In this document: in pieces, positions 1-64,000 of the stretch
How positions within the stretch are numbered: the stretch's first letter is position 1
Layout of the letters: each line of letters starts with the position of its first letter
Source: a virus
Lineage: Duplodnaviria > Caudoviricetes
Strand: one strand, 5' to 3'
DNA: 64,000 bases
IMG/VR virus record: IMGVR_UViG_3300025150_000002
Span: 64,001-128,000 of that record
Made by a program: the position numbers and the translations under genes
The notes under the pieces: model-generated
The model's input: only the letters and a program-made list of their open reading frames with translations
The model's database searches: none
What the model was told of the DNA's origin: nothing

Positions 1-759
1 TCTGTTACGGCTACGAGCTCGATCGTCACTGATGTCCAGGCAAACTACACGGACGGACAGACGTTCGCACTGATTGATGCGACCGGTCAGACCATCACGT
101 TCGAGTTTGACACAGTTCCCAACGGGGTCGGCGGTGGCAACACAGCTGTTGACATTTCCGGAGACACTACGGCCGACAACGTCCGAGACTCGATCATCTC
201 GGCGATCAACGGTGTCGGCGGCACACTACTCATAACCGCCGGCATCGGCGGTGCCGGAACTGTCTCGTTGACGCAAGACGTCGGCGGTTCGAGCGGTAAC
301 ACGAACGTTGCCACGACCGGCGGCCCTCCCGGCACCTACAACGCTTTCACTGGCGGAACTGGTGACGTGGTCATCCTCGGGACTGGCGAGCTTCCGACCC
401 AGACAACCGCCGCCGTAGGTGCTGTCACGACTCTGGGAACCGTCGTAGCGGCCCACACGGGGATCTTCGGGAACATCACTCTCGACGAGGTTTCGGGACC
501 TAACGCCGTCCAGCCCAAGAACCTGATGCAGATCGTGGACGGGAATACCAGGGACCCGATTCTGTCGTCGAGCCGCACCGTTTACGGCCTGCTGCAGGGC
601 GAGTCTGGTGTTGTCGACGGCGCGACCATTACAGACACAACCACCACACGAGTTCAGATCAGTTTTGTGCGGATCACCTCCAACGGTTCGGACCTGGAGC
701 GTGTTCCGGCATCAGATATCGCTGGAATGACAATCAACTACTGCACCCGCGAGCGGTGA
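1..759 (+). CDS. Virion structural protein, 5'-truncated by the window edge
   Basis: Frame 1 is open from base 1 (SVTATSSIVTDVQANYTDGQTF...) to TGA at 757-759. It is Gly/Thr/Val-rich like the neighbouring fibre genes. Confidence 0.75.
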   Translation, partial: SVTATSSIVTDVQANYTDGQTFALIDATGQTITFEFDTVPNGVGGGNTAVDISGDTTADNVRDSIISAINGVGGTLLITAGIGGAGTVSLTQDVGGSSGNTNVATTGGPPGTYNAFTGGTGDVVILGTGELPTQTTAAVGAVTTLGTVVAAHTGIFGNITLDEVSGPNAVQPKNLMQIVDGNTRDPILSSSRTVYGLLQGESGVVDGATITDTTTTRVQISFVRITSNGSDLERVPASDIAGMTINYCTRER

Positions 760-784
760 TGCGTCCAACGAGGCAATCATAGAC

Positions 785-1516
785 TTGTCGCATGGAAAGG
801 TCGGCGACGAGAACGACATCGTGCCGCCCGGTGGGTTCTGGAGAGCTATGGGACACAGTCGATACTACCCAACGCCGACCAACCCGTTCGGGCTATGGGG
901 GACACACTCCGCTGACCTTTCAGGATATGTTCCCATCGTCACCGTAAACGAGATCGAAAAGATCGAGCGGGGTTACGCGACGTCTACCGGTGGTGACTAC
1001 GAGATCGACTACAAAGCTGGGACCTTGACCTTCTACGAAGGAGTCGAGGCCGATGACGTTGTTTCGGTCACCTATTTCTACGTCGACGGCACTGGTGAGG
1101 GAAAGCTACTTGTTGCGCCTGGTGCAGGTAAAAAGTTCTTGATCGACAAAATCGAGATCCAAACAACAACCGATGTGGTCATTAAGGCTGACATGGTCAG
1201 CAATGTTTACGTCGACTCTAGTGTGTTCGGTCTTCCGCCCGGCACTCCGATGGCAGGGCGTCGCCCGACGATCCTCAAGAACTTCAAAGACGTTCACAAC
1301 TGGGCTCATCTGATACATCCAGAGAGTCAAGCACAAGCGGCTAATGACCCGCGCGGGCTCCCAGCCGCTGTTAGAGTCCACGAGGTTCGTTATCTCTCTG
1401 AGATCCCGTTGCTTTCGTCAATGGGCGCTACCCTGAAGACGGCGATCGTTGGCAACGTCCCGTTCGAGGGAACCTGGGCCTCGGTGGTCATTTACGGCAT
1501 CACCGATGTTGAGTAA
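785..1516 (+). CDS. Hypothetical virion-associated protein
   Basis: 243-aa ORF in the structural cluster. Start is uncertain (TTG 785 or a downstream ATG). Confidence 0.65.
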   Translation: MSHGKVGDENDIVPPGGFWRAMGHSRYYPTPTNPFGLWGTHSADLSGYVPIVTVNEIEKIERGYATSTGGDYEIDYKAGTLTFYEGVEADDVVSVTYFYVDGTGEGKLLVAPGAGKKFLIDKIEIQTTTDVVIKADMVSNVYVDSSVFGLPPGTPMAGRRPTILKNFKDVHNWAHLIHPESQAQAANDPRGLPAAVRVHEVRYLSEIPLLSSMGATLKTAIVGNVPFEGTWASVVIYGITDVE

Positions 1517-1610
1517 TAGCTCATGGTCGTCAAATAGAGCACCGGTTACCTTCTAGTCCAGCCCATGTGAGTCTGTTAGAATCCCATACACCACTGATGC
1601 TGGACCCAAC

Positions 1611-1895
1611 ATGAACATCGAAACCATGCCTGGTCAGATCGTCGCCCTGAAGCTCTCCGCTTCGGACAAGCACCGCCTCGTAGCGAAGGCCCTCGAAGCC
1701 GAGATCGCCAAGAAAAAGGCGAACCTGGCTCACGCCGAGTGGCAGATGGCAACTGCTGTGTCCGAAGCCGCAGGCGACGCCATGGCCGCCAGATTGAAAG
1801 TGCCCCAGGAGGCACAGGACGTTACGATCGACCTGAACGAGGGCGTCATTCGGTATCGTATGCCCGGCGTCCCGCCAGTGGTCCACGAAGGCTAA
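1611..1895 (+). CDS. Hypothetical protein, helical/coiled-coil
   Basis: 94-aa ORF with ATG start and GC3-rich codons. CTGATGC motif 10 nt upstream. Confidence 0.7.
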   Translation: MNIETMPGQIVALKLSASDKHRLVAKALEAEIAKKKANLAHAEWQMATAVSEAAGDAMAARLKVPQEAQDVTIDLNEGVIRYRMPGVPPVVHEG

Positions 1896-1907
1896 CGAGG
1901 TCACTCC

Positions 1908-4850
1908 ATGGCTACTACCAAGCAAGTACTTCGTCTTCAGAGTGACCAGACACTAGACGATCCACAAATCGCCACGCGTATACGGCTCAAGGATTTGGCC
2001 GCTACGAGAGCTATCCAGCTTGTTTGGATCGAGCCGGCGGCGGCCGACCGGGACATCACGTTCAAGGACCCTGGCGCGAACGACTCAGTGGTCTACGAGA
2101 ACCTGGCCCAGCCTCTCAACAACAAGACGCTCGGCACCCCGACCATCACGGACTTCACCGACGCCCAGCACACCCACGCTAGCGCGGCGCAGGGTGGGAC
2201 GGTGGCCCATTCCGACATTGGCACTCCAGACGCCGCAGATGACCACCAGCAGTACGCTAGGCTGGCGGGCCGCGTTGGTGGGCAAGTCCTGATCGGCGGT
2301 AGTGCGGCCTCGGAGAACCTGTCCCTGCAGTCGACTTCTGACGCCGCGCGCGGCGACATCATCGCGATCGACGACATCGTGATGGGAACCGGTAAGGAGG
2401 TCACTGGGCTTCCCGCGACACCCAGCGGGCCAACCGCTGCTGCGTCAAAGGCTTATGTCGACCTGGCCATCTCCGGCGGAGCTTCGTGGAAGGAAGTTCT
2501 CCTCACATCGGACCAGCTAGACAACACGAACGATGGAATAGCCCAAGGTGTCGCGTTCTACCTCGTCAACACCGCCCAGATCGGTGACTCGATCACACTA
2601 GACGACGATATCGCAACCGAATCGTGGGTGTTCGCGGGCGTCTCAGCACCTAACCAGCCGGCAGTCGGTGCAAGCGCTCTTGACTCGATGACCGACCTGG
2701 CGGCCCGTATCAATGCCGACTCCGCCACCTGGGCCGCAAGCCTCTTCACCGGCACACTACAGGGGATCAACTCTGCGACCGGTGATGTGGTCGTTATCTA
2801 CAGGCGAATTCCGGCTGCCGCTACTATGGACCGTGTGTTTGGCGTTTTCGCCACCCCGGCCGATGCTCAGTACGTCGACTTCGGCGGCGCGTCTGACTAC
2901 CGTAGCAGCATCAGCGCCAACCTGCCGGCTGTGGATCCCACAACCGCCAACTTCGGCATCGGTCGTGTTACCTCTGGTTTGACGCCGAACGAGGCACACC
3001 TGGTTCGGGCCGAGGACAGCGCCTACATCTGGAACGATGACGCTGGGGTTTGGCAGCTCAGCGCTGGTGCTGTGGCGCTGGCCACGTCTGGATCGGGCGG
3101 CGGTGTTATCGGCCAGTCGACCTTTGACTCCGACAAGGGTCTTTTGGTCGCCGGAGGTGTGGCCGAGGTCCGAGTCGATAACTCGACAATCACTTTCACG
3201 GCTGGTCAGCTCTCTGTTGCTGGTGGAGCTGTTCCCTTTGGAACCTCCGGTTCTGGTGGTGCTATCGCCGGTAAGGTCACAGCAGACTCTGATAAGGGAC
3301 TGGAGATCACTGGCGGTCCAGCAAACGCCATCTTGGCTACCAAGGTGGACGGCATCACGATCACACACAACCTAAGCGGTGAGCTCTCGGCGAGCGGCTC
3401 TCCGCTCGCTCCCACCGGAAGTGTTTCTCACGGCGTACTCCTGACCCGTGACATTGGTGGCGTCGCGGCCCCTACTGCTACCTTCATCTCCACAGACATT
3501 CCGGTTCAAGACTACATCGACGGTTCTACAACCGGTCAGTTGTTCGATTTCGTTGTGCCAACCGACTACGACGGCGGTGATATCGAGCTCCTAGCCTCGT
3601 ATCAGATGACCACCGCCTTCGCCGGCGCCATCGTACTGGAGACCTACGCCAAGATCGTCAAGGCGTCTACCGGATCTGTAGACACCGTTACTTTCCCGCC
3701 CGTCTCCGCGCTTCTGAGCCCTCCTGTGACGACGGACCTAACTCGTAGCATCATCAAGACACTACCAAACCCGTCTGGCGCCAATTACCAGCGCGGCGAC
3801 ACCATCCAGTTCTATGTCAAGCGACTGGGCGCCGACGGCAGTGATGCCCACACCGGCGATTGGCGCGTCGCCGCTTTCGCCTACCGCTATACAGGCCAAG
3901 TCAGCACACGGCTCATGGAGCCGGTTTCAGACATCTTTACGCCGGTTACCGGTGTCCCGTCCCCGTCTATTGACCTCTTCTCCACTGACATCCCAGTGCT
4001 CACCTTCTCCGACGGCACGGACCAGGCTACAGCAGCCCTATTCGTCGTCCCGGACAACTGGGATGGTATTAGCGACGCATTGTTTCGGGTTCAGTACGCG
4101 CTCGACACAGCAGCGGGCGGAACGGTCCGCCTCAACACCTTGGTCAAAGTAGCGGACGTTGCTGGGGGCGCGGTTGTTGTGCTACCAGCCATCGACTTCG
4201 ACCGCACAGTAACAGCCGACACCGACCCGCACAGGACCGAGATCATCAGGTCAGTGCCTGGCGCCTCGATGACGCCTGGTAGCGTCATCCAGATAATCAT
4301 CACACGTGACACGTCGGTCGGTGGTAACGCAGCAGCTGGGTTCCAGCTCATCAACGGCACACTGGCCTTTGGTGTCACGCCTGTCTCCGGGATCTCCGCG
4401 ACCGGCGAGTATTACCTGGACGACCCGGTCGTTGGAAACCTCTCCGGAACCGTGTTCGCAGACTGGCAGTATCCTGCCTACGGAGGTGACTTCGAGCAGT
4501 TCTTCCGCATGCGCTCTACGGCTGCGGCCGGCGTTGTCCACGTCGCATTTGCGGGCCGCCTGGGAACAAGCCAGGCGACCATCGACCAGATAGCCGTGAA
4601 CGTCAAAGGTGTCGACACAGGCACAGTTCAGTACCAGATTCACATCTACGCAGAGGGCTCTGGCGCTGTCCCCGTCTATTCCTCAGTAGCTGCGACACCT
4701 CCTGGGGCGTCGACCTTGGTAGCGATCACTGGAACCTCGCTGAGCGCACAGCCGACCGTCGGTAAGCGGTTCTTCGTAGTCGTTGAGGCTACTGCGATGG
4801 CTAACGGCGAAGAAGTCCTGGTGAGCAAGCCTCTGGTCAGGGTGTCGTAA
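1908..4850 (+). CDS. Large virion structural / tail fibre-like protein (980 aa)
   Basis: GAGG SD upstream. Fibre-type motifs (HTHASAA, DDHQQY). Internal duplications SGSGG..DSDKGL x2 and STDIPV x2. Ala/Gly/Thr-rich. Confidence 0.75.
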   Translation: MATTKQVLRLQSDQTLDDPQIATRIRLKDLAATRAIQLVWIEPAAADRDITFKDPGANDSVVYENLAQPLNNKTLGTPTITDFTDAQHTHASAAQGGTVAHSDIGTPDAADDHQQYARLAGRVGGQVLIGGSAASENLSLQSTSDAARGDIIAIDDIVMGTGKEVTGLPATPSGPTAAASKAYVDLAISGGASWKEVLLTSDQLDNTNDGIAQGVAFYLVNTAQIGDSITLDDDIATESWVFAGVSAPNQPAVGASALDSMTDLAARINADSATWAASLFTGTLQGINSATGDVVVIYRRIPAAATMDRVFGVFATPADAQYVDFGGASDYRSSISANLPAVDPTTANFGIGRVTSGLTPNEAHLVRAEDSAYIWNDDAGVWQLSAGAVALATSGSGGGVIGQSTFDSDKGLLVAGGVAEVRVDNSTITFTAGQLSVAGGAVPFGTSGSGGAIAGKVTADSDKGLEITGGPANAILATKVDGITITHNLSGELSASGSPLAPTGSVSHGVLLTRDIGGVAAPTATFISTDIPVQDYIDGSTTGQLFDFVVPTDYDGGDIELLASYQMTTAFAGAIVLETYAKIVKASTGSVDTVTFPPVSALLSPPVTTDLTRSIIKTLPNPSGANYQRGDTIQFYVKRLGADGSDAHTGDWRVAAFAYRYTGQVSTRLMEPVSDIFTPVTGVPSPSIDLFSTDIPVLTFSDGTDQATAALFVVPDNWDGISDALFRVQYALDTAAGGTVRLNTLVKVADVAGGAVVVLPAIDFDRTVTADTDPHRTEIIRSVPGASMTPGSVIQIIITRDTSVGGNAAAGFQLINGTLAFGVTPVSGISATGEYYLDDPVVGNLSGTVFADWQYPAYGGDFEQFFRMRSTAAAGVVHVAFAGRLGTSQATIDQIAVNVKGVDTGTVQYQIHIYAEGSGAVPVYSSVAATPPGASTLVAITGTSLSAQPTVGKRFFVVVEATAMANGEEVLVSKPLVRVS

Positions 4851-4899
4851 CACGCCCCCTTGTATAGTGTTGCGTTGGTAGTCATACTTGAAACCAGGT

Positions 4900-5379
4900 A
4901 TGACTCATAACGAACTAGTCAAGATCGCCAAGAAATGGCTTATCAAGGCCAGAGCATGCGTCGTCGTTCTTACAGAGACTCAGGCCCAAAGTGGGGAAAT
5001 CCCTGATGTCATCGGATGGCGGGGTCAACTCTCGATTCTGATTGAGTGCAAAACATCGGTGACCGACTTCCGCCGCGATCTGTCGAAGTGGTATCGAAAT
5101 TCAGGTCCGGGAATAGGTCAGCATCGGTATTTCATGGCGCCGAAGGGTGTTATTCCCCAAGATGAAGTTCCCCCGGGATGGGGACTCCTTGAGGTATCTG
5201 GCGATACGGTCAAGACCACCAGGAAGGTCGACCTTCTCTACCTGGACGAGCATGTCTCGGCGGCCGAAGTTCCACTACTTGTGGCGGCCCTGAGGCGCAC
5301 GTCGATGCGCGCATCAACAGCTAGAAACCACAAAAAAAAGGGGTATAGTCGGTCTCAGCAAAGGAGCTCATCGAAATGA
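4900..5379 (+). CDS. PD-(D/E)xK restriction-endonuclease-like protein (MmcB-like)
   Basis: Motifs EIPDVIGW and LIECKTS, followed by RYFMAPKG...WGLLEV. Confidence 0.6.
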   Translation: MTHNELVKIAKKWLIKARACVVVLTETQAQSGEIPDVIGWRGQLSILIECKTSVTDFRRDLSKWYRNSGPGIGQHRYFMAPKGVIPQDEVPPGWGLLEVSGDTVKTTRKVDLLYLDEHVSAAEVPLLVAALRRTSMRASTARNHKKKGYSRSQQRSSSK

Positions 5380-5693
5380 AGGAAGCACTAGCAGGTCTCA
5401 TTGGGTCCAAGAAGGCGCTCGCCGCCATCGGTGGAGCAGCCGCTTCCGCCCTGGCACTCTTGGCAAGCAAGTACGGCTATGGTCTGGATGCTGCAGCTAC
5501 CCAGACATTGATCCAGTCGATCCTCGGCCTCGTAGGCCTCTACATCGTCGGACAGGGCGCTGCTGACTGGGGCAAGGAGAAGGCCAAGGTCGAGGCCGCA
5601 GCAATGGAGTTCGCCATGAAGGCTCACAAGCTGGAGCTGGACGAGCTCGAAGCGGACGACGATGATCTCAAGGTACTGACCGAGGACATCTAG
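5376..5693 (+). CDS. Holin-like small membrane protein
   Basis: Two hydrophobic helices, a GQGAADWGKE motif and an acidic C-terminal tail. ATGA-type overlap with the upstream gene. Confidence 0.5.
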   Translation: MKEALAGLIGSKKALAAIGGAAASALALLASKYGYGLDAAATQTLIQSILGLVGLYIVGQGAADWGKEKAKVEAAAMEFAMKAHKLELDELEADDDDLKVLTEDI

Positions 5694-5839
5694 ATCGTGG
5701 GAATCTTCTTTTGCGGGACGGAAGGGTGCGCCGGCTACTTCTGCAGCGTCGACATGTCCTTCCGACCACACGCGCTCCACTGTGAGCACTACGTAGCGCC
5801 ACAGAACGCCCCTGAGGCGCCGTCTCAGGTCGAGGGAGT

Positions 5840-6343
5840 CTAGTCCTCCTTCGCCGGCTGCCAGCGCCCTGCGAGGACGTCTCTGATCCATGTCAGGGCG
5901 TCCTCGTAGCTCATCATGCGGCCCGCAAAACTCTGGTAATCAGACAAGGCCTTGGCAACGCCTTCGGGCGAAACCTGAAGCCCACGCCGACGATACTCCT
6001 GGATTTGGAGATACCAGCCACGTAGCTCCTCGTCCCGCATGAAGGAGAGGTCCGTCAAGTAACGCCCAAGCCACTTGGTGAGCCCCATATCGAGCTGTCG
6101 CTGAGCGTGAAGCTGTTCATGCAACATGATGGCGTGGAACAGCGGCGATCCTGGAGGATGCTTCTCCAACCACTCGTCGAGGTCCCTCACGTAACAGGAC
6201 TTTCCGAGCGTTGTGATCCCGGTCCCAGGACGCATGACGCTCTCGCGTATCTGCTCTAGGGGCCGATACTGTGAGTCGAGCTTGTGGGCATGGCTGCAGC
6301 CACTGACCAACAGAACGACCATTATGAGCAATCTCCGCATCAC
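5840..6343 (-). CDS. Lipoprotein with HExxH zinc-metallopeptidase-like motif
   Basis: Signal peptide with lipobox LVSGC. Motif IMLHEQLHAQ. Confidence 0.6.
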   Translation of the reverse strand: MMRRLLIMVVLLVSGCSHAHKLDSQYRPLEQIRESVMRPGTGITTLGKSCYVRDLDEWLEKHPPGSPLFHAIMLHEQLHAQRQLDMGLTKWLGRYLTDLSFMRDEELRGWYLQIQEYRRRGLQVSPEGVAKALSDYQSFAGRMMSYEDALTWIRDVLAGRWQPAKED

Positions 6344-6384
6344 TCACCTCTGTGGTCATCCTATCATCGATAACTGTACAAACA

Positions 6385-6412
6385 GAAACGGCGGACCGAA
6401 GTCCGCCGTTTC
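6385..6412 (-). terminator. Intrinsic terminator
   Basis: 12-bp stem GAAACGGCGGAC/GTCCGCCGTTTC with a UUCG loop on the minus strand, followed by a U-rich tract, just downstream of the 6437 gene. Confidence 0.8.
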
Positions 6413-6436
6413 CAGACACCACAAGGAGCAGATCGC

Positions 6437-6883
6437 TTAGAGCGAGAGCTGAACCTTGCTGTTGACGCCCTGGCCCAGGGTCGCGTCGCTGGAGACGCGG
6501 GTGGCCGAGAAGCGGCTGTTGACGGTCAGCCCGTCAATCTGGTGGTTACCCGAGGCGGCGTTCGCCAGCAGTGCAACCTTGTGCTCACCCTTGGTCAGTA
6601 CCACGGGCAGCTCTACATGGAACTCATGCGCGAGCTGACCGGTCAGATAGGTGTGAGCAGCAAGGGGCAGCACAGACGCGGCCACGAAGCCAGCACCTGA
6701 GTCAACCGCGAAGTTCAGGGTGACCAGCTCGGCGGTGACGCCAGTGAGCCGTCCCTGGAACCGGAGGAGAAGCAGCATCTGCTCCTCCTCGACGCGGACG
6801 CTCATCTGCGACCCTGTGACATTGGCGGCGCCACCGGTGGGCAGCGTAACGTCTCCGAACTGAACGAAGCTGTAGAGGCTCAT
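6437..6883 (-). CDS. Small virion protein (beta-rich, possible decoration protein)
   Basis: Strong AAGGAG SD, 148 aa, followed by a terminator. Confidence 0.65.
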   Translation of the reverse strand: MSLYSFVQFGDVTLPTGGAANVTGSQMSVRVEEEQMLLLLRFQGRLTGVTAELVTLNFAVDSGAGFVAASVLPLAAHTYLTGQLAHEFHVELPVVLTKGEHKVALLANAASGNHQIDGLTVNSRFSATRVSSDATLGQGVNSKVQLSL

Positions 6884-6939
6884 GTTGGTTCTCCTTGTTT
6901 CCTAGGTAGATCAACCAGGTTTGTTCTAAGCCGCAAGGC

Positions 6940-7404
6940 TTAGAGACCCTGGTTGCTCCCGTAGTTGGCGTTGTGAAGGCCGAAGTCGAACCGGCCGGTG
7001 ACACCACTGTTGGCGAGCGTGCCAGCGGTGACCTTGATCACCGAGACGCGGACACCAGCCTCGTCCTCCTTGATGATCAGCCGAGCCAGCAGGTCGGTGG
7101 TGATCTGAGCGTTGCCGAGGTAGGCGTTCAGGGTCGTGCTGAGCACGGTGCGGACGACGTTGCCGCTCCAGTCGATGATCTCGACTGCACGAACAGCGGC
7201 GTCGGCCACGGCAAGCACAGCGTTCAGCTGCAACACCGCGAGGCCACCCTCGAACTCCTGACGAGTGTAGGGGCGCACGACGTGGTCGATCGTGTTGCGC
7301 TCGACCGGAAGGTTGCGAGGCCGAAGGACCTCAAAGGGTACCGCTGCGACATTGGTCACACTGGCCAATGCTGACGGCACACCGTACTGAGTGCGGACTG
7401 TCAT
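6940..7404 (-). CDS. Small virion protein
   Basis: AGGAG SD, 154 aa, co-oriented with the 6437 gene. Confidence 0.65.
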   Translation of the reverse strand: MTVRTQYGVPSALASVTNVAAVPFEVLRPRNLPVERNTIDHVVRPYTRQEFEGGLAVLQLNAVLAVADAAVRAVEIIDWSGNVVRTVLSTTLNAYLGNAQITTDLLARLIIKEDEAGVRVSVIKVTAGTLANSGVTGRFDFGLHNANYGSNQGL

Positions 7405-7587
7405 GATTCTCTCCTGCCCTATTGGTTAGGCGTCAATCACCCAAATGGTGATGCAGCTATCGTAATAGCATCAATGCTGCTAGGCAATACACATCCCTAC
7501 TTCTTTAGGGAGTGAACCCCGATTGAGAGAGCGCCCCGTGCGCGACTGGGGGGTTGGGCTTGCGTATTACGGACGGAAAGTAAGGAC

Positions 7588-7947
7588 TTAGCCGATCCCG
7601 CCGGTTAGCGTCTTCAAGCCAGCCTTGGCGATCATGCCCAGTGAGGCTCCGACCACGCCCATGACCTTACCGAAGGACTCCCAGAAAGTCCGAACTGCGA
7701 GAACCTCGCCGGCCACCTTCAGGTTGAGGAGTTGAGCGTGGATGTGCTTCTCCTCCTCAGAGACATCAGCGCCTCCCATTTTCTGGACAGCGAGACGTCC
7801 AGCATCCTTGGCGACATCTGCCAGGATATCCTTGACTTCGGCCTTGACCCCATCCCAGGCGCTGCCGAAGTCTTCCTTGACCTGGTCAAGAACCTTGGCT
7901 CCAAGGTCCTTGGCAAGATCCTCCAGGCTTCCTACTAGCTCGCTCAT
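7588..7947 (-). CDS. Hypothetical helical protein with C-terminal hydrophobic segment
   Basis: ATG at 7947 directly follows the lipoprotein gene stop. 119 aa. Confidence 0.7.
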   Translation of the reverse strand: MSELVGSLEDLAKDLGAKVLDQVKEDFGSAWDGVKAEVKDILADVAKDAGRLAVQKMGGADVSEEEKHIHAQLLNLKVAGEVLAVRTFWESFGKVMGVVGASLGMIAKAGLKTLTGGIG

Positions 7948-7951
7948 GAAG

Positions 7952-8224
7952 TTACTGCCCTTCCCCGCTAGGAGCGGGCTGGACTGGCTGCTCAGCCTGT
8001 TCCAGGCGAAGCTTCCAGGTGGAAATAGTGCGCTCACGGCGCTTCTTCTCGTCGGAGTCGAGAGACTGATCACCCTGCACGTATTGCAGATACTTCGGGG
8101 CGACCGCGTCGTAGGTGGCCCGATCAGCGGCAGTGTAGTCCGCGCGGATCAGGTCAGTGGTTGCGCAGCAACCGGCGGTGGACAGGAGTGCGATGGACAG
8201 GATTGAGGCGCGTAGTAGCTTCAC
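7952..8224 (-). CDS. Small lipoprotein (possible lysis/outer-membrane role)
   Basis: GGAGG SD. Signal peptide ending in LSTAGC lipobox. Confidence 0.7.
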   Translation of the reverse strand: MKLLRASILSIALLSTAGCCATTDLIRADYTAADRATYDAVAPKYLQYVQGDQSLDSDEKKRRERTISTWKLRLEQAEQPVQPAPSGEGQ

Positions 8225-8272
8225 GATTTCCTCCGTGACTTGGATTATCTGATGCGCAGTCCGAAAAGTCTA

Positions 8273-8794
8273 TCAGGTTACCGGCGTGCCTGGGATGACC
8301 TCTACATTATTAACCGACATCGTGAGTGACTCGATGGATACGTCACTTGAGGAGGCATCCATGTTCGTTGACGGGGTCCACCCCTTAGGAACGCAGCCAA
8401 ACAGGTTGTAAACCCGTCTGGGAATCAACTTATCGCGGCCCGTCTGCACGACCGTGAAATTCCGACGAGGGGCACCTGTTCCCCACACCGCCTGGAAGAG
8501 CCACAGGTAGAAGTCCATAGAAAGCGATGTGACTGCAGATTCGATCGTACAATCACCAGCTTTCAGGAACCCAAGGGGAACCTCGTGGGCCCACGGCCAA
8601 TTTCCTTCCTGAATCGTCTTCGTCTGCATGGTGACGTTCGGGATGGAGATGGACTTGAAGCTCAGCAATTGTCCCTCGGAGGCTCCCTGGCCGACCTTGA
8701 ATGGAAACGCCACAGGCAGCAGGCTGATCGTGGGAATGTCCAGCAGGTAGAACGAGTAGTTCTGGAGTGGATCTGTGTCTTCGGCTCTAGCCAT
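8273..8794 (-). CDS. Tail tube protein, T4 gp19-like (paralogue 2)
   Basis: DPLQNYSF N-terminus, QEGN motif, DFYLW, and C-terminal DASSSDVSIESLTM typical of contractile tail tubes. Confidence 0.85.
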   Translation of the reverse strand: MARAEDTDPLQNYSFYLLDIPTISLLPVAFPFKVGQGASEGQLLSFKSISIPNVTMQTKTIQEGNWPWAHEVPLGFLKAGDCTIESAVTSLSMDFYLWLFQAVWGTGAPRRNFTVVQTGRDKLIPRRVYNLFGCVPKGWTPSTNMDASSSDVSIESLTMSVNNVEVIPGTPVT

Positions 8795-9070
8795 AACCGC
8801 CTCGTGTGAGCATCATTGAGTCTATCAGAATACGTCCGACAGCCGAGGCCTGATTACCCGTATGTTACAGGAACCCCCACAAGGAGATTTCCCATGCGTC
8901 TGCTCGAACAGCTCTCTGTTTCAGTCAATCGACGGAACACAAGTAGCTACCACTTCTAGGTAGGCGACTAGAGAGCGGTTCTCTAGGGCCTGCCAAGTAG
9001 CGGTGCTACCAAGCAGGAGCTAGAAGTAAACGACAAGCGCAGCATCGAGGCCGCGTTCGCGAAGGCGAAC

Positions 9071-9850
9071 GTGCCTCTGGAGATCACCAAGCGGTCCATC
9101 AACCGCCGGCTGATCAACGGCGGTGGCGGGCAGATCGTCCAGATGGGCATCGTCCGTGACCGTCAGGGTAACGAGATCATCCAGATGAACATCCCCGACG
9201 GGGAGGACATCAACGTGCGGGCGCTCGGGGCCGACCCTGAGCACCAGCAAGTCGTGATGATGGTCCACGAGCCCGACCGGAAGATCACCGAGCGGCGGTG
9301 GAACTCCGGGACGAAGCAGTTCGAGAACGCGACCATCAAGGTCCCCGGTGGGAAGCGCCGCTTCCTGGTGGGGATGGACGAGTGCCACCTCTTCATCGCC
9401 CAGATGCCCAACACGGCTGGGGCGACCTCGGTCAAGCAGGCTCACGAGGACCTGCGGCCCCGGGGCGTGCCGAAGGGCCGCAAGGCCAAGAAGCAGAAGG
9501 TGAAGCGGACCGGAGAGTGGTTCTTGACGCCCGCGAGCTCCGAGGAGCTCAAGGCGATCGAGGACCACATCAAGGTCTATGGCATCCGCAAGAAGGTTGG
9601 GATCGGGTCTCACCTGGGCCGCATGCGGGGTCGCCCGCACGTGGTCAGCGAGTCCGTCGTCGTCGGGTTCCGCACCCGCATCGAGGACCCCACGACTGGT
9701 CAGCACCGGATCCTGGTGGCCCGCCGGGGGACGGAGTACGTCCGGGGCCGGATCCTCCACCCCGACCACAAGGTGGTCGATGTGAAGGTCTGGTCCAAGG
9801 TGACCATGAACGCCGAGGACCGGGCCGCCGGGGCCCAGTGGGTGGATTAG
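9071..9850 (+). CDS. Hypothetical phage protein; true start unclear (see finding at 8894)
   Basis: Strongly GC3-biased ORF with RTGEWFLTP and VRGRILHPDH motifs. Coding-like sequence extends upstream of the GTG at 9071. Confidence 0.75.
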   Translation: MPLEITKRSINRRLINGGGGQIVQMGIVRDRQGNEIIQMNIPDGEDINVRALGADPEHQQVVMMVHEPDRKITERRWNSGTKQFENATIKVPGGKRRFLVGMDECHLFIAQMPNTAGATSVKQAHEDLRPRGVPKGRKAKKQKVKRTGEWFLTPASSEELKAIEDHIKVYGIRKKVGIGSHLGRMRGRPHVVSESVVVGFRTRIEDPTTGQHRILVARRGTEYVRGRILHPDHKVVDVKVWSKVTMNAEDRAAGAQWVD

Positions 9851-9893
9851 GAAGTTGATTCAAGGGGCCAGGCGATCACCTGGCCCCGCTTCC

Positions 9894-10271
9894 TTAGATG
9901 CTGGCCAATCGGTCGAGGACGGTGGTATCGATCAGGCCGGCGATAACCACCTTGGCGAGAGGGTACGGCTCAACAGGATCTTCGGCCACCAACACCTCAT
10001 TCTCCATGTTGTCCAGATTCAGCCAGACCGGGATTTTGAAGAGCGAGCCGACCCGCGCCACCATTTGGCCAGGCGTGGACAGCCGGTCCGCAAACCACAC
10101 TCGTGGGGCAGAGACCTCAAGTATGGACGCTATTTCGGCGCTAACAACGAAAACAGCATCCTTATTACCGGCCTCACGGAACGCCAACAGCATGAATTGT
10201 GGCAACTGCCTGCAGTGCTCTTGCAGCGCGACGCCAGAAGGGGGTGTGTAACGCCAAGATACGGTGATCAT
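9894..10271 (-). CDS. Hypothetical protein, paralogue of 11235..11630
   Basis: Shares GxLxxIPVW..NEVLV.EDP..AK and a C-terminal LDRLA with the 11235 ORF. Confidence 0.65.
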   Translation of the reverse strand: MITVSWRYTPPSGVALQEHCRQLPQFMLLAFREAGNKDAVFVVSAEIASILEVSAPRVWFADRLSTPGQMVARVGSLFKIPVWLNLDNMENEVLVAEDPVEPYPLAKVVIAGLIDTTVLDRLASI

Positions 10272-10798
10272 TTGTCTTGGTAGCGGAACTTGAGGTGATC
10301 GTAGGTCAACAAGTTAAACTCGGGCGTGTTTGGGCTGATGGGCAGCAACGGTGTTGGGTCAAGCAAGTCGCCGGGCGGTTGATCCGTGATCCGCCACCAA
10401 CCAGTCGCCCGAGCGCCAGACCGCATAAGCTCCAAATGAAGCATGACCATCGGTCGGCCTTTGAACCGTTGAAGAACGGGTGCCACATAACCGATAATGT
10501 CACCCTGCTCGACGGATGCACCGACCTTTAGCCCTGTCGTAACCTCACCGTAGACGACCACACCGCTCGCACCCTCGACGAGTACAGCATCTGTAGGACA
10601 CCACCAAGACGACCCGGCCTTCTCGCCGGTGAAAGGCTCGATGTTGACTACCAAGCCTCTTTCTACAGCAACAACCGGAGTGCCAACCTCGCAGTAAAGG
10701 TCTACCCCGGTGTGCCGGTCGAACCGCCTCAAGGCGCCAAAAGAACCAGCGTTATCAGGCAACAGCGGATCAGCGAGTAGCGGCCAAATCCAGCTCAC
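10268..10798 (-). CDS. M23-family peptidase
   Basis: HTGVDL (HxxxD) and LHLE (HxH-like) zinc motifs, plus GTPVVAVERG. Confidence 0.8.
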   Translation of the reverse strand: MSWIWPLLADPLLPDNAGSFGALRRFDRHTGVDLYCEVGTPVVAVERGLVVNIEPFTGEKAGSSWWCPTDAVLVEGASGVVVYGEVTTGLKVGASVEQGDIIGYVAPVLQRFKGRPMVMLHLELMRSGARATGWWRITDQPPGDLLDPTPLLPISPNTPEFNLLTYDHLKFRYQDK

Positions 10799-11220
10799 TA
10801 CACCTCCCTCGCATCACCCAGGTAAACCGGAACAGGATACAACCCGAACGAGAACCGAGGCCAACGTCCGCACGGGCATGAGTAGACGTAGATGTCCTCG
10901 GATTCGTTTTCGTAGGCGCCGTATACTCCAGGCGCACGGGTGAGGTCTCGGTTGCACGTGCAGTAGACCGCGTTGGAGTAGGCCGGGCCGCCGTTCTCTT
11001 CACAGTAAGGCTTCCCGCGTACGATACCCCCCGGGTGGTTTCCTGTCATGCGGTAACACTCCTCGCGCTTCATTCTGACCCAGATCTCGCCGTGGCACGG
11101 ATCTCCAAGTGTCTGTCGCTCCCAGTGACCACCCCAGAGTCGGCGGTAGACAGGTAGGAAGCTCAGGCAATGGTCAATGATGTAGAAGGGCGAGAAAAGA
11201 ACCAGTAGAACCATATTCAT
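10798..11220 (-). CDS. Hypothetical protein, Cys-containing with hydrophobic N-terminus
   Basis: 140-aa ORF abutting the M23 gene. Confidence 0.55.
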   Translation of the reverse strand: MNMVLLVLFSPFYIIDHCLSFLPVYRRLWGGHWERQTLGDPCHGEIWVRMKREECYRMTGNHPGGIVRGKPYCEENGGPAYSNAVYCTCNRDLTRAPGVYGAYENESEDIYVYSCPCGRWPRFSFGLYPVPVYLGDAREV

Positions 11221-11234
11221 GGTGTAGTTCTACC

Positions 11235-11630
11235 TCATCTGATCTGAGCCAGTCGGTCGAGCGCCCGGACGGTTACAAAGTTGATGAGCCTGATTTTGGC
11301 CCGAGGCTGAAGGTCCTCTGGATCGTCGACGATGAGAACCTCATCGGCCCGAACGGCCGTGTTGGCCCAGATAGGGACGCCCCCAAGTCTTCCGGCCGCA
11401 ATGGAACTTCCCGTTGGCCCGTCCCATAAGAACTCTTTACCCAGGAAGGCCGAGGATGTGCAGATCAACATCGATATGGTCATAGGGTGAGACAGAATCA
11501 CTCCCTTTCCTCCGGTCTCGAAAAATATCTGCACCATCATGAGCGCTAGCCCTTGCATGTGATCTATGGCGGAGACGCCCATAGGGATGGCGTGGTCCCA
11601 CATCCGGGTGAAGATCTGCTCGTTCTGCAT
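11235..11630 (-). CDS. Hypothetical protein, paralogue of 9894..10271
   Basis: See the 9894 ORF. Ends in ALDRLAQIR. Confidence 0.65.
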   Translation of the reverse strand: MQNEQIFTRMWDHAIPMGVSAIDHMQGLALMMVQIFFETGGKGVILSHPMTISMLICTSSAFLGKEFLWDGPTGSSIAAGRLGGVPIWANTAVRADEVLIVDDPEDLQPRAKIRLINFVTVRALDRLAQIR

Positions 11631-11718
11631 CTTTAGGCTGCCCTGTCTAGTGTAGACTGATGCTACTGCCGGTGTTACCCGGGCTTAGACCTACCAGCCT
11701 ACATCACAAGGTCTCACG

Positions 11719-11919
11719 ATGCACCTCCACCGAAACTTCGTATGGACTCTGAACCTGAGCGACCGAGAGCTAAAGGTCATCATCAAGTGTCTTCAGGATG
11801 AAGATCTCACAGACGATGAGCAGAGCCTCGTCGACAAGCTGTCCGAGACACTGCCCGAGAACGCGGTTCGCCTAGAGCGGGTCAGTACGGGCCGCAAGCG
11901 CAATACGCCCAAGAATTGA
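11719..11919 (+). CDS. Small hypothetical protein
   Basis: 66 aa with AAGG SD, followed by a terminator hairpin. Confidence 0.65.
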   Translation: MHLHRNFVWTLNLSDRELKVIIKCLQDEDLTDDEQSLVDKLSETLPENAVRLERVSTGRKRNTPKN

Positions 11920-11936
11920 CCCGTCCGTACACGGAA

Positions 11937-11961
11937 ACGCGGCCCACGAAATGGGCCGCGT
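11937..11961. terminator. Hairpin terminator between convergent genes
   Basis: 10-bp stem ACGCGGCCCA/TGGGCCGCGT with a 5-nt loop, between the 11919 (+) and 11998 (-) stops. Confidence 0.7.
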
Positions 11962-11997
11962 CTCTACATCCAACTGAATCGGCGGACTTGACGGGGG

Positions 11998-13143
11998 CTA
12001 GTTAACCACCAGCTCCACCACGATCTTCTTGGCGTAGTAGTTGATGAGACTATGGCTAACTCCGAGCTCGTGGGCGATGTTCTTCTGGGTCTTACCGTCA
12101 GCTAGTAGACCAGGGATGGATGCGATCTGCTCTGTCGTGAGCTTGGCATTCCCGTGCCTTTGAATCAGACTGGGAAGTCCCCAGGCGCAGCCGCGCAGGA
12201 TCGCAGAAATCTGCGCCGGTGTCACTCCATACTCGACAGCCAGTTGCTTACCGGTGACCTGACTGGCTGACTTAAGACCCTTCTGGTATCTGGTTCTGAT
12301 CTCATCAACCTGTGCACGGCTCAGCTTTGCCATACCGTGGCTGTCGCCTCTAGGTCGGTTTGATGGGTTTGCCTTGAGCGCGGCTTGCATTTTATCGATG
12401 TTACGCCTAGCGTAATCTGGATCCCTGTTCCACGGGTGTCTCTCGCCGCGCAGCACCTTCTCTGGATACTTGCGCGTCCAGTGATCATCGCCGGTGGGTG
12501 CGGTCTGGCCGCCATCAGCGTCGTTGGTCAGAAGGTTCAATCCTATTGAACTGATGTGCTCGACTTCGAGCTTCAGCGCCTCGGACTCGGTGAGCTTCTC
12601 GGCAATCCTGCGCTCAGCAGGACTGAGCCCCATCTTGAGCAGCTTGCGGATCACAGAGAACTTATGACCCTTCTTTCCCTTCTTCGCCTTCCTGATGTGA
12701 TCGCCGATCCTCGGGCAGTGCCGATCCGAGCCCTTACCCACGTAGAACACCTTGTTGGTGTCTGGTCGGATCAACTCGTAGACGTAGTAGATAGGGGTCG
12801 GATCAAGGTCTGGCGAGTCAGGGTCTGCCTGCTGATGGACCCTTGGCCGGGAGACTCCTCTACGGGAGCACCGTACACCTTGCTGCTCCCTCAATCCATC
12901 AATGAGCGTGTTCGCAGAATCCTTATCCAGGTTGGTAGCCTTTACCTCCTGGACAGGTGCAATCCCACGAGAGCGGAGGAGTCTCACCTCGTCATACCTG
13001 CGACCGGACGCCCCTGTGGCGGCCTCGTTGATGAGCCTGGTAAGACTGCTGTTCTTATGGGACTTGGCGGATTGTCTAGCAACGTGAATGACCCGACCGT
13101 CAGTCGGGTCATTCAGCGCGACCACCGAATAGCGTAACGACAT
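11998..13143 (-). CDS. Free-standing GIY-YIG-family homing endonuclease with C-terminal HTH repeats
   Basis: YYVYELIRP..VFYVGKG catalytic motif, EALKLE..I..IG..LLTN, and two AKL(S/T)..Q HTH modules. Confidence 0.8.
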   Translation of the reverse strand: MSLRYSVVALNDPTDGRVIHVARQSAKSHKNSSLTRLINEAATGASGRRYDEVRLLRSRGIAPVQEVKATNLDKDSANTLIDGLREQQGVRCSRRGVSRPRVHQQADPDSPDLDPTPIYYVYELIRPDTNKVFYVGKGSDRHCPRIGDHIRKAKKGKKGHKFSVIRKLLKMGLSPAERRIAEKLTESEALKLEVEHISSIGLNLLTNDADGGQTAPTGDDHWTRKYPEKVLRGERHPWNRDPDYARRNIDKMQAALKANPSNRPRGDSHGMAKLSRAQVDEIRTRYQKGLKSASQVTGKQLAVEYGVTPAQISAILRGCAWGLPSLIQRHGNAKLTTEQIASIPGLLADGKTQKNIAHELGVSHSLINYYAKKIVVELVVN

Positions 13144-13220
13144 GTGAGCCCCAGTATTACTGGTCTCACTCTGGTCGCGTCAGGCTGGAAATTCAACCTA
13201 AATTCGAGACCTTCTCGTAA

Positions 13221-14005
13221 CTACGTTACTACCAACTCGATGGAAACTTCCTCAACCGCAAGACTGAGCTCCTGGATCGCGACATCGGAGCTCGATGCAT
13301 CCTTGTCACCGGTCGGCTTGACAGAGGTCGGGAAGACCTCCTTCAGCTGGATCACCTTCGACGGCGAACCGTCGATGCCGAACTCGTCGGCGATGTGGTA
13401 CTCCTGGATGGTGATGTCAGAGCGGTAGGTCTCCCCACCGTTGATGCACTTGAAAATCCAGACCAGGAAGTCCGACTCCTTCTTCACGACGCCCTTGCTC
13501 AGAGAGCAATCGCCGACCTTCGGAATCCCCGGATACTTCCGGGTGTACTTATAGACACCCTCACGGTACTCGACCATGTCGACCGTGAGGTCCGGAATGC
13601 TGGCCGTCCGGAACCCGGCCACAGGGTCCAGGTTCCCGCCGGCCGGGTCGACGACGTGGAAGCGGAAGTTCGTTATGTTACGAGTTGGTCGCACCCACCA
13701 ACTCTCCTCGACTTTCACCGAGGCCCAGACTATATCATCACCCTTTCTGGGGTGCCGCGCACTTCGGGCTCGCTTGAGCCCTACTCCCTTACGGGATAGT
13801 CGTTGAACCTTCCACAGAGCTTGTGGCTTGGCTGCTGATTATCCAATTCCTGAACTTTTCAAGCCTTCACGTTTGATCTTCCGATCTCCGCAGTGGCATC
13901 AGGACTCTAAGGACTTCCCAGCAATTCACGCAGTTTTCGCTACCGGATCACTCCGGTAGGCCACTATTCCTAATGGTACAAGTCGGTGTCAACAGCACGT
14001 GCCAT
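13221..14005 (-). CDS. Tail tube protein, T4 gp19-like, split by a group I intron (exon 1 14005-13973, exon 2 13670-13221; 160 aa spliced)
   Basis: AAAGGAG SD, then MARAVDTDLYH. Joining to NFRFHVVD aligns without gaps to paralogue MARAEDTDPLQNYSFYLLD. Tube motifs YREG, KYPG, DASSSDVAIQELSL. Confidence 0.9.
13671..13972 (-). ncRNA. Group I self-splicing intron (IA-like, 302 nt, no internal ORF)
   Basis: P1 is CCAU|UA-GGAA-UA-GUGG with a U.G pair at the 5' splice site. Core elements: P GAAUUGCUGGGAA (13915-13927), Q AAUCAGCAG (13832-13840), R GUUCAACGACUA (13797-13808), S GAUAUAGUCUG (13726-13736). P7.1/P7.2 and P9 hairpins present. Terminal G at 13671. Confidence 0.92.
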
Positions 14006-14032
14006 GACGATCTCCTTTGATCGAGTTTCAAA

Positions 14033-14869
14033 CTACGAACAAACCCTGTCTGACCGACCATCGGCCAACACGCCACGTCGTTTGAGTTCCCAGTAGTCCC
14101 AGATCTGTAGGTTCAGATCTGGACGGCTCTCTTGAAGAGCCTTGATCTTCTTCATCTGTTCTGGACTCTCGACCCCCTTGACATCGACCACGGTGGTATC
14201 AGCACCGTCGTAGATCCAGAAGTCGGGGGTATAGCGTTTGGGCCTGTCGTCGACCTCGACCTCGTAGGTGACAAGCTCGTAGTCCCACGACATTCCCTGC
14301 TCATCAAGCCAACTCGCCATTCCAAGTTCCCAAGTTGACCGCATTTTGAACTTACGGCCGAGCTTGTCTGTGAAACTTAGTCGTGGACCACCACCCCATG
14401 CCGCTGGTCGCATACCCACACCGTTGCGCGATAGGACAAGACAGATAGCGGATTGGGAGGTGCCGTAGCGACGAGATAGGGCAATTGTGTCCTCGCCGCC
14501 CAAGTAAAGCCGGACCATCTCCGACTCTTCGGCATCAGACCACCGCCTGTTACGGGTGCCTGTCCTATCGACGTCCACACCTTGCTTGTGGAGAGTTTTG
14601 TAGACGCAATCAGGCTTAACGTCCATCTTCGCAGCGATGTCGGGCCCGGATACTCCCTGGTTGTAGAGCTCAACCATCTGCATCTGCTGTTTCTTTGTGG
14701 TCTTGATATGAGTCAAGTTCTTATACAGTAGCTTGACGCCGAGCTTCTTTGCGCGACAACGCGTCGTCGACTGGTCCCGGTCAAGCTGTTCGGCACACCA
14801 CTTCCCTCCGCGAGTAGGGTAGTTCTCGCGGATGAAAGAATCGTCAGAAGTGATCCAAGGGCGTCCCAT
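14033..14869 (-). CDS. Free-standing PD-(D/E)xK-type homing endonuclease with N-terminal HTH repeats
   Basis: MRSTWE..W..YE..RYTPDFW..VDVKG. Paralogous to 26588..27766. Confidence 0.75.
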   Translation of the reverse strand: MGRPWITSDDSFIRENYPTRGGKWCAEQLDRDQSTTRCRAKKLGVKLLYKNLTHIKTTKKQQMQMVELYNQGVSGPDIAAKMDVKPDCVYKTLHKQGVDVDRTGTRNRRWSDAEESEMVRLYLGGEDTIALSRRYGTSQSAICLVLSRNGVGMRPAAWGGGPRLSFTDKLGRKFKMRSTWELGMASWLDEQGMSWDYELVTYEVEVDDRPKRYTPDFWIYDGADTTVVDVKGVESPEQMKKIKALQESRPDLNLQIWDYWELKRRGVLADGRSDRVCS

Positions 14870-14871
14870 CC

Positions 14872-14907
14872 TCAACTCGAAAGATCTGTGTCAACGGCTC
14901 TGGCCAT
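14872..14907 (-). pseudogene. Orphan duplicate of the tail tube 5' end (MARAVDTDLSS*)
   Basis: AGGAG SD plus ATG GCC AGA GCC GTT GAC ACA GAT CTT, encoding the same 9 residues as tube exon 1. Confidence 0.85.
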
Positions 14908-15022
14908 GTCGTCTCCTGCTTGCGCCTTCAGTCTACCGTGTTGGCAGAGGCTGCATCACTCGCGCATCACGAGTGAGTCTAGCAGAATCGTAGCATGTGG
15001 TCCAGGCTATCGATGCTCCGAA

Positions 15023-15526
15023 TTATCTACGCCACTTGGTCCAGGCGGACTTGTTACCGACCAAGTGCTCCAACTGATGAATAAGCTGCACGAACCGTGG
15101 GTTGCAGAGCGGTGTCAAACCCCCCTGAGGTGCTCTCAACCTCTGAACACGTTCAACCGCTTGCTGCGGGCCCATGCCAGCGACCTTCATCAAGGTGAGC
15201 GCTGAAACCAGTGAGGACCTGTTCAAGCCCATGGCACAAGACGAAAGACATGACTTCCCATCGCGGAGACGATCGCTGAACAGATCAGACGCCTTGTCGG
15301 CGCGCACTGCGGTCTGCGTCAGCTCGTCTTTCTCTGCCTGTGGGTTGTCGTCGTAGCCCATTTTGATGAGCTCGTAACTACCGCTCGGGTCGTTCGGCTG
15401 GTACTCCTGGGCAAAGAGCCCGATTACGTGAATCCGGCCATCTGGTTGGCGCAAAAGCTGGGTTACATCGGTCAGGTCACCCTGCCAAAGTTGCGCACCA
15501 GACCTATGAGTGAAAAGTCGATCCAT
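15023..15526 (-). CDS. Dual-specificity/tyrosine phosphatase-like protein
   Basis: CX5R active-site loop SCAMGLNRS. Confidence 0.75.
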   Translation of the reverse strand: MDRLFTHRSGAQLWQGDLTDVTQLLRQPDGRIHVIGLFAQEYQPNDPSGSYELIKMGYDDNPQAEKDELTQTAVRADKASDLFSDRLRDGKSCLSSCAMGLNRSSLVSALTLMKVAGMGPQQAVERVQRLRAPQGGLTPLCNPRFVQLIHQLEHLVGNKSAWTKWRR

Positions 15527-15590
15527 GTCCTAATTGTATCCGGGGTGTAAGCTAACCAAGGGCGCATCAGCGCTCAATGCTGAATCCTGA

Positions 15591-16100
15591 ATGCTGAACG
15601 GGGGTGCGGTGCCGACAGACAGGAGAATGTTGTTCATCGAAGCCCTGGCAGGGATATCTGCTAAGCCTACTCGACGCAGGCGCGGAAGCGCTAGGTGCTA
15701 CGGGCCACCGTGTGAAATCAACGACTGTCCTGGTCAGACAGTGGGCAACAAGCCTTACTGTCTCGATCACGTTCACCTCATGCCCTACGCGGCCAAAATC
15801 CAGGAACGCGAGGCCGCCAGAGATGTCGAAATCGCGAGCGCAGACGGTCCGCCACTAGATGGGTTCGTCGCCCAAGACCTTCTCGGCGCGATCAAGCTGA
15901 CGCAGTCATCCATACCAGCCCTTGCTCGTGATCTTCGTGTGCCGCAAAAGGTCGTGGACAAGCTGGTGCGACAGCTCATAAAACTCGGCAAGGTTAGGAT
16001 TCGTCGGTCGAAGCGCAGCGTCTACGTGATCCGTATTCCAGACCCTAGCGACGATTTTCCTGGATCAGCCGTAGAACCTCCGGACGAATCGAGCGAGTGA
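15591..16100 (+). CDS. Hypothetical protein with Cys/His motif and HTH-like C-terminal half
   Basis: CEINDC..YCLDH, then IPALARDLRVPQKVVDKLVRQLIKLGKV. Likely start is the ATG after AGGAGA near 15627. Confidence 0.55.
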   Translation: MLNGGAVPTDRRMLFIEALAGISAKPTRRRRGSARCYGPPCEINDCPGQTVGNKPYCLDHVHLMPYAAKIQEREAARDVEIASADGPPLDGFVAQDLLGAIKLTQSSIPALARDLRVPQKVVDKLVRQLIKLGKVRIRRSKRSVYVIRIPDPSDDFPGSAVEPPDESSE

Positions 16101-16392
16101 ACCACTCCCCCCGATGACGCCACTCGGCGAACCGAAGGTGCAGCTGCCGCTCAGTTGTGCCGGTCCCATCATCGGCGACGATCACGCCTAGAAGGCGCAG
16201 CTCGCAATCAGAACCGGTCTGAAGCTGCGCAACCCGCGAGCTCACGGATCCCGTGGTAAACCCGACCTTGATTCGGCCGGTCTCGACGTTCTCCAGGAAA
16301 TAGACCTTGGTCATTCGATTCGAGATTGCCGGGTAGAAGAGGTTCATGACTTCTTCTACCAGAATACCGGATCCTGCGGATCGAAACCCCAC
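16045..16392 (-). CDS. T5orf172/MUG113-type GIY-YIG protein
   Basis: VYFL..IKVGFT..RVAQLQTG..ERQLHLRF..RGEWF. True start is probably a downstream ATG. Confidence 0.8.
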   Translation of the reverse strand: MGFRSAGSGILVEEVMNLFYPAISNRMTKVYFLENVETGRIKVGFTTGSVSSRVAQLQTGSDCELRLLGVIVADDGTGTTERQLHLRFAEWRHRGEWFTRSIRPEVLRLIQENRR

Positions 16393-16506
16393 CCTGACGA
16401 ACGACCAGTTGCGGCTCTACTTGCGGCCCGAGTCCTGCATCAGCTTCGCGCTGCAGGCTGTGGTCCGCGAGCTTCTGGAGCGCGCGCTGAAGGAGGTGAT
16501 CGCCCG

Positions 16507-17442
16507 ATGAAGAACTTCGTAACCGATGAGCTGATCTTCATGACGGTGGCCGGCAGCCGCATGTACGGCACCAACATCGCCACGTCGGACGTCGACAAGC
16601 GAGGTGTCTGCGTCCCACCTAAGAAGGTGGTCTACGGGTTCGCCAGAAACTTCAATCAACAGGAGTTTCCCAACGAAGACACGGTGGTGTTTTCGCTGAT
16701 GAAGTTCATGCAGCTTGCAGCTGATGCGAATCCAAACGTCATCGAGCTGCTGTTCGCGCCCGACGACTGCGTCGAGGTGTGCCACCCCACATGGGGGCGC
16801 CTGCTGGAGAGGCGAAACCTCTTCCTCACGGCCAAGGCCTATCACACCTTCACCGGCTACGCGCACAGCCAGCTCAAGCGGATCAATGGTCACAGGGCGT
16901 GGCTGATGAACCCACCGACACACAAGCCTACTCGCGAGGAGTACGGCTTGACGGAGGCGGGACAGGGCGTGCGCGATCTGGCCCGTGGTATCGACCTCTC
17001 CGAGATCAGCCCGGAGACCCTCCAGATCATCGAGAGGGAGAAGGCCTACAAGGCTGCCCTGACCACCTGGAACCAATACGAGAAGTGGAAGACGGAGCGA
17101 AACAAGGACCGGGCCGCGCTAGAGGCGGCCCACGGATTCGACGTCAAGCACGCTATGCACCTGATGCGGCTCCTTCGGATGGGAAAGGAGATTCTGACCA
17201 CAGGATCGCTTCACGTTCGTCGGCCCGACGCCGCCGAGCTACTGGCGATACGCGCCGGTGAGTGGAGCTACGACAGGTTGGTCGGAGAGGCTGAGACTCT
17301 CAAGGCCGAGCTTGACGAGGTATACGAGAACAAGACTTACGTGGTACCCTTCGGGGCCCCACACCAGGAGATCTCGGACTTCTGCATCGAGCTCCACGAT
17401 TACCACTGGGCGAACCACGCCAAGAGCGCCGAGGACGAGTGA
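16507..17442 (+). CDS. Predicted nucleotidyltransferase (RlaP/PF10127-like)
   Basis: GSRMYG..SDVDKRG, NPNVIELLF, and KHAMHLMRLLRMG motifs. Confidence 0.8.
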   Translation: MKNFVTDELIFMTVAGSRMYGTNIATSDVDKRGVCVPPKKVVYGFARNFNQQEFPNEDTVVFSLMKFMQLAADANPNVIELLFAPDDCVEVCHPTWGRLLERRNLFLTAKAYHTFTGYAHSQLKRINGHRAWLMNPPTHKPTREEYGLTEAGQGVRDLARGIDLSEISPETLQIIEREKAYKAALTTWNQYEKWKTERNKDRAALEAAHGFDVKHAMHLMRLLRMGKEILTTGSLHVRRPDAAELLAIRAGEWSYDRLVGEAETLKAELDEVYENKTYVVPFGAPHQEISDFCIELHDYHWANHAKSAEDE

Positions 17443-17654
17443 GGCTGTGAGAAACCTTCAGCATCTCAAAGAGCCGGACCTCAAACCTGACCGCTTAGAG
17501 GCCTGGAGAGCTTTTCAGGCTGCGCTCGCCGAGGCGCGAACCAAACTAGCCGCTCTCTCCGCTCGCACACCAGGTGGGGTAAGCGAGAGATGTTGGGCAG
17601 GGCTCTACGAGGCCGACCTGTGGTCGAGGTAACCCACCTTACAAGGAGAATACG

Positions 17655-18248
17655 ATGAAGCCTGGGCTCTACGACATGGTTCGCGTCACCGACCAGACCG
17701 GTGTCTCCGGTACGGGCCGCGTTGCCCAGGTAGCGGTCTTCGAGGACGGTTCTGCCGTCGTGAGGTGGATGACGGGGAAGGACTCCACCGTCTGCTGGGC
17801 CAAGGTCCAAGACGCACTGGACGTTCACATCAACTGTCACCCCGATACAACCAAGCTTATCCCGGTGGGGGCCCTTCGGGAGCAGCACCAGAGTCCACGA
17901 GAGGTCGACGAGTCTGCCAGGTGGGCCGCGATCCGTGACGTCGACAGGCGAACTACTAAGGCCATCTACGACTGGTGTGCCTCCCGTGCGGTCCGGTGCA
18001 AGGAGCACAATAGTCACGGGCTCTACTTCGATGTCTGGGTGGGGACCAAGCAGATCATGTTCGACTGCTCGCCCGAGGACATCTCCCACGAGCTACGGCG
18101 CGGCAAGGGCATCGTCGTCGTACGTGACGCGTCCCACGGTTGGGACAACATGAGGATCTACGGAACCATCAACATGTTGGACAACGACGCTGGCCGAACG
18201 CTGGACATCTGGCTTGGATGTGGAGAGGAGCGGATCGAGAAGGACTAA
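17655..18248 (+). CDS. Hypothetical phage protein (two-domain)
   Basis: AAGGAG SD. N-terminal TGVSGTGRVA..FEDG..VRW module. Confidence 0.7.
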   Translation: MKPGLYDMVRVTDQTGVSGTGRVAQVAVFEDGSAVVRWMTGKDSTVCWAKVQDALDVHINCHPDTTKLIPVGALREQHQSPREVDESARWAAIRDVDRRTTKAIYDWCASRAVRCKEHNSHGLYFDVWVGTKQIMFDCSPEDISHELRRGKGIVVVRDASHGWDNMRIYGTINMLDNDAGRTLDIWLGCGEERIEKD

Positions 18249-18294
18249 CTCGATGCATCCGACACCAGACTCCTTACGGTCAAAGGACAGCTAG

Positions 18295-18636
18295 ATGGGA
18301 GCTCAAGTGCATATTCGGTTGGAGAACTGCGGCCAGCGGAAGATCCAGGTCATCAAGGACTTGCGGACCGCCTACGGGTTCAACCTCGTGACGGCCAAGT
18401 CTTGGGCCGACAAGGCGCCGTGCATCTTGCCCGCGACTCCACCTGGAGTGGCCGGTAAGCTGATCAAGGATCTGCGGGACAGCGGGGCGACGGTTTCTGT
18501 GGTCGACCCGTCGGTGTTGGACCAGATGGCGGCGGTGTCCTTCATCCAGTCGGCTGCGGCCTCTCTTGGAGAGGGCGATCTGGCAGAGACCCGGACCGCA
18601 CTGAGAGCCGCGCTTGCTCTGGTTGGCGATGTCTGA
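18295..18636 (+). CDS. Protein with ribosomal protein bL12 C-terminal-like domain
   Basis: KIQVIKDLRTAYGFNLVTAKSWADKAPCIL..AGKLIKDLRDSGATV matches the L7/L12 CTD pattern. Confidence 0.7.
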   Translation: MGAQVHIRLENCGQRKIQVIKDLRTAYGFNLVTAKSWADKAPCILPATPPGVAGKLIKDLRDSGATVSVVDPSVLDQMAAVSFIQSAAASLGEGDLAETRTALRAALALVGDV

Positions 18637-18973
18637 GGACTACGACTGCCAGGCCTGCGGGGCGTGTTGCATCTCCAACTGGGACACCGAGACCTACATC
18701 TATGTCTCGGACAACGACATCAGGCGCCTCCGGATGGCATATGCCGAGCCGACCGTTAAGCGCCTCGTTGGCGGACTGGACGATCCCATGGAGCAAGGAA
18801 TACGCACCAAGAAGAACACCCAGGGCCACATCGCCTGCATTGCACTGCGCGGCGCTGTAGGAAAGCGGTGCTCGTGCGGAATCTACGAGGCACGGCCCAA
18901 GGTGTGCCGAGGCTTTAAGCCGGGGTCAGAGTCGTGCCAGTATGCCCGCCAAGAGGCGGGCATTGACACCTAG
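18629..18973 (+). CDS. CxxCxxCC zinc/iron-chelating protein (YkgJ-like)
   Basis: CQACGACC, CIAL, CGIYEARPKVCRGF, C motifs. Confidence 0.8.
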   Translation: MSEDYDCQACGACCISNWDTETYIYVSDNDIRRLRMAYAEPTVKRLVGGLDDPMEQGIRTKKNTQGHIACIALRGAVGKRCSCGIYEARPKVCRGFKPGSESCQYARQEAGIDT

Positions 18974-19272
18974 CCTTGTTGAACCGCCGACCTGGGAAGT
19001 CGCCAGTAGGTTCCATCAGAACGCGCTTGCAGGATGGAGCCGCTCCCTACGTTGTAGGTCTGGTCCAGCCTGTCGATCTCCACCTGGGCCGCGAGCGCCT
19101 TCATCCGGGCGAGCTCGACCTGTAGGTCAGCTACCAGTGATCGGAGGTTCGCCGCCTCGGCGGTTACCTCCCGCAGCCGGGCTGCAAGAAATACAGACGC
19201 ATCGACCTGAACAGGGACATCGGCGGACGCCGGTGACAAGCCCTCCTGCGCGGTGGTCGTATTCTGGTCCAT
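18970..19272 (-). CDS. Hypothetical coiled-coil protein
   Basis: 100 aa with a GGAG SD. Confidence 0.6.
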   Translation of the reverse strand: MDQNTTTAQEGLSPASADVPVQVDASVFLAARLREVTAEAANLRSLVADLQVELARMKALAAQVEIDRLDQTYNVGSGSILQARSDGTYWRLPRSAVQQG

Positions 19273-19350
19273 CTATCACTCCGAGGGTAAGTCCGCCCGC
19301 ACATTGAGGGCGGCCGTTTAGTGTTTAGGCTTCGGCAGACGTTGTGCCAA

Positions 19351-21408
19351 CTACGCCATCAGTCCGAGGTCTCGGAGCGTTGTTCTGATCGTATTGATCT
19401 TAGCAGTCAGATCCGAGAAGTTGTCGTTGATGGTAGCGTCGTCCCCTGTACCAGCTACGGCCACGACCGTGTCGTTAGCCGTGCCGCCAGTACTGTCTGT
19501 TAGCGCCACCATATCCACCGGCTGGGCGACTAGGGCTGCTCCGAAAAACCCAACCTGAGTTGATGTAAGCCGATGAAAATCGGCTCCGATGACCGCGCTG
19601 GTCCCGAAATACCCGGTGCGTGGGCGAGTGGCGCCATCTGCGCCGATGTCGTAGGTGTCGTCTGCTACCGCCAACAGGTGACCGGAGTTTGTGACCTGCC
19701 AGCGGCCAACCCCGGCCGTGTCTAGCTGAACTCGCCCGTGGGTTCCACCTCCGGCGGCTATACCACCGCGAACAAACGCGTTGGCACCGTGGTTATTGTT
19801 GGAGACGCCGTCCCCGCCCTTGAGAATACCGTCGGCGGCCAGACTAACCAGCGTGGCGCTGGCATCACCTCCGCTAAAGGTGCCGGTCCCGGACACCCCG
19901 CCTACAGCGTCTGTGACCCCTCCTCTTACCACCAGAGGTCCGGCGGTGGTTCCGGGCCCTCCCTCAACGGTGACTGCGCCTCCGGTAATACTAGGGCCAG
20001 CACCACCGACCACCAAAACAGCGCCGCCTCCAGCGGCACCGGATCCACCTCTGATCTCAGCTAACCCACCAACGCCGGACGCACCACCGCTACCACCTCG
20101 AAACCGGCTAGCGCCGCCAGCCCCGGTGGTTAGCCCATTACCGGCGATGAGGTCAAGACTGGCTCCGTCGACGGTGGCGCTGATGGAATCGACACCACGA
20201 ATAGTGGTGACCGCCCCCTCTAGTCCGATGTTCAGTTGTAGTCCGGCTGGATCCCAGTGGACCAGATTTGACCCGTCACTGGCGGCGAATTCCCCTGGCG
20301 CGTTAGCAACAGATGTCGATCCGATATTCAACCAGTTTGTGATCGATACGCCCTCACCCACAATCACCTGCGTGGACAGTACCTGTTGGGTGTTACCAGG
20401 CGCTCCGGCGGGCGCAGTTCGGAGCTGGATGGTGCTTGGTGTGGCGTTGCCGGTCCCAGGGCCCGCGACGATGATAAGGTCAGACCCAGCCTCGTTGGTT
20501 TGAGCAGTACTGATCCTAGAGGACGAGACGGTTACCGATTGAGCGGTGGTGCCCACCTCACCCTTACCGAGGTAGAAAACAGCGATCGGGTTTGACTGCG
20601 ACCCGAACACGAACTGGTTTACGGCCGTGGTGGCGGCGCCCGCACCCCAGGCGTGCGCTCCGTCGAACGTCGATGCGGCCCCACGTCCCCACGCAGAGCT
20701 GTCGACACCCGAAGCTCCCGCGCCGTATCCGACCGCTTGAGCTCCGGCCGCCGTGGCCGAACTGCTAGCCCCGACAACCACTGTCTCAATGGCTGTGGCG
20801 GACGATGATCGGCCGGAGGCTACGCTATCCTGCGCGGCGGCGGCGCTGCTTCCAACGGCAACGCTAAAATCACCAGAAGTGGAGGCGCCGGCTCCGATGG
20901 CCGTCGAGTTGGCAAAGGGAGTTGACGCCGCGTTTCCGACCGCCAGCGAAGACGCTCCAGCAGCAACAGACCCCAGTCCAAACCGCTCGCTTGAGCCCCC
21001 GGCGCCAGGTGAACTAATGGCGCCGTTTACGACCAGGAGTCCGGTCGTAAATCCTCCAGGCGCGGCATCAATGGTGAACTTGACGGTGCCTGAAGGCGAT
21101 GCCAACCCAGCGCTCACCTGATCTGCGTCATTGACCAGACGAACCAGCGACCCGGTGTCGTGCCACCCCGCGTCCACGCCTGGGCCCGTGGGCCCCTCTG
21201 GACCCGCCACAACGGTGAACCCGGTCGCTGGCGGACCAACAGTTTCGGTGATTTTGTTCGCTGCTAGAAGCCGAGCTACGGATGGGTTGCTCGACAGCGA
21301 TGTGAAAACGGCGCCCGGTGCATAGCTCGTCGACCCGTAACCATCTACCTCTTCCACGACGACGGGGAGTGGGGAGACCACAAGGTATGTCGTAAGCACT
21401 GCTTGCAT
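19351..21408 (-). CDS. Tail fibre/adhesin-like protein with YadA-like beta-roll repeats
   Basis: About 14-aa repeats (SLAVG, STAIG, SVAVG, SAWG, AHAWG), a glycine-rich shaft and a C-terminal trimer-type helix. Confidence 0.75.
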   Translation of the reverse strand: MQAVLTTYLVVSPLPVVVEEVDGYGSTSYAPGAVFTSLSSNPSVARLLAANKITETVGPPATGFTVVAGPEGPTGPGVDAGWHDTGSLVRLVNDADQVSAGLASPSGTVKFTIDAAPGGFTTGLLVVNGAISSPGAGGSSERFGLGSVAAGASSLAVGNAASTPFANSTAIGAGASTSGDFSVAVGSSAAAAQDSVASGRSSSATAIETVVVGASSSATAAGAQAVGYGAGASGVDSSAWGRGAASTFDGAHAWGAGAATTAVNQFVFGSQSNPIAVFYLGKGEVGTTAQSVTVSSSRISTAQTNEAGSDLIIVAGPGTGNATPSTIQLRTAPAGAPGNTQQVLSTQVIVGEGVSITNWLNIGSTSVANAPGEFAASDGSNLVHWDPAGLQLNIGLEGAVTTIRGVDSISATVDGASLDLIAGNGLTTGAGGASRFRGGSGGASGVGGLAEIRGGSGAAGGGAVLVVGGAGPSITGGAVTVEGGPGTTAGPLVVRGGVTDAVGGVSGTGTFSGGDASATLVSLAADGILKGGDGVSNNNHGANAFVRGGIAAGGGTHGRVQLDTAGVGRWQVTNSGHLLAVADDTYDIGADGATRPRTGYFGTSAVIGADFHRLTSTQVGFFGAALVAQPVDMVALTDSTGGTANDTVVAVAGTGDDATINDNFSDLTAKINTIRTTLRDLGLMA

Positions 21409-21502
21409 GATGGCCCCAACGGGTGACGCTTTATCGCCTAGTATACACCGTCGGCATCACCTAAATCCGTAGTCCGGAAACCTACTCGGCGGGCTAGAGC
21501 AG

Positions 21503-21727
21503 TTAGTCGTTGATAGGGCCAGGAAAAGTGAACCTCCGATTGCGGTGTGGTCTCCGCACTCGCGCCAACCCGCCCACCGCTGGTGGTAGCCCATCCAGAG
21601 TGTGGATGAAGGCTGGTCCCTGAATAACCCCCGGAACACCTTGAGATTGATGGCTGAACGCAGGGCCTTGAACCAGTCCTGGCGGCCCTTCCGCAAGGTG
21701 GATAAACGCCGGGCCTTGAACAGCCAT
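21503..21727 (-). CDS. Small protein with three (V/I)QGPAFxH repeats
   Basis: 74 aa, ATG 2 nt after the upstream stop. 16-aa periodicity. Confidence 0.7.
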   Translation of the reverse strand: MAVQGPAFIHLAEGPPGLVQGPAFSHQSQGVPGVIQGPAFIHTLDGLPPAVGGLARVRRPHRNRRFTFPGPIND

Positions 21728-21729
21728 TC

Positions 21730-23166
21730 CTACACCGTCTCAGGAACCAGCACAGTTAGATTGGTTCCGTTGAGGATCGAGTCCGTGAAGAAATCCCAGG
21801 TGACAGTGTTCACAGTGGTGCCATCTGCAGTCACGCCCTGAACCTGGTTCCCAACCCGGGTTCCACCCCCTGTGGCTGTCCCGGTCAGTGTCGCCAAAGC
21901 CACTGCGCCCTGCTGGGCGACTGATCGTCGAAACTGAACGTCTACGGTTCCACCGCCCGAGGCTATAAACGCAATGGACTCTCCTCCCGGGACAGGAGTA
22001 ACGGATACGATCCGAACGCCGTCTTGGGTCGGCGTGTAGAAGTAAGCGCCGCCGTTTCTAGTGGAATGATGCATTGAGTCGCGCACAGCGCCGCCCGATC
22101 CTACGAACGTGATCAACGTTGCGGGCCCTTGCCATTGGCGGATACTAAACGGTGTGCTGGGCGCGGAGTCCTCGCTAAACGCAAGATAGGTCAGCAGTGT
22201 ACCAGGAGACGTCTCTGTGTCCTGCACTAGATGGCAACGCTTTGTTAGGCTGGCGCTTGCACTGCCGCCATCGCCGGTAGCGATAAGGTCCGTCGTAAGC
22301 ACGCCGCTTGTGATGTCTGTCATCCCGGTCCCATCGAAAGGAGATGGGATGCGACTGCACCTCCACCCATAAGAAACGTTGTTGATGAAGTGGATCGAGA
22401 ACAGATCAGTACCGTCCGAGAAAAGCGCCAACCGTGTTTCACCGTTGGTGCTTATTACACCTGGTGTCGCCTCAATGACGGCAGCCGCTGACCAGGCACC
22501 TGTGAACTTTAGTAGTCTGATCGTGGACGGACTGGTTGTAAACACCGATAGGTAAAGCACACCGTCTGGACCAATGGCGAACGACGATATGGCGTAGTGT
22601 GAGAACCCAGAGGAGTAGGTAGCCCATGTAGCGGTGGTTGGATCGAAAGAATACAGGACCGCGTTAGACGCGAGTCCGTGTAGAACGTGAATAGTCGTAC
22701 CGTAGAGGATCTCTGCTCCTAGGATAAAGGACGCATTTGATGGGCCCAAGACCTCAGCAGTTGCCCCGTCACTGAGCCTGTAGCTCCAACCAACCATGGT
22801 GTTGGTGACACTACTCTTGAACCATCCGGCGAGATAGGTTTCCTGGGTTCCTGGATCGTAGACAAAGTGGATCCCACCATGTCCGATCCTTAAATCAGTG
22901 GACGCTGCGGGTGAAGTGAACGCGAACACGCTGGTAAAGGTAGCGCCACCGTCTATGCTTCGATAGAGGCCGTCGAACAGGACAGCCCAAAGTCGATCGC
23001 TGTCCGTTTGAAGGCAGCAATTCAGCGGATTATGGGCGTTCGCCCCCTCCGCGCTTATGTTCGTTCCGAAGGCTGCGCTCAGGGCGATCTTGGAGAACCC
23101 TCCGACGTATCGGTAGACGATAGGCTGAGCGACACCTCGCTCGGTTACGGAAAGCCAGTCAGCCAT
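21730..23166 (-). CDS. Virion structural protein (beta-propeller-like)
   Basis: 478 aa with aromatic/Ser/Thr-rich beta-strand pattern, inside the fibre operon. Confidence 0.65.
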   Translation of the reverse strand: MADWLSVTERGVAQPIVYRYVGGFSKIALSAAFGTNISAEGANAHNPLNCCLQTDSDRLWAVLFDGLYRSIDGGATFTSVFAFTSPAASTDLRIGHGGIHFVYDPGTQETYLAGWFKSSVTNTMVGWSYRLSDGATAEVLGPSNASFILGAEILYGTTIHVLHGLASNAVLYSFDPTTATWATYSSGFSHYAISSFAIGPDGVLYLSVFTTSPSTIRLLKFTGAWSAAAVIEATPGVISTNGETRLALFSDGTDLFSIHFINNVSYGWRCSRIPSPFDGTGMTDITSGVLTTDLIATGDGGSASASLTKRCHLVQDTETSPGTLLTYLAFSEDSAPSTPFSIRQWQGPATLITFVGSGGAVRDSMHHSTRNGGAYFYTPTQDGVRIVSVTPVPGGESIAFIASGGGTVDVQFRRSVAQQGAVALATLTGTATGGGTRVGNQVQGVTADGTTVNTVTWDFFTDSILNGTNLTVLVPETV

Positions 23167-23690
23167 TAGATTGTCTCCCGGCTATTCACAAGCACAGTAA
23201 ATTGACCTCTAGGACCGAGGCTGAGATAGTCGGCTCCGTCGTTAGACCCGCCGCTGAGGTTAGTGAGCGCCTGAAGTCCAACAGACGATAACCCGTCGCC
23301 GCCGGCCTCAATCGTTACTAGCGCAGCAACAGTTGATGAGACGGCCGCAACAAAATCGGCGGCCGTCGGAGCGATAGATTCACCCGCGCTATCCGTGCCG
23401 AAGATGATGGTAATGGCCGATCCAACTACCGACGCGTTCAGCTCCCGATCTTCGTTTCCAAGGCCGGTGGCGCCGACGAGGTGCTCAACAGTGATGGTGT
23501 TGCCCCACTCGCCACCGCGTGCAGTGTAGGTAACGTCTCCGTTTCCGTCCGATCCAGCCACGACTAGGGAGGCTGAGCTGCCGCCCGTGATGGCATCCGC
23601 CCTCACTGGACCGCGTGTGGTCTTGACCAACTGATCATCTGGGAGCGGACCATGAACATCACGTCCGCAGTTTGTATAGATGTACTGCAT
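23166..23690 (-). CDS. Virion protein with sheath-like segment
   Basis: VTYTARGGEWGNTITV resembles the sheath segment FTANGQGVWGNDLKI. Also contains LTNLSGGSND. Confidence 0.6.
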   Translation of the reverse strand: MQYIYTNCGRDVHGPLPDDQLVKTTRGPVRADAITGGSSASLVVAGSDGNGDVTYTARGGEWGNTITVEHLVGATGLGNEDRELNASVVGSAITIIFGTDSAGESIAPTAADFVAAVSSTVAALVTIEAGGDGLSSVGLQALTNLSGGSNDGADYLSLGPRGQFTVLVNSRETI

Positions 23691-23705
23691 GTTGACCTAT
23701 CTTGG

Positions 23706-24041
23706 TTAGGCGATTCGGTTAACCCAGCCGACGACGTTCACGCCGGCGGCGTCTGCGAAGGCTGTGACAACCAAACTGTTTGAAAGCACAAGCCCGGGTG
23801 AGACAAGCACAAGCCCGGTGTTCTGGTCGATCTGGACTACGATCAGATTCCCTGATGCAGCGCCGCCGTACTCGATGGTCAGGGTCCTCTGAGCACCGGA
23901 CGTGTTCACAGCGTAAATCCAAACCTCGTCCTTGCTCGTAGCGTGGGCGGTATGCACCGTATCACCAAGGGTCGCGGTTTGAGTTATCGCAATAGGCTGA
24001 CCGTTAGTCGACCCACTTAGAAATTCCTTCGTGATTGCCAT
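23706..24041 (-). CDS. Small virion protein
   Basis: GGAG SD, 111 aa, beta-sandwich-like sequence. Confidence 0.65.
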   Translation of the reverse strand: MAITKEFLSGSTNGQPIAITQTATLGDTVHTAHATSKDEVWIYAVNTSGAQRTLTIEYGGAASGNLIVVQIDQNTGLVLVSPGLVLSNSLVVTAFADAAGVNVVGWVNRIA

Positions 24042-24049
24042 TATCGCTC

Positions 24050-24937
24050 CTAGGAGAAGACTTGCGCTATCAGAGCTACTTGTCCTAGTAGCTCATTGAT
24101 AGCCGCAACTACCTCTGTAGATGTGGTATCCAGCCCCACACTCAGGTCGAGCGAGCTCTGGGCTCCGGTGACCGCATCCCCTGAAGTCATCGAGATGTCA
24201 CTGCCGCCGGTGGAATTTGCGACCCCAAGCGTCGCTGCTAGCCCGGTGGATGCAATAGTTACATCGGTGGCGGTCGGTGTAAGGCCTATGCCAGCCCCCG
24301 CAGTCAGACCTCTGAACGGCAAATCAGCGCCGGACTTAGCCAGAGGTAGGGCGACGGTCCCGCCAGCACTACTAGACGTGTTGGCCTCTGCAGTCGTTGC
24401 GATCGTGACATCTGTCGCTGTTGGGGTGAGCGTAACCGCAGTACCTGCAGTCAGACCTCTGAACGGCAGATCAGCGCCGGACTTAGCCAGAGGTAGCGCC
24501 ACCGTTCCACCCGCGCTGCTGCTGGTGTTGGCCTCTGCAGTCGTTGCGATCGTGACATCTGTCGCTGTTGGGGTGAGCGTAACCGCAGTACCTGCAGTCA
24601 GACCTCTGAACGGCAAGTCGAACACCACCTTGGCCAAGGCAAGACCGACATCGCCGCCTGCGTTACTAGAGGTGTTGGGCTCCGCTGTTCCTGCCGGCCC
24701 AGTCGGACCCGTCGGGCCCTGCTGTCCAGTAACAAGGGCGAACCCTTGCAGCGTTTGGCCTCCGCCCATAACCTCGACAATCCGCCCATCCGCGAGCAGC
24801 TGGCGAACCGAGAAGTTGTTCTCCCTAGCCTGAAACGTCGCACCAGGCTGGTAGCTGATGGCGCTTCCGTCGAGCGGTTCCTCGATCACTATGGGTGTCG
24901 GGGACGTTACGAAATAGGTCTTGATTGTCCAGGCCAT
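24050..24937 (-). CDS. Fibre-like virion protein with internal repeats
   Basis: Collagen-like GPTGPTGPAG, three 49-aa repeats, C-terminal VAAINELL. Confidence 0.7.
   Translation of the reverse strand: MAWTIKTYFVTSPTPIVIEEPLDGSAISYQPGATFQARENNFSVRQLLADGRIVEVMGGGQTLQGFALVTGQQGPTGPTGPAGTAEPNTSSNAGGDVGLALAKVVFDLPFRGLTAGTAVTLTPTATDVTIATTAEANTSSSAGGTVALPLAKSGADLPFRGLTAGTAVTLTPTATDVTIATTAEANTSSSAGGTVALPLAKSGADLPFRGLTAGAGIGLTPTATDVTIASTGLAATLGVANSTGGSDISMTSGDAVTGAQSSLDLSVGLDTTSTEVVAAINELLGQVALIAQVFS
24245..24685 (-). repeat. Three tandem 147-bp coding repeats
   Basis: CAGTCAGACCTCTGAACGGCA recurs at 24301, 24448 and 24595 (147-nt spacing). Confidence 0.9.
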
Positions 24938-25009
24938 AGGGTGCCCTCGACGTGATCTAACGCCTGGGCATCAGTATACACTGATGATGCGCCTGCATCT
25001 AAGAACCGA

Positions 25010-25366
25010 TTACGCCTTGTCGGGAATTACTGGAAACAGCTCGGACGAGAAGGTCTTCTCGACAGCAGACCGGCACAGCAACCCGTCGCAGAATCCGCGC
25101 TTGAGCACATCACTGGTGTTGGCCTTGACCCAGTTGATGATAGCGTCGCAACGGGGGTCCTGCGCGTCCCAAGCTAGCAGGAACCCTTCTTCGTAGCCCT
25201 CGGTGAGCTGCTCGCGGAGATCCTCTGTCGCAACCCCGTGGTGGATAGCTAGGGCGTCGATCGCGCACCCTCCACGACTGTCAGTCGTTGTCCAGGCGCA
25301 GCGAATGGGGATCAGGTTGGTCGCAGCATAAGCCTTGACGACGTCGTCGGGTAGGACACGGATCAT
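25010..25366 (-). CDS. Hypothetical protein
   Basis: AGGAGG SD before ATG 25366. Confidence 0.7.
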   Translation of the reverse strand: MIRVLPDDVVKAYAATNLIPIRCAWTTTDSRGGCAIDALAIHHGVATEDLREQLTEGYEEGFLLAWDAQDPRCDAIINWVKANTSDVLKRGFCDGLLCRSAVEKTFSSELFPVIPDKA

Positions 25367-25428
25367 CGGGCACCTCCTGCCATCAGTCAATCTACCAATG
25401 GTGGACCCTTTGTTAGTGCCTGTGTGCC

Positions 25429-25911
25429 CTAAGATTGCCGCTTTTTGTTCTCCGCGTCCTCCGCGTCCTCCGCGTCCTCTACGGCCTCGACGATGTCATC
25501 GAGCACGGTCCGCAACTCGTAGTTGGATGGATCGAGCAATACATCAACGCCCGAAACCGAAACGTCCTCAATCGTGGCTCCTACACCTCTGAGGACACCC
25601 GGCCGTTGTATCCCACCCTCAAGCATCGCTCTCAGATACTTACCTGCCTCGGTGTCCAGAACCTCGATGTCAACCAGAAGTGATCTCCCTTTGACACGAG
25701 CTGTTGGAAGAACGACGTGAGAGGCATCGTTGATGCGGGTTCGACCGTCTATGGGCGGGTCTATCTGGCCGAGCATCTGACGGCCCTGAGCCCTATCGTT
25801 GATCTTGGTCGCAAGCTTTTCCAGCAAGTTACGAGAGACGCGCTGACCCAGTCCCGGCTCCTCATTCAAGGTGCTCGGAACGACGACAACGCACTTGAAC
25901 GAGTCAGCCAT
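25429..25911 (-). CDS. Degenerate T4 gp21-like prohead protease homologue
   Basis: LGQIDPP, ASHV, EVLDTEAGKYLRAML and PGVLRGVG match the gp21 pattern. Catalytic His and Ser positions are substituted. Confidence 0.6.
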   Translation of the reverse strand: MADSFKCVVVVPSTLNEEPGLGQRVSRNLLEKLATKINDRAQGRQMLGQIDPPIDGRTRINDASHVVLPTARVKGRSLLVDIEVLDTEAGKYLRAMLEGGIQRPGVLRGVGATIEDVSVSGVDVLLDPSNYELRTVLDDIVEAVEDAEDAEDAENKKRQS

Positions 25912-25992
25912 GCGGTAGTTATACCGAATTACGGACAGTCGATGCATTCGATCGCCGATTCGTTACGAGCAGAAAGTGGGTAGAAGAACACC

Positions 25993-26448
25993 ATGAACAA
26001 GCGAACGCACCGAGACAAGAAACACCCCAATATGCAGGATCTCATGCTCGACCTGATCGAGCAGAGCTCCTTCAACGCCTTCGACGGGCACCAGGTCCAT
26101 GACGACCTGCGCGAGGCCTTCGCGCTCTGGGACGCAGCCTCGCTGATCCCTGACAGCGCTGGGTTGTTCATCCGCGACCTTCCGGATGGGAGCTTCCACT
26201 GCGACACGCTCTACATTCTGACCACCAAGGACCGGTGGAAGAGGTTGCGGCCCATCGTCGAGAACTGGCGGGCCGACAGCATCACGAAGATCACCAGCAA
26301 GGGGACCAAGGTCGCCAATCGATGGAACTCCGACGATAGCGAAACCTACTCGTACAAGAAGTACGAGAGTCAGAATGTGGGCTCCTTTCTGGGCTCCTTC
26401 CAGGGTAAGGAGGACGACCGCGTTGTTCTCTGCCTTTGGTGGGACTAA
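25993..26448 (+). CDS. Hypothetical protein
   Basis: 151 aa, GC3-rich, ends LCLWWD. Confidence 0.7.
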   Translation: MNKRTHRDKKHPNMQDLMLDLIEQSSFNAFDGHQVHDDLREAFALWDAASLIPDSAGLFIRDLPDGSFHCDTLYILTTKDRWKRLRPIVENWRADSITKITSKGTKVANRWNSDDSETYSYKKYESQNVGSFLGSFQGKEDDRVVLCLWWD

Positions 26449-26587
26449 TGGCCGCCAAGCGCCGAACCCGCAAACGGGTTCCGAAAGGTGATTACACACT
26501 GCGTTACTGCCGCGTGTGCTTCGGTTTTCCGATGAAGATCATCGACGGGACAAGCGGCCTTGCACCTTGGGCAGTAGAACGGTGTCA

Positions 26588-27766
26588 TTAGACGGAACCT
26601 CTTCTTGTCCTGTTTATACCGCGACGCTTGATCTCTCCATGGACCACATCGCGGCTCAGTCCGGTCTTCTGCGCAACCGTGGTGATGGAGTCGCCTGCGG
26701 CGTAGAGATTTGCGGCCCGATCGCGGTCCTCCTGAGGAACCCGGGCCCGGTTCGACTGAGCCTTGGTGGTAACGCGGCCCGTCGACTTCAAGAAGCTGCT
26801 TACGGTGCTGGAACCCCTCTGGATAACCTCGGCAATATTGGCGTAGGACATGCCCTCGTCGAACAGGTTCATCGCCTGGAGTCGCTCCTTGTTCGACATC
26901 CTGGAAGGAGATCCAGCAAACTTGACGCGAGCCGGCTGGTTGCAAATCTCTACATCAAGGATGCCTCTCTTCTTGAGATCGGCCTCCTCCCAAACCTCGA
27001 ACGGGAGCTCCGGGTGGTCCTGCCTGAAGAGGTTCATGCGGCGCTCACATGCCTCGGACAGCCAGCCCTTGACCTCGATGATCTGGGCTACCGACCCATC
27101 AGTTGCGTAGACCCAGAAATCCGGCGTGTAGCGACGGCGCTTACCGTCATCGTCTACTACATAGCTCTTGAGCTCGTAGTCCCAGAGTGCTCCCCGGTCG
27201 TCCAACCACTGAGCGGTGCAGACCTCCCACAAGCTACGCATAAGGTGCTCACGACCCCTGGCGTCGGACCACCTGAGCCCTACGGACTCCAGATGATTGC
27301 GCCGTTGAACCCCAGCGTCGTCGAGCGCCTTATTGATCGCGTCTCGGGAGCACTTGAACTTGATGGCCAGGAAACTAGAGGAGAACCCGTTGGTGTAATG
27401 TTCGACGATGGTCTGCTTGTCGCCCTCATCAGAGATCCGTGGCGGGGCTCCGGAGGGGCGGAAATCGTCGTAGCCGGTCTTGAGCAACCTTCGCCTTATG
27501 GTCGATGCGTCGGTGTCGAACTTCTCAGCAATCTCAGATAGCGTTTGGCCGCCAGTGTAGAGATTGGCGCACTGGTCTACATCAACGGCTGTCAAGGCTC
27601 TACGCCGCTTAGTTCGGCGTCGTGAAACCCCCACCTCATCAATGATCCTGTAAGCCGTCTGGTGGGAACAACCAACTAATCTGGCGATTTCGTTGGGACT
27701 TTTACCCTCCTTGGCCAACTCAATGATTTGTAAGCGCTCTTGATTGGATAGGCGACGTCCAGACAT
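26588..27766 (-). CDS. Free-standing PD-(D/E)xK-type homing endonuclease with multiple HTH repeats
   Basis: MRSLWE..WDYE..RYTPDFW..IEVKGW. HTH modules on both sides. Paralogue of 14033. Confidence 0.75.
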   Translation of the reverse strand: MSGRRLSNQERLQIIELAKEGKSPNEIARLVGCSHQTAYRIIDEVGVSRRRTKRRRALTAVDVDQCANLYTGGQTLSEIAEKFDTDASTIRRRLLKTGYDDFRPSGAPPRISDEGDKQTIVEHYTNGFSSSFLAIKFKCSRDAINKALDDAGVQRRNHLESVGLRWSDARGREHLMRSLWEVCTAQWLDDRGALWDYELKSYVVDDDGKRRRYTPDFWVYATDGSVAQIIEVKGWLSEACERRMNLFRQDHPELPFEVWEEADLKKRGILDVEICNQPARVKFAGSPSRMSNKERLQAMNLFDEGMSYANIAEVIQRGSSTVSSFLKSTGRVTTKAQSNRARVPQEDRDRAANLYAAGDSITTVAQKTGLSRDVVHGEIKRRGINRTRRGSV

Positions 27767-27771
27767 GCAGA

Positions 27772-27825
27772 AACTCCTGGTGGATCACCACCAGGAGTTC
27801 TACTTCGCCGAGTTGTGGTTGTCAA
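27772..27825 (-). promoter_or_regulatory. SD-sequestering hairpin with overlapping sigma70-like promoter
   Basis: 12-bp stem (27772-27799) whose 3' arm holds AGGAG just upstream of ATG 27766. TTGACA (27825-27820), 17 nt, TAGAAC (27802-27797). Confidence 0.65.
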
Positions 27826-27865
27826 GATCGCCGACTACAGTCGGCGTCGACCCAACACCTTGATG

Positions 27866-30796
27866 CTAGATGATAGCACTAGTGCTAGCAGTTCCAGCAG
27901 GTTGCGTCAAGTTAAATATGACAAATTCAGCTGGCTTGTTCGGCGAGAAGCCGATGTCGATGATCACCTTGCCCTGATCCATCGTCACCTGGCTGTTGTT
28001 GTTGCCGTTGCACTTGACGAAGAAGGCCTCCTCCTGGGTGTTACCGGAGAAGTACCCCAGACGAAAGAGCGAGCTGTAGTAGCCCCGGAGAGCTGTCTCG
28101 ATCTTCTGCCAGAGCTGCGGCCCGTTGTTCTCGAAAACCGTCCACTGCAGCTGCAGCTTGGTGGTGTACATCAGGAAGATGTGGAGTTGACGAGCGTTGA
28201 CGTAGCGCCAACGAGCCTCCTTCGAGAGGGACCGCGCTCCGTTGACGATGAACCCGGTAGCAACACCCGTTGGGAGAGGGTTGATTCGCGACTGGTAGAG
28301 GTTGTCCTGATCCAAGCGGGAGAGCTTGATCTCCGGTCCGACCGTTCCAGGCGCGTCCAGTGCCCCATCGACGATCCCCGCAGGGCTCTTTCCTACGTTC
28401 TTGTTCCGAGCGGTCTTCGCATAGACGCCAGCGGCGAAGGGCGACGCCGGGATAAGCTCAGGTAGCTCGGTCGAGTCGTTCAGGAAGTAGACGTTCGGGT
28501 AGTAGATGGCCGCGTTCTTGGTGTTGAACGCCTGAGTCACCAGCACGTACTGGATCGCCTCTGGCACCGTCGTTCCGTTCGCTAGCGCAAAGATCCCGAA
28601 CCGATCCTGGCGCGCATCGCAGAAGTCAACGATGTCCGCCTGGACGAAGGCCGAACCCTCGAAGTCTGGGACGACGACGTTGACCGGCTCCTCGATCAGG
28701 TCCAGAGCGTAGATGCCCTGCTTGGACCCCTCAAGGGTTGGGTTCGAGACATCGTTGCGCGTGATGACGGTGCCGTCCGTTCCGCCCGTCATCTGGTACT
28801 GAACCGCCGAGGACAGCTTCGTGTAGGCCGCCGTGATTGGCGTCGAAGCGGGCGGAGGAACAGCCCAAGTGAAGTCCAACGCTCCGGTGTTGTAGTCGAT
28901 CGTGTTCTCACCGGCGGCATCCACGTCCCCCACAATCACACCCAGCCCGTTGTCCTGGGCGTATTGACCGGTGTTGTAGAGCACATCGATCGTAGAACCT
29001 GTGAGAGGGGCGGATGTCGTGGTGAGTGAAACAGCACCGGTATCGGCGTTGATCACCGACGCTGTCGTCACGTCACCAAGCAGGTTGCCGGTCGTGTTGG
29101 CCCACACGTTGCCGAGGGCGATGTAGTCGACGTAGAAGAACGTACCGGCGATCGGGGCTACTAGTGTAGTCACCTCGATCGGTCCGGATCCAACAGACGA
29201 GGCTGTCTGACTATCGACCAGGTCGATAGTGTTGATGCCGCCACCATCAATCGAGCCGAGTAGCGGGACATCAACTTCCAGGTTGTTGAAATAGACCAGG
29301 TCGATGGTCGCCGTACCGCCGGTAGTCACAATCGCGCCGGGCGCGAAAGACCCACCCGCGATGTTACCGACACGGGCCACGCCCGAGGAAAAGGACAGGA
29401 CGTCACCTGTGACAGCACCCTGCGTGAACGTGTCACCGGGGGCGATGGCCCCTACGATAGCGCTGAGCTCCATCGTAGCGACGTTATCCTTGGTGATGAC
29501 GCTGGATACGTCGTGGTTGGCGACTACAGTCGACAGGGCTACAAGCTCGGCGGTGGTGCCGGTTAGAGCCCCAGTGTCGTAATTGACTGTACCGCCGAGA
29601 GGTAGTGCACCACCGGATCCGGTTAGGTTGCCGGCACCGTCGTCGGTGATGGTTGCCAGACCAATGCCATTCACGTTGACAGAGATCGCCAGCGTACCGG
29701 GGTGAACCGGTACGGATGCCAGAGGTGTTCCAGCCAGGCTGTAGGTCGCCGCAGTGCCACCGATGGTGGTTAGTGTCTGCGGCGCGGCCGCAGCACCAGC
29801 GTACTTCAGACGGAAGACCGTAACCTCCCGGTGAACCGGATTGTCTACGACGCCCGCATTGAAGGTGAACTCCTTGTTCGCACCGTCGATCAGTCCAGCA
29901 CTGGCTGGCAGGACCTCGTTCGCCACCGAAGACCGCTGGTAGAAGATCCGAGTGGACCCCTCCACCACAGGCAGATTGGTGAGCTGAAGCTCGAAGGCAG
30001 TGTTGGTGCTGTTGATTGTTCCTGAGGTCGGAGTGGTCGGCACGTGCTTGGTGGTACCGGACACAGCCGTGAGCTTCAGGGTGTTCGAGAGCACCGGCAC
30101 GTTGGCCAGCGATGCGATGAACCGCTGGGCTAGTGGTGCGCCACCACCAGTGCCGATCGACTCTGACAGTACGGTAACTGGAAGCATCGCCGTCGGCGTA
30201 CCGCCGACACCGATGGTCGTGGTCACCAGGAGACTTGGCCGACGGGGATCCTGAATCACGTTCAGGAGGTAGTCGGAGGCCGACGGGTCGTCGAACTGGA
30301 CCGCCTCGTAGGTCTCAACCGCATCGTCGAATGCCGGGTTGAAGTCCGCCGGGGCCAGGATCTGAAGGTCGTACTTCTCCCACGAGTTCGTGGTGTAGTC
30401 GAGGAAGTTCCGGTTACCCGAGACTCGGATCTTGAGGTCGTTACCCCACACACCCTGTCCGTTGGCTGTGAAGGTCCACTTCTCAGGACCAGGCGTCGCG
30501 TCGATGCTGACCGATGCGAAGGTCGAATCAGCCGGTGCAATGCGGTTGATCCAGGCCCTCTCTCCGCCAGTTCCGAAGAACGCCCGGATGGCCTGGGGAA
30601 CCACACCGCGCGTGTTGACCGGACCGAACACGCGAGTGAAGTCCTCAACAGACCTCACCTCGATAGGGTAGTTGGTCGGACCCTTCTGGGTCCAACCTAC
30701 GACGCCCATCTTTGCGGGCGAGAACTGATCGGGTGCGCGGGCCGGCGCCTTCTCCTGCCCGTAGACACCTGCTGACCGGTATTCAACGATCGGCAT
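27866..30796 (-). CDS. Contractile tail sheath protein (976 aa, large internal insertion)
   Basis: N-terminal AGVYGQE..VGWTQKGP..FTRVFG. C-terminal MTGGTDG, LYQSRINP, GARSLS, RYVNARQL, FENNGPQLW, IGFSPNKPAEF. Confidence 0.92.
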   Translation of the reverse strand: MPIVEYRSAGVYGQEKAPARAPDQFSPAKMGVVGWTQKGPTNYPIEVRSVEDFTRVFGPVNTRGVVPQAIRAFFGTGGERAWINRIAPADSTFASVSIDATPGPEKWTFTANGQGVWGNDLKIRVSGNRNFLDYTTNSWEKYDLQILAPADFNPAFDDAVETYEAVQFDDPSASDYLLNVIQDPRRPSLLVTTTIGVGGTPTAMLPVTVLSESIGTGGGAPLAQRFIASLANVPVLSNTLKLTAVSGTTKHVPTTPTSGTINSTNTAFELQLTNLPVVEGSTRIFYQRSSVANEVLPASAGLIDGANKEFTFNAGVVDNPVHREVTVFRLKYAGAAAAPQTLTTIGGTAATYSLAGTPLASVPVHPGTLAISVNVNGIGLATITDDGAGNLTGSGGALPLGGTVNYDTGALTGTTAELVALSTVVANHDVSSVITKDNVATMELSAIVGAIAPGDTFTQGAVTGDVLSFSSGVARVGNIAGGSFAPGAIVTTGGTATIDLVYFNNLEVDVPLLGSIDGGGINTIDLVDSQTASSVGSGPIEVTTLVAPIAGTFFYVDYIALGNVWANTTGNLLGDVTTASVINADTGAVSLTTTSAPLTGSTIDVLYNTGQYAQDNGLGVIVGDVDAAGENTIDYNTGALDFTWAVPPPASTPITAAYTKLSSAVQYQMTGGTDGTVITRNDVSNPTLEGSKQGIYALDLIEEPVNVVVPDFEGSAFVQADIVDFCDARQDRFGIFALANGTTVPEAIQYVLVTQAFNTKNAAIYYPNVYFLNDSTELPELIPASPFAAGVYAKTARNKNVGKSPAGIVDGALDAPGTVGPEIKLSRLDQDNLYQSRINPLPTGVATGFIVNGARSLSKEARWRYVNARQLHIFLMYTTKLQLQWTVFENNGPQLWQKIETALRGYYSSLFRLGYFSGNTQEEAFFVKCNGNNNSQVTMDQGKVIIDIGFSPNKPAEFVIFNLTQPAGTASTSAII

Positions 30797-30799
30797 TGG

Positions 30800-31102
30800 T
30801 TACTCCTCGCCCTTCGGCTTCTTGGTGGACTTCTTCTTGGCAGCCTCGGCCGCCTGGAGCGGAGTCATCGCCGGCACCGCCGGGATGGCCTTCAACATCG
30901 ATTTGTCGTCGATGGCGAAGTTCGGCACCTCGCGAGGGGTGACCATCCGGATCATGTTCTGTCTTACAAGGCGTGCGACCGACGCGTTGGTCGGATGCGC
31001 CTTGAACATGAACCCGGCTGGATAGCTCACGACGTTCCCGTTCGGGAACTCAACCGTGACAGCCGCTCGTGAGACCACTTGGTAAGTTTGATCGCGCTTC
31101 AT
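30800..31102 (-). CDS. Small virion protein consisting of the shared TYxVxS..SY..G..F..N.SV module
   Basis: Aligns with the N-termini of the 19351 and 24050 ORFs. Lies directly upstream of the sheath gene. Confidence 0.7.
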   Translation of the reverse strand: MKRDQTYQVVSRAAVTVEFPNGNVVSYPAGFMFKAHPTNASVARLVRQNMIRMVTPREVPNFAIDDKSMLKAIPAVPAMTPLQAAEAAKKKSTKKPKGEE

Positions 31103-31971
31103 CGTGAGCTCCCGTATACGCCTGTGCGAACGATGGGCCTACCTGTGCCGTAGAGTCCACCCTCACCAGGATCTGGATTCTGTACACCACCAGGGGAAAG
31201 AGGAACGCCGTTGGCATCAGCGGGAACCAATCCATAACCACCCGGTCCAGGGACAAGCTGGTAACCCGGACCGCCATATCCTGGCAGTGGCTGCGTAGTC
31301 TGCGTCCCCGTGAAAGCGGGAATGCAGATCGGCTCTCGATCCAATGTCAGTTCGCCCTCTACCTTCAACGAGAGTGAGTATCCCGGCACTCGTTCCACCA
31401 GAGAGCTTACATCAGTAAGGTCAGTAACGCCCTGTTGGAACGCGGCGTAGGTACGAGGATTGTTGATGCCGTCGAGCACAACAACCGTCTGACCGCGCAT
31501 TGGGAACCGGCGCATCATTATCTGAAGCAGGATCTGCGCTACCGTCCGGAACCGGGCCCAGCACTCGATTGAGTAGAAGAAGTCATAAGGTTGCTCCTTG
31601 TCCTTCTGCTCGTAGGAGGTCCACCCAGTGAGACCACCGGCAGACACACGCTTGGCGCCTTCGCACGGAAGACGGTAGGAGACCACAGGCGACAGAAGGC
31701 GGTCCTCAGCCGGAATGGTCGAGTCGCGGATGATGGAAATCATCGGCAAAACCGCACCAATCTGAGTCGGCTCAGGGCGCTTATAGACTACGAGTGCCCG
31801 ATCGATCGGTGTCTGGCGACCGTCGATCGTCACAAAGATGCCTTCGAGCGGCAGATACCACTCGTTCTTGACCTCGTCGGGGAGCGCACCGAGAGCCCTA
31901 GCGACAGCTTCGTCGAAGTCGTAGAAATCTACGCTTCCGGTCCGCTCGCCGAACTCTAGTCCATTGCTCAC
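31099..31971 (-). CDS. Putative tail completion/terminator protein
   Basis: Position upstream of the sheath. PYDFFYSIECWAR..YSLSLKVEGEL pattern. Function inferred from context. Confidence 0.5.
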   Translation of the reverse strand: MSNGLEFGERTGSVDFYDFDEAVARALGALPDEVKNEWYLPLEGIFVTIDGRQTPIDRALVVYKRPEPTQIGAVLPMISIIRDSTIPAEDRLLSPVVSYRLPCEGAKRVSAGGLTGWTSYEQKDKEQPYDFFYSIECWARFRTVAQILLQIMMRRFPMRGQTVVVLDGINNPRTYAAFQQGVTDLTDVSSLVERVPGYSLSLKVEGELTLDREPICIPAFTGTQTTQPLPGYGGPGYQLVPGPGGYGLVPADANGVPLSPGGVQNPDPGEGGLYGTGRPIVRTGVYGSSR

Positions 31972-32079
31972 GTGATCCTCTGTCGCATCAGATCGTGATG
32001 ATAACTGTTGATGCGAGAACTAGTCGAGGGTCTACAGCACTATCGGCTGCATCACAGACTAATTGATGCACACTAGAGG

Positions 32080-32109
32080 TTGACCTCGTAAGTGATCAGT
32101 GCGTATGCT
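32080..32109 (+). promoter_or_regulatory. sigma70-like promoter, probably giving a leaderless mRNA
   Basis: TTGACC (32080-85), 18 nt, TATGCT (32104-09). ATG lies 7 nt downstream at 32116 with no SD. Confidence 0.55.
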
Positions 32110-32115
32110 CGGTAA

Positions 32116-33228
32116 ATGCAGCGCGTCGTTCCTATCAAACTCAATGAAGATGTTGATCTTAGGGCGACGATTGAGTCGTTTAGACTCGTTCAGCAGCGCG
32201 TCTCGGATCTAGCCTTTGCGACCGGGTCATGGGATTCGGCGATCGCGCTCCACCGCGTCGCCTACCCACATGTCAGAGGAGCGCTCAAGTCGCAGCTCGT
32301 CTGCACAGCGATACGCCTTGTGGCCTCCGATTACGCTCGGCTTCGGCGGCTCAGAAAGCGTATCCACGGCGCGATTCACTTCAGCAAGCCGAGGGCTCTG
32401 TTCCTGATCGGGAAGGGGAAGCGGGACGCGTGCCCGCCTCGAAAAGAAACCATACGGATCTGGACCGTGGCCGGGCGGAAAGACATCGGCTTTACCATTC
32501 CGAAGGAGTTCGAGAGCTTGCTGAAACGGGTCACGTCCTACGACACACTAGCTGTCAGCATCAAAAGGGGACGACTCGTCGCCTCGCTCTCGGTGACTCT
32601 CAAGGCGCCGGATCGCAAGGGCTCGCGCCCGGCCGGCGTTTCGGCAGGTCTCAGAAACGATATAGCAGCAGTGGACGCCTCCGGACGAGCGCTCCGGATC
32701 GTCACAACAGCCCAAACAGTGATGGAGGAGACAACCCAGAAAACCAAAAAAAGACTTGAGCGACGTCTAGCTGCACGAAAGGCAGATGGGTACGAAACAC
32801 GATCCGTGCGACGTGCCCTCAAACGGCTGAGCAGACGGCGTCACCTGCGAACCAGAGCGTTTTGCCACGTAGCGGCAAACGAGCTGATCCGCTGGTTGGA
32901 TCTAGATGTGATCGTGGTAATGGAAGATCTTAGGCGGCCGCCACCGTCGCGGAGGAAGTCTTCCAGCAGTAACATCCCGCACTACTACGAAGGCCTTCGA
33001 CGGAGGCTTGAGGAGAAGTCGGAGGCTGCGGCTATCCCGGTCCACTATGTGAGCGTCACCGGTAATGCTCGGAGGTGCTCGGTCTGCGGCGACGCCGGCA
33101 CGATCGGCAGACGCGTGTTTAGTTGCGGGTCCTGCGGCAGCAGTGGTCCACTGAGCAAGAATGCCGCACTGAACATCAGGAACAAATTCACGGTCACACG
33201 GCCGTGGGCTGCTGTCAACCAGCCCTGA
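32116..33228 (+). CDS. tnpB: TnpB-family protein with inactivated RuvC (TldR-like)
   Basis: Overall TnpB layout. RuvC-I GVSAG (normally GVDxG), RuvC-II VMEDL intact, zinc finger CSVCG..CGSCG, RuvC-III LSKNAALNI (normally DxNAAxNI). No tnpA nearby. Confidence 0.85.
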   Translation: MQRVVPIKLNEDVDLRATIESFRLVQQRVSDLAFATGSWDSAIALHRVAYPHVRGALKSQLVCTAIRLVASDYARLRRLRKRIHGAIHFSKPRALFLIGKGKRDACPPRKETIRIWTVAGRKDIGFTIPKEFESLLKRVTSYDTLAVSIKRGRLVASLSVTLKAPDRKGSRPAGVSAGLRNDIAAVDASGRALRIVTTAQTVMEETTQKTKKRLERRLAARKADGYETRSVRRALKRLSRRRHLRTRAFCHVAANELIRWLDLDVIVVMEDLRRPPPSRRKSSSSNIPHYYEGLRRRLEEKSEAAAIPVHYVSVTGNARRCSVCGDAGTIGRRVFSCGSCGSSGPLSKNAALNIRNKFTVTRPWAAVNQP

Positions 33229-33272
33229 AGCTCGACAACGGGTAAGTGGCCTTGGTCACAGTTGATGAAAAG

Positions 33273-33968
33273 CTACTTCTGTCGCCAACGTGCTGAAAAC
33301 ACGTTGCGCCCCTTTTCGGTAACGGAGCTTGACTTTGATAGAGCTGCGACCTCGGCGTCGAGCCGGCCCCAAATGATCGTTCGAGGGAACCCGCCTAGCC
33401 CGTATTCAAGCCGTTGCGCAAGGAAGGGAACGTCGGCTAGAACCTTGCCATTGATCTTGGGGAGCGTGGCGTCGAACGCCTGAGGTGTCCTTCCGATCGT
33501 AGCCAGTTGTGACCTGATCTCGATCATCTCAGCGAGTCGAGCGCGGCGGTGAAAGTCAGTCTCTGACTCGGATGACGGCCTTACGAGCATATCGCCGCTA
33601 AAACCATCAGTTACTGCTGGAATGGTATCTAGTGTCCACGGGCTGTGTTGAGATAGAACACCAGCTACGTCGTCTCCACTAGAGATCCAAATCAGGCTAC
33701 GGTCAGCCACTATGCTCCCGTAGTCGATCTCGTTGACTCGGGCCTCGACCTCGAATCGGTCCTTGGCGACCTCCACAACAACGATGGACTTCTTGTAGAT
33801 GTCGTACCAACCACCATCATTGGGAATCAACGCGACGACCCGGTCACGTAGTCTGTAGGCGAGCTCCTTCGCGGAAGACTGCATTGCGACCTTACCGGCC
33901 GCTGGAACGCTAGTCTTTAGCTGCTCGATCTCTTTGACGAGCTCTTTGTCGTCAATCCAGAACCGCAC
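33273..33968 (-). CDS. Putative neck/head-tail joining protein
   Basis: Follows the portal gene. LEYGLGGFPR..IW motif resembles neck proteins. Assigned by context. Confidence 0.45.
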   Translation of the reverse strand: MRFWIDDKELVKEIEQLKTSVPAAGKVAMQSSAKELAYRLRDRVVALIPNDGGWYDIYKKSIVVVEVAKDRFEVEARVNEIDYGSIVADRSLIWISSGDDVAGVLSQHSPWTLDTIPAVTDGFSGDMLVRPSSESETDFHRRARLAEMIEIRSQLATIGRTPQAFDATLPKINGKVLADVPFLAQRLEYGLGGFPRTIIWGRLDAEVAALSKSSSVTEKGRNVFSARWRQK

Positions 33969-33971
33969 GAG

Positions 33972-36900
33972 CTAGTGCCGACCGTGTCCCCGCCCACGGC
34001 CCTGCGGTACCAGCTTGCCGTTACCGTTGCGAGACATGTAGGTGTGCTTGAGCTCTCGAATGAAGTGTTCGGTCTGGGTCAACCTGTGGGCGAGCGACTT
34101 GTTCTCGATCATGGCCTTCCGGAGAGAGTCTTGGATCTCAGCGTCGCGAGCCCTAGACTCCCGGTCCAGACGCTCTTCCAGACGCCGAGCCTGGTCATAG
34201 CGCTTCCATTCATTCTGGGTGTTGGGCCGCCCCGCCACTCCAGGGGGCGGTCCGATGTCCATCGGGGGCGGTGGACCTCCAGCCCCACCGGCGAGGGCTG
34301 GGCCCTCCATAGGCAGCCCGCCGGGTCCACCCGCACCACCACCACCACCGCCTGCGTCGCCCATCAGCTTCTGCTGCTCAGCCTGCTTCTTCATGTCCTC
34401 TTCGCGCTGCTTCTCGATCACATCAATCTCGTCGTCACTGAGCTTGAGGATTCGCTCCTGGATGTAGCGCATAGACACGAAAGGCTGGACGCGCGTGGCG
34501 AAGTCAGCCCGAGCGTTCTTGATCTCGTTGTGTGCCAACTCGTAGATCCCCGACGGAACCGTCATCATGACCTGAAGGTCTTGGTTGAACGGGTTGATAC
34601 CGCGCGAAGCCAGGTCGATTTGGATCAACCGACGAATAGTGTTCTTCATCTCGCGCTGAATACCCATGGTCACACGGGCGGCCCGAACGTCTTCGAACGA
34701 GAGGATCGTCTTAGGAGGCGGAGCATCGTCCTGACCGAGGTAGCTGCGCGGAACCTTGAGCACGCCGTGCAGCTTTCGGGCGAAGTACTCGACATCCTCT
34801 GTGGCCTGGTAGTCGGGACCCTGTAGTACTTCGACGCGGGCCAACTCGCGGTTCTCGCGGACTGCAATGAAGAAGTCCTGCATGTTGTCCATCGGGTTGT
34901 AGCGCATGTCCAGGCGCTGCGTGTTGTGGACAAACACACCAGCGGTCAGGGCGAAGTTGTGATAGTCCTCCACGGTGATGTCGTAAACATCCTCAAACCC
35001 GTCCGGAGTTACGCTGACCACTGTGTGGTTGTTCTTGCCGGCACCGACCAGTCGCCTTTCCTTCTTCTTCTGAGGCCCGCTCTTCCGCTCACCAGTTCCT
35101 GCAACCTGCTCCTTGTAATCGGCGAAGCTCTTGAAACCGCGCCGCTTCAAAAGCGCGGTCCAGCAGCCGCGACTCAACTTGGGCTTGATGGTTGTAGGCA
35201 GGTCCGCATAGATCCGAATGAAGTCCTCTTGCCCGTTGAGCCACGCGACCATGTCCTGGGACGTGATGGTCGGGTCGTTGTGCAGTTTCTGGTCCACCAT
35301 CGCGAAGACCAGGTTGTAGAGGCAATCAGCCCGCTCTGTCTTAGTGGCGGCCGCCTTTTTGTTGGCCTCGCTAATCTTCTCAGGATTCTCCTCGCGCCAA
35401 TCACGGATACGCCCGTATAACTCCTGCTTGAACACCGGATCATTCTGGGCCCTCTCTTTGAGAGCCTTCCGGGCCGCCTGGAGATGAATGGGGTGCCGAC
35501 CACCGGCGTGGTCTCCGGGGGTGATCGGTTCCAGATTTGACGGGTGATTGTTCTCCTTGTTTTCGTCACGATGATGGACATGAAGACCCTTGGCCTTGTA
35601 GTCCGGGTCAATCAGCTCCTCTGTGACCATTTGATGGACGTAGCGCTGCTTACCAAGCCCCGTGTCCTTGTACTTCCAGTAGTGCTGCGTCTCCTTGCTA
35701 CCGCGAGACAGGTAGAGGGGCATGAGCGACTCACCCTTGACGAGGTCTTGGGCCTGCTTGTAGGAGCCGTTTCGCAGCAGGAAGGGGTGGTCTCCTGTGC
35801 ATCGAACGATGGCGCCGCTGTCTACCACGACCCGGTAAACGGCCTTCTTCTTGCCTGAGAGGCCAGCGGCCGTGATCTTGCCGGGAACTACCCTGTGCCG
35901 CTTTGTATCGTAAGAGAATACGTAGTGGTGCTTCCCTTCCTTAGCGAGCCTGGGCACCTCCTCCGCCAGATCGCGCATCGACCTGTCCTTACCATCGAGA
36001 CAGGTGACCGGGGTTTCACCGGTGAGGCAGCGCGGGTTCACGAGCTTCTGCTTGCGCATGTCCTGCTTGGCCTTACGCAAGAACGAGTCGACCTTGTCCG
36101 AGGGTATATCAGTGACGTCGATGTAAAACGCGAAGCGTGCTGGCGCTCTTGTGTTATGGACACAAACCCCGTCTGCGATGAAGTTGTGCTCTTCGTCTTC
36201 GACGCCGATGTCCCAAATATCATCGACGCCGACCACTTCGACTCCACGCAGGGGCTCTGTCAGTGGCTGCTGCTTGAACGTGATGTCCATGCAGTAGGAC
36301 GTAGTGCCCTTCAGCGGCTGGGTCGACCCTGCGATGGTGCGGCCACCTTCGCGGGTTCGCTCGCGCACGAAGGTGACTACCAGTCCTAGCTGCATCGCGA
36401 GCTCGCGCACATCTTCGAGGAGTTGCTTGTTGCACAACTCGAAGCGCGCCTTTTCAAATCGGGTCTTGCGGCCCTCCCTGCGCGGGATGATGTGGGCGTC
36501 CGCATCAGCGAGACCACGGATCATCGCGAGCTTGATCTCTGGACTCGCGCGGAACACCCACTCAGGAAGGCGCTTGTCGTGGGCCCCCGGAATGAATCCA
36601 TTGAGAAGCATGAACTCGGCGAACTTGCTTGAGACAAATGAGTAGGCCCCGAGGCGGTAGTCCTGGTCATTGACCAGCTTCACACCTGGAACATAGCGCT
36701 CGAACAGGCCCTTGTAGCGATCGTTGATTTGGTCGTCCTCGCCCAGGGCAAATCCGATCTCGTTCTGTGAGACGAACCCGCCCTTTTGAGTCCTGGTGGT
36801 GATGAACCCGTCACCAAGCATAAAGCCCCACCACCGGGCGAAGTCTTCGTCGACTACATCTGGGACAGTGACTCCCTTTACCGGGATTCCGCGATCACCG

Positions 36901-38681
36901 CCCCAGTGCTCCTCGACATCGAGGTGCTCGTCGGTGTAGCCGTTAGCTTCAAGTAGCGCTACCGCTGTCTCTGTCTTCAACTCGTAGTCGCCGTTGAAGA
37001 AGTCCCTGGCGCGGTAGTGGTGAACTCCCATCGACCTAGCGATGTCCGGATAAGTCTGCCTACGCACGACCTCGTTCGGAGACCGCAGTCTCGCCTTCGA
37101 GTGAAGGTCAGGCTTCTTGAGTTCGATCTCCTCCCAGTCGTCAGTGTTCTTCTTGGGGGTCACGAGGCGGTGGCGCGTCGGGTCGAGATCTTTCACCTCG
37201 ACGTACTTCAAGAACCTGGCCTTGGGGCGGCCCTTACCCTGCCCGATGATCTCCTCAACCAGGACTGGGTGGGTGGCGTTCGCGTACAACTCGCGATGGT
37301 CACTGAAAACCCGGTAGATCTTGTCCTGCCCGTTGTGCTTCTTGTAGCAGACCCGGGTCTTCCGGAGCTTGTCCTCCTTGGTGAAGGAGTAGACCTCATC
37401 GCCCTCTTCAAGCTCCCTGATGGCCTTCCGTCCTTCGGGGGTCCAGATCTGCGAATCGCCGCGTAGGCAGAGCTTGTAGATGAGCATGGCATCTTCGAGG
37501 AGGACGAGCCGCTTCCAGATCCACCGTGCTCCGTCAGCTACACCGTAGCCGTATGGGCAGCGGCGAACCGTGCCTCGCAACCGTGAGTGCAGGACCTGCC
37601 ACTCCTCGAAAAGCGCTACGTGGTCAGGCACCTTAGTCTGGCCCGCGAGCATGCCGCGCAGGTCCGTGGCGTCCTGAGTGAATTTACCGGTGACGTCCTG
37701 AACGTAGCCGATGAGCGCGCCGTTCGACTGCTCCACGCGCCTCATGGTCGGGACTGGCAGGGAGTTTAGGCCGACGACACCATTCTCGGTGACCAGAACC
37801 TCTTCGTAGTTATTGCCCATCTTCACGGTCGTGTAGACCATGCTCCAGATATCGTCCTCAATCCTCAAACGCCTGTTGAGGAGCGTATCAGTCATGTCCT
37901 TGATGGCTTCGTCGCCCGAGTGAACCCATACGGTCTTGCCTGTGTCGATGTCTGGCTGGGTAGCATCGTTGGTGAAGTAGTGATGTGCGCTGTTATGCAC
38001 AACAACTCCGTTGGCAACGAAGTTCTTGGTCCCGGTTGAGACGTCGTAGACGTCTTCTTCTCCTGCCGGCTGGGCCGCCTGGACGACACGCAGGGTCCCT
38101 GAGATTGTGTGCAGGAAGGAGCACATTCCGTGCGCCTCGAAGCCTGCCCACGTGGAGACGACTACCGTCCCCTCGGTCATGTCAGATGCGTTGATGTAGC
38201 CGTGTTCAACCGTGAGGAACTTGTGATCTGGTGTACACCGGATGTTCTCACCGTTACTGAACCCGAGCTGCACGACTGGCTGCTTGTTCCCGGTCACACG
38301 CGGGTTATTGGTGACCGTCTTTGTAAGTCGCTGCGTCTTGGTGTCGTAAGCGAGGATCTCTACCCCACCACCGTTAGCCGCCAGATCGTGTAGACGGAAG
38401 GGCTTGATGATCGAACCATCAACCACATAGATCAGCGTGTCGCCGGTAAGGCAGTTGATGTCCGGGTAGTCATCCATCTGCTCGTAGTCGGCATACCTGT
38501 CCATCAGGTTCTGCGAGACCGAGAGCAGCCCGCCTACATCCTCTCGCCCCCACACCGAGAACATCGAGGTCGGGATGTGCTTTTCTGCATCAGCAGAAGG
38601 CGATTCGGCCCTGTCACGTTCTGCGCGCTCTCGGCCAAAAACTTGGCGAAGGTAATTCAGCGCATCGTCTCGAAGTGCCAT
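33972..38681 (-). CDS. Portal protein, T4 gp20-like, with three inteins (about 607 aa after splicing)
   Basis: Extein motifs YEQMDDYPDI, LEDAMLIYKL|TRAPARFAFYIDV, MQDFFIA, EDVEYF..KL..VLKVPRSYL. Confidence 0.9.
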   Translation of the reverse strand: MALRDDALNYLRQVFGRERAERDRAESPSADAEKHIPTSMFSVWGREDVGGLLSVSQNLMDRYADYEQMDDYPDINCLTGDTLIYVVDGSIIKPFRLHDLAANGGGVEILAYDTKTQRLTKTVTNNPRVTGNKQPVVQLGFSNGENIRCTPDHKFLTVEHGYINASDMTEGTVVVSTWAGFEAHGMCSFLHTISGTLRVVQAAQPAGEEDVYDVSTGTKNFVANGVVVHNSAHHYFTNDATQPDIDTGKTVWVHSGDEAIKDMTDTLLNRRLRIEDDIWSMVYTTVKMGNNYEEVLVTENGVVGLNSLPVPTMRRVEQSNGALIGYVQDVTGKFTQDATDLRGMLAGQTKVPDHVALFEEWQVLHSRLRGTVRRCPYGYGVADGARWIWKRLVLLEDAMLIYKLCLRGDSQIWTPEGRKAIRELEEGDEVYSFTKEDKLRKTRVCYKKHNGQDKIYRVFSDHRELYANATHPVLVEEIIGQGKGRPKARFLKYVEVKDLDPTRHRLVTPKKNTDDWEEIELKKPDLHSKARLRSPNEVVRRQTYPDIARSMGVHHYRARDFFNGDYELKTETAVALLEANGYTDEHLDVEEHWGGDRGIPVKGVTVPDVVDEDFARWWGFMLGDGFITTRTQKGGFVSQNEIGFALGEDDQINDRYKGLFERYVPGVKLVNDQDYRLGAYSFVSSKFAEFMLLNGFIPGAHDKRLPEWVFRASPEIKLAMIRGLADADAHIIPRREGRKTRFEKARFELCNKQLLEDVRELAMQLGLVVTFVRERTREGGRTIAGSTQPLKGTTSYCMDITFKQQPLTEPLRGVEVVGVDDIWDIGVEDEEHNFIADGVCVHNTRAPARFAFYIDVTDIPSDKVDSFLRKAKQDMRKQKLVNPRCLTGETPVTCLDGKDRSMRDLAEEVPRLAKEGKHHYVFSYDTKRHRVVPGKITAAGLSGKKKAVYRVVVDSGAIVRCTGDHPFLLRNGSYKQAQDLVKGESLMPLYLSRGSKETQHYWKYKDTGLGKQRYVHQMVTEELIDPDYKAKGLHVHHRDENKENNHPSNLEPITPGDHAGGRHPIHLQAARKALKERAQNDPVFKQELYGRIRDWREENPEKISEANKKAAATKTERADCLYNLVFAMVDQKLHNDPTITSQDMVAWLNGQEDFIRIYADLPTTIKPKLSRGCWTALLKRRGFKSFADYKEQVAGTGERKSGPQKKKERRLVGAGKNNHTVVSVTPDGFEDVYDITVEDYHNFALTAGVFVHNTQRLDMRYNPMDNMQDFFIAVRENRELARVEVLQGPDYQATEDVEYFARKLHGVLKVPRSYLGQDDAPPPKTILSFEDVRAARVTMGIQREMKNTIRRLIQIDLASRGINPFNQDLQVMMTVPSGIYELAHNEIKNARADFATRVQPFVSMRYIQERILKLSDDEIDVIEKQREEDMKKQAEQQKLMGDAGGGGGGAGGPGGLPMEGPALAGGAGGPPPPMDIGPPPGVAGRPNTQNEWKRYDQARRLEERLDRESRARDAEIQDSLRKAMIENKSLAHRLTQTEHFIRELKHTYMSRNGNGKLVPQGRGRGHGRH
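34923..36029 (-). mobile_element. Portal intein 3 (HNH, 369 aa)
   Basis: CLTGET..TGDHPF..VHHRDENKENNHPSNL..NFALTAGVFVHN|T. Confidence 0.9.
36153..37469 (-). mobile_element. Portal intein 2 (LAGLIDADG, 439 aa)
   Basis: CLRGDS..GFMLGDG..IRGLADADA..NFIADGVCVHN|T. Confidence 0.9.
37992..38453 (-). mobile_element. Portal intein 1 (mini-intein, 154 aa)
   Basis: CLTGDT..TPDHKF..NFVANGVVVHN|S. Confidence 0.9.
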
Positions 38682-38720
38682 ACGAGTTCCTGTATTCCAG
38701 ACAGTTAGCTCGCGTCTACT

Positions 38721-39452
38721 CTAGCAGGACGGGAGCTCCAGAAACACACCTGAAACTGCCAACGAGCCCATAGATCGGACAGATGCGGTGAATACTTCTT
38801 CCAACGAGCCTGGTGTGACACGCGTCACCTTGTGGTTCCGCCGACCGCGCTTTCCGACGATTTTGGCCATCTTCGGTGATGCGGCAGCGCACTCATCCAG
38901 GATGTCTTTCGCTAGATCGAGCGCCTTGATGATCTTATTCCGGTGACGCTTTTTAGCCCGATTCGGGTTGATGATGATATTCAGGTTGTCGGGGTGGTAG
39001 TGCTTTCGGTTCTTGTCGATGTGCTCGACTGTGGTACCTGGGCCGAGCGGGTGCCCGAGCTTCCACTCGGCGATAAGTCTAGCGATTTTCCGCTTTACGT
39101 AACGACCAGGGATCCTGTAGGTCGGATAACCATAGACATCTTCTTCGAGGTAAAGGGGGAGCAGCGAGTCGCCTGGGACTAGTTCAGGGGGCATCTTCCG
39201 TTCGCCAGACCGCATGACGAATCGGGATGATGGCGAGACCTGAAGCTTCGCTCCGTCGTCGAGCACGACCTCGAACAGTTGCTGAAGTCCGATCGACTTA
39301 ACCCCGCCCACTTCACCTAGAAAGAAGGTCCCGGAAGACCACACAAAGGCCGTCTCGGTGTAGTCAGGGTTTAGGACAGTTCGATTCGACAATTCCGAGA
39401 TTTTGGTTGGGCCAGACACCGTCTCGATGCACATGTCGCCGCGCAATCCCAC
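38721..39452 (-). CDS. Free-standing degenerate intein-like (Hint plus HNH-like) protein
   Basis: GLRGDMCIET (block A with Cys1 replaced), SPSSRF (block B without His), EHIDKNRKHYHPDNL, NHKVTRVTP, LAVSGVFLELPSC (block G without His-Asn). No exteins. Confidence 0.75.
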   Translation of the reverse strand: MGLRGDMCIETVSGPTKISELSNRTVLNPDYTETAFVWSSGTFFLGEVGGVKSIGLQQLFEVVLDDGAKLQVSPSSRFVMRSGERKMPPELVPGDSLLPLYLEEDVYGYPTYRIPGRYVKRKIARLIAEWKLGHPLGPGTTVEHIDKNRKHYHPDNLNIIINPNRAKKRHRNKIIKALDLAKDILDECAAASPKMAKIVGKRGRRNHKVTRVTPGSLEEVFTASVRSMGSLAVSGVFLELPSC

Positions 39453-39460
39453 CGAACCCT

Positions 39461-40747
39461 CTACAGTCCTGCCATCAAAATGGGCTCACGTGTGAGCTCA
39501 TCCTGGCTCTCCGGCTTCACCGTTTGCTCAGCCCCTGACGCATCGATCACCGTGAGGCCTCTCGCCGATATCACCATCCGGAACGGGGTGATCCCGACGT
39601 ACCTCCTGCCGGCTCCCTTCTTCAAGTAGGCAACCGTAAGATGTGGAATGTAGTTCGGGCGAGTCGGCGGTCTGGAGTTGGGCAGCTTGGCGATTTTCTG
39701 GTGAAGCTCTCGAATCGAGTCGCCGATGACTTCGATGTAGAGTACGTCGCGCTCTTCGTGCTCGAAGATGTTGAACGTGCCCAGCATGGCCCTGATTGGC
39801 CTGCCGTAGTCCTGAACGATTTGCTGGATAGCTGAGAGATCTCGCTTGTCGGCGCCGTAGTAGACCGTCACATGGGGCCGGTGCTCCAGCTTCAGGATGT
39901 TGTCCTCAGGGATGTTCTTCTGGACCCAGCCAGGAATGCGAACTCGCAGGTAACCGAAGTCGACCTGGGTCTGCAGGAAGTTCTCGTCCTGCTGCTCACG
40001 CTCGAACTGAAGGTCCTCGAATAGACACCCCTCCGTCAACTCAGGCTTGTGGCGAAGGTGGGCTACGAGCTCCAGGAACACCTTACGGACGATAGAACCA
40101 GAGCGACTCATTTCGCGGCCTGCGTGACCGCGCCCAAGAATCACGTTAGCCGCAACTTCGGCAAAGGCCTCCGCAGGGTCTGCGTTCGCGTATTTGCTGG
40201 GGAAAGAGTCAGACACCTTCTTCGTCTTCAGCCACCCCCTGAACAACTCGGGGTCACTCCCATAATGCTTGTTGAAGAAGAACCAAAGGCTCGACTTCTC
40301 TGGACGACTCTGCACGACTTTCGCCAGCGCGTCGGCGGCTGCCGGGTCATAAGGTCTCCCGACGACCTCACACAGAGTTGCCCACAGTTCACGGGCGTCG
40401 TCACTCATGTGCTTAACCCATATTCTGTGCATCGTCTCATGGACGATGGTCCACAGATAGTCAGCGGCTCCACGAATAGGTGGGTAGAAGATGACTGACT
40501 TGTCATCTTTTGGAAAGTAGCGCCCGTTGGCCCGCTCATCGTCCTTTCGGTGAACAATCTCGATCTTGCCGCCGAAGTCCTTGTCCGAGAAGCCGAACGC
40601 GCGCATCTTTTCGACGGCTACGTAGATCGCGTTGAGGAACTGTCCTACCTCCTCAGACGGTACCTCACCGTCAGATCCCGGCTGCATAGGTCCGGGTGTG
40701 CGGACGCCTGGCGTGAGCAGTCGGAACGCTGAGATAATTCGGTCCAT
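39461..40747 (-). CDS. Zincin-like (HExxH) domain fused to a 2H phosphoesterase (Acb1-like) domain
   Basis: IVHETMHRIW plus KYANADPAEAFAE. Two HxT motifs: PHVTVYYG and PHLTVAY. Confidence 0.75.
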   Translation of the reverse strand: MDRIISAFRLLTPGVRTPGPMQPGSDGEVPSEEVGQFLNAIYVAVEKMRAFGFSDKDFGGKIEIVHRKDDERANGRYFPKDDKSVIFYPPIRGAADYLWTIVHETMHRIWVKHMSDDARELWATLCEVVGRPYDPAAADALAKVVQSRPEKSSLWFFFNKHYGSDPELFRGWLKTKKVSDSFPSKYANADPAEAFAEVAANVILGRGHAGREMSRSGSIVRKVFLELVAHLRHKPELTEGCLFEDLQFEREQQDENFLQTQVDFGYLRVRIPGWVQKNIPEDNILKLEHRPHVTVYYGADKRDLSAIQQIVQDYGRPIRAMLGTFNIFEHEERDVLYIEVIGDSIRELHQKIAKLPNSRPPTRPNYIPHLTVAYLKKGAGRRYVGITPFRMVISARGLTVIDASGAEQTVKPESQDELTREPILMAGL

Positions 40748-41022
40748 CAGTAAAGCTCGTCGGCGCTAAGGTCTTCCCCAGTATAGCCCGGAGTGGACGC
40801 ACGCATCGCCATCACCTTACGGACCAATTCGACGGGAAAGGTCTCATAAGAGCCGTCGAGTAGTTGGATTTGGGCGTATAGACCATCGAGCACGACCTTT
40901 CTGGCCGAGAAAAACGTGCTCTTGTCGTCGAGGTCCGCGAGTTCAACCTCGACGCCCCAAGCAAGGCCCATTTCCTCAGTCGAAAGCCGAGGCTCAAGAT
41001 CCTCTGGATCCACAGTGCCCAT
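40747..41022 (-). CDS. Hypothetical acidic protein
   Basis: 91 aa, stop overlaps the next ATG. Confidence 0.65.
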   Translation of the reverse strand: MGTVDPEDLEPRLSTEEMGLAWGVEVELADLDDKSTFFSARKVVLDGLYAQIQLLDGSYETFPVELVRKVMAMRASTPGYTGEDLSADELY

Positions 41023-41036
41023 TCAGTTCATCCTCC

Positions 41037-41231
41037 CTACGGGATCGTCTCGGTCAACACCCTCGGACCGCCCTGAGAGCCCTGCGCCTCAAGGACCTTC
41101 TGGAAACGATGAGCTGCGGCTTCGTCGACCTCGACTCGGGTGCGCCCGCCGGTCTCGTCCTCCATCGTGACGAACCAGCTCACCGTACCACCGGAGAGAA
41201 GAGACTTGTCTACACTAATGACGCGATTCAT
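41037..41231 (-). CDS. Small hypothetical protein
   Basis: 64 aa, co-oriented with the portal operon. Confidence 0.6.
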   Translation of the reverse strand: MNRVISVDKSLLSGGTVSWFVTMEDETGGRTRVEVDEAAAHRFQKVLEAQGSQGGPRVLTETIP

Positions 41232-41257
41232 TATGTACCCCTAGAGGAGGTCAGGTT

Positions 41258-42073
41258 ATGGAGCATCACGACCATTCTAGCGAGTGTGGTGCTCTGGGAC
41301 ACCAAGTCTCTTCCATAACTACAACTACGGCCACGAGCACCTTGCCCTCTTTCCGGGTATATGTAGATATGGGAACAGACCAACCCGTGGGGCGCGCAAA
41401 CACCGCCGTGACCTTCGAAGCAGCAGATGGAAGCCAGAAGACCTGCATCGACTCTCTGAGAGACGACGCCCACTATCGCTTCTCCTGCAGGTGTGGCTGC
41501 GGCGCTCAGTTCGCTGGATACGGTCGCGACATCAAGGCATCCGGCAAGATCGGCCGAGATGGAGGCAGTATCACATCAACACCTGACGCGGGCGAGTCCC
41601 GGTCAGAGGTTGCCCACGAGGTTCGAACCATGCGCTCCCCACTGCGTCCCTTCGTCTCTGACCGCTACCTGATGAAGGCCATCTTCAAGCTCACGGACGA
41701 CGAGATCGATGCGGCACGCGCGAACGAGCCCGATCCTCTTGAGGGGAAGGGCGTGAACCTATCGGAGCGCAGGCCGCCAGCTATCGCCGACGAGGTCTAC
41801 TCTCTGTCTACCGGAAAGGGTCCGTTCACGCTCATTGACCACGTCAGCAAGAGCCTCAGTGACGAGGATGGCGCATCTCACACGGTGGTCTGCGGACTGC
41901 TGCGGAACGCGGCCGGCAAACTGGTGGTGGTCCCGTTGGCCGACTTGGTCCTCGCTTCCCCGGACCGCGAGTTGCGGCGCCCGTCGAAGGGCTCCTGGGT
42001 CATGCTGACCCTCGCTATGATCTTGTCCTTGGCGATCGGGTCCGGGATCGCACTCGGCTACTTCTGGCCCTAA
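41258..42073 (+). CDS. Membrane-anchored mosaic protein containing a portal-like segment
   Basis: CRCGCG motif, PFVSDRYLMKAIFKLTDDEID segment, C-terminal transmembrane helix. Start uncertain. Confidence 0.65.
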   Translation: MEHHDHSSECGALGHQVSSITTTTATSTLPSFRVYVDMGTDQPVGRANTAVTFEAADGSQKTCIDSLRDDAHYRFSCRCGCGAQFAGYGRDIKASGKIGRDGGSITSTPDAGESRSEVAHEVRTMRSPLRPFVSDRYLMKAIFKLTDDEIDAARANEPDPLEGKGVNLSERRPPAIADEVYSLSTGKGPFTLIDHVSKSLSDEDGASHTVVCGLLRNAAGKLVVVPLADLVLASPDRELRRPSKGSWVMLTLAMILSLAIGSGIALGYFWP

Positions 42074-42417
42074 GGAAGCGTCCCCGACCGTCGTCTACGG
42101 GTATAGTGCTTCGCGCACAGCCCGCGAGCTCGCACCTTAGCTTCGCAGTGCTCCTCTGAGCAAACCGTCTTGCCGGTCATGTACTCGCGGTCGGGGCGCA
42201 GTTCGCCGAACAGCTTGATCTGTCGAGCGTGCTTGCGGCAATGCCCGCCGCTGACCCGGTCGTCGTCACATCCGTCAGCATCACACACCTGCGGCCCGCC
42301 GCGCTCGGCCTCCAACGTGAGGTGTCCGTGGCGTAGGACCTGCATGTAATGTCTTTTACAGTAGCCCTTGGCATACGCAAGACGGTCGCAGTGCTCGACA
42401 ACGCAGTAGCCGCTCAT
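42070..42417 (-). CDS. Protein of three C-x4-C..C-x2-H zinc-finger-like repeats
   Basis: CVVEHC..CKRHY, CDADGC..CRKH, CSEEHC..CAKHY. No nuclease domain. Confidence 0.7.
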   Translation of the reverse strand: MSGYCVVEHCDRLAYAKGYCKRHYMQVLRHGHLTLEAERGGPQVCDADGCDDDRVSGGHCRKHARQIKLFGELRPDREYMTGKTVCSEEHCEAKVRARGLCAKHYTRRRRSGTLP

Positions 42418-42464
42418 CAGTCGTAGTATACAGGGAACCCCCCGACTGATGCTAATGGTGGATC

Positions 42465-43049
42465 ATGAGAAGACTACTGCTGGTAACACTGATGCTCTCT
42501 GTTACGGGATGCTCCGCCCTCAAGGAGCGCACCGGAGAATACGTGACCGAGTCGGTCGTCGATCACATCGCCGAGAAGGTCGACCAACGTCTAGAGAGGC
42601 GGGGTCTTTCCATCTCGCAGATCAAGGGCGTCACCGACTTGAACGACGATGGCGTCGTGGACATGGCCGAGGTCCGGGAGACCGCTAAGCTGGCTGGGCG
42701 CGAAGTCGCCCTCTCAGAGGCTGAGCGCTGGAAGCGAGAGTCTCAGGAGGAGTTGAAGGCCGCGACCAAGCAGTTCGTCACTGCCGACGACCAGTCTACG
42801 GTCAAGTCAAAGCTACAAGACTTTTGGAACTACCTGTTGGCTACAATCGGAGCTCTGGTGGCCACGGTCGTCAGCTACCTTACCAAACAGGTGTTCTCAG
42901 CGAAGAGCGATGGCCGCCGAGATGCCGAGATCGCAAAGGCCGCCGCTAGAACGGACGCGCTCGAACGCCTACTAGGTCGAGACCTGAACAATGATGGCCG
43001 TATAGGGTCTGACAGAGACCAGTCGCCTACCCCTGAGGCCTTGGCGTAG
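42465..43049 (+). CDS. Lipoprotein with EF-hand-like DxNxDG motifs and a hydrophobic segment
   Basis: Lipobox SVTGC. DLNDDGVVD and DLNNDGRIG. LLATIGALVATVVSYL. Confidence 0.65.
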   Translation: MRRLLLVTLMLSVTGCSALKERTGEYVTESVVDHIAEKVDQRLERRGLSISQIKGVTDLNDDGVVDMAEVRETAKLAGREVALSEAERWKRESQEELKAATKQFVTADDQSTVKSKLQDFWNYLLATIGALVATVVSYLTKQVFSAKSDGRRDAEIAKAAARTDALERLLGRDLNNDGRIGSDRDQSPTPEALA

Positions 43050-43064
43050 CGGCTGCGAAAACGC

Positions 43065-43298
43065 TCATCGCGCGTCCAGTTTGCCGAAGTATCGCGGCTT
43101 TACCGGCACGACCGCCTGCTCCGCGCACCACTTAAGGAAGTCGCGGACAGGGGCGGGTAGCTCAACCCCCTCAACATCGGCGTCCCTTAGCGACTCGGCA
43201 CCGACCAGGGCGATGAGCTTCTTCTCGCCACCACAGAACTGCGGCCCCAGGAGGTAGACCTCGTTGACCGGAACGAAGTCCTCGGTCATGCCGACCAC
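43065..43298 (-). CDS. Small hypothetical protein
   Basis: GC3-rich 77-aa ORF. Confidence 0.55.
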   Translation of the reverse strand: MVGMTEDFVPVNEVYLLGPQFCGGEKKLIALVGAESLRDADVEGVELPAPVRDFLKWCAEQAVVPVKPRYFGKLDAR

Positions 43299-43532
43299 GC
43301 AGTGCAGAGAATAGAAGGGTTCGTTCGTAATGGTGCCCTAACCTCATCCTGGGAAGACATCGGGTAGTTCGTCTTCACCTATCGTCTACCACAACCAGTA
43401 GAAGACTTGGAAGCGTGTCGAGAGCGGTCTTACACGCACGCTCAATGAAACCACACAGGCGGCTGCTGACGGCGCAGAGCCGACACCATTCGCCCCAAAC
43501 GGGGGCGGCTATCTGGCAGTGTTGGCAGTAGC

Positions 43533-43721
43533 TCACTGGAGTCTGTCTCGAATCTCCATGAGCTCCATCATGGACCGCTTGAGAGCCTCGTGATACGGAC
43601 TGTTGTATTCGTCATACCCACAGCAGTGGTTGACGACGATTTCACTTATGTCCTTGACCGCGCCCTGGATCTTCTCCAGGGCCGCGTTTAGATGCTCGTC
43701 AGCAGTCGTTTTTACGCTCAT
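43533..43721 (-). CDS. Small hypothetical protein
   Basis: 62 aa, ATG 1 nt after the IHF/HU gene stop. Confidence 0.65.
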   Translation of the reverse strand: MSVKTTADEHLNAALEKIQGAVKDISEIVVNHCCGYDEYNSPYHEALKRSMMELMEIRDRLQ

Positions 43722-43722
43722 G

Positions 43723-44025
43723 CTAAGACGGCTTGTAGCTGTCCGCCAACCTCTGCTTGAGCTCCTTGCCGACCTTGAAGCCGCACACCTTGGTGGCTGA
43801 CACCTCGACCGGCTCGCCGGTCTTAGGGTTGCGCGCTGTCCGCGCCTTGCGCTCCTTCGGGGTGAACACACCGAAGTCGCGGAGCTCGATCCGCTCGTCG
43901 TTCACCATCGCGCCTCCGATCGAGTCCAGGAACTGCTGGATCACGTCGGAGATCTCGTTCTTCTTGATGGCTGGCAGCTGGTCCGCGACTCGCTCGACCA
44001 GGTCCCGCTTGGTAACAGTCTTCAT
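43723..44025 (-). CDS. IHF/HU-family DNA-binding protein
   Basis: MKTVTKRDLV..IELRDFGVF..RTARNPKTGE..FKVGKELK. AGGAG SD. Confidence 0.92.
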   Translation of the reverse strand: MKTVTKRDLVERVADQLPAIKKNEISDVIQQFLDSIGGAMVNDERIELRDFGVFTPKERKARTARNPKTGEPVEVSATKVCGFKVGKELKQRLADSYKPS

Positions 44026-44074
44026 GGTGGCTCCTATGTCCTTTCGGTTTCCTGTTTTACCCGATCTCTGGTCG

Positions 44075-44698
44075 CTACGACACCACATCTTGGTAGCTGA
44101 GCGCTGCTGATGCCCTTAGGACCTTCTCAGCATCCGCAAGCTCGCTAGTCTGCACTACCTCCAGAACCTTGATAACGTCCAACTGACTGATGTCATAGCC
44201 TTTACGGGCATAGCGTAGCAGTCGACAGACCGTGTTCACTACACAAGTTGAGTCGACGTAACAGACTGTGAGCTTTGAGTTTAGCTCGTCGGGCTCGAAC
44301 AAGTGGTGTGCCACACCCGCGTGGATGCTCGTGAGTGCCACTCGACAAACGCTGAAATCGATCTTCCCCAGAGCGTCCTGCAACTCACCACCCTGGTAGT
44401 TCTTGAGTAGCTGGATGTAGAGCTTTGAGCCGTATCCCTTGTAGGTGAAGGAGAACTCGGTCTCGCGTACGAGGCAGGCGCCGTCGCGCTGAAGCTGCTC
44501 GCGCGCCTTATTGATCGCACTGTCGGATAGACAGATCACATCGATGTCAGAGGGCTTAGGGCTACACTCTCGTGGTGAGCACGCCCACCTAGCATAGCCA
44601 CCCGTGATGAAACAGTCGGTGCCTTCCAGTGCCCGAATCAGGCTCACGACCGGCGGATGGATCCTATGAACCGTCGCAGTATTCCACTCAGACATCAA
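44075..44698 (-). CDS. tRNA nucleotidyltransferase/poly(A) polymerase head-like protein
   Basis: FITGGYAR, PSDIDV, and IDFSVCRVAL motifs. Confidence 0.65.
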   Translation of the reverse strand: MMSEWNTATVHRIHPPVVSLIRALEGTDCFITGGYARWACSPRECSPKPSDIDVICLSDSAINKAREQLQRDGACLVRETEFSFTYKGYGSKLYIQLLKNYQGGELQDALGKIDFSVCRVALTSIHAGVAHHLFEPDELNSKLTVCYVDSTCVVNTVCRLLRYARKGYDISQLDVIKVLEVVQTSELADAEKVLRASAALSYQDVVS

Positions 44699-45219
44699 AG
44701 TGTGTCTCCTAGATTGGTATCGAATGTCACGACCTCGGCCTTACCTCGCGTGACCGTGAAGCCCTTCGATTGAAGGGTCCGCGTCACCTCGCGAATAGCT
44801 TCGATAGCCTCTTCGCTTGTGGGGCGTCGCGTGGTGAGGATCAGGTCGTCCTGGTGCTCCTCGCCCGAGGTATCCATACCAAGCCGAGCCCCCCACCAAC
44901 CATCACCCTTCGCGGCGAGCAGTGAGCCGCCAGCCGGGTCATGCCTTACAATCACGTGGCATTCGACGTAGTGCGCGTTCACGCCTATTCCCCGTGGTCC
45001 GGTCGAGTTTTCCTCTAGACGCCCGACCGCGTCGATCACCAGTGCTGAGTACTGGAGTCGCAAGTAAGATCCGCCGCCCTCACACGACATGCAGGCTTTA
45101 TCGAGTGCATAAGGGTTGCAGCGCTCGCACTTCCGCCAGATAGCCTCCAGGTAAGGCCTGCGCTCGTTCTCAGAGAGCGCCTTCAGATCGGCTCTAAAGA
45201 CTGGTCCGGGCGGATTCAT
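44695..45219 (-). CDS. Hypothetical protein with CxxC-x7-CxxC
   Basis: 174 aa, overlaps the flanking genes by 4 nt. Confidence 0.6.
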   Translation of the reverse strand: MNPPGPVFRADLKALSENERRPYLEAIWRKCERCNPYALDKACMSCEGGGSYLRLQYSALVIDAVGRLEENSTGPRGIGVNAHYVECHVIVRHDPAGGSLLAAKGDGWWGARLGMDTSGEEHQDDLILTTRRPTSEEAIEAIREVTRTLQSKGFTVTRGKAEVVTFDTNLGDTL

Positions 45220-45932
45220 GAGGTTATCTCCATCACCAATGATGAGTGCTTGCGCCGAAGACCTTCAAGGATCTCGCCAACGGTCCATCGATACTCGCCA
45301 TTCTCGTAGACTGCCATCCCACGATGGATAGCCTGGTGGTGTGTCGGACAGAGGAAGATCTCTGGGCTGTTCTTGTCGCTACCGCTCTTAGTGAAAACAA
45401 TATGGTGAACATCGATGCAGATGTGCTCAGGACACGGCTCACCCGAAACAAGGCGACCTTGGCACTGCTGGTAGTCGCTCAGCAATCGCTTGTAAAATTC
45501 CGTCTCTACTCGCTTGTAGTGGATCTCGCTGTGGTTTCTGCTATCCCCGTTGCGGTCGCACCACCACAGATTCCCACTATCGCGGTTCGGAACGAGAACA
45601 AGCTCGTTGCACTCGGGCAAGCAGCACGGCAAGAACTCGCCGGGTCCACCCCTCGCGTTGTAGCGCTTGATGTGTTTCCGACAGCACGCCAGCTTAGTTG
45701 ACTTGAACGGAAACATCACGTCGCACTCGACCAGGATGCACTTGACCATCGTCTTGTAGACATCGGTCTCCTGGGACAGCCACCGATAGACGTTGGTGTA
45801 GGAAGTTCCGTAGCGCTCTCCGATCGACTCAAGCGTCTCCCTCGACAACGCCCTACGAATGACGTCCTCGCGGTGCTCGTTGAGGACGCTGTATCCCTTG
45901 GTCGTGACCCACGTGCCAGGCTTTCTACCCAT
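45216..45932 (-). CDS. Free-standing HNH endonuclease with N-terminal HTH
   Basis: CIDVHHI..IFLCPTHHQAIH. Lies directly downstream of the DNA polymerase. Confidence 0.7.
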   Translation of the reverse strand: MGRKPGTWVTTKGYSVLNEHREDVIRRALSRETLESIGERYGTSYTNVYRWLSQETDVYKTMVKCILVECDVMFPFKSTKLACCRKHIKRYNARGGPGEFLPCCLPECNELVLVPNRDSGNLWWCDRNGDSRNHSEIHYKRVETEFYKRLLSDYQQCQGRLVSGEPCPEHICIDVHHIVFTKSGSDKNSPEIFLCPTHHQAIHRGMAVYENGEYRWTVGEILEGLRRKHSSLVMEITS

Positions 45933-45935
45933 CGC

Positions 45936-45957
45936 TCGTCTCCATCAGTGGAGACGA
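45936..45957 (-). promoter_or_regulatory. SD-sequestering hairpin upstream of the HNH gene
   Basis: TCGTCTCCA-ctga-TGGAGACGA, 3 nt before ATG 45932. GGAG lies in the 3' arm. Confidence 0.65.
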
Positions 45958-46031
45958 TACCAGTCCTAGCTACGAGCATCAAGGCTTTGATGTGCTGCTG
46001 TCAGCTAACACCTTTTGACGTAAGTCCTTAT

Positions 46032-49000
46032 CTAGTGCAATTCGTCCCATGTACGCCCCGCACGCGCGTCTGCGGTGAAAGGCACCCTCATTCCGGTCGC
46101 GACGCTCTCCATCGAGGTTTTCACCAATCCGCAGAGCTCCTCTTTCATGGCACGGGGCCCTTGGAAGATGAGTTCGTCGTGGACCTGAATCATGAACCGG
46201 AACTTGGCCCACAACTTCGACTCGGCGGGCCGCGAGTTGGCGACCTTATCGTTCCGGGCGTCGTAGAGCTTGATCATCGCCAACTTGATCAGATCCTGGC
46301 AGCTGTTGTGGGTGAAGAACCCCGCCGCGATGTAGGCATGATTGTCACCGTGAATCTCGATGTCATAGGTCGGTGACGATCCTACATGCTCGACCGAAAC
46401 CACCTTGTCCCACCCATATCCCAGCACCTCCTTGGGACCGGGCTCATCAATGTAGTCGAGAACGGCCTCAATCATGTTCTCGCCTGCGTTTCCTGTCCTG
46501 GCATGTCCGATGTAGGTCTGGATTCTACGGCGCATCCTTCGATCATCAAACGCTGTAGATGATCCCTGCCGCGAAGCGAGCGCAGGCGCTCTGGAGGCCA
46601 GCTCGGCCACAGCCGACACAAACGACCTAGGCAGCTCCCGCCTTGGAGCACGGGTCGCAATAAGCTGGAGAGCGCCCGCCAGGGTGGCCGCCTTCCTTGG
46701 GTGGCGAAGAGGGACCCACCTGTTGAAGGCCTGAAATCCACGATATGAGACATCAAGTCGATACTGCTTGGTCATCCCTCTCTTCTTGCCCGTTCGCGCC
46801 ACGTCGAGCTCGCGGATCGCGCAATCAATCCCGAGAGAACTGGCGAGTTTCCACGCACCTTCAACAAGCTCGCGAACGCGAGAAGAGTAGTTGATGGTCA
46901 GGGATGTATAGGTCTTCTGCTTGTAGCTGAGAACCGACCCGTCAGTGTCGATCAGACCGGCGAGCACAGCGCCTCGCAGTTCGGGACTGGCTGTGTAAGC
47001 CCACTTCGGGATCCTCTTAGCCTGCTTAGAAACGCAGTCCAACCCGAGGATCATCAGGTTTGAACGAGCGCGACTACTGTTACAAACCAGGTCCCTGACC
47101 TTTCCTCCGCGATTCGTATTCCTAAGTCCCCAGCGGAGCTTCTTGCGCGCTGTCTCGCCCTGCGACCTCAAAACCGACTCTTCTAGAGATTCAGGCCAGC
47201 CTGGATCTCTTGCCGATGCCGCCAGGGTAAACCCTTGGGATGACCCGTAGTAACCGTCACCGATGAGTGCACCGACCAAATATGCATCGTCGACGGACGC
47301 CCCATGATCGTCATCACCGCCTGCCGCCAGCACATCGTGCGTGGCTAGCATATCGCCCGAGTCGAGCTCCGACGTCTTGGTCCACACCATTCGCAAGCCA
47401 TCCATGGTCGCGAACCTGTGATCTGCAGAACAGGTGATGGTCCTGCCGCTCGACAGCGTTACCTTAAACACGTCTTTCACGCCGGAGTCGATGACGTCGT
47501 AGTCACTGGTGAATTTCTCGCCGTCGAAAATCGGCAGCCTGTCCGTCGCGAGGTCCTCGATGCTCACGTAGCCCTGCTCTGTGAGAACAGGAGTAGATGG
47601 AGTCACACACCCGCTGACGCGGAACTGGATCGCCTTAGTACCTGCGACGTAGTCATTCTTCTGCCAGTCGGTATCAAGCCGGCGCCGACGTCGCGCAATG
47701 TTGTAGGCGATGTAGTTGTCTTTGACGAGCTGGTTGATGGTCCGCTCATGCCAAGAGGCGATTCCAGGGTAGGCCTGATGCCAGAGCTCGATCAGCCGCT
47801 GGCCGTAACCGATCTGCGGGTTACCGTCCTCATCGAACAGACCTGCATAGATGCAGAACTTGGGTGCTCCCATGCGGTAAAGCAGCCCGAAGTTGCTGTC
47901 CAATACAGCAACACTGTTGCAAATCATCGCAGTTCGTTCGGGCTCGTAAACGTCGAACACTGGGGCCTCCCCAGCATCGGTCACGCTGCGAACTTTTGCG
48001 GTCCAAATTCCAGCGTCTCGATATGCCTTGATCTCGTCCGGTAGCACGTCCTCTAGTAGCTCCAGTCGAGTATCGCCAAATCGAACTGGGCTCTTCTTGC
48101 GGCGGATCACCTCGCGCAGCTTGTCTTTCCTCTTACGCTTGGTCTTGTCGTAGATCGATTCCAGTAGGACCTCTACGCCATCCAAGAACCGGTTGGCGTA
48201 ATCAGCGCTCTGTGGGGCCATGGCCTCCAGGAGCTTGTCAGACTTCTCAGTTGACACGAATCCGACGCGTTCAGCGAACCGCTCGATATCGCGCTGTCGT
48301 CTGACCGTCCAGCACCAGTAAGGTTGCTCTCCCTTTAGGGTGGGCCGCATTTCACTATGGATAAACCCGAGGATGTCGATGTTCATCATCTCGGCGTGGA
48401 TTTGACGAATTAGCTTCTCGGACTTGCTGGTATAGACGATCGCAAAGCTATTTCTCGCCTTTCCAACCGCCTTTACAGTACCGTCGCCCTCGAACAGAGC
48501 CCGGAAGAACTCGCGCTTCAGCGACCACGGTGCACTCCTCACACACCTCGGAATGTCCTTCTCACCAGAGCAGGATTTGAACCCGAGATGGGCCATCCAC
48601 AAATTCAGCTTCTTTGAGGCTACTGTATAGTGCGTAGCCTCCTTATCCAGTGGATGATGTTCAGTGATGGTCCTATCGTTTACCACCAACCTCCAACAGC
48701 CGATGAAATCCTCGACCATCTCTACTGAGCAGTCACCAAACCCGAAGGGCATCTGATAGTAACCGCGAGACTCATCAGTTACCATCCGCCCCTCGGACAC
48801 GAAGTAGCCGAAAAACCGAGCAACCTCTGGCGTCATCTCGGTCGGAAGATCAATATCCTTGAGCGCATTCCCTCCGACCACATCAATCGATGGTAGGGCC
48901 ACGTCCTTTCCGTGAACATCACGACCGGTCATGATCAGGCATGGGTCATCGGGCCGCAGATCAGCAGCCATCACTCGTTCGACCTTTCCGCCTCGCATCA

Positions 49001-52000
49001 CAAAGAATTCGTGGTCCGGCGTGGCCGTGAGCTTGATCCCGTATTCGAGGTTCACATCGACGACGGAACGAACTCCAGGGCTCCAGGTCGAGTCGGTGTA
49101 GCGAATCTGACCATCGTCAGACATGATCCCGATACGCTTCTTGAACCTGTCCGGCTCGGTCACCACCTCGCCCATCTCAAGCAGCCCGTGCTCTGTAAGG
49201 AGCATGGCGTCAGCGGTCACGCAGTTCTTTGCCAACGGATTACGCTTAACTTGGACGTCCTCTGCAGTTCGTTGGTGAAGGTCGACGTGTCGGCAGCGCT
49301 TCTGATGCTCGATGTTTGACAGGCCGCACCCGGGACAAAGCGCCGGGTTGCTGTCGGTGTCCGGCAACCACCCCTCAGGCTGCCACGTGTGGCCGCACTC
49401 GTTGCAGGACCAGTTCAGGTAGCGATCGCATGCTGCGCCGTCCTTGTTCCTGCAATGACCGGTGTTCAAGAACACCTCGATCATGTTGAGCTCGTTTGCC
49501 AGGTGGGCTGCCATCCGCAACTCCATCTGCGATTGGCCGCTCACCAACCCATTCTCTAGGACATACGTGTGTGTCCCCTCGACGGTGATCTGCCAAACCT
49601 CCCGCGAACCCACCGGAGTAATCGACACGATTCGATGATTGTCTGATTTCGCGCGGCCTCGATTTGCGCAGGACCTACCGCAGAACCTTGCTGCGCTCTT
49701 CGTAGGCAGGAAATCCTGGTTACATGTTAAGCACGCTTTAGTCCCTGGCTTACCAGACGTAAAACACTCGCGGGAGCAGAACCGAGTCTTTTTTCCGTCA
49801 CTTCTGTAATAGACCACCCCGCACCGGGCGCAGGTCAGGTCACAGCCGTTCTCGCGTGACTTGTGATAGCACGCTCTGCTACAGAACTTACCGTCTGCAG
49901 AAGGTGGTTGGTAAAACGCACTGCCGCAGGAAGCGCAGTTAGTCACGGCTCCCTTCAGGTTCCCGTGATTTGGGTTTCCGTCTGCTTTATAGGATCGACG
50001 GTTCTTCCTCTGGCCTTCGACTAATTGCTGCTTCTTTCGCCGGCGCTGAGATAGGGTGGCCGCGTCCCACCAGCGCTGAGCCCCCTGCCCCCTGTTCTCT
50101 CGGCTGGGCAACCACCGCAGATTAGCACCTCTGTTATCAAAGGTGTCTCCGTTGATGTGGTCGGCATCGTGGCCCTCAGGACGTTCCCCGTGAAAGTGCT
50201 CAGCGAGTACGATGTGCTGAAACGCAGCAACCCCGCGAACCGCCCACATCTTATATCTACCTAGCTGTGTCTCGCGCACGTGAGCCAAGCGATCCCCTGG
50301 ATTCAAGTACTTGGTCTCAACGAGACGTCCTCCGTATGTCATCCATTTATGATCCTCGGTACAAATCACCGATGACCCGTCTTCTAGAACCAGTTCTACG
50401 CACGGAGCAATACCGACCTTGCCACCGGCAACCACTGGTCGAATCTCTAGACTTCTCCCATCGGCAGATGACAACACCGGAGTCTCTGTAGCTGCTACCT
50501 CTTCAATCGGCATGACCCCATTGACGGTGACAATCGGGGTCCCAGCGACCAAACAGTAGTCGGCGTCTATCAGGCATAGCTGAGATCGTTCCTCGTCGTA
50601 ATCGTTCTCTAGATGGGCGCAGAATGCCTTTCGGATCAGATCCTTGTCCCGTGGTTGGTTCATAAGATTCACGGGGTCCGCCGAGTTGTGATTGACGAAC
50701 CCTTGAGCCAGGTAGCTGTGGTCACCCTCTACGGTGATGTCCCAGACATCTTCGACGCTGACTGGAGTGATGCTGGTAACTCGTGCCCAAGTTCGGACGC
50801 GATTCTCTTGATCACCGTAGGGAGGGCCTTGTCGATCTGCTTCGTAGTGAACCTCACCACTCGGTAGCCAAGTTCCTTCGCCTTCTTCGCCTTCCGACGA
50901 TCCCTGGCCTTGGTCTTCTCGCACTTCCGGTGAAACTCGCCATCGACCTCGACCAGTAGTTTCTTTTCTGGCCAAGCGAAGTCCGCTTGCCAGTTCTTGA
51001 AGAAACAGAACAGACGCCGATGCGGGATTCCAGCCGCCGTCAAAGCTCGTGAGAGTCTCATCTCCCGACGATTGGCAGAAAAGGTTAGATGGGACTTCTC
51101 GATCTCCCCGCGCTCGATCAGAGCCTGCATGAACGATCCGCTCTGCTTGACCGCACTCGCTAGAGACATCAGTCTCTGATACGCCTCTACCAGGGAGGCA
51201 AACGCCTTGGCCGGGTCGGTCGACAGCTTCGATACTTGTGGACATAGCGCCGCAAGAGCTTTGTACTCGGTATCCGTGAGCCTGCTGATCCAGGACATCG
51301 TTCCGTGAGTGTGCGCTGAAATCCCGTGATGTCGCATGTCCATCAGGACAATGGATTCCCCCACCCCAAGCTGATCTGCGATCTCGACCGCCGACAGACC
51401 CCTGGACACCTCGGTCTCCAAAAGATTCTTGGGGAAGAACGCCTCCTCGTTCCTCTTGGATGCGCTCAGGAGCCTGCCGTGCTTCACTGCCAGGTCGTCG
51501 GAGAACTGCTTGTAGGTCTTGACCGCCCTGATCAGGGCCTGATGAGATACGCCGAAGGCTACCTTGGCCTGCTCTTGCGTCAGATTGCTGTCGACGAAGA
51601 TCCTCTTGAACGACGCCTTCGAGAGTATGAATCCCTTCGAGCGATCTCGGCGAACCCATGTCGGCTCGTCGGGAAGGATGTCCTCCAAGTCCGGGAGCTT
51701 GGTAGGGTTCCCCCGAAACAGTTCGGGGAACTCCCATCCGTACACTGCCTTGCAGGTCAAGCTGATCCCATCCGACAGCCCGTACAACTTGGCCTTCTTG
51801 TAGACCGGCCTCGGGTCCTCGGCGTAGACCCTGATGAACGAGGGTCGATCTAGCACCCAACGTCGTTGCCTGACGGGCCGCCTTAGTCTCACATACCTCG
51901 GCTCGAAGCAGCCGGTCCCCTCGTTCGAGGTCCTTGAGATCACGCCACCCATTGTTGGTGAGGAATCTGTGGTCCCTTGTGCATCTGATTCGATTTCCGT

Positions 52001-53417
52001 CATCGGTCACCACCTCGAACATCAGGTCTGGGCCCTTGTTGAACAGGTTCAACACTCGCCCCTCCCGACCCTCATGGGTGATGATCATAACATCAGTTCC
52101 TGCAAACCGACCAAGTTCTGAGATTCTGACTGAACGACGGAAGTTCTCTCCTCTCAATCGGATAGAGAGCTTTGATGTCCCAGAAATGCAGCTGAGGCGA
52201 CCAATGACGGTCCCCGTCTGTCTAAACCGAGCGTAGATCCGACCCTTGTTGTCTGGATCGTTGGCGAGCGAAATCAACTTCTTGCAGAAGCTGCTGTCGA
52301 TAACGCTGAGCGAACGATACTTCAGCAGCTTGCCGACCAGTGGAAACTGATCCTTGCGGTGTTTGATGGCCTTGTCGCCGGTACCGTACTGTTCGAGCTC
52401 CTCGTTGTAGTCGACACCTTTGGTGGGTAGCCCCAGCCCACCCTTCTCTGGCGGGTTGTAGAGGAAGTCGGACACCTGCTTAGGCGAGCGCAGATTGGGG
52501 ACCCAGCCAACAGTCTCCTTGAACTCGTTCAGGATCTCCTGCTGCTCTTTGTTGATCCGCTCCTGAACAGTGACCAGCCACTCCCAATCAATAAAGCAAC
52601 CAGTGATCTCCATCTCCATGAGGATCCGCTGGATCTTCATCTCGATCTTCCAGTAGATCTTCTCCAGGTCGGAGTAGACGCCGGGCGTGTCGTCTAGTGG
52701 TGAGCACCACTCGCCCTTGTGCTTGCGCGGAGGGTCCTGCTTCCGCATGGAGTTTATGGCCCATTTCCAGAGCCGATAGGTCCAGGCACAGTCGTCGGCA
52801 GCGTAAACGCCCAGAGGCTTCTTGTTCGCGAAGCCGAAGGTGGCTTGGCCCCCAAAGGCTTCACTGTAGGTGGTCATCTTGTGGCCGAAGACCTGATCGA
52901 CTCGTGGCTTCAGACCATAGCGCCTCAGCCGTTCGTCCGCGATGTAGTCCGCGAGCATGCTGTCAGCGATGACGTTGTTGACGATCAACGGCTCGTCGAG
53001 ACCGCTCTTTAGGTAGAGGAAGGCGTCGTCGAAGATACCGTTGTGGCGGACCGCAATGATGTGCTTGAGGTCCCACAACTCTCGAAGCTGAAGCATGGTG
53101 GAGCGCTGATCAACCGGTTCACGAAGCGCACGCACTTCGCCATCAACCGTGTGCTCCATCGTTCCGTCCGTAAACGGAAACCAGGCGCGAACTGGTCGCT
53201 GCGATGGATTCTTTTCGTTTGGGACGTAGAAGGCTACACCCTCTATACGATCCTTACGGGGCGACAGCCCTGTTGTTTCCAGGTCGTATGAAAAGACGCC
53301 TTCTTCTTCGGCGCGCTCAATCAGATACGGGACGGAGACATCGCAAGTATCGGTAGGGTCCCAGGAGTTACCTTCTTGGTTGGGCTTAACTTTAGCTTTG
53401 GACCTAGCCACCAACAC
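46032..53417 (-). CDS. polA: Family A DNA polymerase with 3'-5' exonuclease and four inteins (about 741 aa after splicing)
   Basis: Exonuclease YDLETTG, HNGIFD, YAADD. Polymerase TGTVIGRLS|S, DADY|SQMELR, AKN|SNFGLLY, QFRVSG|SCQD, IQVHDEL. Confidence 0.93.
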   Translation of the reverse strand: MLVARSKAKVKPNQEGNSWDPTDTCDVSVPYLIERAEEEGVFSYDLETTGLSPRKDRIEGVAFYVPNEKNPSQRPVRAWFPFTDGTMEHTVDGEVRALREPVDQRSTMLQLRELWDLKHIIAVRHNGIFDDAFLYLKSGLDEPLIVNNVIADSMLADYIADERLRRYGLKPRVDQVFGHKMTTYSEAFGGQATFGFANKKPLGVYAADDCAWTYRLWKWAINSMRKQDPPRKHKGEWCSPLDDTPGVYSDLEKIYWKIEMKIQRILMEMEITGCFIDWEWLVTVQERINKEQQEILNEFKETVGWVPNLRSPKQVSDFLYNPPEKGGLGLPTKGVDYNEELEQYGTGDKAIKHRKDQFPLVGKLLKYRSLSVIDSSFCKKLISLANDPDNKGRIYARFRQTGTVIGRLSCISGTSKLSIRLRGENFRRSVRISELGRFAGTDVMIITHEGREGRVLNLFNKGPDLMFEVVTDDGNRIRCTRDHRFLTNNGWRDLKDLERGDRLLRAEVCETKAARQATTLGARSTLVHQGLRRGPEAGLQEGQVVRAVGWDQLDLQGSVRMGVPRTVSGEPYQAPGLGGHPSRRADMGSPRSLEGIHTLEGVVQEDLRRQQSDARAGQGSLRRISSGPDQGGQDLQAVLRRPGSEARQAPERIQEERGGVLPQESFGDRGVQGSVGGRDRRSAWGGGIHCPDGHATSRDFSAHSRNDVLDQQAHGYRVQSSCGAMSTSIEAVDRPGQGVCLPGRGVSETDVSSECGQAERIVHAGSDRARGDREVPSNLFCQSSGDETLTSFDGGWNPASASVLFLQELASGLRLARKETTGRGRWRVSPEVREDQGQGSSEGEEGEGTWLPSGEVHYEADRQGPPYGDQENRVRTWARVTSITPVSVEDVWDITVEGDHSYLAQGFVNHNSADPVNLMNQPRDKDLIRKAFCAHLENDYDEERSQLCLIDADYCLVAGTPIVTVNGVMPIEEVAATETPVLSSADGRSLEIRPVVAGGKVGIAPCVELVLEDGSSVICTEDHKWMTYGGRLVETKYLNPGDRLAHVRETQLGRYKMWAVRGVAAFQHIVLAEHFHGERPEGHDADHINGDTFDNRGANLRWLPSRENRGQGAQRWWDAATLSQRRRKKQQLVEGQRKNRRSYKADGNPNHGNLKGAVTNCASCGSAFYQPPSADGKFCSRACYHKSRENGCDLTCARCGVVYYRSDGKKTRFCSRECFTSGKPGTKACLTCNQDFLPTKSAARFCGRSCANRGRAKSDNHRIVSITPVGSREVWQITVEGTHTYVLENGLVSGQSQMELRMAAHLANELNMIEVFLNTGHCRNKDGAACDRYLNWSCNECGHTWQPEGWLPDTDSNPALCPGCGLSNIEHQKRCRHVDLHQRTAEDVQVKRNPLAKNCVTADAMLLTEHGLLEMGEVVTEPDRFKKRIGIMSDDGQIRYTDSTWSPGVRSVVDVNLEYGIKLTATPDHEFFVMRGGKVERVMAADLRPDDPCLIMTGRDVHGKDVALPSIDVVGGNALKDIDLPTEMTPEVARFFGYFVSEGRMVTDESRGYYQMPFGFGDCSVEMVEDFIGCWRLVVNDRTITEHHPLDKEATHYTVASKKLNLWMAHLGFKSCSGEKDIPRCVRSAPWSLKREFFRALFEGDGTVKAVGKARNSFAIVYTSKSEKLIRQIHAEMMNIDILGFIHSEMRPTLKGEQPYWCWTVRRQRDIERFAERVGFVSTEKSDKLLEAMAPQSADYANRFLDGVEVLLESIYDKTKRKRKDKLREVIRRKKSPVRFGDTRLELLEDVLPDEIKAYRDAGIWTAKVRSVTDAGEAPVFDVYEPERTAMICNSVAVLDSNFGLLYRMGAPKFCIYAGLFDEDGNPQIGYGQRLIELWHQAYPGIASWHERTINQLVKDNYIAYNIARRRRRLDTDWQKNDYVAGTKAIQFRVSGCVTPSTPVLTEQGYVSIEDLATDRLPIFDGEKFTSDYDVIDSGVKDVFKVTLSSGRTITCSADHRFATMDGLRMVWTKTSELDSGDMLATHDVLAAGGDDDHGASVDDAYLVGALIGDGYYGSSQGFTLAASARDPGWPESLEESVLRSQGETARKKLRWGLRNTNRGGKVRDLVCNSSRARSNLMILGLDCVSKQAKRIPKWAYTASPELRGAVLAGLIDTDGSVLSYKQKTYTSLTINYSSRVRELVEGAWKLASSLGIDCAIRELDVARTGKKRGMTKQYRLDVSYRGFQAFNRWVPLRHPRKAATLAGALQLIATRAPRRELPRSFVSAVAELASRAPALASRQGSSTAFDDRRMRRRIQTYIGHARTGNAGENMIEAVLDYIDEPGPKEVLGYGWDKVVSVEHVGSSPTYDIEIHGDNHAYIAAGFFTHNSCQDLIKLAMIKLYDARNDKVANSRPAESKLWAKFRFMIQVHDELIFQGPRAMKEELCGLVKTSMESVATGMRVPFTADARAGRTWDELH
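46305..47609 (-). mobile_element. Polymerase intein 4 (LAGLIDADG, 435 aa)
   Basis: CVTPST..SADHRF..GALIGDG..LAGLIDTDG..AYIAAGFFTHN|S. Confidence 0.9.
47898..49223 (-). mobile_element. Polymerase intein 3 (LAGLIDADG, 442 aa, C-terminal Asp)
   Basis: CVTADA..TPDHEF..GYFVSEG..RALFEGDG..AMICNSVAVLD|S. Confidence 0.85.
49533..50555 (-). mobile_element. Polymerase intein 2 (HNH plus zinc-finger repeats, 341 aa, C-terminal Gln)
   Basis: CLVAGT..TEDHKW..DHINGDTFDNRGANL..three CxxC/FCSxxC-type repeats..YVLENGLVSGQ|S. Confidence 0.88.
50685..52190 (-). mobile_element. Polymerase intein 1 (502 aa; middle is the alternative frame of a nested nuclease gene)
   Basis: CISGTS..TRDHRF..SYLAQGFVNHN|S. Confidence 0.88.
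50729..51892 (-). CDS. DUF559/Vsr-like endonuclease nested out of frame inside polymerase intein 1
   Basis: REMRLSRAL..QADFAWPEKKLLVEVDGEFH..RDRRK..LGYRVVRF, with HTH-like repeats upstream. The ORF track starts at 52003; the GTG at 51892 after GAGG is the more likely start. Confidence 0.8.
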   Translation of the reverse strand: MRLRRPVRQRRWVLDRPSFIRVYAEDPRPVYKKAKLYGLSDGISLTCKAVYGWEFPELFRGNPTKLPDLEDILPDEPTWVRRDRSKGFILSKASFKRIFVDSNLTQEQAKVAFGVSHQALIRAVKTYKQFSDDLAVKHGRLLSASKRNEEAFFPKNLLETEVSRGLSAVEIADQLGVGESIVLMDMRHHGISAHTHGTMSWISRLTDTEYKALAALCPQVSKLSTDPAKAFASLVEAYQRLMSLASAVKQSGSFMQALIERGEIEKSHLTFSANRREMRLSRALTAAGIPHRRLFCFFKNWQADFAWPEKKLLVEVDGEFHRKCEKTKARDRRKAKKAKELGYRVVRFTTKQIDKALPTVIKRIASELGHELPASLQSASKMSGTSP

Positions 53418-53454
53418 CTCCCGGCTCTAGCTCTTTTACCCGACTCGGCTACAA

Positions 53455-53490
53455 ACAGAAACAGCGCGGCATAAGCCGCGCTGTTTCTGT
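53455..53490 (-). terminator. Intrinsic terminator between the SSB-like gene and polA
   Basis: 16-bp perfect stem ACAGAAACAGCGCGGC/GCCGCGCTGTTTCTGT with a 4-nt loop and U-rich 3' end. Confidence 0.85.
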
Positions 53491-53506
53491 CGTAAAAGGC
53501 CGAGAC

Positions 53507-54376
53507 TTAGTAGTTGATCTCGGCCTCAGAGGCCGCGCCGGCTGCGCTGGCAACGGCGGCGCTCGCGTCACCCGAGTCGTCGTCATCACCGCCCTTGATA
53601 GCGGAGCCATCGCTGCGAATGTCCTCAGCGACCTTGGTCAGCTGAGCGTGGCTCTTCGGCTTGAGCACGATGTCGTAGTTGATCGGCTGGATGAACCGCT
53701 CGACCGGCATGCCGTACTCGGCGGCCCGCTTCTCGAACTCAGCCTTCATCTGCTCGTCGTCGAGCTTCTGCGTGAAGTACCAGACGTCGCCGATCCGAGG
53801 CGAGTCCTTGTACGAGACGACCTCACGCCCATCCTTCATCTCCTTCAGCGGCTCGGAACGAGTGACCTCGAAGAGCGAACCACGGAACCCCTGAGCACGA
53901 TCACCGTTGGCGTTCATGCGCTGAGTCCAGGTGTTGGTGATCAGGATCAGCCGACGTAGATCGGTGTAGGTCACCGAGCTCTTCTTGCCGTCCTTGGTCC
54001 GCTCGAAGGTGTACTTGTTCCGGTCGATGCCGGTCAACACGACGTACCAGCTCGGATCCTTGTTCAGAACCTCACAGACAGGGCAGGGACGCGGATCCGC
54101 AGCCGTCTTCGGGCACACGACGATGTTGTCCTTCGTGCCACGGAGGTTGAACATGTGGATGTTGACGCTGTAGGCGTCATCGGTACTGGCGATGTCGTCC
54201 AGTGTGAGGATCGGCTGATTCTTGGTGCCAGGCCGGAGCTTCAGCGCCTTGACCTGCTTCAGCTGGGGTCCATTGCTCCCCGTGATGGATTCGGACAGGT
54301 AGTAGAGCGCCTGTTCGTTGTTGCCTCGACCACCACCACGCTTCGGTGGTGGACCTCCTGCTCCACGATGTGCCAT
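53507..54376 (-). CDS. Putative single-stranded DNA-binding protein
   Basis: Upstream of the polymerase with an AAAGGA SD and its own terminator. CPK..CPVC motif and an acidic flexible C-terminal tail. Confidence 0.55.
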   Translation of the reverse strand: MAHRGAGGPPPKRGGGRGNNEQALYYLSESITGSNGPQLKQVKALKLRPGTKNQPILTLDDIASTDDAYSVNIHMFNLRGTKDNIVVCPKTAADPRPCPVCEVLNKDPSWYVVLTGIDRNKYTFERTKDGKKSSVTYTDLRRLILITNTWTQRMNANGDRAQGFRGSLFEVTRSEPLKEMKDGREVVSYKDSPRIGDVWYFTQKLDDEQMKAEFEKRAAEYGMPVERFIQPINYDIVLKPKSHAQLTKVAEDIRSDGSAIKGGDDDDSGDASAAVASAAGAASEAEINY

Positions 54377-54455
54377 GATGATCTTATCCTTTCTGCCTGT
54401 CCCTCTGGGACCTCGGCTGGTTTACCGGCATCAAAACGACATCGGCTGATCAGGG

Positions 54456-56087
54456 TTATACCCGAATAACCTGACGCTCTTGCAGGACTTTCTTTAGCAG
54501 GTCGTAGAACGTAGAGAGGAGCCCACTTACGTCCTGTACAACCACGGTGTTATCGTAGAAGCGCTTCACATCATCACCCCCAACGCCAATACCGAAAACG
54601 GTGATTCCAGCAGACTCGATTCGGCTAATCGAAGTTCGAAGATGAGCGGCCAGAACCTCATTGTTCTCTGGTTCTGAAGCCGGTGTCCCGTCTGAGAACA
54701 CCATGAGAACGGGTCGATCGCCGTGGTTGGGCTTGGAGAGCATTCGCTTTGCGGCCCACAACACAGCCTCACCATCAATGTTCTCGGAGCAATGCTCGAA
54801 GAGCGCAAGTGATAGAAAGTTCGCTCGACAGCTTCGGAACGGCCTGTTGTACGGCTTGATGACTAGGTGACTGAGTGCTCGCAGCCGATCAAACTCGGGC
54901 GCCGGAGCAGGAGTCCGCTTGGACGTCGTGAACGCGAGCACCTCGTTGGGGACCCCAATGGCGTCCAAGGTGGATGAGACAGCGGCGGCAGCCTGGGCCG
55001 CAACAAACAACCTGGTTCGGAAGACCAGCGGTTCTCCTGGAGTGGCCGGGTCTCGTGCTGGCCTCGTCATAGACGCCGAACAGTCAACGAGGATCGTCAC
55101 AATGGACCGATTGGACAATGTCGGTCGGCTTCTTTTGTGAATCCGGTCATCGCCAACCCCGTACCGCCACAACCTTCGGTCGTCTAGCCGTCCTCGGCGC
55201 TGAAACCGCTCAACACCGAGCCCAGTAGACCGGAATTGCATCATCAGACGACGACGAAGAATTGGTGCCGTCTTCCGAACCCCATCGAAGAACACCCCAT
55301 ATAGATTGTCGATGGGGAATGATGGCCGGCGAATCATGTCCGATCTGTCTTTATCTGTCTTAGCCCGGTAGGAGCCCGGCGTCTCACCTCGGCTGATCTG
55401 TTGTATGGACTGCTTACGCTCGGTGGCCGGGCTCACGACGAACTCGTCGAGCTCCCTGGCCGCCGCGTTTTCGATAGCTTCCCGTGACTTAGCCCGAGAC
55501 TTCTTGATCGGCTCCCAGCACCAGGTGTCTGCGACTTGTTTCGCAATCTTGACCACATCCATCGTCGATTTAGTGGCTTGAGCCGCCGTCGCGATCTCAC
55601 CGATCTCATCAAAGTAGGAGGATAGGTCTCCTCCCAGTTGTGTAATAGCGTCGGCCGGGTTGTAGCCATAGGCTACGAGGCTCAGGGCGCACAGCGCGCG
55701 CGACCGCCTGTTTAGCTCATCGTCCGACTTGTTCTCGGCAATCCGGGCCACCGCTCGACGATTCGATCGTTCGAGGTTCTCCCCACAACCAAGCCACTCG
55801 TTGCTGACGAGCCGCTCGATGCGCCCATCCTCGATAGCGTCAACTATCTTGCGGACCAGCTTGCGCTTGACCGACGAAAGTGCGCCCGGATCGGTATGCA
55901 GGATGTGCCCCAGCTCGTGATCGCAATCACTGCGCAGGTCCTCGATCGCTTCATCAGATAGCTGATCTGGAACGGGCCGCAAGTGAATGACCCTGTTAGT
56001 CAGGTCAGCCCACGGGGCGTCGGCATCGAATAAAACGGTTACATCAGTCCCGGACAACGTAGACGCAACAACCTCCTGCGCCGACAT
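54456..56087 (-). CDS. vWA (MIDAS) domain protein, CobT-like partner of the MoxR ATPase
   Basis: DHELGHILHT and DAIEDGRIE in the N-domain. LVDCSASM, AFTT, NIDGEAV, VFSDGTP in the vWA domain. Confidence 0.8.
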   Translation of the reverse strand: MSAQEVVASTLSGTDVTVLFDADAPWADLTNRVIHLRPVPDQLSDEAIEDLRSDCDHELGHILHTDPGALSSVKRKLVRKIVDAIEDGRIERLVSNEWLGCGENLERSNRRAVARIAENKSDDELNRRSRALCALSLVAYGYNPADAITQLGGDLSSYFDEIGEIATAAQATKSTMDVVKIAKQVADTWCWEPIKKSRAKSREAIENAAARELDEFVVSPATERKQSIQQISRGETPGSYRAKTDKDRSDMIRRPSFPIDNLYGVFFDGVRKTAPILRRRLMMQFRSTGLGVERFQRRGRLDDRRLWRYGVGDDRIHKRSRPTLSNRSIVTILVDCSASMTRPARDPATPGEPLVFRTRLFVAAQAAAAVSSTLDAIGVPNEVLAFTTSKRTPAPAPEFDRLRALSHLVIKPYNRPFRSCRANFLSLALFEHCSENIDGEAVLWAAKRMLSKPNHGDRPVLMVFSDGTPASEPENNEVLAAHLRTSISRIESAGITVFGIGVGGDDVKRFYDNTVVVQDVSGLLSTFYDLLKKVLQERQVIRV

Positions 56088-56113
56088 TAGGTGACCAGGA
56101 TTGATCGCGCGGT

Positions 56114-56668
56114 TCACCAGGTGTCCTCGTCCCCCCAGAAATCCCAATCGACCGTTGTGTGTACCGTCTTCTGGTTGTTACAGAGCTGGTCTGCCTCGTT
56201 GTTGTAAGTGGTGAAGTCGGAGTGATCCTTCTGGTGACCGCCGTGATGGATAAACTTGATCGATGTGAACTTCCGCTCATCGATGACCCGCCGAATCTCA
56301 GCAAGTGCGTCGGCTACATTATCGCTGTTCACGCGCCAGGCACCGGCCAGCCACGCTCCTGTGCCGATGTAGTCGTGGACTACGACAAGCGGGCGCTCTG
56401 GGTTCACGACGCTCAGCCCGATCAGCAGCGACCAAAGTTCGGGTCCGATGTTCGCGCTCTTCGCGTCACGGTGCTCAGCGATACGCGTGATCGTCTTGGC
56501 GAACGGGTCAAGGATCACCGCCGCATGCCAGCCGCTGGAGCTTCCGTCGATGAACATCCAGATGTTCGAGTGATCGAGCTTGCGATCCGCACGGAGCCGA
56601 AGCCAGTTTGTCTTGTATTTGACCTTCGCGGCCTTTTCGCTAGTGGTCTCTACGAACTTGATGATCAT
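56114..56668 (-). CDS. RNase H-like protein
   Basis: FIDGSS, PELWSL, VVHDY, HHGGH, and YNNEADQL motifs. Confidence 0.75.
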   Translation of the reverse strand: MIIKFVETTSEKAAKVKYKTNWLRLRADRKLDHSNIWMFIDGSSSGWHAAVILDPFAKTITRIAEHRDAKSANIGPELWSLLIGLSVVNPERPLVVVHDYIGTGAWLAGAWRVNSDNVADALAEIRRVIDERKFTSIKFIHHGGHQKDHSDFTTYNNEADQLCNNQKTVHTTVDWDFWGDEDTW

Positions 56669-56756
56669 TCTGGGCCGCCGAGGTCTTTGAGCTTCCTCTT
56701 GATCGCCTGCTTCTTGGCAGCGCTCAGCCGGTCGATGAACAGGGTGCCGTCGAACA

Positions 56757-57383
56757 TCATCTGGCCTCTTTTACCCGTCGAATGGCGTCACCGATGATCA
56801 GCATCTCATCAGGGGTGAATCGGTCACCCCTGGCGATGTTGCATTCAACACAACAACTAACTACATTATCCGATTCGTAACCACGCTTGTTATCTAGGCG
56901 ATCGAGGCCGATGCCGGCTTCCACATTGTTCGTCAACTTGCAGTAGTAGCACGGCGCTTGAACCAGCTCTTCGTATAGGTCTCGCTTCAATGCCCACTTT
57001 CTACCGGACCGCTGAGCGTTAGCTCTGACATAGTTAAATCGTCCACCACCACGCTTTGTCTTAGCAGCGGACTTTCTCTGCGACTCGCGTCGAGCTTCAG
57101 CGGACGCTTCCAGATAGTAGGAACCCTTTTCACTCTTGAGGTATCGCACTACCCCTCGTTTGTTTCTTTCGAGGTGATCCTTACACCTTGTCTTTCCCTC
57201 GACAGCAGCGGTATTACAGTCGTAGCAGATGCCTGATGCCCGACGTGCTCCTCGCGCGTCGACGTAGCGTTTGTGATAGGCGCGATGGTAGTCAAGGTGC
57301 TCTTGGCACCGTGCGTATCCGGAAACAGGTGGGCTTGTACAGTCCCTGCAGCGCTTCCGTCTACTCGTTCTTCCCTTCGCCAT
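56757..57383 (-). CDS. HNH-type endonuclease with N-terminal Cys/His repeats
   Basis: PCYYC..GLDRLDNKRGYESDNVVSCCVECN. Confidence 0.75.
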   Translation of the reverse strand: MAKGRTSRRKRCRDCTSPPVSGYARCQEHLDYHRAYHKRYVDARGARRASGICYDCNTAAVEGKTRCKDHLERNKRGVVRYLKSEKGSYYLEASAEARRESQRKSAAKTKRGGGRFNYVRANAQRSGRKWALKRDLYEELVQAPCYYCKLTNNVEAGIGLDRLDNKRGYESDNVVSCCVECNIARGDRFTPDEMLIIGDAIRRVKEAR

Positions 57384-57912
57384 GCTTTCTCCTCAGTCTG
57401 CGCAGCTTGCCTTTGATGGCATGCTTTCGAGCTGGAGAGAGCCTATCGATAAAGAGTGTACCCATCAAGTGATCGTATTCGTGCAGAAAGCACCGAGCGG
57501 GTAGCCCATCAAGCGAAAATTCGTTTGTCTCTCCGTCCGTGTTCATGCAGCGGATCTTGATTTCCCTTGGACGAACCACCTTTCCGGATATGCCCGGCAC
57601 CGAGAGACATGCCTCGTAGGCCTCGTTCGTGGACTTAGACCTTTCGATGATCTCAGGGTTCAGAAAAATCAGTCCGTCTCGTCTTTGACCGGAGAGGTTT
57701 ATTGCCAAGACCCGAGCGTGCCACGCAACCTGTGGCGCAGCCAGCCCAATACCTTTGGCCTCGTGCATGAGGTCCATAAGCGCGAGGCACTTTCGCCGGA
57801 TGTCGTCTGTTATCTCCGTTACGGGCTGGGACTTGATCCTCAGGCGCCTATCTGGGTAAGTGAGGATCTCCCACTCGTTACCACCCACAGCTGGGTCGCT
57901 CGTGTCGGTCAT
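57361..57912 (-). CDS. def: Peptide deformylase
   Basis: GIGLAAPQV, EACLSVPG, and HEYDHLMG motifs. Confidence 0.93.
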   Translation of the reverse strand: MTDTSDPAVGGNEWEILTYPDRRLRIKSQPVTEITDDIRRKCLALMDLMHEAKGIGLAAPQVAWHARVLAINLSGQRRDGLIFLNPEIIERSKSTNEAYEACLSVPGISGKVVRPREIKIRCMNTDGETNEFSLDGLPARCFLHEYDHLMGTLFIDRLSPARKHAIKGKLRRLRRKHGEGKNE

Positions 57913-59105
57913 TGCTTCCTTGCCGATGTGCCGTAGATCCGGTTCACGAAATCATCGATGTTCTGGAGATCCGAACTCGTCGCTCGGTTCTGAACCGCAA
58001 ACCTCCAGGCATCCTCAGGAGTAAACCCGGCCGCCACGTTGGAAGCAACGGCCAGAGTACGGCGCATTGTCATGCAGAGCATGATCTTGTCGTTAGCGAA
58101 CGCTCGTCGCAGCTCCGTGGCCGCCTTGATTATCAAGGCGGCTTTAGCCTTGGGCAGGCCTGTTCGCCTACACAGGATGAGCTGCTCGGTCTCGTGCGGG
58201 AGGTAGTCGACCTTGATGTAGTTCGGCCAACGATCGAGGAAGGCCTCGTCCTGGAACGCCCGGCCGTGGTGGATACCACGATCATCGCCACGTCCCTCGG
58301 TGTTCTGTGTTCCTACAGCTCGGAAGTTCCTATGAGGTACGATCACGCCCTCATACCCCATTCGAGCGATCCGCATGTCCTTACGGTCCAGGGCCCGATA
58401 GAGGGAGTAGCATGCCTCTGCTGGGGCCGCGTCAACTTCGTCGAGGAGAAGCCCGTAGCCCTTGCCGACAGCCTCGGCGCAGGATGATGGGGTGAACACC
58501 GTATTGCCATCGACCAGATCGATGGCCCCCTCGAAATCGTCGGCGGACATCGAAGGAGTGCAGGAGACGATCTCCAGTCGTTGATCCCTCTTAGAAAAGA
58601 GACGTTCGACAGCCTCGGTTTTCCCAGACCCAGAGGGTCCTATCAGGAGAACCGGTAACCCGCGCGCCACGAACGATTCCATATGGGGAAACCATTCCGG
58701 CTCTACATAGAAGCTCGGATCAACGACCCCTTCAGTCTCGGCGGGTAAAGCGCCAGGGATGGGCGAGAACGTCTGCCGATTGAGCGAGCCGTCTGCGGCA
58801 ACGTAGAACGCGACCCCGCGCCGGGCCGCAGCCCTCACGAAGTATGGATGAATGATCAGTCCGGCCAGATCGGCAATCGAGAGGAGCCGAACAGCATCCT
58901 CAGGAGAGATCGTGGACTTTCCATGATTGAGCAGCTTCGAGACGAGCTCGTTGCAGTGATCCGGGTCCAGTACGGACTCCGCGTTCCTGCGAACAAGTTC
59001 GTTGAGCACGCCGAACGGTGATGTGGCGAGACCAGCTAGACCCTCAGAGTCAGCCGTAAGCTGCTCCAGCAGATTGGTCGCCGGTCGTGCTCGGCTCTTA
59101 GACAT
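57909..59105 (-). CDS. MoxR/CobS-type AAA+ ATPase
   Basis: Walker A GPSGSGKT, Walker B LLLDEVD, FRAVGTQN, AFLDRW. Confidence 0.85.
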   Translation of the reverse strand: MSKSRARPATNLLEQLTADSEGLAGLATSPFGVLNELVRRNAESVLDPDHCNELVSKLLNHGKSTISPEDAVRLLSIADLAGLIIHPYFVRAAARRGVAFYVAADGSLNRQTFSPIPGALPAETEGVVDPSFYVEPEWFPHMESFVARGLPVLLIGPSGSGKTEAVERLFSKRDQRLEIVSCTPSMSADDFEGAIDLVDGNTVFTPSSCAEAVGKGYGLLLDEVDAAPAEACYSLYRALDRKDMRIARMGYEGVIVPHRNFRAVGTQNTEGRGDDRGIHHGRAFQDEAFLDRWPNYIKVDYLPHETEQLILCRRTGLPKAKAALIIKAATELRRAFANDKIMLCMTMRRTLAVASNVAAGFTPEDAWRFAVQNRATSSDLQNIDDFVNRIYGTSARKQ

Positions 59106-59178
59106 TCAATTCTCCGTACAGCTCATCCGCCGTAACTACTTATACCTGTAGCTGCAATCGATAGTTACGCTCGTAGGC

Positions 59179-59856
59179 ATGGGAAGGCGCAAGCGGCCGA
59201 TCTTCGAATTCACCATCTTGGATGCGATCCGACTCGCTGTATTGCCGGAAAAACACAGAACTTCCGCAATGGCCGCCCTGCTGATAACCATCGAAATCGA
59301 CATCCCTGTTCCGGTGGTGGGAGCGCGGCAGCTGGCCGCCTTTCTCACAACGACGCTCGACGATGCGAACGAGATGGTCTTGGACATCCTCGCAGAAGTC
59401 AGGCGTCAGCTCGACATCAGGATGGACCGTGCAGACAGCAGACTCCGGCTGAAAGCGGCGCTGGCCATGGGGTCTCAGGTTTCGGTTGCAGAGCGTGTCA
59501 ACAAGATAGGACCGCGCATTTTCGGACCATCGGACACCTGGACATCAATCGGTCGCGTATCGTCTAAGGTTGAAAGACCAACCTTCAATTGGATGCATCG
59601 GGTGAACCACTGCTTGGTAGCAGGAGTCGATGCCTCCATAGGTGCCGACTTGGTTACCGGTTTCGTCTACATGGCTCACCGAGGGGGCCCGTGTAGATTC
59701 GGCCGGCTGCCTCGTCAGGTGAAAACCATAGATGAACTGTGTCTCGTGCTCGGGCTTCACCCTCGACTGCTGGGGACGAAGCAAGTCAGGGTCGATTGGG
59801 CGCACCGGGCGTTCATCGTCGCCGAAACTAACCGTCTGCCGTGGGTTTATCCTTAG
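59179..59856 (+). CDS. Hypothetical protein
   Basis: 225-aa ORF, first of the divergent + strand block. Confidence 0.65.
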   Translation: MGRRKRPIFEFTILDAIRLAVLPEKHRTSAMAALLITIEIDIPVPVVGARQLAAFLTTTLDDANEMVLDILAEVRRQLDIRMDRADSRLRLKAALAMGSQVSVAERVNKIGPRIFGPSDTWTSIGRVSSKVERPTFNWMHRVNHCLVAGVDASIGADLVTGFVYMAHRGGPCRFGRLPRQVKTIDELCLVLGLHPRLLGTKQVRVDWAHRAFIVAETNRLPWVYP

Positions 59857-59875
59857 GGTATAACTGGAAGACAGT

Positions 59876-60235
59876 ATGAGCCTTAGAGACGATCTTCCAA
59901 AGCGGTCCATCACCAATGCGTTCCTGATTTGGCGTGTTCCTCGGACCATGCCGATCGAGCTGTCGATGTTGCTGAAGAACATCGCTGAGGACATTGAGAC
60001 TGCGAGCGAGGAGTGTAACTTCGACTATGCGTTCTTCTCGCGTCGCGAGAAGCCGGAGAGGTCCATCAAGTTCCTGCTTCAGCGAAACCTCCTGACGAGA
60101 GAGGGAGGCCTGATCTCTCGCAACGCAAGAACGAAGCGCTACGTGGACCGACTTCCCGCTGGCGTCGTCAAGCTCGTCGACAGGCTCCCGATCGGAGACC
60201 CGCTAACGCTACTTGCCGGGGCGGGCGACGAGTGA
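59876..60235 (+). CDS. Hypothetical protein
   Basis: 119 aa, overlaps the next gene by 4 nt. Confidence 0.65.
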   Translation: MSLRDDLPKRSITNAFLIWRVPRTMPIELSMLLKNIAEDIETASEECNFDYAFFSRREKPERSIKFLLQRNLLTREGGLISRNARTKRYVDRLPAGVVKLVDRLPIGDPLTLLAGAGDE

Positions 60236-60615
60236 CGGAGCTGAGTGTCTGCGAGCGCCACCTTCTGATGAAGGCAATGATCGTGCGACGAGTGCCGAAC
60301 GTGGTTTGGATAAAAAGCCAGTTGCTGATGGAGGCGCTTCAGGCCGACTACGAGTTGGTCCGGTCTAAAACTCCAGAGTATTACTACGCAGAGTGGAACT
60401 GGTGGATAAGCCGTGAGGTTGATGAGTGCATTGAGCAGGAGTTGATCTCAGACGGCATCAACAAGAAGACAGGCAAAGGGCCCACGAACCACGGATTCAC
60501 CAGAACAAGCTTGGGAAACACCTACCTCAGGACGCTAGAGCCTAGACTCGCTGAGGCCCTGGACTTTATGCCGATGTCGGATGTCGGTGTACTGGACTTC
60601 CTCAGCCTGATCTAG
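60232..60615 (+). CDS. Hypothetical protein
   Basis: 127 aa, ends VLDFLSLI. Confidence 0.65.
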   Translation: MTELSVCERHLLMKAMIVRRVPNVVWIKSQLLMEALQADYELVRSKTPEYYYAEWNWWISREVDECIEQELISDGINKKTGKGPTNHGFTRTSLGNTYLRTLEPRLAEALDFMPMSDVGVLDFLSLI

Positions 60616-60654
60616 GACCGAACATCAATCTCCGCAGGTATAAGCTCGTGGGAG

Positions 60655-61506
60655 GTGAGCGTGACCGACTCCAAACCACGTAAGCACAGGCTTTTCATTG
60701 TTGGCGGCAAGGGCAGGAACGTGCCGCCGTGGCTCTCTGCAGCCTTCGACTACGAACAGTTCGAACAGGATCACGCGAAGACCAGAACGCTAGAGCCTAG
60801 CGTCCGACCAGACGCGGTGGTTGTTCTTAGCTCGTGGGTGGGTCATGAACACTTCTACGGGGCGCGAGACCTCGCGGGGAGGCTGAGCATCCCCATGATC
60901 CTCTCACCTGGAGGGTGGTCTACATCACTAAAGGCGGCTGCTGACCTTGGCATCGAATGGTTCATCAAGGACATCGAGCGGGCGCGCACATCCGGCGGAC
61001 TACCAACCCCAACGGTCGAGGCGCTCGACGAGTTCGTCGACAACGCCTGGCGTGAGGCCTACAATCGAGAGTGGGCAGCCCGCGAGGCTCTCACCCAGCG
61101 TTACGCTAAGGAGCGTAAGCGATCAGAGCGCCTTGAGGCCGAGCTCACCAAGCTCAAGGTGACGGAGGCAGCCGCCCAACGTGTCATAGCCGAGATCCGC
61201 GCAGCGGCGGCCCTCCAGCGAGCTGAGATGGAGCGGCACAACGAAGAGGTCCAGCATCGCAGTGCCCGAGTAGCGGACGCGCTGGCCGAGCACATGAACA
61301 CTATGAAGGAGCTATTCGAGTCGGTCGACGAGACTCACGCAATGCTAGTCAAAACTACATCACATGTGCACGGCGTGAGAAACGACGCTCAGAGGAAGAT
61401 GGATTTCCTGAGGGCCGCACTCAAGGTCGCCGAAGAGGGCACCCCGTCTCGCATCGTAGCGACAGAGTCTCCTATATCTGCTTCCAATTTGGAGATGGGC
61501 TCGTAG
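60655..61506 (+). CDS. DUF2325-like domain plus long coiled coil
   Basis: GGAGG SD. LFIVGG..DAVVVLSSWVGH..IPMI followed by a heptad-rich helix. Confidence 0.55.
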   Translation: MSVTDSKPRKHRLFIVGGKGRNVPPWLSAAFDYEQFEQDHAKTRTLEPSVRPDAVVVLSSWVGHEHFYGARDLAGRLSIPMILSPGGWSTSLKAAADLGIEWFIKDIERARTSGGLPTPTVEALDEFVDNAWREAYNREWAAREALTQRYAKERKRSERLEAELTKLKVTEAAAQRVIAEIRAAAALQRAEMERHNEEVQHRSARVADALAEHMNTMKELFESVDETHAMLVKTTSHVHGVRNDAQRKMDFLRAALKVAEEGTPSRIVATESPISASNLEMGS

Positions 61507-61518
61507 AATACGAGCCCA

Positions 61519-62241
61519 GTGTCCGACCCCGGCGAACCTCCATACCTTCCTATCAGCTCAGCTATCTACTGCGGTGACGCTTTCAGGCTCATCAAGCAGG
61601 TGGAGCCAGGGTCTGTACGTCTGCTCTTAACGGACCCACCATACGAAATCAGCCAGGACAACAACCTACACACGATGGGCCGCCGGGGTATCGACTTCGG
61701 AACATGGGACCACGTGTTCGATCAGACCGGGTGGCTTGAGGACGCGGTACGCACCTTGATGAAGGGCGGGTCGTTGGTGGTCTTCAACGACTGGAAACTG
61801 CTCGGAATAATTGCGGCACACCTGCAGTCCCTCGGGATGGTGGTGAAGCGCCAACTTATATGGCGCAAATGTAATCCCATGCCACGCAACATCTTACGCG
61901 TTCCGGTTCAGGCTAGCGAGTTCGCTCTGTGGGCCGTGAAGCCAAAGGGTAGGTGGGTCTTCCACAAACGCCCAGACCGACCCTACGAGCGTGGCGAGTT
62001 CGACTACCCTGTAGTTCGTGGGTCGCCGCACCCGACGAAGAAACCTGATGGCCTGTTCCAAGACATCATTGAGATGTTCAGTGATGAGGGGGACCTTGTT
62101 CTGGACCCGTTCGCGGGTTCGGGCACAACGGCCGTCGCAGCTCAGCGCACGAGGAGACGCCACATCAGCTTCGAAAACGACCCTAACTACTACGACCTTG
62201 CTGTAGCAGCACTTGAAAAAGTGATTCCAGTCAAGCGGTAA
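61519..62241 (+). CDS. DNA methyltransferase (N4/N6, beta class)
   Basis: TDPPY precedes HPTKKP and VLDPFAGSGTT. Confidence 0.9.
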   Translation: MSDPGEPPYLPISSAIYCGDAFRLIKQVEPGSVRLLLTDPPYEISQDNNLHTMGRRGIDFGTWDHVFDQTGWLEDAVRTLMKGGSLVVFNDWKLLGIIAAHLQSLGMVVKRQLIWRKCNPMPRNILRVPVQASEFALWAVKPKGRWVFHKRPDRPYERGEFDYPVVRGSPHPTKKPDGLFQDIIEMFSDEGDLVLDPFAGSGTTAVAAQRTRRRHISFENDPNYYDLAVAALEKVIPVKR

Positions 62242-62267
62242 ACAGAGAATATGCAGGAGTGGTGACT

Positions 62268-62378
62268 GTGAGACACGGAGACCGACGGAAGACTCTTACT
62301 GCTCCAGAGTACGCAGCCTGGTCGGCCATGCGATCACGCTGTAGTGGCGTTGGTATTGGCGCATGGGAAGACGCATGA
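62268..62378 (+). pseudogene. Truncated N-terminus of a homing endonuclease
   Basis: RHG..APEYAAWSAMRSRC..GIGAW* matches the HG..EYxxWxxMxxRC..GI pattern of phage HNH nucleases. Stops after 36 aa. Confidence 0.6.
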
Positions 62379-63004
62379 TTCCCCCAGCAGCACACCTCAC
62401 CGGGGGCACCACCGGTAAGTTCATCGTCGTCGAAGGCAACATCGGGCCTGTTGACGACGGTATGGCGTCAATGTTACCTTCTCGTCTTCGGAGGTGGCAG
62501 ATGTCGCAAAGGCAGCGAAAGCCTTGGACCGAGGACCGTAAGCGCCAAGCGGTCGACCTCTACGAGACTGGCGTCTCAATGCATGCCGTGGCCAGAGCCA
62601 TGGTCACGTCGGTGCGCCATGTTCATCGTGTGCTGAACGAGCGCGGTGTGGTCAGGTCGAAGTCAGACCTTTACCGAGGAGACGGAAACCCGGCCTGGAA
62701 AGACGGTAGGCGCGTCGTTGGCGGCTATGTCTACCTCTACAGACCCGAGAGTCCGATGGCGACAGAGGCCGGCTACGTGGCTGAGCATCGGCTAGTCGTA
62801 TCTGAGTCTGTTGGTCGTCCTCTCAAGCGTGGTGAGGTCGTGCATCACAAGAATGGCGACAAGGCAGATAACCGACTGGAGAACTTGGAACTCTTTGCGT
62901 CGAACGCCGAGCATCTGCGTCACGAGCTAACGGGCCGGTGCCCGGAATGGACCGAAGACGGGAAGCGGCGCCTCCGAGAGGCGCGCAACAGAGGTCGGGG
63001 GTAG
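62375..63004 (+). CDS. HNH endonuclease fused in frame to an orphan deoxynucleoside kinase N-terminus; internal SD and ATG at 62501
   Basis: KFIVVEGNIG, then HTH, then YVAEHRLV..VHHKNGDKADNRLENL. Confidence 0.8.
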   Translation: MIPPAAHLTGGTTGKFIVVEGNIGPVDDGMASMLPSRLRRWQMSQRQRKPWTEDRKRQAVDLYETGVSMHAVARAMVTSVRHVHRVLNERGVVRSKSDLYRGDGNPAWKDGRRVVGGYVYLYRPESPMATEAGYVAEHRLVVSESVGRPLKRGEVVHHKNGDKADNRLENLELFASNAEHLRHELTGRCPEWTEDGKRRLREARNRGRG

Positions 63005-63009
63005 CAGCG

Positions 63010-63711
63010 ATGCCGATTGACATACCCGCTGCTTGCTCACATCTGAGCGACGCGCAGCGAGGCGCTTTCATAGTCGTAGAAGGGAATGTGGGGGTTGGCA
63101 AAAGCTCGTTCAGCGAATCACTGACTCGGCTTCGCGGCGAAGGTGCGCAGCTGTTCCCCGAGCCAGTTGATCGGCCCGCCTTCCGTGTGCTCCTCGACCG
63201 CTACTACAAAGAACCCGCACGCTGGGGATTCACGTTCCAGATGTACGCGCTCAAGGAGCGGTTCAAGCAGCACACCCTCGCAGCGGAACTTGTAGCCCAC
63301 GGGATCGACGTAGTCCAGGACAGGAGTATCTACGCTGACGGCTGCTTCGGTCGCCTCGTCCACCTCGACAAGAATATGACCGTAGAGGAGTGGGACATCT
63401 ACGCTGAGACCTTCGGCGCGCTCAAGCGCTTTCTGCGCTACCCCGATCTACTTGTCTACCTACGGGCCGATCCGGAGATTTGCCATGATCGAACCAAACG
63501 GCGAGGACGCAAGGAGGAGTCGGGTGTCCCTCTCGATTACCTGAGACGCCTGCACGACGAACACGAAGCCCTGGTGGATGCCATGAGTCGCTTCACTCGT
63601 GTAGTCACCTTCGACTGGAACGAGTTCCAGGAGGCTGATCTGGTCAATGGGAAAATCGACGAGGCGCTCAACGAAGAAGTGCGGTTCATGCGTGATTTCA
63701 CGCGACTGTAA
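63010..63711 (+). CDS. Deoxynucleoside kinase
   Basis: P-loop EGNVGVGKS, FPEPV, FQMYALKER, DRSIYAD, LVYLRA..KRRGRKEE..YLRRLH. Confidence 0.88.
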   Translation: MPIDIPAACSHLSDAQRGAFIVVEGNVGVGKSSFSESLTRLRGEGAQLFPEPVDRPAFRVLLDRYYKEPARWGFTFQMYALKERFKQHTLAAELVAHGIDVVQDRSIYADGCFGRLVHLDKNMTVEEWDIYAETFGALKRFLRYPDLLVYLRADPEICHDRTKRRGRKEESGVPLDYLRRLHDEHEALVDAMSRFTRVVTFDWNEFQEADLVNGKIDEALNEEVRFMRDFTRL

Positions 63712-63725
63712 GGCTGGAGGCACTG

Positions 63726-64000
63726 ATGAACATCTTCTTACGTGGGGACCGGGCAGTCCCCATAATCATCGCCAAGAGGCTTATCCGAAAAGAACCGAAG
63801 ATCACCAAAACCCGCCGATTCGTCGGGTTTAGGCAGGGGTTCGGTACCTTGGTCTACAAAGCGATCGAGGTCTTACAGGAGTGCTTCTGGGACGAGGAGC
63901 AGGATGTCGAGGACCTGGGCGAGAGCGAGGTTGTCCATTACGCCATCGACGTAATGGATGATCCCGGCTCAGGTGCTCCGGAGCTCGTGGTCACCAAACT
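63726..64000 (+). CDS. Hypothetical protein, 3'-truncated by the window edge
   Basis: GGAGG SD, ATG at 63726, frame open to the end of the window. Confidence 0.65.
   Translation, partial: MNIFLRGDRAVPIIIAKRLIRKEPKITKTRRFVGFRQGFGTLVYKAIEVLQECFWDEEQDVEDLGESEVVHYAIDVMDDPGSGAPELVVTK

Follow-up and report, generated by a model that had tools for sequence, protein, structure and literature searches.

A predicted ORF-less group I intron and two free-standing nuclease genes at the tail-tube gene of uncultured groundwater phages

Introduction

Group I introns of the T4 type (subgroup IA2), such as those in td, nrdB and nrdD and in SPO1's gene for DNA polymerase, mostly carry their own endonuclease ORF and lie in genes for nucleotide metabolism and replication. 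Introns are also found in genes for virion proteins. The tail tube protein gene orf142 of phage Twort contains three group I introns (PMC11878797). In kayvirus 812 and in A3R, 676Z, Fi200W and P4W, the tail-tube gene contains two non-coding introns next to a putative endonuclease gene, and derivatives have lost the introns and the nuclease together (PMC6445280). In Cluster J mycobacteriophages, group I introns are spliced from capsid and tail genes, as shown by RT-PCR (PMC3706429). Furthermore, the psbA intron of cyanophage S-PM2 and the free-standing endonuclease F-CphI are a case of collaborative (trans) homing, in which cleavage by F-CphI at the intron insertion site has been demonstrated (Zeng, Bonocora & Shub 2009, recounted in PMC6083498 and PMC3984707).

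Here, we analysed a stretch of 64,000 nucleotides, called the window below, which was taken from an IMG/VR virus record of 203.5 kb (its bases 64001-128000) whose completeness is estimated at 89%. The carrier is an uncultured groundwater myovirus with a genome of roughly 200 kb. Many metagenomes from groundwater and aquifers, and one from a hot spring, contain near-identical DNA.

Like Twort and kayvirus 812, this phage has a contractile-tail tube gene with a small ORF-less group I intron and an adjoining free-standing nuclease gene. As a further likeness, we count that close relatives of Twort and the kayviruses either have both the intron and the nuclease or lack both (PMC11878797, PMC6445280). 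In contrast to these systems, the tube protein belongs to the gp19-type family PF06841, and the carrier is an uncultured groundwater phage with 58% GC. The gene has only one intron, which lies very close to its 5' end and whose splicing is predicted from sequence. The nuclease gene lies upstream, encodes another fold and is itself inserted in the start of the gene. As in Cluster J, the intron resides in a late virion structural gene, so that virion assembly would depend on splicing, and one of the Cluster J introns is likewise small, ORF-less and located in a tail gene. However, Cluster J phages are siphoviruses, the tail gene concerned encodes a minor tail protein, and no linked upstream nuclease cassette is described for it. 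The T4-type IA2 introns belong to the same Rfam family and share the P7.1/P7.2 architecture, whereas the tube-gene introns are ORF-less and form a tight clade of their own.

Given the precedents in Twort, the kayviruses and Cluster J, the basic arrangement is already known. The rarity implied by the first-pass annotation of this locus was therefore overstated, with published precedents in Twort orf142, in kayvirus 812 and its relatives, and in Cluster J.

Results

The tube gene and its predicted splice product

The features of the locus are listed in Table 1. The first-pass annotation assigned the interrupted gene to a contractile tail tube. Exon 2 matches PF06841 with 61 bits (cut-off 28.2) over profile positions 3-133 of 134, i.e. 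over its full length, and a sheath gene is located at 27866-30796 of the same genome; the assignment is borne out by both.

Table 1. Coordinates of the features at the tube-gene locus, in window positions.
Feature	Position	Strand	Description
Second gp19-family tube paralogue, uninterrupted	8273..8794	(-)	173 aa; PF06841, 54.8 bits
Free-standing GIY-YIG nuclease gene	11998..13143	(-)	381 aa; C-terminal HTH domains; begins 77 nt past the tube stop
Tail-tube exon 2	13221..13670	(-)	149 codons plus stop; PF06841, T4 gp19 family
Predicted ORF-less group I intron	13671..13972	(-)	302 nt; opens with an in-frame TAG, ends at G13671; subgroup-IA-like (P7.1/P7.2)
P1 helix (predicted)	13961..13976	(-)	exon CCAU plus intron UA against internal guide UAGUGG; 6 bp, GGAA loop
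Tail-tube exon 1	13973..14005	(-)	11 codons, MARAVDTDLYH; last base U13973; N-terminus identical to uninterrupted homologues
Shine-Dalgarno AAGGAG for exon 1	14012..14017	(-)	direct sequence reading; upstream of ATG at 14005
Free-standing nuclease gene	14033..14875	(-)	280 aa; N-terminal helix-turn-helix repeats and C-terminal T7-endonuclease-I-like PD-(D/E)xK domain (predicted)
Stranded tube-gene start	14872..14907	(-)	Shine-Dalgarno, ATG and 9 codons (MARAVDTDL), followed by SS*; the start codon of the nuclease gene overlaps it

Removal of the 302-nt intron with the exons joined as CAT|AAC, the junction proposed earlier, restores the reading frame. Exon 1 is then in frame with 13670..13221, and the predicted product is a 160-aa gp19-type tube protein. 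Its closest homologue (P0001) is uninterrupted and 94% identical, and residues 1-45 of the two proteins are the same. A search of 5.8 billion proteins yielded 102 tube homologues, mostly of 159-163 aa. Nearly all of the 102 start with MARxxxTDxYxNFRFHVVDPAGGNLDPVAGF, and about 90 homologues of this length share the start MARxxxTDxYxNFRFHVVD. In the closely related virus L003, the tube gene is intronless, encodes 160 aa and has the same N-terminus as the spliced product. The spliced product also aligns, as had been claimed, with the uninterrupted paralogue at 8273-8794 (31% identity, E 1e-25).

Two relatives, L083 and L084, contain neither the nucleases nor the intron and are referred to as naive. 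Their gene order is sheath ... tube 1, tube 2, and in L084 a phosphatase-like gene, tube 1 and tube 2 directly adjoin one another.

The ORF track places the start of the tube protein at GTG 13718. The resulting stretch, MKVEESWW..., is made up of 16 codons that belong to the intron's 3' end. Since the spliced frame matches the homologues and GTG 13718 has no counterpart in them, this start is a false N-terminus, in agreement with the first-pass annotation. Truncated or false N-termini of the same kind occur in public protein sets for five relatives (P0008, P0053, P0087, P0092 and P0071).

The frame that starts at GTG 13718 is indeed open, as would be expected if the intron had decayed and no longer spliced. 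In that case, the tube gene would be a pseudogene or would encode an N-terminally altered protein starting at this GTG, and the paralogue at 8273 would supply the tube. However, exon 1 retains a ribosome-binding site and its frame, and all homologues keep the MARxxxTD start. The exons are 94% identical to intact homologues in protein but only about 86% in DNA. Moreover, the catalytic core is intact and under compensatory selection (see below). We consider a decayed intron highly improbable.

Boundaries and structure of the intron

A covariance-model search with the group I intron model (Rfam RF00028) gave a full-length match at 13982..13706 (-), with 75.1 bits against a gathering cut-off of 50 (E 3e-17; model positions 1-253 of 253). 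This was the only match in the whole 203.5-kb record, and it upholds the ORF-less group I intron that had been annotated at 13671-13972. The P1 helix is formed by the pairs C13976-G13961, C13975-G13962, A13974-U13963, U13973.G13964, U13972-A13965 and A13971-U13966, of which U13973.G13964 is the wobble pair at the 5' splice site. The P7.1 and P7.2 hairpins, P9 and one more 3' hairpin are present, and the intron ends in the guanosine G13671. The earlier description, with a complete P1 (U.G pair and GNRA loop, here GGAA), P7.1/P7.2, P9 and a terminal G, is thus accurate. Such P7.1 and P7.2 elements belong to subgroup IA, in which the introns of T4, SPO1 and Twort are also placed.

The GC content of the intron is 53%, compared with 58% for the window. 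The ORF listing contains no ORF of note inside the 302 nt, and no alternative G near the 3' end of the intron restores the frame. When inspected by eye, the opening bases of exon 2 showed no clear P10 pairing. Independent DNA contigs of four other runs, from groundwater, aquifers and hot springs, span both intron boundaries with 0 differences. Within the fragmentary coverage of 11900-15600 by these four-run contigs, there was no joint indicating an intronless DNA allele. A search with RF00028 at a relaxed threshold found no hidden intron in the intronless relative L003.

We also considered a bigger intron that would begin at the stranded start (14881), end at 13671 and thus contain the nuclease ORF. 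It was rejected because it loses the conserved YH codons, because the local exon 1 is what P1 pairs with, and because four intron-bearing relatives have no stranded start.

It is thus highly probable, judging from this architecture, that 13972-13671 (-) is a functional ORF-less self-splicing group I intron of the subgroup IA type, inserted after codon 11 of the first gp19-family tube gene. In the unspliced RNA, translation would end at the TAG that forms the first intron codon, and this in-frame stop may keep ribosomes from running into the folding ribozyme. Splicing would follow the established two-step group I chemistry, in which guanosine would attack after U13973, held in the U13973.G13964 pair of P1, and the exons would be ligated after G13671. 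Given the TAG stop in the unspliced RNA and the joining at CAT|AAC, production of the 160-aa tube protein would depend on splicing.

Conservation of the intron family

Homologous introns were found in the orthologous tube genes of eight more, mutually diverged lineages (L002, L007, L009, L010, L011, L023, L024 and L192). All homologous tube introns are ORF-less, with lengths of 294-327 nt, and in all nine the last base is a G that follows a conserved tail, CGTAACA (in L023, GTAAGA).

Eight of the nine tube introns were aligned to study covariation. We used two kinds of controls, in which the pairing partners were slid by 1-3 columns or the columns were shuffled 500 times. Double compensatory changes are seen in 60 of the 86 pairs that make up the consensus fold. 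In contrast, the slid controls gave 10-15 covarying pairs and the 500 shuffles at most 38. Similarly, 95.5% of the cells were paired, against 31-42% in the slid controls. The P7 pseudoknot cannot be represented in a nested consensus fold and its covariation was read separately; it changes from GACUA/UAGUC to GACCA/UGGUC in L024. Two covarying hairpins (alignment columns 222-233 and 237-252) between the 5' strand of P7 and P3' correspond to P7.1 and P7.2. The U.G pair at the splice site is retained in seven of the eight aligned relatives; the remaining one, L010, is mis-aligned by its shifted insertion site and pairs as GACU/GGUC by eye. The compensatory changes in 60 of the 86 pairs, compared with the controls, are strong evidence that the ribozyme is under purifying selection. 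From this conservation, we infer that the tube transcript is spliced.

At the DNA level, the intron core shares about 70-78% identity with many phage introns. When scored against their own nhmmer profile, the tube introns reached 221-307 bits, except for the divergent intron of L023 (121 bits). Among the matches listed, 119 other metagenomic introns with the core motif reached at most 141 bits on the same profile. Hence, the tube-gene introns form their own tight clade. The metagenome scan for the core motif, which is generic for phage-type introns, returned at least 120 contigs, and among the matches listed only L192 belonged to the tube-intron clade.

Five insertion sites within 24 nt

Insertion positions were counted from the A of the tube start codon. 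The intron is located at nt 25 in L010 (guide GACU/GGUC), at nt 28 in L024 and L192 (CCGU/GCGG), at nt 33 in the window and in L002, L011 and L023 (CCAU/GUGG), at nt 42 in L009 (CCGU/GCGG) and at nt 48 in L007 (CCAU/GUGG). At each of the five sites, the predicted spliced product has the conserved N-terminus of the intronless homologues. Furthermore, the final exon base is always U, paired with the G of a guide that fits the local exon. In L009 an alternative splice pair (5' site after GATTT, 3' site after AACAG) was rejected, because P1 pairing is missing and the near-invariant F and R would be lost.

Whether a site can be used is decided by synonymous codon choice. In the window, codon 11 is CAT and codon 16 is CAC; in L007 it is the other way round, and the intron follows codon 16. 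Between these two phages the tube gene is 83% identical, but the intron only 74%.

Two pairs of sites share both the tetranucleotide and the guide, namely nt 33 and nt 48 (CCAU/GUGG) and nt 28 and nt 42 (CCGU/GCGG). We hypothesise that these pairs are the trace that guide-directed relocation of the reverse-splicing type would be expected to leave; the cases are few and the trees weakly supported.

The upstream nuclease and its insertion in the tube gene

Two free-standing nuclease genes flank the tube gene, as the first-pass annotation had noted. The upstream gene stops 27 nt ahead of the tube start. Its product scores 28.4 bits against Pfam PF05367, just below the cut-off of 29.1, and matches a PHROG annotated as 'endonuclease' (E 1e-9). 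A profile of 11 nuclease homologues matched T7 endonuclease I (PDB 1M0D) with E 3.8e-5. The catalytic residues are conserved among these 11 homologues: E183 almost without exception, D218 (part of YTPDF) and K233 without exception, and position 231 as D or E throughout. A paralogue with 35% identity adjoins the sheath gene, a placement that is typical of free-standing homing genes.

The stranded start shows how the nuclease gene is placed. Its sequence context, caggagacgacATGGC, is common to the window, L002 and L003. In L003, L028 and L031, the nuclease ORF itself begins with MARAVE..., MARAAS... and MARAAAT..., respectively. The stranded start indicates that the nuclease cassette was inserted at nt 27 of the tube gene in the window. 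The stranded starts and nuclease N-termini across the relatives place such insertions at nt 17-27, with the cassette bringing a replacement start. The introns sit 25-48 nt into the replacement copy of the tube gene.

All nine intron-bearing lineages (the window, L002, L007, L009, L010, L011, L023, L024 and L192), the contig-end fragments L010 and L011 included, have a homologue of this nuclease directly upstream of the tube start. About 5 of the 18 intronless close relatives have one as well. A tally of 8 versus 0, which did not yet count L010, gave a Fisher p of about 0.002, a value that overstates the association because the lineages are not phylogenetically independent. The intronless tube genes with an upstream nuclease include those of L003, L028, L031 and L077, which implies that the intron is unnecessary for self-protection there. 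At synonymous sites of nt 1-60, a comparison of nuclease-bearing intronless genes with naive genes gave no clear immunity signature.

These distributions bear on the claim of the first-pass annotation that one of the neighbouring nucleases mobilises the intron. Co-occurrence favours the upstream PD-(D/E)xK nuclease (9 of 9) over the GIY-YIG nuclease (3 of 9), but the upstream nuclease also accompanies intronless genes, so the claim holds in part.

The intron might also be functional yet an essentially immobile, vertically inherited passenger, with the nuclease as an independent selfish gene aimed at the same, highly conserved 5' end; their co-occurrence would then come from a common hot spot and ancestry and not from cooperation. 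The nuclease genes that occur without an intron in L003, L028, L031 and L077 are consistent with this, as are the phylogenies: intron divergence scales with gene divergence, and the intron and tube-gene trees (8 taxa) are broadly similar, with support values of 44-96% that are too weak to separate vertical descent from transfer. Set against an immobile passenger, the nuclease is found in nine of nine diverse intron-bearing lineages (52-83% gene identity), compared with about 5 of 18 intronless ones. In addition, close relatives differ in insertion site, with nt 33 in the window and nt 48 in L007 at 83% gene identity, which argues for repeated movement of the intron. On balance, we find an immobile passenger, the chief rival reading, rather doubtful.

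The downstream GIY-YIG nuclease

GIY-YIG enzymes such as I-TevI are classic homing enzymes of phage introns, and the downstream gene could for this reason be suspected of mobilising the intron. It encodes a bona fide GIY-YIG protein, with 34.6 bits against PF22945 (cut-off 27) over residues 130-215 and the motif YVY...FYVGKG, in addition to its DNA-binding HTH domains and its position close behind the tube stop. However, of the nine intron-bearing lineages only three have it (the window, L002 and L007), and it is also present in the intronless L003 and L032. Moreover, its ORF terminates with the native C-terminus of the tube protein (IVVELVVN*), followed by a terminator-like hairpin. This ending implies that the GIY-YIG gene entered the 3' end of the tube gene, within the last 8 or so codons, so that its own insertion point is about 450 nt away from the intron. 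Mobilisation of the intron by the GIY-YIG nuclease is therefore improbable.

Discussion

Our results lead us to lean, with modest confidence, towards a collaborative-homing pair formed by the intron and the upstream T7-endonuclease-I-like nuclease, which makes this nuclease the candidate partner. The nuclease would cut intronless, cassette-free tube genes within their very conserved first ~50 bases. Repair would copy the cassette, and the intron, tens of bases away, would be co-converted. The intron splits the conserved sequence that the nuclease presumably recognises, and the genome that carries it would thereby be protected. The existence of intronless nuclease carriers implies that the intron is not the sole route to immunity.

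More tentatively, it is possible that nt 17-48 of the tube gene are a battleground. The nuclease would have inserted itself at nt 17-27 together with a spare start. One intron family would have been re-inserted repeatedly, at nt 25, 28, 33, 42 and 48 inside the presumed recognition sequence, as both a shield and a hitch-hiker. The site pairs with shared guides would then be footprints of guide-directed switching, of the reverse-splicing type, in a protein-coding gene.

The proposed pair resembles F-CphI and the psbA intron of S-PM2, as described in PMC6083498 and PMC3984707. In both cases, a catalytic domain of the Holliday-junction-resolvase type would have turned site-specific, a property that is predicted from sequence for the nuclease described here. 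The proposed logic is also the same, with the intron blocking self-cleavage and the nuclease conferring mobility on the intron. In contrast to F-CphI with its Endo VII motif, however, the candidate partner has a predicted T7 endonuclease I-like PD-(D/E)xK domain fused to HTH repeats. Unlike in S-PM2 as described there, the nuclease gene lies inside the 5' end of its target gene with a duplicated start, and the relatives carry the intron at five neighbouring sites.

Four elements of the locus are new. These are a host gene of the gp19 type in uncultured phages from groundwater, the T7-endonuclease-I-like fold of the candidate partner nuclease, the nuclease's own insertion into the start of the same tube gene, and the five guide-matched insertion sites within 24 nt across the clade.

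The tube gene of these groundwater phages would add a gp19-type member to the short list of structural genes that need RNA self-splicing. With intron-aware annotation, a core virion protein would be put right in an entire clade of large uncultured phages. Should the nuclease be confirmed, the T7-endonuclease-I-like fold would join the scaffolds of homing endonucleases, paralleling the relation between F-CphI and Endo VII. Furthermore, the comparative set provides a natural experiment on the cooperation of ORF-less introns with free-standing nucleases. Direct evidence for guide-directed changes in the insertion site of group I introns is lacking according to a review (PMC3984707), and the same set can address whether these introns switch sites by guide-directed integration.

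Nuclease cassettes at the ends of the tube gene

The upstream nuclease cassette, which carries the T7-endonuclease-I-like gene, is located within the 5' end of tube 1, the intron-bearing tail tube gene. A replacement tube start, synonymously different from the original, came with this cassette. A duplicate of the tube-gene start is stranded 5' of the nuclease gene and overlaps the TTG start of the nuclease. At the intronless, nuclease-bearing loci L003, L028 and L031, the original tube start is fused to the nuclease ORF.

At two intron-bearing loci (L002:1798-2700 and L010:3-188) the upstream nuclease ORF lacks a stop codon of its own; the frame crosses tube exon 1 in frame and ends at the first in-frame stop codon of the intron. 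After splicing, the nuclease frame at these loci would extend into the tube protein.

At the other end of tube 1, the GIY-YIG ORF terminates in IVVELVVN*, which is also the native tube C-terminus in relatives, and the present tube gene of the window ends in a variant tail, SIELVVT*. These two tails indicate that the GIY-YIG cassette entered tube 1 within about its final 8 codons. The GIY-YIG ORF is followed by a terminator-like hairpin.

Tube 1 and its uninterrupted paralogue, tube 2, are adjacent in naive relatives, which have neither nucleases nor intron (window 8795-13220 compared with L084:3501-4569). In the window they are ~4.4 kb apart owing to extra genes. A second paralogue of the endonuclease-I-like nuclease immediately follows the tail sheath gene on its downstream side, and has an additional HTH region at its C-terminal end.

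Features around the tube and sheath genes (window positions)
Feature	Position	Strand	Remarks
Duplicate tube-gene start	14872-14907	-	SD and ATG; initial 9 codons read MARAVDTDL, followed by SS*
C-terminal end of GIY-YIG ORF	11998-12024	-	
Terminator-like hairpin	about 11930-11975		
GIY-YIG gene			between tubes
M23 peptidase			between tubes
Small paralogous ORFs (n=2)	9894-10271, 11235-11630		between tubes
ORF	9071-9850	+	between tubes
Second endonuclease-I-like paralogue	26588-27766	-	392-aa frame; 35% identity
Tail sheath gene	27866-30796		

Public predictions and related introns

In public protein sets, the predicted products of intron-bearing tube genes are either truncated at the N-terminus or carry a false one, translated from the 3' end of the intron (e.g., MKVEENQRKR..., VKAGEVNRKR...). 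The affected predictions are P0008 (L007), P0053 (L010), P0071 (L023), P0087 (L009) and P0092 (L011).

In the same set of aquifer and groundwater sequencing runs, contigs matched only the intron core (window 13725-13813) and continued into unrelated sequence. This shared core with diverging flanks shows that the aquifer and groundwater communities harbour further group I introns of this class, located in other genes or in other organisms.

Follow-up and report, generated by a model that had tools for sequence, protein, structure and literature searches.

What does it take for a phage to carry a nuclease gene at the very start of one of its tail genes, and why should the first codons of that gene be spelled out on both sides of the nuclease? 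The window (the whole stretch of 64,000 nucleotides analyzed here) is from an uncultured groundwater phage, and its minus strand codes for the nine residues MARAVDTDL at 14907..14881 (copy A) and again at 14005..13979 (copy B), with the nuclease gene lying between the two. The explanation that we think probable is that a free-standing homing-endonuclease cassette has settled within the first nine codons of the gene for the gp19-type tail tube, a late and essential gene; the tube gene would still work because the insert brings its own ribosome-binding site and a copy of the first codons. The features of the locus, in the order in which they are read, are as follows.

14974..14989, minus strand: promoter-like motif GATTCTG-N-TAGACTCA, 5′ of the native tube start and conserved in relatives
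14913..14917, minus strand: native Shine-Dalgarno sequence of the tube gene (AGGAG), now used by the orphan mini-ORF; context caggagacgacATGGC
14872..14907, minus strand: copy A, the native tube start, which survives as the stranded mini-ORF MARAVDTDLSS-stop, with its TGA at 14874..14872
14033..14869, minus strand: putative free-standing homing-endonuclease gene (278 aa), with three HTH units and a T7-endonuclease-I-like PD-(D/E)xK domain
14012..14016, minus strand: cassette-borne Shine-Dalgarno sequence (AGGAG) for the replacement start, in the cassette context
13973..14005, minus strand: copy B, which serves as replacement start and as tube exon 1 (MARAVDTDLYH), joined to exon 2
13671..13972, minus strand: ORF-less group I intron of 302 nt, after codon 11 (Rfam RF00028)
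13221..13670, minus strand: tube exon 2, gp19-type tail tube protein (Pfam Phage_T4_gp19, 8.9e-17)
11998..13143, minus strand: GIY-YIG homing-endonuclease gene at the 3′ end of the tube gene (Pfam LEM-3_GIY-YIG, 2.3e-8)

Two tube starts around a nuclease gene

A preliminary description of this DNA had reported that MARAVDTDL is encoded twice, each time with its own Shine-Dalgarno sequence, and we find the two ATG codons at 14907 and 14005 with AGGAG 5–6 nt upstream of each (14917..14913 for copy A, 14016..14012 for copy B). The six synonymously changed codons among the nine that it listed are likewise present: codons 2, 3, 4, 7, 8, and 9 differ, every change is synonymous, and the copies have 19 of 27 bases in common and differ at 8 of 27. 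In copy A the shared codons are followed by TCG AGT TGA, which closes the mini-ORF (14907..14872), and two bases (gg) separate this TGA from the nuclease ATG at 14869. The same description placed a PD-(D/E)xK nuclease gene between the copies, as a profile match to T7 endonuclease I bears out, and a breakpoint two codons from the intron insertion site, which agrees with a repeat that ends at +27 and an intron at +33. It also had copy B continuing into the tube gene, which is right in that copy B starts the tube protein and wrong in that it does not do so directly: copy B belongs to an 11-codon exon 1 reading MARAVDTDLYH (14005..13973), after which comes the intron, and reading on past Tyr-His meets stop codons.

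The repeat is not a matter of chance, since in the six-frame translation of the window, with one tandem DNA repeat set aside, only three nine-residue peptides recur, as compared to 0–1 in each of 20 triplet-block shuffles of the window. An assembly artefact was considered as well and rejected, because contigs of four other public runs span both junctions with identical sequence; those contigs contain the nuclease-bearing form only.

The intron matches Rfam RF00028 at 75 bits (E 3e-17, covering 13982..13706), with U at the 5′ splice site and G at the intron end. Intron-less homologues (L003 and L029) read through as MARAVDTDLYH-NFRFHVV, and from this uninterrupted reading we place exon 1 at 14005..13973, the intron at 13972..13671, and exon 2 at 13670..13221; the joined exons give a 160-aa protein that is colinear with the tubes of these two homologues. 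Codon 11 is CAT in all alleles with an intron after codon 11 and CAC in all intron-less alleles, and this change belongs to the intron, because the U is required for the U.G pair of P1.

Upstream of the native start, the promoter-like element includes TAGACTCA, which is found only twice in the window, both times 5′ of a tube paralogue. This count represents no excess over chance (2 versus 1.4 expected), and it is instead the positions and the conservation that are informative: a motif of this type also lies 5′ of the single tube start in nuclease-free relatives. The motif is absent between the nuclease gene and copy B, so that the tube is probably transcribed through the nuclease gene.

Relatives with and without the nuclease

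Relatives, given here as L-numbered loci, were drawn from scans of viral and metagenome contigs and comprise 14 nuclease-free as compared to more than 10 nuclease-bearing loci, in phages whose tubes are 60–98% identical. The 14 distinct nuclease-free loci (L005-7, L013, L014, L016, L019, L022, L029, L031, L033, L035, L036/43, L037/38, L040, and L042) each have one tube start and no intron, and a nuclease-free locus with two copies, the case that would have counted against an insertion, was found in 0/14. Seven of the loci (L029, L031, L033, L035, L036, L037, and L040) belong to the clade of the window; their single tube start lies 3′ of the same phosphatase-like gene, and the TAGACTCA-type motif or a variant of it is present in 7/7. 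The context of copy A, caggagacgac-ATG-GCN-AGA, occurs exactly in L029 and L031 and as close variants in most other loci of the clade; likewise, the Shine-Dalgarno context caggagacgacATGGC is common to L029 and L031, with 1–2-base variants in L033, L036, and L037. Of the nuclease-free alleles of the clade, the six of AGA type have AGA for Arg3, as do 3/3 orphan copies, and L040 alone has CGC. Compared with the native alleles, copy A differs at 4–6 of 24 bases and copy B at 6–8 of 24, and the native context is found only at A.

Copy A is therefore identified as the native start, since the single start of the nuclease-free relatives in the clade has its context. We read copy A as the resident, promoter-proximal start left upstream, and copy B with its Shine-Dalgarno sequence as having come with the insert and now starting the tube. 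The Shine-Dalgarno context of copy B (..aaactc.a.caaaggaga..) is common to the cassettes of L002 and L041 and absent from native starts. Two proposals of the preliminary description, that the nuclease gene had inserted within the 5′ end of the tube gene and that the insert had brought a replacement start, are thus upheld, the former by the intact single-start gene of the nuclease-free relatives and the latter by the match of the Shine-Dalgarno context of copy B to these two cassettes rather than to native starts. The putative mobile unit consists of the nuclease ORF and, after it, the cassette Shine-Dalgarno sequence and a substitute copy of the first codons of the tube.

Two start copies were found at eight distinct nuclease-bearing loci, with five junction types; the two-copy relatives are L002, L003/4/28, L030/44, L032, L008/9, L045, and L046/47. 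The junctions are given below, with a slash at the point of fusion.

L003/L030/L032: in-frame fusion after codon 5 (MARAV/EKQ), with a 17-nt repeat that has 0–1 differences
L008/9: in-frame fusion after codon 6 (MARAAS/RWT)
L046/47: in-frame fusion after codon 7 (MARAAST/PKE)
L002: native start forming a 9–11-codon mini-ORF that stops 1 base before the nuclease start
L045: native start forming a 9–11-codon mini-ORF that stops 0 bases before the nuclease start
Window: mini-ORF as in L002, with a spacer of 2

The nuclease is not confined to one target. A second tube paralogue has it in L013, where it is fused to GTG-ARSF with a 16-nt repeat, and in L002 the start of this paralogue holds a decayed nuclease remnant of 83 aa (7124..7375). 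At the tube gene itself, the nuclease gene of L041 is reduced to ∼100 nt from its 3′ end, and the cassette Shine-Dalgarno sequence, start, and intron are still present. These remnants in L041 and L002 look like decay stages of a selfish gene that goes through a cycle of gain, decay, and loss. As exceptions that weigh against the preferred explanation, L039 and L048 have a nuclease with an extra N-terminal HTH and no orphan start.

Group I introns (Rfam 61–88 bits) are present in the window, L002, L039, L041, L045, and L046/47, and were not found by Rfam in L003, L008, L029, or L031. The intron accompanies the nuclease or a nuclease remnant in 6/6 distinct loci, and among the loci examined none has the intron without either; it is nonetheless a non-obligate part, given the nuclease-bearing loci that are intron-less. 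Its site is +33 in the window, L002, L041, and L045, +48 in L039, and +25 in L046/47, where the site is backed by P1 pairing. Nuclease junctions fall at +16 to +27, so that junctions and intron sites all come within 50 bases of the ORF start, where the sequence is conserved. In the lineage of the window, the ORF-less intron probably travels with the cassette.

The nuclease and its translation

The nuclease is matched by Pfam HTH_23 (1e-6) and by Phage_endo_I (PF05367; 1.4e-6), at 28.4 bits just below the gathering cut-off of 29.1; PF05367 is also among the precomputed matches for the window nuclease and three homologues. A profile of six homologues matches T7 endonuclease I (1m0d) with an E value of 4.6e-6, and E181, D216, D229, and K231 align with the catalytic residues of that enzyme, which we take to be E20, D55, E65, and K67. 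Across 11 homologues E181, D216, and K231 are invariant and D229 is nearly so. With dN/dS of 0.08–0.12 between close pairs, the protein is evidently maintained under purifying selection. The AF2 model has a pLDDT of 83 (90–95 in the C-terminal domain). A Foldseek search of the whole model against the PDB gave no match at E ≤ 1e-3; the best matches were to TnsA (1f1z/1t0f; prob 1.0, E 1.5e-3), with AF1548 and XisH ranked lower, and TM values are low because the full multi-domain model was the query. As modeled, the C-terminal domain has a restriction-endonuclease-like alpha/beta core, fitting the TnsA match, and it is sequence profiles that point to the relationship with T7 endonuclease I. Similarity searches of other kinds returned little: with the nuclease as query, tblastn retrieved distant T7-type endonuclease I genes and HTH proteins only, among cultured phages neither megablast (3.7-kb region) nor tblastn (tube protein) gave a useful match, and a single-protein search of the viral contigs with the nuclease gave no match, such that homologues had to be retrieved by alignment-based search. 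The window also has a paralogue of the nuclease gene after the sheath gene (27766..26588).

The nuclease gene is without a usable Shine-Dalgarno sequence of its own. In all lineages with an orphan, its translation is linked to the native start, through fusion or through a stop-start spacing of 0–2 bases: the orphan start is joined to the nuclease in frame in four junction types, and stop-start junctions occur in three lineages as TGAggATG, TAAgGTG, and TAG-GTG. The stranded original start thus seems to drive translation of the nuclease, in the window presumably by termination-reinitiation at TGA-gg-ATG. Translational coupling of this kind had been suggested from the window sequence, and the fusions and 0–2-nt spacers in relatives now support it by comparison. 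RNA folding of the junction between mini-ORF and nuclease yielded no hairpin that was stable or conserved (z +2.3 and +0.7), and a stem between the nuclease 3′ end and codons 6–8 of copy B, in the window and L002, is non-significant (z −1.2 and −1.5).

Start replacement as a proposed way of homing

In the mechanism that we propose, naive tube genes would be bound by the HTH array at their conserved 5′ coding sequence and cut nearby, at about +16 to +33, by the T7-endonuclease-I-like domain. The break would then be repaired from a cassette-bearing genome, with homology supplied on the left by the upstream flank and copy A and on the right by the tube body, and repair would thereby copy in the nuclease gene, the new Shine-Dalgarno sequence, copy B, and often the intron. 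The resident genome would be immune because it has no full site: the downstream half would be missing at copy A, and the native upstream half at copy B. Extra protection may come from the base changes of copy B and from the intron. Most of the synonymous differences would be inherited divergence between donor and recipient alleles, with purpose-made recoding unnecessary.

The preliminary description had gone further and proposed that the recoding exists to resist cleavage. A stronger role of this kind, with copy B recoded under selection against cleavage and the base changes themselves the determinant of immunity, strikes us as rather unlikely, and as stated the proposal is unsupported. The clearest comparison is that of L008, where the upstream copy is the same as that of the nuclease-free sister L005 through base 19, and where the downstream copy differs from L005 at 8 of the first 21 bases, as against 36 of 465 over the remainder of the gene, with 0 differences in the 23 bases right after the first 21 (a binomial estimate of ∼1e-4 for the local excess). 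All six codons after the ATG are changed, including a switch of serine from TCC to AGT, next to the 23 identical bases, which would suit selection against cleavage; the same local excess of changes marks the cassette-borne start as foreign to its host. The six-fold-degenerate Arg3 codon also differs between copies in three lineages (AGA/CGT in the window, AGA/CGA in L002, and CGT/AGA in L045). Yet in the window the copies differ at 8/24 bases, only about twice the background of a clade whose tubes differ by 15–20% at base level (P ∼0.03), and recoding is evidently dispensable, since L003, L030, and L032 keep a 17-nt repeat with 0–1 differences. Moreover, codons 3–4 read CGN-GCT in the cassettes of the window, L002, and L039 (CGT for Arg3 and GCT for Ala4 in the window), and CGN is the normal Arg3 codon in more distant lineages with the sheath gene upstream, so that the cassette codons look inherited from a donor in which they were ordinary alleles. 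A split target site would suffice for immunity without any recoding, and an all-synonymous pattern is the expected look of two functional alleles placed side by side.

Two further explanations dispense with homing. The nuclease might be immobile, a domesticated DNA-binding or junction-resolving protein co-expressed with the tail genes, with the repeat left over from some old rearrangement of the locus; true resolvases do occur in the T7 endonuclease I family, and the purifying selection on the gene and the presence of its paralogue after the sheath gene also speak for this view. This explanation is improbable in light of the patchy occurrence of the nuclease among relatives with 82–98% identical tubes, its at least five different junctions in two paralogous target genes, its decayed remnants, and its company of an intron and a GIY-YIG gene of like construction. 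Target-site duplication by a transposase-like staggered cut has in its favor that the TnsA endonuclease is the best fold match of the nuclease and that the repeats of L003 and L013 are short (16–17 nt) and nearly perfect. We nevertheless reject it as highly improbable: the repeat starts exactly at the start codon in every lineage, its length varies (16, 17, ∼20, and 27 nt), the Shine-Dalgarno context of copy B is its own and unrelated, the A and B copies have diverged in most lineages, and no terminal inverted repeats came to notice.

Homing by a start-replacement cassette, as preferred here, would mean that a homing nuclease needs neither intron nor intein to live in an essential phage gene if it supplies a spare start and makes use of the old one itself. 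For annotation, it explains orphan mini-ORFs, wrong gene starts, and seemingly truncated tube genes; for phage evolution, it would produce mosaic gene ends and local excesses of synonymous change. More tentatively, and with the odds leaning somewhat against so broad a statement, these loci may represent an undescribed homing family of the HTH-array plus T7-endonuclease-I type, specialized on the first 50 bases of contractile-tail tube genes and spreading as a start-replacement cassette that takes the promoter, ribosome-binding site, and start codon, gives back a cleavage-resistant start, and carries an ORF-less intron. The catalogue of homing enzymes would gain a resolvase-derived nuclease type. 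The natural naive, invaded, and decayed alleles form a system for the study of target recognition, immunity, and the link between the nuclease and the ORF-less intron.

Comparison with known systems

The enzyme itself resembles T7 endonuclease I (1m0d, 1fzr) in its E, D, E/D, K motif and in the signature YTPDF...V(E/D)xKG...P(E/D)L..I. Whereas T7 endonuclease I is a stand-alone, domain-swapped dimeric junction resolvase, the tube nuclease adds ∼160 residues of HTH repeats and is distributed as a selfish gene.

Among phages, a comparable arrangement is the MobA-gene 60 cassette of T4, reportedly described by Bonocora et al. in 2011. It too is a homing-nuclease cassette in an essential gene, accompanied by sequence that keeps the gene functional (see also bioRxiv 10.1101/2022.08.31.505936), but it does so with a translational bypass element and a split gene, and the tube cassette with a duplicated start. 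Collaborative or trans homing is known for F-CphI, beside the intron-bearing psbA of cyanophage S-PM2, and for mobE with I-TevIII (PMC6083498, PMC2790892, PMC2988022), and as in those cases a free-standing nuclease gene here adjoins a gene with an ORF-less (or defunct-ORF) group I intron. The co-distribution of nuclease and ORF-less group I intron in the neighboring gene, by which such homing is recognized, is observed for the tube loci. The nuclease domain of F-CphI derives from the phage junction resolvase Endo VII (PMC6083498), while the tube nuclease is of T7 endonuclease I type; and those nuclease genes are intergenic with no duplicated end, whereas the tube nuclease is inside the ORF, with the intron at +25, +33, or +48.

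Duplicated gene ends are known outside phages. In the mORF gene hybrids of fungal mitochondria (Allomyces atp6; Glomus atp6, atp9, cox2, and nad3), a duplicated gene end flanks an endonuclease ORF that is often in phase with the host gene, and the native copy matches relatives while the inserted copy has diverged, largely at synonymous sites (PMC3630166); both traits recur at the tube gene. The mORFs, however, are organellar C-terminal duplications with LAGLIDADG or GIY-YIG nucleases, and the tube cassette is a phage element at the N-terminus that includes translation-initiation signals. At yeast FBA1, WHO elements put a substitute in place of the 3′ end and retain the displaced fragment, which serves as a homology arm (PMC7282813). 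Here, as there, a protein-coding gene is entered by a nuclease gene that needs no intron or intein for this, a substitute end keeps the gene intact, and the displaced native end stays beside the nuclease gene (PMC7282813), where it may act as a homology arm in the phage as well. Unlike WHO, the tube cassette replaces the 5′ end, Shine-Dalgarno sequence and start codon included, and must therefore bring a ribosome-binding site and a start codon, and its nuclease takes over the native start. The nuclease families also differ (intein-like LAGLIDADG in WHO, T7-endonuclease-I-like PD-(D/E)xK here), as does the kind of evidence, cleavage and allele-specific resistance being experimental for WHO (PMC7282813) and predicted for the tube cassette. 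A limited literature search found no published phage case of 5′-end replacement, which does not prove absence. What is particular to the present system is the nuclease type, the two paralogous tube targets, the movable intron two codons away, and a mirror-image GIY-YIG cassette at the 3′ end.

That last element is the gene at 11998..13143. The C-terminus of the GIY-YIG nuclease repeats the last residues of the tube (KKIVVELVVN-stop, versus ..IELVVT-stop in the tube), and the tube C-terminus in L003 and L030 is ..IVVELVVN-stop. If it is indeed a case of end replacement, selfish elements would hold both ends of one structural gene and need neither an intron nor an intein to do so. The GIY-YIG gene has the look of a 3′-end form of end replacement, the mirror image of the cassette at the tube 5′ end.

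Introns and the tube 5' end

Depending on the locus, the 5' end of the tail tube gene carries homologous ORF-less group I introns at one of three sites no more than 25 bases apart (+25, +33, and +48), listed here with the related loci L039 and L047 from viral or metagenome contigs.

L039 2696-3000: ORF-less group I intron in tube 5' end
L047 2581-2889: ORF-less group I intron in tube 5' end
Window 13671-13972: ORF-less group I intron in tube 5' end

Because these homologous introns sit so close together, each after a U, short-range intron transposition within the tube 5' end is suggested. At His11 (window 13973-13975 and relatives), all alleles interrupted by the intron just past codon 11 use CAT, and all intron-less alleles use CAC; the CAT form agrees with the U.G wobble pair required at the 5' splice site.

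In two relatives, the nuclease ORF has no stop ahead of copy B (the replacement tube start brought by the nuclease cassette), continuing in frame through it to a stop codon just within the intron.

L002 3804-4703: nuclease ORF open through copy B
L046 2501-3373: nuclease ORF open through copy B

Since the frame stops only inside the intron, the mRNA left after splicing would here code for a nuclease-tube fusion, barring internal initiation by ribosomes. In the window, a TAG stands 27 nt upstream of copy B.

Window 13981-14058, minus strand: candidate stem
L002 4615-4690: candidate stem

In this candidate RNA stem, GGUCGGU of the nuclease 3' end pairs with ACCGAC of copy B codons 6-8, enclosing the replacement Shine-Dalgarno sequence and ATG; it is not significant in the window or L002 (z -1.2 and -1.5).

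The nuclease family at other positions

The same family is also found at the second tube paralogue, again at the 5' end: intact in L013 (2826-3677), where it is fused to GTG-ARSF and the repeat is 16 nt with 2 synonymous differences, and as an 83-aa remnant in L002 (7124-7375). L030 may hold another remnant there, at about 3852. In the window, the second paralogue (8794..8273) has no nuclease insertion. A second family member lies directly 3' of the window's sheath gene (30796..27866).

Window 26588-27766, minus strand: nuclease-family gene, 392 aa, additional HTH units at each end

Distant relatives have the tube gene itself next after the sheath gene, at the position this gene holds in the window; no tube fragment was noted beside the 392-aa gene.

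GIY-YIG gene at the tube 3' end

Window 11998-13262, minus strand: GIY-YIG nuclease ORF and tube 3' end
L003 5420-6653: counterpart, also present in L030

The GIY-YIG ORF ends in KKIVVELVVN*, duplicating the last eight tube residues, IVVELVVN*, of L003 and L030. The 27-nt ends of tube and ORF are identical in L030 and differ at 2 bases in L003; the window tube end, now VSIELVVT*, has diverged. This gene resembles a cassette of the mORF and WHO type (fungal mitochondrial and yeast homing elements, respectively), which would replace the 3' end of the tube gene as a mirror image of the 5' nuclease cassette.

Upstream motif and tandem repeat

Window 14974-14989, minus strand: (GA)TTCTG-N-TAGACTCA, then ..GATGC
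Window 8817-8832, minus strand: same motif

The motif precedes each of the two tube paralogues in the window, and relatives likewise have it upstream of tube starts; it may be a tube-gene-specific late promoter or regulator site. Nearly all nine-residue peptides that recur in the window trace to a 147-nt-period tandem repeat at about 24250-24600, plus strand.

Follow-up and report, generated by a model that had tools for sequence, protein, structure and literature searches.

A nuclease-dead, TldR-like TnpB with a conserved guide-RNA scaffold in the virion module of large phages

By comparing a tnpB gene in the virion module of a large phage with its relatives, we show that it encodes a selected, nuclease-dead TnpB that has its own promoter-like site and a selected omegaRNA and is fixed in a phage lineage. 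We read the product as an RNA-guided DNA binder acting in the manner of the TldR proteins, a reading to which we give a probability of roughly 0.6. Instead of cutting DNA, the protein most likely binds it with the help of a guide RNA, and it would represent a new TldR-like lineage fixed in large phages, for which repression is a prediction. The window analyzed here is a stretch of 64,000 nucleotides, bases 64001-128000 of a 203.5-kb IMG/VR virus record with an estimated completeness of 89%. The record has a G+C content of 58%, and its source is a large phage (~200 kb) from groundwater. The gene is antisense to the minus-strand late genes on both sides, a placement described in an earlier note on this DNA and borne out by the gene map and the annotation of the neighbors:

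31099-31971, minus strand: divergent late gene, 290 aa, no family match
32116-33228, plus strand: nuclease-dead, TldR-like tnpB, 370 aa, open reading frame without interruption
33273-33968, minus strand: convergent late gene, 231 aa, no family match
33972-38681, minus strand: late gene for the portal with inteins, 1569 aa, upstream in the late direction

Downstream in the late direction, the 290-aa gene is followed by a 100-aa gene and then by the gene of the 976-aa tail sheath, giving the slot the order sheath, 100 aa, 290 aa, tnpB and 230 aa. The 203-kb record contains one copy of tnpB and neither a Y1 transposase nor a serine recombinase, in agreement with the claimed absence of tnpA. Tyrosine integrase also gave no match in this 89%-complete record, which at most suggests that the phage is lytic. 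Inteins and homing endonucleases are abundant in the genome.

The 370-aa product has the fold of the TnpB/Cas12f superfamily (WED-REC-RuvC-TNB with a zinc finger) by both sequence and predicted structure. It matches Pfam PF07282 (Cas12f1-like TNB) above the cut-off (E = 4e-9), PHROG 506 ‘transposase’ (E = 2e-17), NCBIfam guided_TnpB below the curated cut-off (E = 4.6e-18) and, weakly, Pfam PF01385 (OrfB_IS605). When structure prediction and alignment to TnpB were carried out, as the earlier note had proposed, the AlphaFold2 model built on 34 homologues reached a mean pLDDT of 87, and its top Foldseek matches were Cas12f and TnpB ternary complexes (E = 1e-14 to 1e-16); the description of the gene as a full-length, uninterrupted TnpB therefore stands. 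A homologue search over 5.8 billion proteins yielded 66 relatives, which were aligned and fall into three groups. Clade A comprises 34 full-length proteins plus fragments (~35 distinct metagenomic homologues) with 57–72% identity to the window protein. Clade B (46–50% identity) has a D-E-D active site except for one member with N at the first position, and clade C (33–40% identity), some members of which are annotated as IS200/IS605 TnpB, is D-E-D as well. We assigned the catalytic residues by HMMER (phmmer) alignment to solved TnpB and Cas12f chains, in which GVSAG aligns to GVDLG (RuvC-I), VMEDL to AVEDL (RuvC-II) and LSKNAALNI to RDENAALNI (RuvC-III):

32641-32643, plus strand: codon of Ser176, at the RuvC-I Asp position; Ser or Ala in clade A, Asp in clades B and C
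32923-32925, plus strand: codon of Glu270 (RuvC-II, EDL motif), invariant in the clade
33076-33135, plus strand: zinc finger CxxC...CxxC (C321, C324, C337, C340), invariant alignment columns in clade A
33154-33156, plus strand: codon of Ser347, at the RuvC-III Asp position; Ser (one Gly) in clade A, Asp in clades B and C

Both RuvC aspartates are thus replaced in the window protein, with the RuvC-II glutamate and all four zinc-finger cysteines intact, as had been noticed from the sequence. The resulting S176-E270-S347 in place of the catalytic D-E-D triad is a clade-wide pattern, since RuvC-I is S or A, RuvC-II is Glu and RuvC-III is S (one G) in 34 of 34 full-length proteins of clade A; Asp271, next to the RuvC-II Glu, is also invariant in the clade.

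In a maximum-likelihood tree, clade A is a single branch (support 100/100) with clade B (100/99) as its sister (joint node 99/95) and clade C outside, and these sequences are most simply explained if activity was lost once, in the common ancestor of clade A. By the Nei-Gojobori method, dN/dS among clade A members is 0.08–0.14 (dN 0.09 and dS 0.88 for the least saturated pair), so the relatives are under purifying selection rather than neutral, which had been raised as a check; the ratio is similar (0.11) for the only close pair that clade B contains. The window copy has a long terminal branch, yet it is no outlier at clade-conserved positions. DNA and protein searches of the GenBank phage collection returned no match. 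A GTDB scan with one genome per prokaryotic species found only ~39%-identical, IS-borne, clade C-like relatives (in Methanoculleus, Chloroflexales and other MAGs); it contained no clade A or B copy and no pointer to the phage host.

Synteny in relatives, another of the proposed checks, places the gene antisense in one slot in every contig read. Five IMG/VR contigs with clade A genes have slot and orientation identical to the window (neighbor identities of 78–84% for the 290-aa protein, 79–90% for the sheath and 42–50% for the 231-aa protein), deeper clade A members have the same slot and orientation, and the identical slot is occupied by all clade B genes with a gene map, the 290-aa protein of their phages being 62–69% identical. 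Six more distant phages (44–49% neighbor-protein identity) have an empty site, where the two late genes are adjacent and the spacer of 33–43 bp carries a leaderless-type start and a promoter-like TTGAGA-17-TAGAAT. In a second scan, based on a profile, no phage of clade A/B relatedness was without the gene. As in TldRs, the transposon context has been lost and a stable new gene association gained (no TnpA, one copy, fixed synteny), and sequences derived from the element ends persist around the window tnpB. The combination expected of an IS200/IS605 transposon (TnpA, LE/RE hairpins, many copies, varied contexts) is not found for the window gene; the clade C relatives have shared LE/RE hairpins in varied flanks.

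The region upstream of the gene contains the following features, the two promoter-like sites coming from a consensus scan:

31986-32079, no strand assigned: intergenic blocks, conserved and without a second copy in the genome, probably a remnant of the transposon left end
31998-32027, minus strand: outward promoter-like TCGACT-18-TATCAT, upstream of the 290-aa late gene
32080-32109, plus strand: promoter-like TTGACC-18-TATGCT, 6 nt before the ATG, leaderless layout

These are the only two promoter-like sites in the 1.7 kb scanned. Both have their hexamers within conserved blocks and their spacers variable, so we take the spacer to hold back-to-back promoter-like sites in a former left end, one of them facing the sheath operon. 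The scan recovered the promoter and leaderless start that the earlier note had proposed for tnpB, and these are conserved in clade A: the -35 is invariant, the -10 reads TATGCT, TATCCT, TAGACT or TATTCT, and the gene starts 6–7 nt after it without a Shine-Dalgarno sequence. The -10 element is poor in clade B. Neither AGTCGA nor CACTA varies in clades A and B, in both of which the outward promoter-like hexamers are also conserved. We considered the upstream blocks as a general phage promoter motif and rejected this, as they are not repeated elsewhere in the genome. The earlier note had not located the guide RNA itself; of the two regions it proposed, 31975-32080 proved to be the pair of divergent promoter-like sites, and the other, 33150-33300, contains the scaffold:

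33190-33266, plus strand: omegaRNA/gRNA scaffold, ~77 nt, four hairpins and a pseudoknot, covering the last 12 codons of tnpB
33214-33219, plus strand: pseudoknot 5' strand GTCAAC, within the stem 2 loop, pairing with 33261-33266
33261-33266, plus strand: pseudoknot 3' strand GTTGAT, the last scaffold element

In clade A, the last 12 codons of tnpB and the 44-bp spacer to the convergent stop codon are almost invariant. Synonymous sites vary freely across the clade in the rest of the reading frame, and normalized synonymous entropy falls from ~0.75 to 0.17 at the scaffold region. The conserved RNA block ends at the stop codon of the convergent 231-aa gene. Four hairpins (33190-33205, 33206-33225, 33230-33243 and 33246-33259) and the pseudoknot were assessed in 20 distinct clade A and B sequences, in which 99% of pair cells are paired, against 14–42% with the partners slid; 13 of the 32 pairs show compensatory changes on both sides, and the observed values were reached by none of 500 shuffles. 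All six pseudoknot pairs are held in 20 of 20 sequences, three of them having changed on both sides, and the variants follow lineage (GTTAAC:GTTRAC, GTCAAC:GTTGAT, GCCAAC:GTTGGC/GTTGGT and GCCAGC:GCTGGC). Hairpin 4 has 5 bp and a UUCG-type loop in clade A and 8–9 bp with a GNRA loop in clade B, and these tetraloops read correctly on the plus strand only. RNAalifold independently finds hairpins 1, 3 and 4 and the long-range helix. Its alternative helix GGCU/AGCU, which would bring AAAAGCUA into the scaffold, was rejected for want of compensatory support and is broken by both existing variants, unlike stem 2, which shows compensated variants. Folding of the single sequence gave a different structure (z = -1.5) no better than shuffles, so the comparative structure was preferred and we base the RNA structure on comparative data only. 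The GGGCTG/CAGCCC hairpin that had been noticed at the end of the reading frame is real (33206-33211 and 33220-33225) and proves to be stem 2 of this larger conserved RNA.

A covariance model of the scaffold matches the tnpB 3' end in each clade C locus that scored (25 of 25 matches, E = 1e-6 to 1e-12). It has no other match in the window and finds no extra omegaRNA copy in the rest of the 203-kb genome, and an Rfam search of 31500-33800 returned nothing meaningful. Given this homology to active relatives, the element is an omegaRNA scaffold inherited from the transposon. The statement of the earlier note that a right-end structure was missing is thereby overturned, as a scaffold derived from the right end is both present and conserved. 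An adjacent, conserved guide-RNA scaffold of this kind, evident here from covariation, covariance-model homology and low synonymous variation, is among the properties by which TldRs are recognized.

Where the guide begins is predicted from clade C elements that have near-identical right ends in different contexts. Their similarity ends right after the strand ending in AGTTGAC, and therefore the guide should start right after the pseudoknot strand:

33267-33286, plus strand: predicted guide, first 9 nt (GAAAAGCTA) conserved; overlaps the convergent gene from 33273

The guide length of 16–20 nt is an assumption. Clades A and B both conserve the first nine bases of the guide (N-AAAAGCTA), in which CTA is the complement of the TAG stop of the convergent gene, and the bases after the ninth correspond to the variable last codons of that gene. 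The overlap between the guide and the final codons of the convergent gene, stop included, is present in every relative, and conservation breaks off at that stop codon. As the guide is ancestral flanking DNA that overlaps a coding region, it may never have been retargeted. For the TAM, the earlier note had pointed, as a possible coincidence, to TTGAT, the TAM of ISDra2 TnpB, which occurs at positions including 32008, 32063 and 33262. We set this aside, because the downstream copy at 33262 is the pseudoknot 3' strand, co-varying with its partner, and the upstream copies are not conserved into clade B (32008 is not conserved and 32063 is conserved in clade A only). Judging from the left-end junctions of clade C elements, a possible TAM is CCAT, and some clade B phages have a TCCATC relic at the left boundary.

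Target searches gave results at the level of chance. Against the 203-kb genome, the guide has no match of at least 13 of 16 bases beyond chance, and exact words of at least 12 nt from 33150-33340 and 31972-32115 occur at chance level only. The best matches, a 13-mer at genome position 4985 and 16 of 20 bases at window position 1100, are both inside coding regions, and the conserved 8-mer AAAAGCTA has one further occurrence in the genome. We found no guide match within 10 kb on either side in eight related loci, and a pattern search in three related IMG/VR records (17–135 kb) gave fewer matches than the control. Viral contigs scanned for the proposed TAM plus guide contained at least 118 such stretches, again at chance level, and among 80 TAM-plus-guide loci checked none adjoined homologues of the genes that neighbor tnpB. 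The lack of a match in the phage genome speaks against a long guide that controls genes of the phage itself, and leaves host DNA, co-infecting relatives or a non-canonical role, such as an effect on the convergent late transcript. With no target seen in its own genome, the target most likely lies in the host or in co-infecting relatives, which is the weakest step of our interpretation.

The history that would account for these observations begins with an IS200/IS605-type tnpB element that inserted once, in an ancestor of the phage lineage, where a short spacer separates two late genes; its vertical inheritance since that event is shown by synteny, the tree and the empty sites. On the branch of this phage Ser or Ala took the place of both RuvC aspartates, and strong purifying selection persisted on the remaining protein, the leaderless promoter and the 3' guide-RNA scaffold. 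Because of the clade-wide dead site, the dN/dS of ~0.1, the single slot and the structured guide-RNA gene, we regard the gene as domesticated rather than as a decaying insertion. The proposal of the earlier note that it is a domesticated RNA-guided regulator thus holds for an inactivated, selected and fixed TnpB with a guide-RNA gene, and its regulatory role is a prediction. Of the two roles suggested there, the timing of phage genes found no guide match in the 203-kb genome or in the three related IMG/VR records, and the silencing of host defense would be conjecture. The protein would bind the ~77-nt scaffold transcribed from 33190-33266, with the guide from 33267, and the ribonucleoprotein would bind TAM-flanked complementary DNA without cutting it, as TldR does; the bound complex would then block RNA polymerase or another DNA transaction.

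Known systems provide two close points of comparison. TldRs have been described only recently. Reports list 506 dead TnpBs, which belong to several independent clades; temperate enterobacterial prophages carry one of these clades. Dead TnpBs that have a gRNA encoded beside them are RNA-guided repressors, and the known TldR gRNAs have a scaffold of 97–100 nt and a guide of 9–16 nt (10.1101/2023.11.30.569447; 10.64898/2026.09.22.753285), which makes the window RNA one of the right kind, somewhat shorter. TldRs were found bioinformatically by a dead site, selection, a new stable context and a guide RNA (10.1101/2023.11.30.569447). Conserved RuvC inactivation in a selected, TnpB-derived clade is what we see here (34 of 34 proteins, branch support 100/100, dN/dS ~0.1). 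The fliC-, oppF- and csrA-associated TldRs (Wiegand et al., 10.1101/2023.11.30.569447) resemble the window gene in their TnpB fold, conserved loss of RuvC acidic residues, gRNA scaffold just 3' of the gene, absence of TnpA and stable new neighborhood, and one known TldR clade is also phage-borne. The window gene differs in that it is not beside fliC, oppF or csrA but within the virion module of ~200-kb phages without an integrase match, keeps the full zinc finger and RuvC C-terminus, and has a nuclease-intact sister clade at the identical locus. Its guide, moreover, is still the ancestral flank and overlaps the neighbor's stop codon; no promoter target for it was found in the 203-kb genome or three related records, and repression is predicted. 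With the TnpB-omegaRNA of IS200/IS605 elements (ISDra2, and here the clade C elements of Chloroflexales, Methanoculleus and metagenomes, ~39% identical), the locus shares a homologous protein, a homologous 3' RNA with the pseudoknot directly before the guide, and the promoter layout CACTA, -35, TAGTG, -10 with a short or absent leader. Unlike them, it is without both aspartates and TnpA, is single-copy and immobile at one syntenic site, and has no recognizable left-end hairpin.

It is conceivable, if unlikely, that the ribonucleoprotein is functional without being a DNA-bound repressor, and instead acts on RNA or in cis or recruits another factor. In the first version, the complex or the RNA alone would control termination, stability or read-through between late genes on the portal side and those on the sheath side. 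The 3' end of the convergent transcript, like any read-through, is perfectly complementary to the guide and scaffold, the guide covers the convergent stop codon in every relative with conservation ending there, no DNA target appears in the 203-kb genome, and the minus-strand complement of stem 1, with a T-rich run after it, scores as terminator-like. Yet we know of no RNA targeting by TnpB, and the tetraloops and pseudoknot indicate a protein-bound RNA of the omegaRNA type. For the recruitment version there is precedent in dCas12f, which recruits sigma-E, and in exapted dead Cas12f homologues that activate transcription (PMC13472631), but the locus has no sigma factor or partner gene, both neighbors being late genes without a family match.

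We consider it improbable that the gene is an anti-competitor device left from a homing element. Under this explanation the D-E-D sister clade cuts the empty site of co-infecting relatives and converts them, a process likened to transposon non-restorative homing, and the dead version only binds the competitors' site, so that their late promoter and Shine-Dalgarno region are blocked. The concept that TnpB homes from one co-infecting replicon to another has been discussed (PMC13565253). The idea is fitted by the nuclease-intact sister clade at the identical locus, by a guide that, as with every IS605 TnpB, is the right-end flanking DNA, by the existence of empty-site phages whose spacer has a promoter-like site for the downstream late gene, and by a genome crowded with homing endonucleases and inteins. 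Free-standing homing endonucleases (T4 Seg/Mob, ‘intronless homing’) are likewise selfish nuclease genes between conserved phage genes, with presence/absence polymorphism in relatives and a genome rich in such elements; targeting here would, in contrast, be RNA-guided, and the window copy, judged by its active site, should be unable to cut. However, the empty-site phages are distant (44–49% identity for the neighbor protein) and their site matches the guide at only ~6 of 12 bases, the TAM-plus-guide scan of viral contigs gave chance matches only, and with no clade A/B-related phage lacking the gene the selective agent is not visible.

Very little weight falls on the notion of a dead selfish relic with a functionless protein, its DNA kept for cis elements such as the outward promoter to the sheath operon. 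An outward promoter-like site does lie in the left-end-derived region, conserved in clades A and B, and searches of the 203-kb genome and three related records found no target, but in more than 40 diverged copies the 370-codon frame is still open and dN/dS is ~0.1, and the 3' scaffold has been kept through compensatory changes. That the protein is still a nuclease with a non-canonical active site is scarcely credible, despite the invariant RuvC-II Glu, Asp271 and zinc finger, as both metal-binding aspartates are Ser or Ala across the clade and single Asp-to-Ala changes abolish cleavage by TnpB and Cas12.

Retaining the nuclease-dead, RNA-guided DNA binder as the preferred reading, we found no literature report of large phages that have a dead TnpB lineage fixed in their structural module, nor of a dead and intact pair at one orthologous locus. 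To our knowledge, phage-borne TldRs are known only from temperate enterobacterial prophages that swap flagellin. The present genes add an independent and well-sampled lineage, located in the virion module of large, uncultured phages from groundwater and sediment. Its guide-RNA scaffold is defined and the start of its guide predicted, a nuclease-intact sister exists naturally at the locus, and the system is compact, with a 370-aa protein and a ~77-nt scaffold. More tentatively, one orthologous locus may preserve the full path of TnpB exaptation, from an IS-borne nuclease through a phage-fixed, RNA-guided homing nuclease (D-E-D) to a nuclease-dead ribonucleoprotein, together with a role new for TldRs, the guide of the dead stage being hard-wired to the stop-codon region of the neighboring late gene. 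If this is true, the dead form could control the convergent late transcript, or bind the DNA of co-infecting relatives or the host during lytic growth. The pairing of dead and intact forms bears on how an RNA-guided nuclease is altered as it turns into a binder, and on whether TnpB first spread in phages as a homing element.

Among the IS-borne relatives that retain all three catalytic residues (clade C), we found an inner hairpin, cccccgg-tttcaa-ccggggg, common to the left and right ends of the active copies (L024, L025, L028 and L045). CCAT precedes or begins every left end at these four loci, which makes it a TAM candidate for the family as a whole. The IS-borne relatives also carry a CACTA ... 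TAGTG repeat (for example, L008:9940-9990) that is kept through to the phage copies; it may serve as an operator or form a hairpin in the DNA. In the window, the repeat stands among the following features in and around the insertion:

31998-32027 (-), promoter-like site for the 290-aa and tail sheath late genes, within the conserved region from the transposon left end
32068-32103 (+), inverted repeat CACTA ... TAGTG, enclosing the tnpB promoter's -35 element and spacer
33189-33206 (-), site with a terminator-like score, formed by the complement of stem 1 of the omegaRNA (the guide-RNA scaffold) and then AATTTGTT
33972-38681 (-), portal gene, 1569 aa

Within the tnpB ORF, synonymous variability falls to about 0.5 of its maximum at 32740-32860 (codons 209-247) and at 32140-32210 (codons 9-31). 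Codon bias may account for the dip in the former stretch, which is rich in Arg and Lys, and an element embedded in the ORF is also conceivable as the cause. In one of the nuclease-dead clade A copies (L014:1147-1255), the omegaRNA pseudoknot loop is changed to GTTAGC, which creates a new TAG two codons ahead of the usual stop; the protein is shortened by two residues only, and the RNA pairing is preserved through wobble pairs.

The terminator-like site could halt transcripts that come from the late genes on the portal side, so that they do not run across tnpB. The 1569 aa of the portal compare with 759-1266 aa in relatives, and precomputed Pfam matches place two intein splicing domains together with LAGLIDADG and HNH modules on one relative's portal, indicating that the intein load of this protein differs among related phages.

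In the distant phages with an empty site (L057-L062), a TTGAGA-17-TAGAAT site is conserved (for example, L057:4938-4985) and the start codon lies 8-10 nt past it. Leaderless or near-leaderless late genes seem common across this phage group. In the window, the insertion may by now provide the late operon downstream with its promoter, through the promoter-like site at the left end. If so, loss of the inserted DNA would be difficult.

Follow-up and report, generated by a model that had tools for sequence, protein, structure and literature searches.

What is to be made of a gene that follows the layout of an intein from end to end and stands without a host protein to be spliced from? This question is raised by HH, the name we use for a stand-alone Hint+HNH gene on the minus strand of a 64,000-nucleotide stretch of phage DNA (positions 64,001 to 128,000 of the record IMGVR_UViG_3300025150_000002; hereafter, the window). 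The genome of the window is a 203,521-bp, 89%-complete IMG/VR virus record from groundwater, in which no paralogues of HH were found elsewhere; HH is a single-copy gene. Loci fetched for comparison carry L-numbers and database proteins carry P-numbers. HH and its parts are located as follows:

38721-39452, minus strand: HH, 243 codons plus stop, a splicing-dead, extein-less intein homologue (ORF listing, translation, and the identical 243-aa protein P0003)
39457-39461, minus strand: Shine-Dalgarno sequence of HH, GAGGG, 4 nt before the GTG start codon (sequence)
39153-39452, minus strand: N-terminal Hint half, residues 1-100; the block A nucleophile is absent (Gly2 after the start codon) and block B reads VSPSS, not TxxH (alignments and structural matches)
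38838-39152, minus strand: HNH-like insert and basic helical tail, residues 101-205, net charge of about +13 (PHROG, I-HmuI match, and charge)
38985-39023, minus strand: core of the HNH motif, His144 to Asn156 (EHIDKNRKHYHPDN; alignments and residue table)
38958-38960, minus strand: Arg165, at the position of the last metal ligand, not conserved (alignments)
38724-38837, minus strand: C-terminal Hint blocks F/G (NHKV...GVFLELPSC), with Glu-Leu for the terminal His-Asn, and three residues plus the stop at the place of the extein

Judged by its residues, HH cannot splice: as an initial annotation of this frame had noted, and as can be read directly in the sequence, it has Gly rather than a nucleophile at position 1, no block-B His, no terminal His-Asn, and no exteins. 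The start codon is followed by GLRGD, compared to CLRGD in an intein, Ser73 and Ser76 replace the Thr and His of block B, and the last strand reads GVFLELPSC-stop where an intein would continue from GVFVHN into its extein. The same annotation had correctly described the 243-codon frame as intact and equipped with its own Shine-Dalgarno sequence and start. HH also fails the class 1 intein test of in-frame insertion into a host protein, given its own Shine-Dalgarno sequence, a GTG codon placed at the intein boundary, and a stop three residues past the last Hint strand.

HH begins 8 nt past the stop of the upstream gene, in a different frame, and a gap of 39 nt separates its end from the portal ATG. 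This portal carries three inteins, as had been described, with limits at residues 77-230, 405-843, and 885-1253. The neighbouring features are:

39461-40747, minus strand: upstream gene, 428 aa, HExxH and 2H phosphoesterase-like (Pfam 2_5_RNA_ligase2 in relatives; tblastn)
33972-38681, minus strand: T4-like portal gene, 1569 codons, 607 extein residues (Pfam Portal_T4, Intein_splicing in three stretches, LAGLIDADG_3, and HNH_3)
38478-38483, minus strand: empty 'site a' of the portal, Glu67/Gln68 after RYADYE, 9 codons upstream of int1
37992-38453, minus strand: portal int1, a mini-intein, residues 77-230 (Pfam, limits read)
36153-37469, minus strand: portal intein 2, LAGLIDADG type, residues 405-843 (Pfam, limits read)
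34923-36029, minus strand: portal intein 3, HNH type, residues 885-1253 (Pfam, limits read)

The upstream 428-aa protein (39461-40747) combines its HExxH motif with two HxT motifs. A promoter scan of 38300-41300 revealed no promoter-like site, and terminator-like matches in this interval remained at chance level. HH is very probably co-transcribed with the portal gene, a statement made in the absence of RNA data. Contigs from four DNA runs covering 38200-40100 were identical to the window and therefore provided no information on polymorphism.

The motifs by which HH had been likened to portal inteins 2 and 3 are present (MGLRGDMCIET compared to CLRGDSQIWT of intein 2; GDSLLPLYL compared to GESLMPLYL, and NHKVTRVTP compared to NHTVVSVTP, of intein 3). 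In a BLASTP comparison with the portal, HH is 31% identical to intein 3 over 131 aa (E 4e-14) and 37% identical over 46 aa at the C-terminal blocks, which is far above chance. In the AlphaFold2 model of HH, built on 41 homologues (mean pLDDT 84.7), the Hint (hedgehog/intein) fold expected by the initial annotation is met: VIA-align superimposes the model on the NrdJ-1 intein (8ubs_A) with Z 20.2 and an rmsd of 1.8 over 141 residues, and on the NpuDnaB intein (4o1r_A) with Z 19.7, the matches covering model residues 1-243 with the middle looped out, and the top Foldseek matches are all inteins (E 1e-7 to mini-inteins). The beta-beta-alpha-metal HNH fold is likewise met in the modelled insert, residues 100-162 of which align with the HNH homing endonuclease I-HmuI (1u3e_M; Z 6.3, rmsd 2.6, 62 residues), and PHROG HNH endonuclease families match the middle stretch of the protein with E-values from 1.9e-7 (best) to 1e-5. 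From the structural and PHROG matches, HH therefore has the layout of an HNH intein, with a Hint N-half, a nuclease insert, and a Hint C-half. The charge of about +13 on the insert is accompanied by a median pI of 9.05 in the family. Sequence searches of solved structures were less informative, as HH gave only weak matches (inteins at E ~0.01, I-HmuI at E 0.25) and the HNH piece alone gave nothing useful; Pfam gave no match to the HH protein at E up to 1, and no LAGLIDADG or zinc-finger family.

HH belongs to a sizeable family. A search of 5.8 billion proteins recovered 41 close homologues (49-67% identity), all of 191-253 aa and none of them named, and an exhaustive search of representatives with HH yielded 527 matches, including about 30 further stand-alone proteins of 227-266 residues and 25-50% identity, which interleave with true inteins inside proteins of 600-2900 residues. 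Stand-alone homologues thus number more than 50 (25-67% identity, about 230-250 aa), are intact and without frameshifts, and none of them has Cys1, the block-B His, or the terminal His-Asn. Across the family, position 1 is occupied by Gly, Ala, Ser, Met, or Val, is never Cys, and is not conserved, and in none of the 26 portal-anchored stand-alone members does the column of the block-B His hold anything but Ser, Thr, Gln, or Cys. The start codons of the stand-alone genes are located at intein position -1 or +1, and their stops 2-12 residues past the GVF strand. A scan of IMG/VR with the alignment of close homologues returned four loci only, all already known, and the ESM Atlas clusters matching HH carry no label other than 'hypothetical protein'. 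Among cultured phages, only distant true inteins match the HH protein; the window phage has no cultured relatives, and the nearest cultured portal is about 31% identical.

Constraint on HH was estimated by the pairwise Nei-Gojobori method (NG86) from the three closest pairs only, the remaining pairs being near saturation:

L026/L027: dN/dS 0.08 at dS 0.37
L039/L043: dN/dS 0.18 at dS 0.47
L032/L051: dN/dS 0.10 at dS 1.0, with Tyr in place of the catalytic His in both members

The Hint part and the HNH part are each constrained by the same measure, and as far as three close pairs can tell, HH is under purifying selection over its whole length across a deep clade of uncultured large phages. For comparison, dN/dS in the same pairs was 0.056 for the 428-aa gene (one pair), 0-0.08 for the portal exteins, and 0.02-0.06 for the live mini-intein; the true-intein pair L037/L035 was saturated in dS and gave no usable value. 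The domesticated intein suggested by the initial annotation was to be refuted by a lack of orthologues under selection; the orthologues exist at a fixed position with dN/dS of 0.08-0.18, and the suggestion is upheld. In the L026/L027 comparison, dS drops from 0.32-0.37 (428-aa gene and HH) to 0.10-0.12 (portal N-extein, mini-intein, and the next extein), exactly at the HH/portal boundary (~7256-7308). This step, seen in one pair only, could stem from a recombination or conversion tract or from codon bias.

The fixed position of HH is beside the portal. A T4-like portal gene is found directly downstream of the HH homologue in 11/11 loci that were anchored on the protein (27-62% identity to the window protein), at a distance of -17 to +56 nt, the exceptions being a TnpB gene inserted in L001 and an 83-codon ORF in L007. 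As a safeguard against circularity, 30 loci were fetched by a conserved portal extein segment, 26 of which include upstream sequence: a stand-alone HH gene is located immediately upstream in 22 of these 26 loci, three have an in-portal homologue instead, and the remaining one, which has the most distant portal (44% identity), has neither form. Given that the 428-aa gene is syntenic upstream in the closer relatives only and absent in distant ones, the portal is the constant partner of HH. Terminase genes do not flank HH in any locus, and the 89%-complete genome contains no Terminase_6N match, although a divergent or intein-split terminase could be missed. Position alone suggests that the role of HH is tied to portal expression, head assembly, or packaging; the tight linkage could, however, merely mark the birthplace of the gene.

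Evidence for this birthplace comes from portals in which site a is occupied. The portals of L037/L049, L035, P0056, P0060, P0074, and P0127 read RYADYE, then C...TxxH...GGVF(T/V)HN, and then S or C, and thus contain a complete canonical intein at the site that is empty in the window. These site-a inteins score against the family profile as high as the stand-alone members do, and in L037/L049, where upstream DNA is present, there is no stand-alone copy upstream of the portal. In an IQ-TREE phylogeny of 60 sequences, all 52 stand-alone members are placed on one side of a branch with 100/99 support, and the site-a inteins and other HNH inteins, including intein 3 of the window, on the other. The nearest relatives of HH are the true portal inteins after RYADYE, which likely represent its ancestor. 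The similarity to portal inteins 2 and 3 reported initially is real in its motifs and, for intein 3, in its BLASTP score, but does not make HH their copy, since HH descends from a different portal intein. Specifically, a direct copy of portal intein 3 can be rejected (31% identity, and intein 3 groups with other inteins in the tree), as can a recent copy of portal mini-intein 1, to which HH has no detectable similarity. The direction of change was from intein to gene, because the regain of four splicing features is implausible, and the simplest reading is that the intein escaped from the portal once and was inherited vertically thereafter. No duplicated extein remnant was found that would mark the move from after codon 67 to before codon 1. 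HH is thus an intein that has left its host protein and is now a gene of its own.

Sister genomes preserve further stages of this history. Four arrangements occur in the clade: a true intein within the portal; a mini-intein nested in that intein; HH beside a portal with the mini-intein; and HH together with a dead mini-intein beside an intein-free portal. The nested form is found in P0074 (residues 68-470), in which a mini-intein resides in the site-a HNH intein inside the portal. Inteins have a hot spot in the N-terminal region of the portal, and P0056 (residues 68-630) contains a site-a intein followed, without any extein residue, by a second long intein ending in Gly-Gln, and then by a mini-intein. 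The last arrangement is that of L039, whose 633-aa portal is intein-free and whose HH gene is kept. L039 (6566-7052) and L043 (same coordinates) encode a second stand-alone, splicing-dead Hint gene just upstream of HH. This gene is homologous to portal mini-intein 1, has Gly as the residue at position 1 and Cys-Gly in place of His-Asn, and overlaps the neighbouring genes with its start and stop codons; its dN/dS of 0.42 indicates weaker constraint than that on HH. In L041 (6605-7762; IMGVR_UViG_3300032053_000534), the stand-alone HH gene is itself interrupted between blocks F and G by a mini-intein that looks live (Cys1, TPEH block B, terminal HN, and +1 Ser; CFAS...GIVCHN, then S) and that is missing from the adjacent portal. 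HH therefore behaves as a host protein that is worth rescue by splicing.

As predicted from sequence, all four arrangements would give rise to an identical set of mature proteins, which consists of the portal and of the Hint-HNH and mini-Hint proteins, both in free form. Tentatively, the free HH polypeptide might have been useful to the phage before it left the portal, possibly as a partner of the portal when heads are assembled or DNA is packaged. If true, this would be the first viral or prokaryotic case of an excised intein with a host-beneficial function that enabled independence as a gene. Both intein sites lie in or next to portal residues 1-76 (window 38454-38681), which are 89-97% identical among relatives, compared to only 68-77% for the C-terminal extein, and which are not matched in the portals of the nearest cultured phages, the alignments to these beginning at about residue 54-63. 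By this comparison, the N-terminal 76 residues look like a clade-specific, highly conserved extension that bears both sites.

With moderate confidence, and with its function unproven, we propose that HH is a domesticated portal intein that is kept by selection and acts as a free protein through nucleic-acid binding. Its ancestor was most likely an HNH-type intein located in the portal after RYADYE, and its translation now starts from a codon set exactly at the old intein boundary. In PI-SceI and HO, the intein domain takes part in DNA recognition; similarly, the basic HNH-like insert of HH might be displayed on the Hint scaffold for this purpose, and the function common to the sister clades would be binding, not cleavage. 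Nucleic-acid binding is the most economical inference; binding to DNA is inferred solely on the basis of charge, fold, and analogy, and no biochemical data are at hand. Among the functions that the initial annotation had listed, a DNA-binding protein fits best, again without binding data.

The first alternative to be weighed is that HH is an active, selfish, free-standing homing endonuclease resembling WHO, which cuts sensitive portal 5' alleles in co-infecting relatives. HH would then be copied during repair along with the adjacent resistant 5' end of the portal, and the purifying selection would be a result of ongoing homing. HH does derive from an endonuclease-bearing intein and is located ~240 nt from the ancestral homing site, and WHO and HO demonstrate that extein-less, intein-like nucleases can reside beside their target gene (bioRxiv 10.1101/2020.01.20.913210). 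The threefold dS drop at the HH/portal boundary in one pair (0.37 vs 0.10-0.12) is what a conversion tract from the portal 5' end would give; given that it is restricted to one pair and that codon bias is possible, we have no confident explanation for it. Within the window's clade, the general base His144 and the structural residue Asn156 are invariant in the alignment of 41 close homologues, and residual nicking or cutting is therefore possible there. The invariance of His144 would also fit an active nuclease, and the binding-only part of our proposal may not apply to this clade.

Across the wider family, the picture is different. In 9/26 portal-anchored members and in ~10/33 wider representatives, the place of the general-base His is taken by Tyr, Phe, Leu, Cys, Met, or Ile, the loss of the His being put at about 35-40% of the wider-family lineages and falling into several separate clades of the tree, and dN/dS still amounts to 0.10 in the pair without the His. 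Because the His was lost repeatedly while selection continued, DNA cutting is not the preserved function of the family as a whole. For comparison of the remaining active-site positions, we used what we take to be the metal ligands of I-HmuI, namely an acidic residue or His that precedes the general base, and a last His/Asn located in the helix. Glu143, the residue before the His, varies in the family between E, K, R, N, S, and G. Where portal intein 3 has its final metal-binding His, HH has Arg165, in a column that is not conserved, with a nearby Asn/Asp162 that is common but not universal. Both observations make an active nuclease less likely. The HNH motif is degenerate in all true site-a inteins. 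Moreover, HH is fixed rather than sporadic, occupying the same spot in the sampled relatives except for the three loci with the in-portal form and the one distant portal (44%), its divergence tracks that of the portal as expected from vertical inheritance, and site a is empty in its own portal, so that the ancestral specificity would be self-destructive. The trans-acting homing nuclease among the functions first suggested is thus weakened, given that about 35-40% of lineages have lost the His under unchanged selection, but not excluded. Altogether, we consider a selfish nuclease unlikely to account for HH; for the window's clade, a WHO-like endonuclease nevertheless remains plausible.

Still less probable, in our view, is that HH acts as a factor binding the portal protein, that is as a cofactor of splicing in trans (an 'intein maturase'), as a decoy for the precursor, or as an assembly partner, with the Hint fold docking on the portal or on the mini-intein. 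Group I intron endonucleases have become splicing maturases, and it is by analogy only that this scenario extends to HH. HH adjoins the portal 5' end and the mini-intein int1 in all four arrangements, and the spacing of the genes, at -17 to +56 nt, points to coupled expression. However, L039, with its intein-free portal of 633 aa and its dead stand-alone int1, keeps HH under selection (dN/dS 0.18), which rules out portal splicing as the general role and weakens the splicing modulator or decoy for the portal precursor that had been proposed at the outset; evidence for an interaction of any kind is lacking.

The view of HH as a recent, decaying, and functionless intein remnant, for which one could cite the loss of all splicing residues and the comparable lone intein of Arthrobacter Arth_1007, an inactive pseudogene (PMC3196547), has next to no chance of being correct and is excluded by the more than 50 intact, frameshift-free homologues of constant length with conserved placement of start and stop, by dN/dS of 0.08-0.18, and by the deep monophyly of the family in the tree.

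The domesticated intein that we propose has its closest analogue, judged by shared organization, in the HO and WHO genes of yeast, which are extein-less, non-splicing, ordinary genes of intein origin with a nuclease domain in the intein fold (Coughlan et al., 2020, eLife 9:e55336; bioRxiv 10.1101/2020.01.20.913210). Like HH, they have no exteins and have kept the intein fold with the embedded nuclease domain, and the WHO genes are located beside the conserved gene on which they act. In contrast to HH, HO and WHO are eukaryotic and of the LAGLIDADG type with a C-terminal zinc finger, the WHO clusters are polymorphic and rich in pseudogenes, and cleavage has been demonstrated experimentally. HH is of the HNH type and partly degenerate, lacks a zinc finger, belongs to a phage, and is single-copy, fixed, and intact throughout the clade, any cleavage activity being putative.

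Comparison with phage elements sets HH apart in other respects. The HNH inteins of phages (portal intein 3, and the site-a inteins of L037, P0056, P0060, and P0127) share homology with HH over their whole length and the Hint-HNH-Hint order, but are in frame in the portal, with Cys1, TxxH, His-Asn, and a +1 Ser/Cys all present, whereas HH has none of these and has its own start and stop. Free-standing HNH enzymes of phages (of the I-HmuI fold; T4 mobE; F-CphI, which engages in 'collaborative homing' with an endonuclease-less intron) share the HNH_3/I-HmuI-like beta-beta-alpha core, and are likewise intergenic, next to a conserved gene with a nuclease-less self-splicing element (for HH, int1). 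These enzymes have no Hint domain, occur sporadically, and keep all catalytic residues. HH, in contrast, is a fixed element of its clade, is often devoid of the catalytic His, and is retained beside portals that have no int1. HNH proteins of the HK97 gp74 type, which Kala et al. are said to have described in 2014, reportedly adjoin terminase genes and need their catalytic His. They resemble HH as small HNH proteins beside head and packaging genes, but differ from it in their terminase neighbours, their requirement for the His, which is dispensable in the HH family, and their lack of a Hint domain. Finally, the near-extein-less Arth_1007 intein of Arthrobacter sp. FB24 is without the block-B His and does not splice (Tori and Perler, 2011, PMC3196547); it has been read as a pseudogene at a single locus, unlike HH, which represents a large family under purifying selection.

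No precedent for HH in prokaryotes or viruses emerged from our searches of the literature on free-standing, extein-less, or orphan inteins, and those on nested or tandem inteins in jumbo-phage portals found nothing relevant. A 2025 survey of actinophage inteins described free-standing endonucleases that invade inteins, and not inteins that become free-standing genes. Domestication as such is already known from HO and WHO; what is new here is its occurrence in phages, with an HNH-type insert and with preserved intermediates. Inteins are usually seen as pure parasites, with the yeast HO/WHO lineage as their one lasting legacy. The present clade contains an intein turned into an ordinary gene under selection, and the surviving intermediates in sister genomes comprise a true portal intein, a nested intein, a live intein in a dead one, and a stand-alone dead mini-intein. 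How selfish splicing elements become domesticated, and whether excised inteins or dead homing endonucleases have functions of their own, thus become questions that this simple system makes testable. For intein research, HH offers a natural, splicing-dead, and stably folded Hint-HNH scaffold, and for annotation, a description of a family now labelled only 'hypothetical protein'.

Two minor observations concern other genes of these phages. In all relatives, TnpB-like genes (OrfB_IS605 / Cas12f1-like_TNB) recur at one fixed position, two genes downstream of the portal:

L001, 15077-16195: TnpB-like gene, two genes downstream of the portal
L002, 13827-14957: TnpB-like gene, two genes downstream of the portal
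L003, 9707-10813: TnpB-like gene, two genes downstream of the portal
L004, 9814-10929: TnpB-like gene, two genes downstream of the portal
L001, 10743-11819, minus strand: extra TnpB copy between HH and the portal

In the window itself, a stretch at about 51903-52040 (minus strand) with weak similarity to HH (E 0.008) lies in a frame of 2464 codons, another giant, intein-bearing ORF, and the gene that corresponds to this frame in the relatives encodes DNA polymerase A with inteins.
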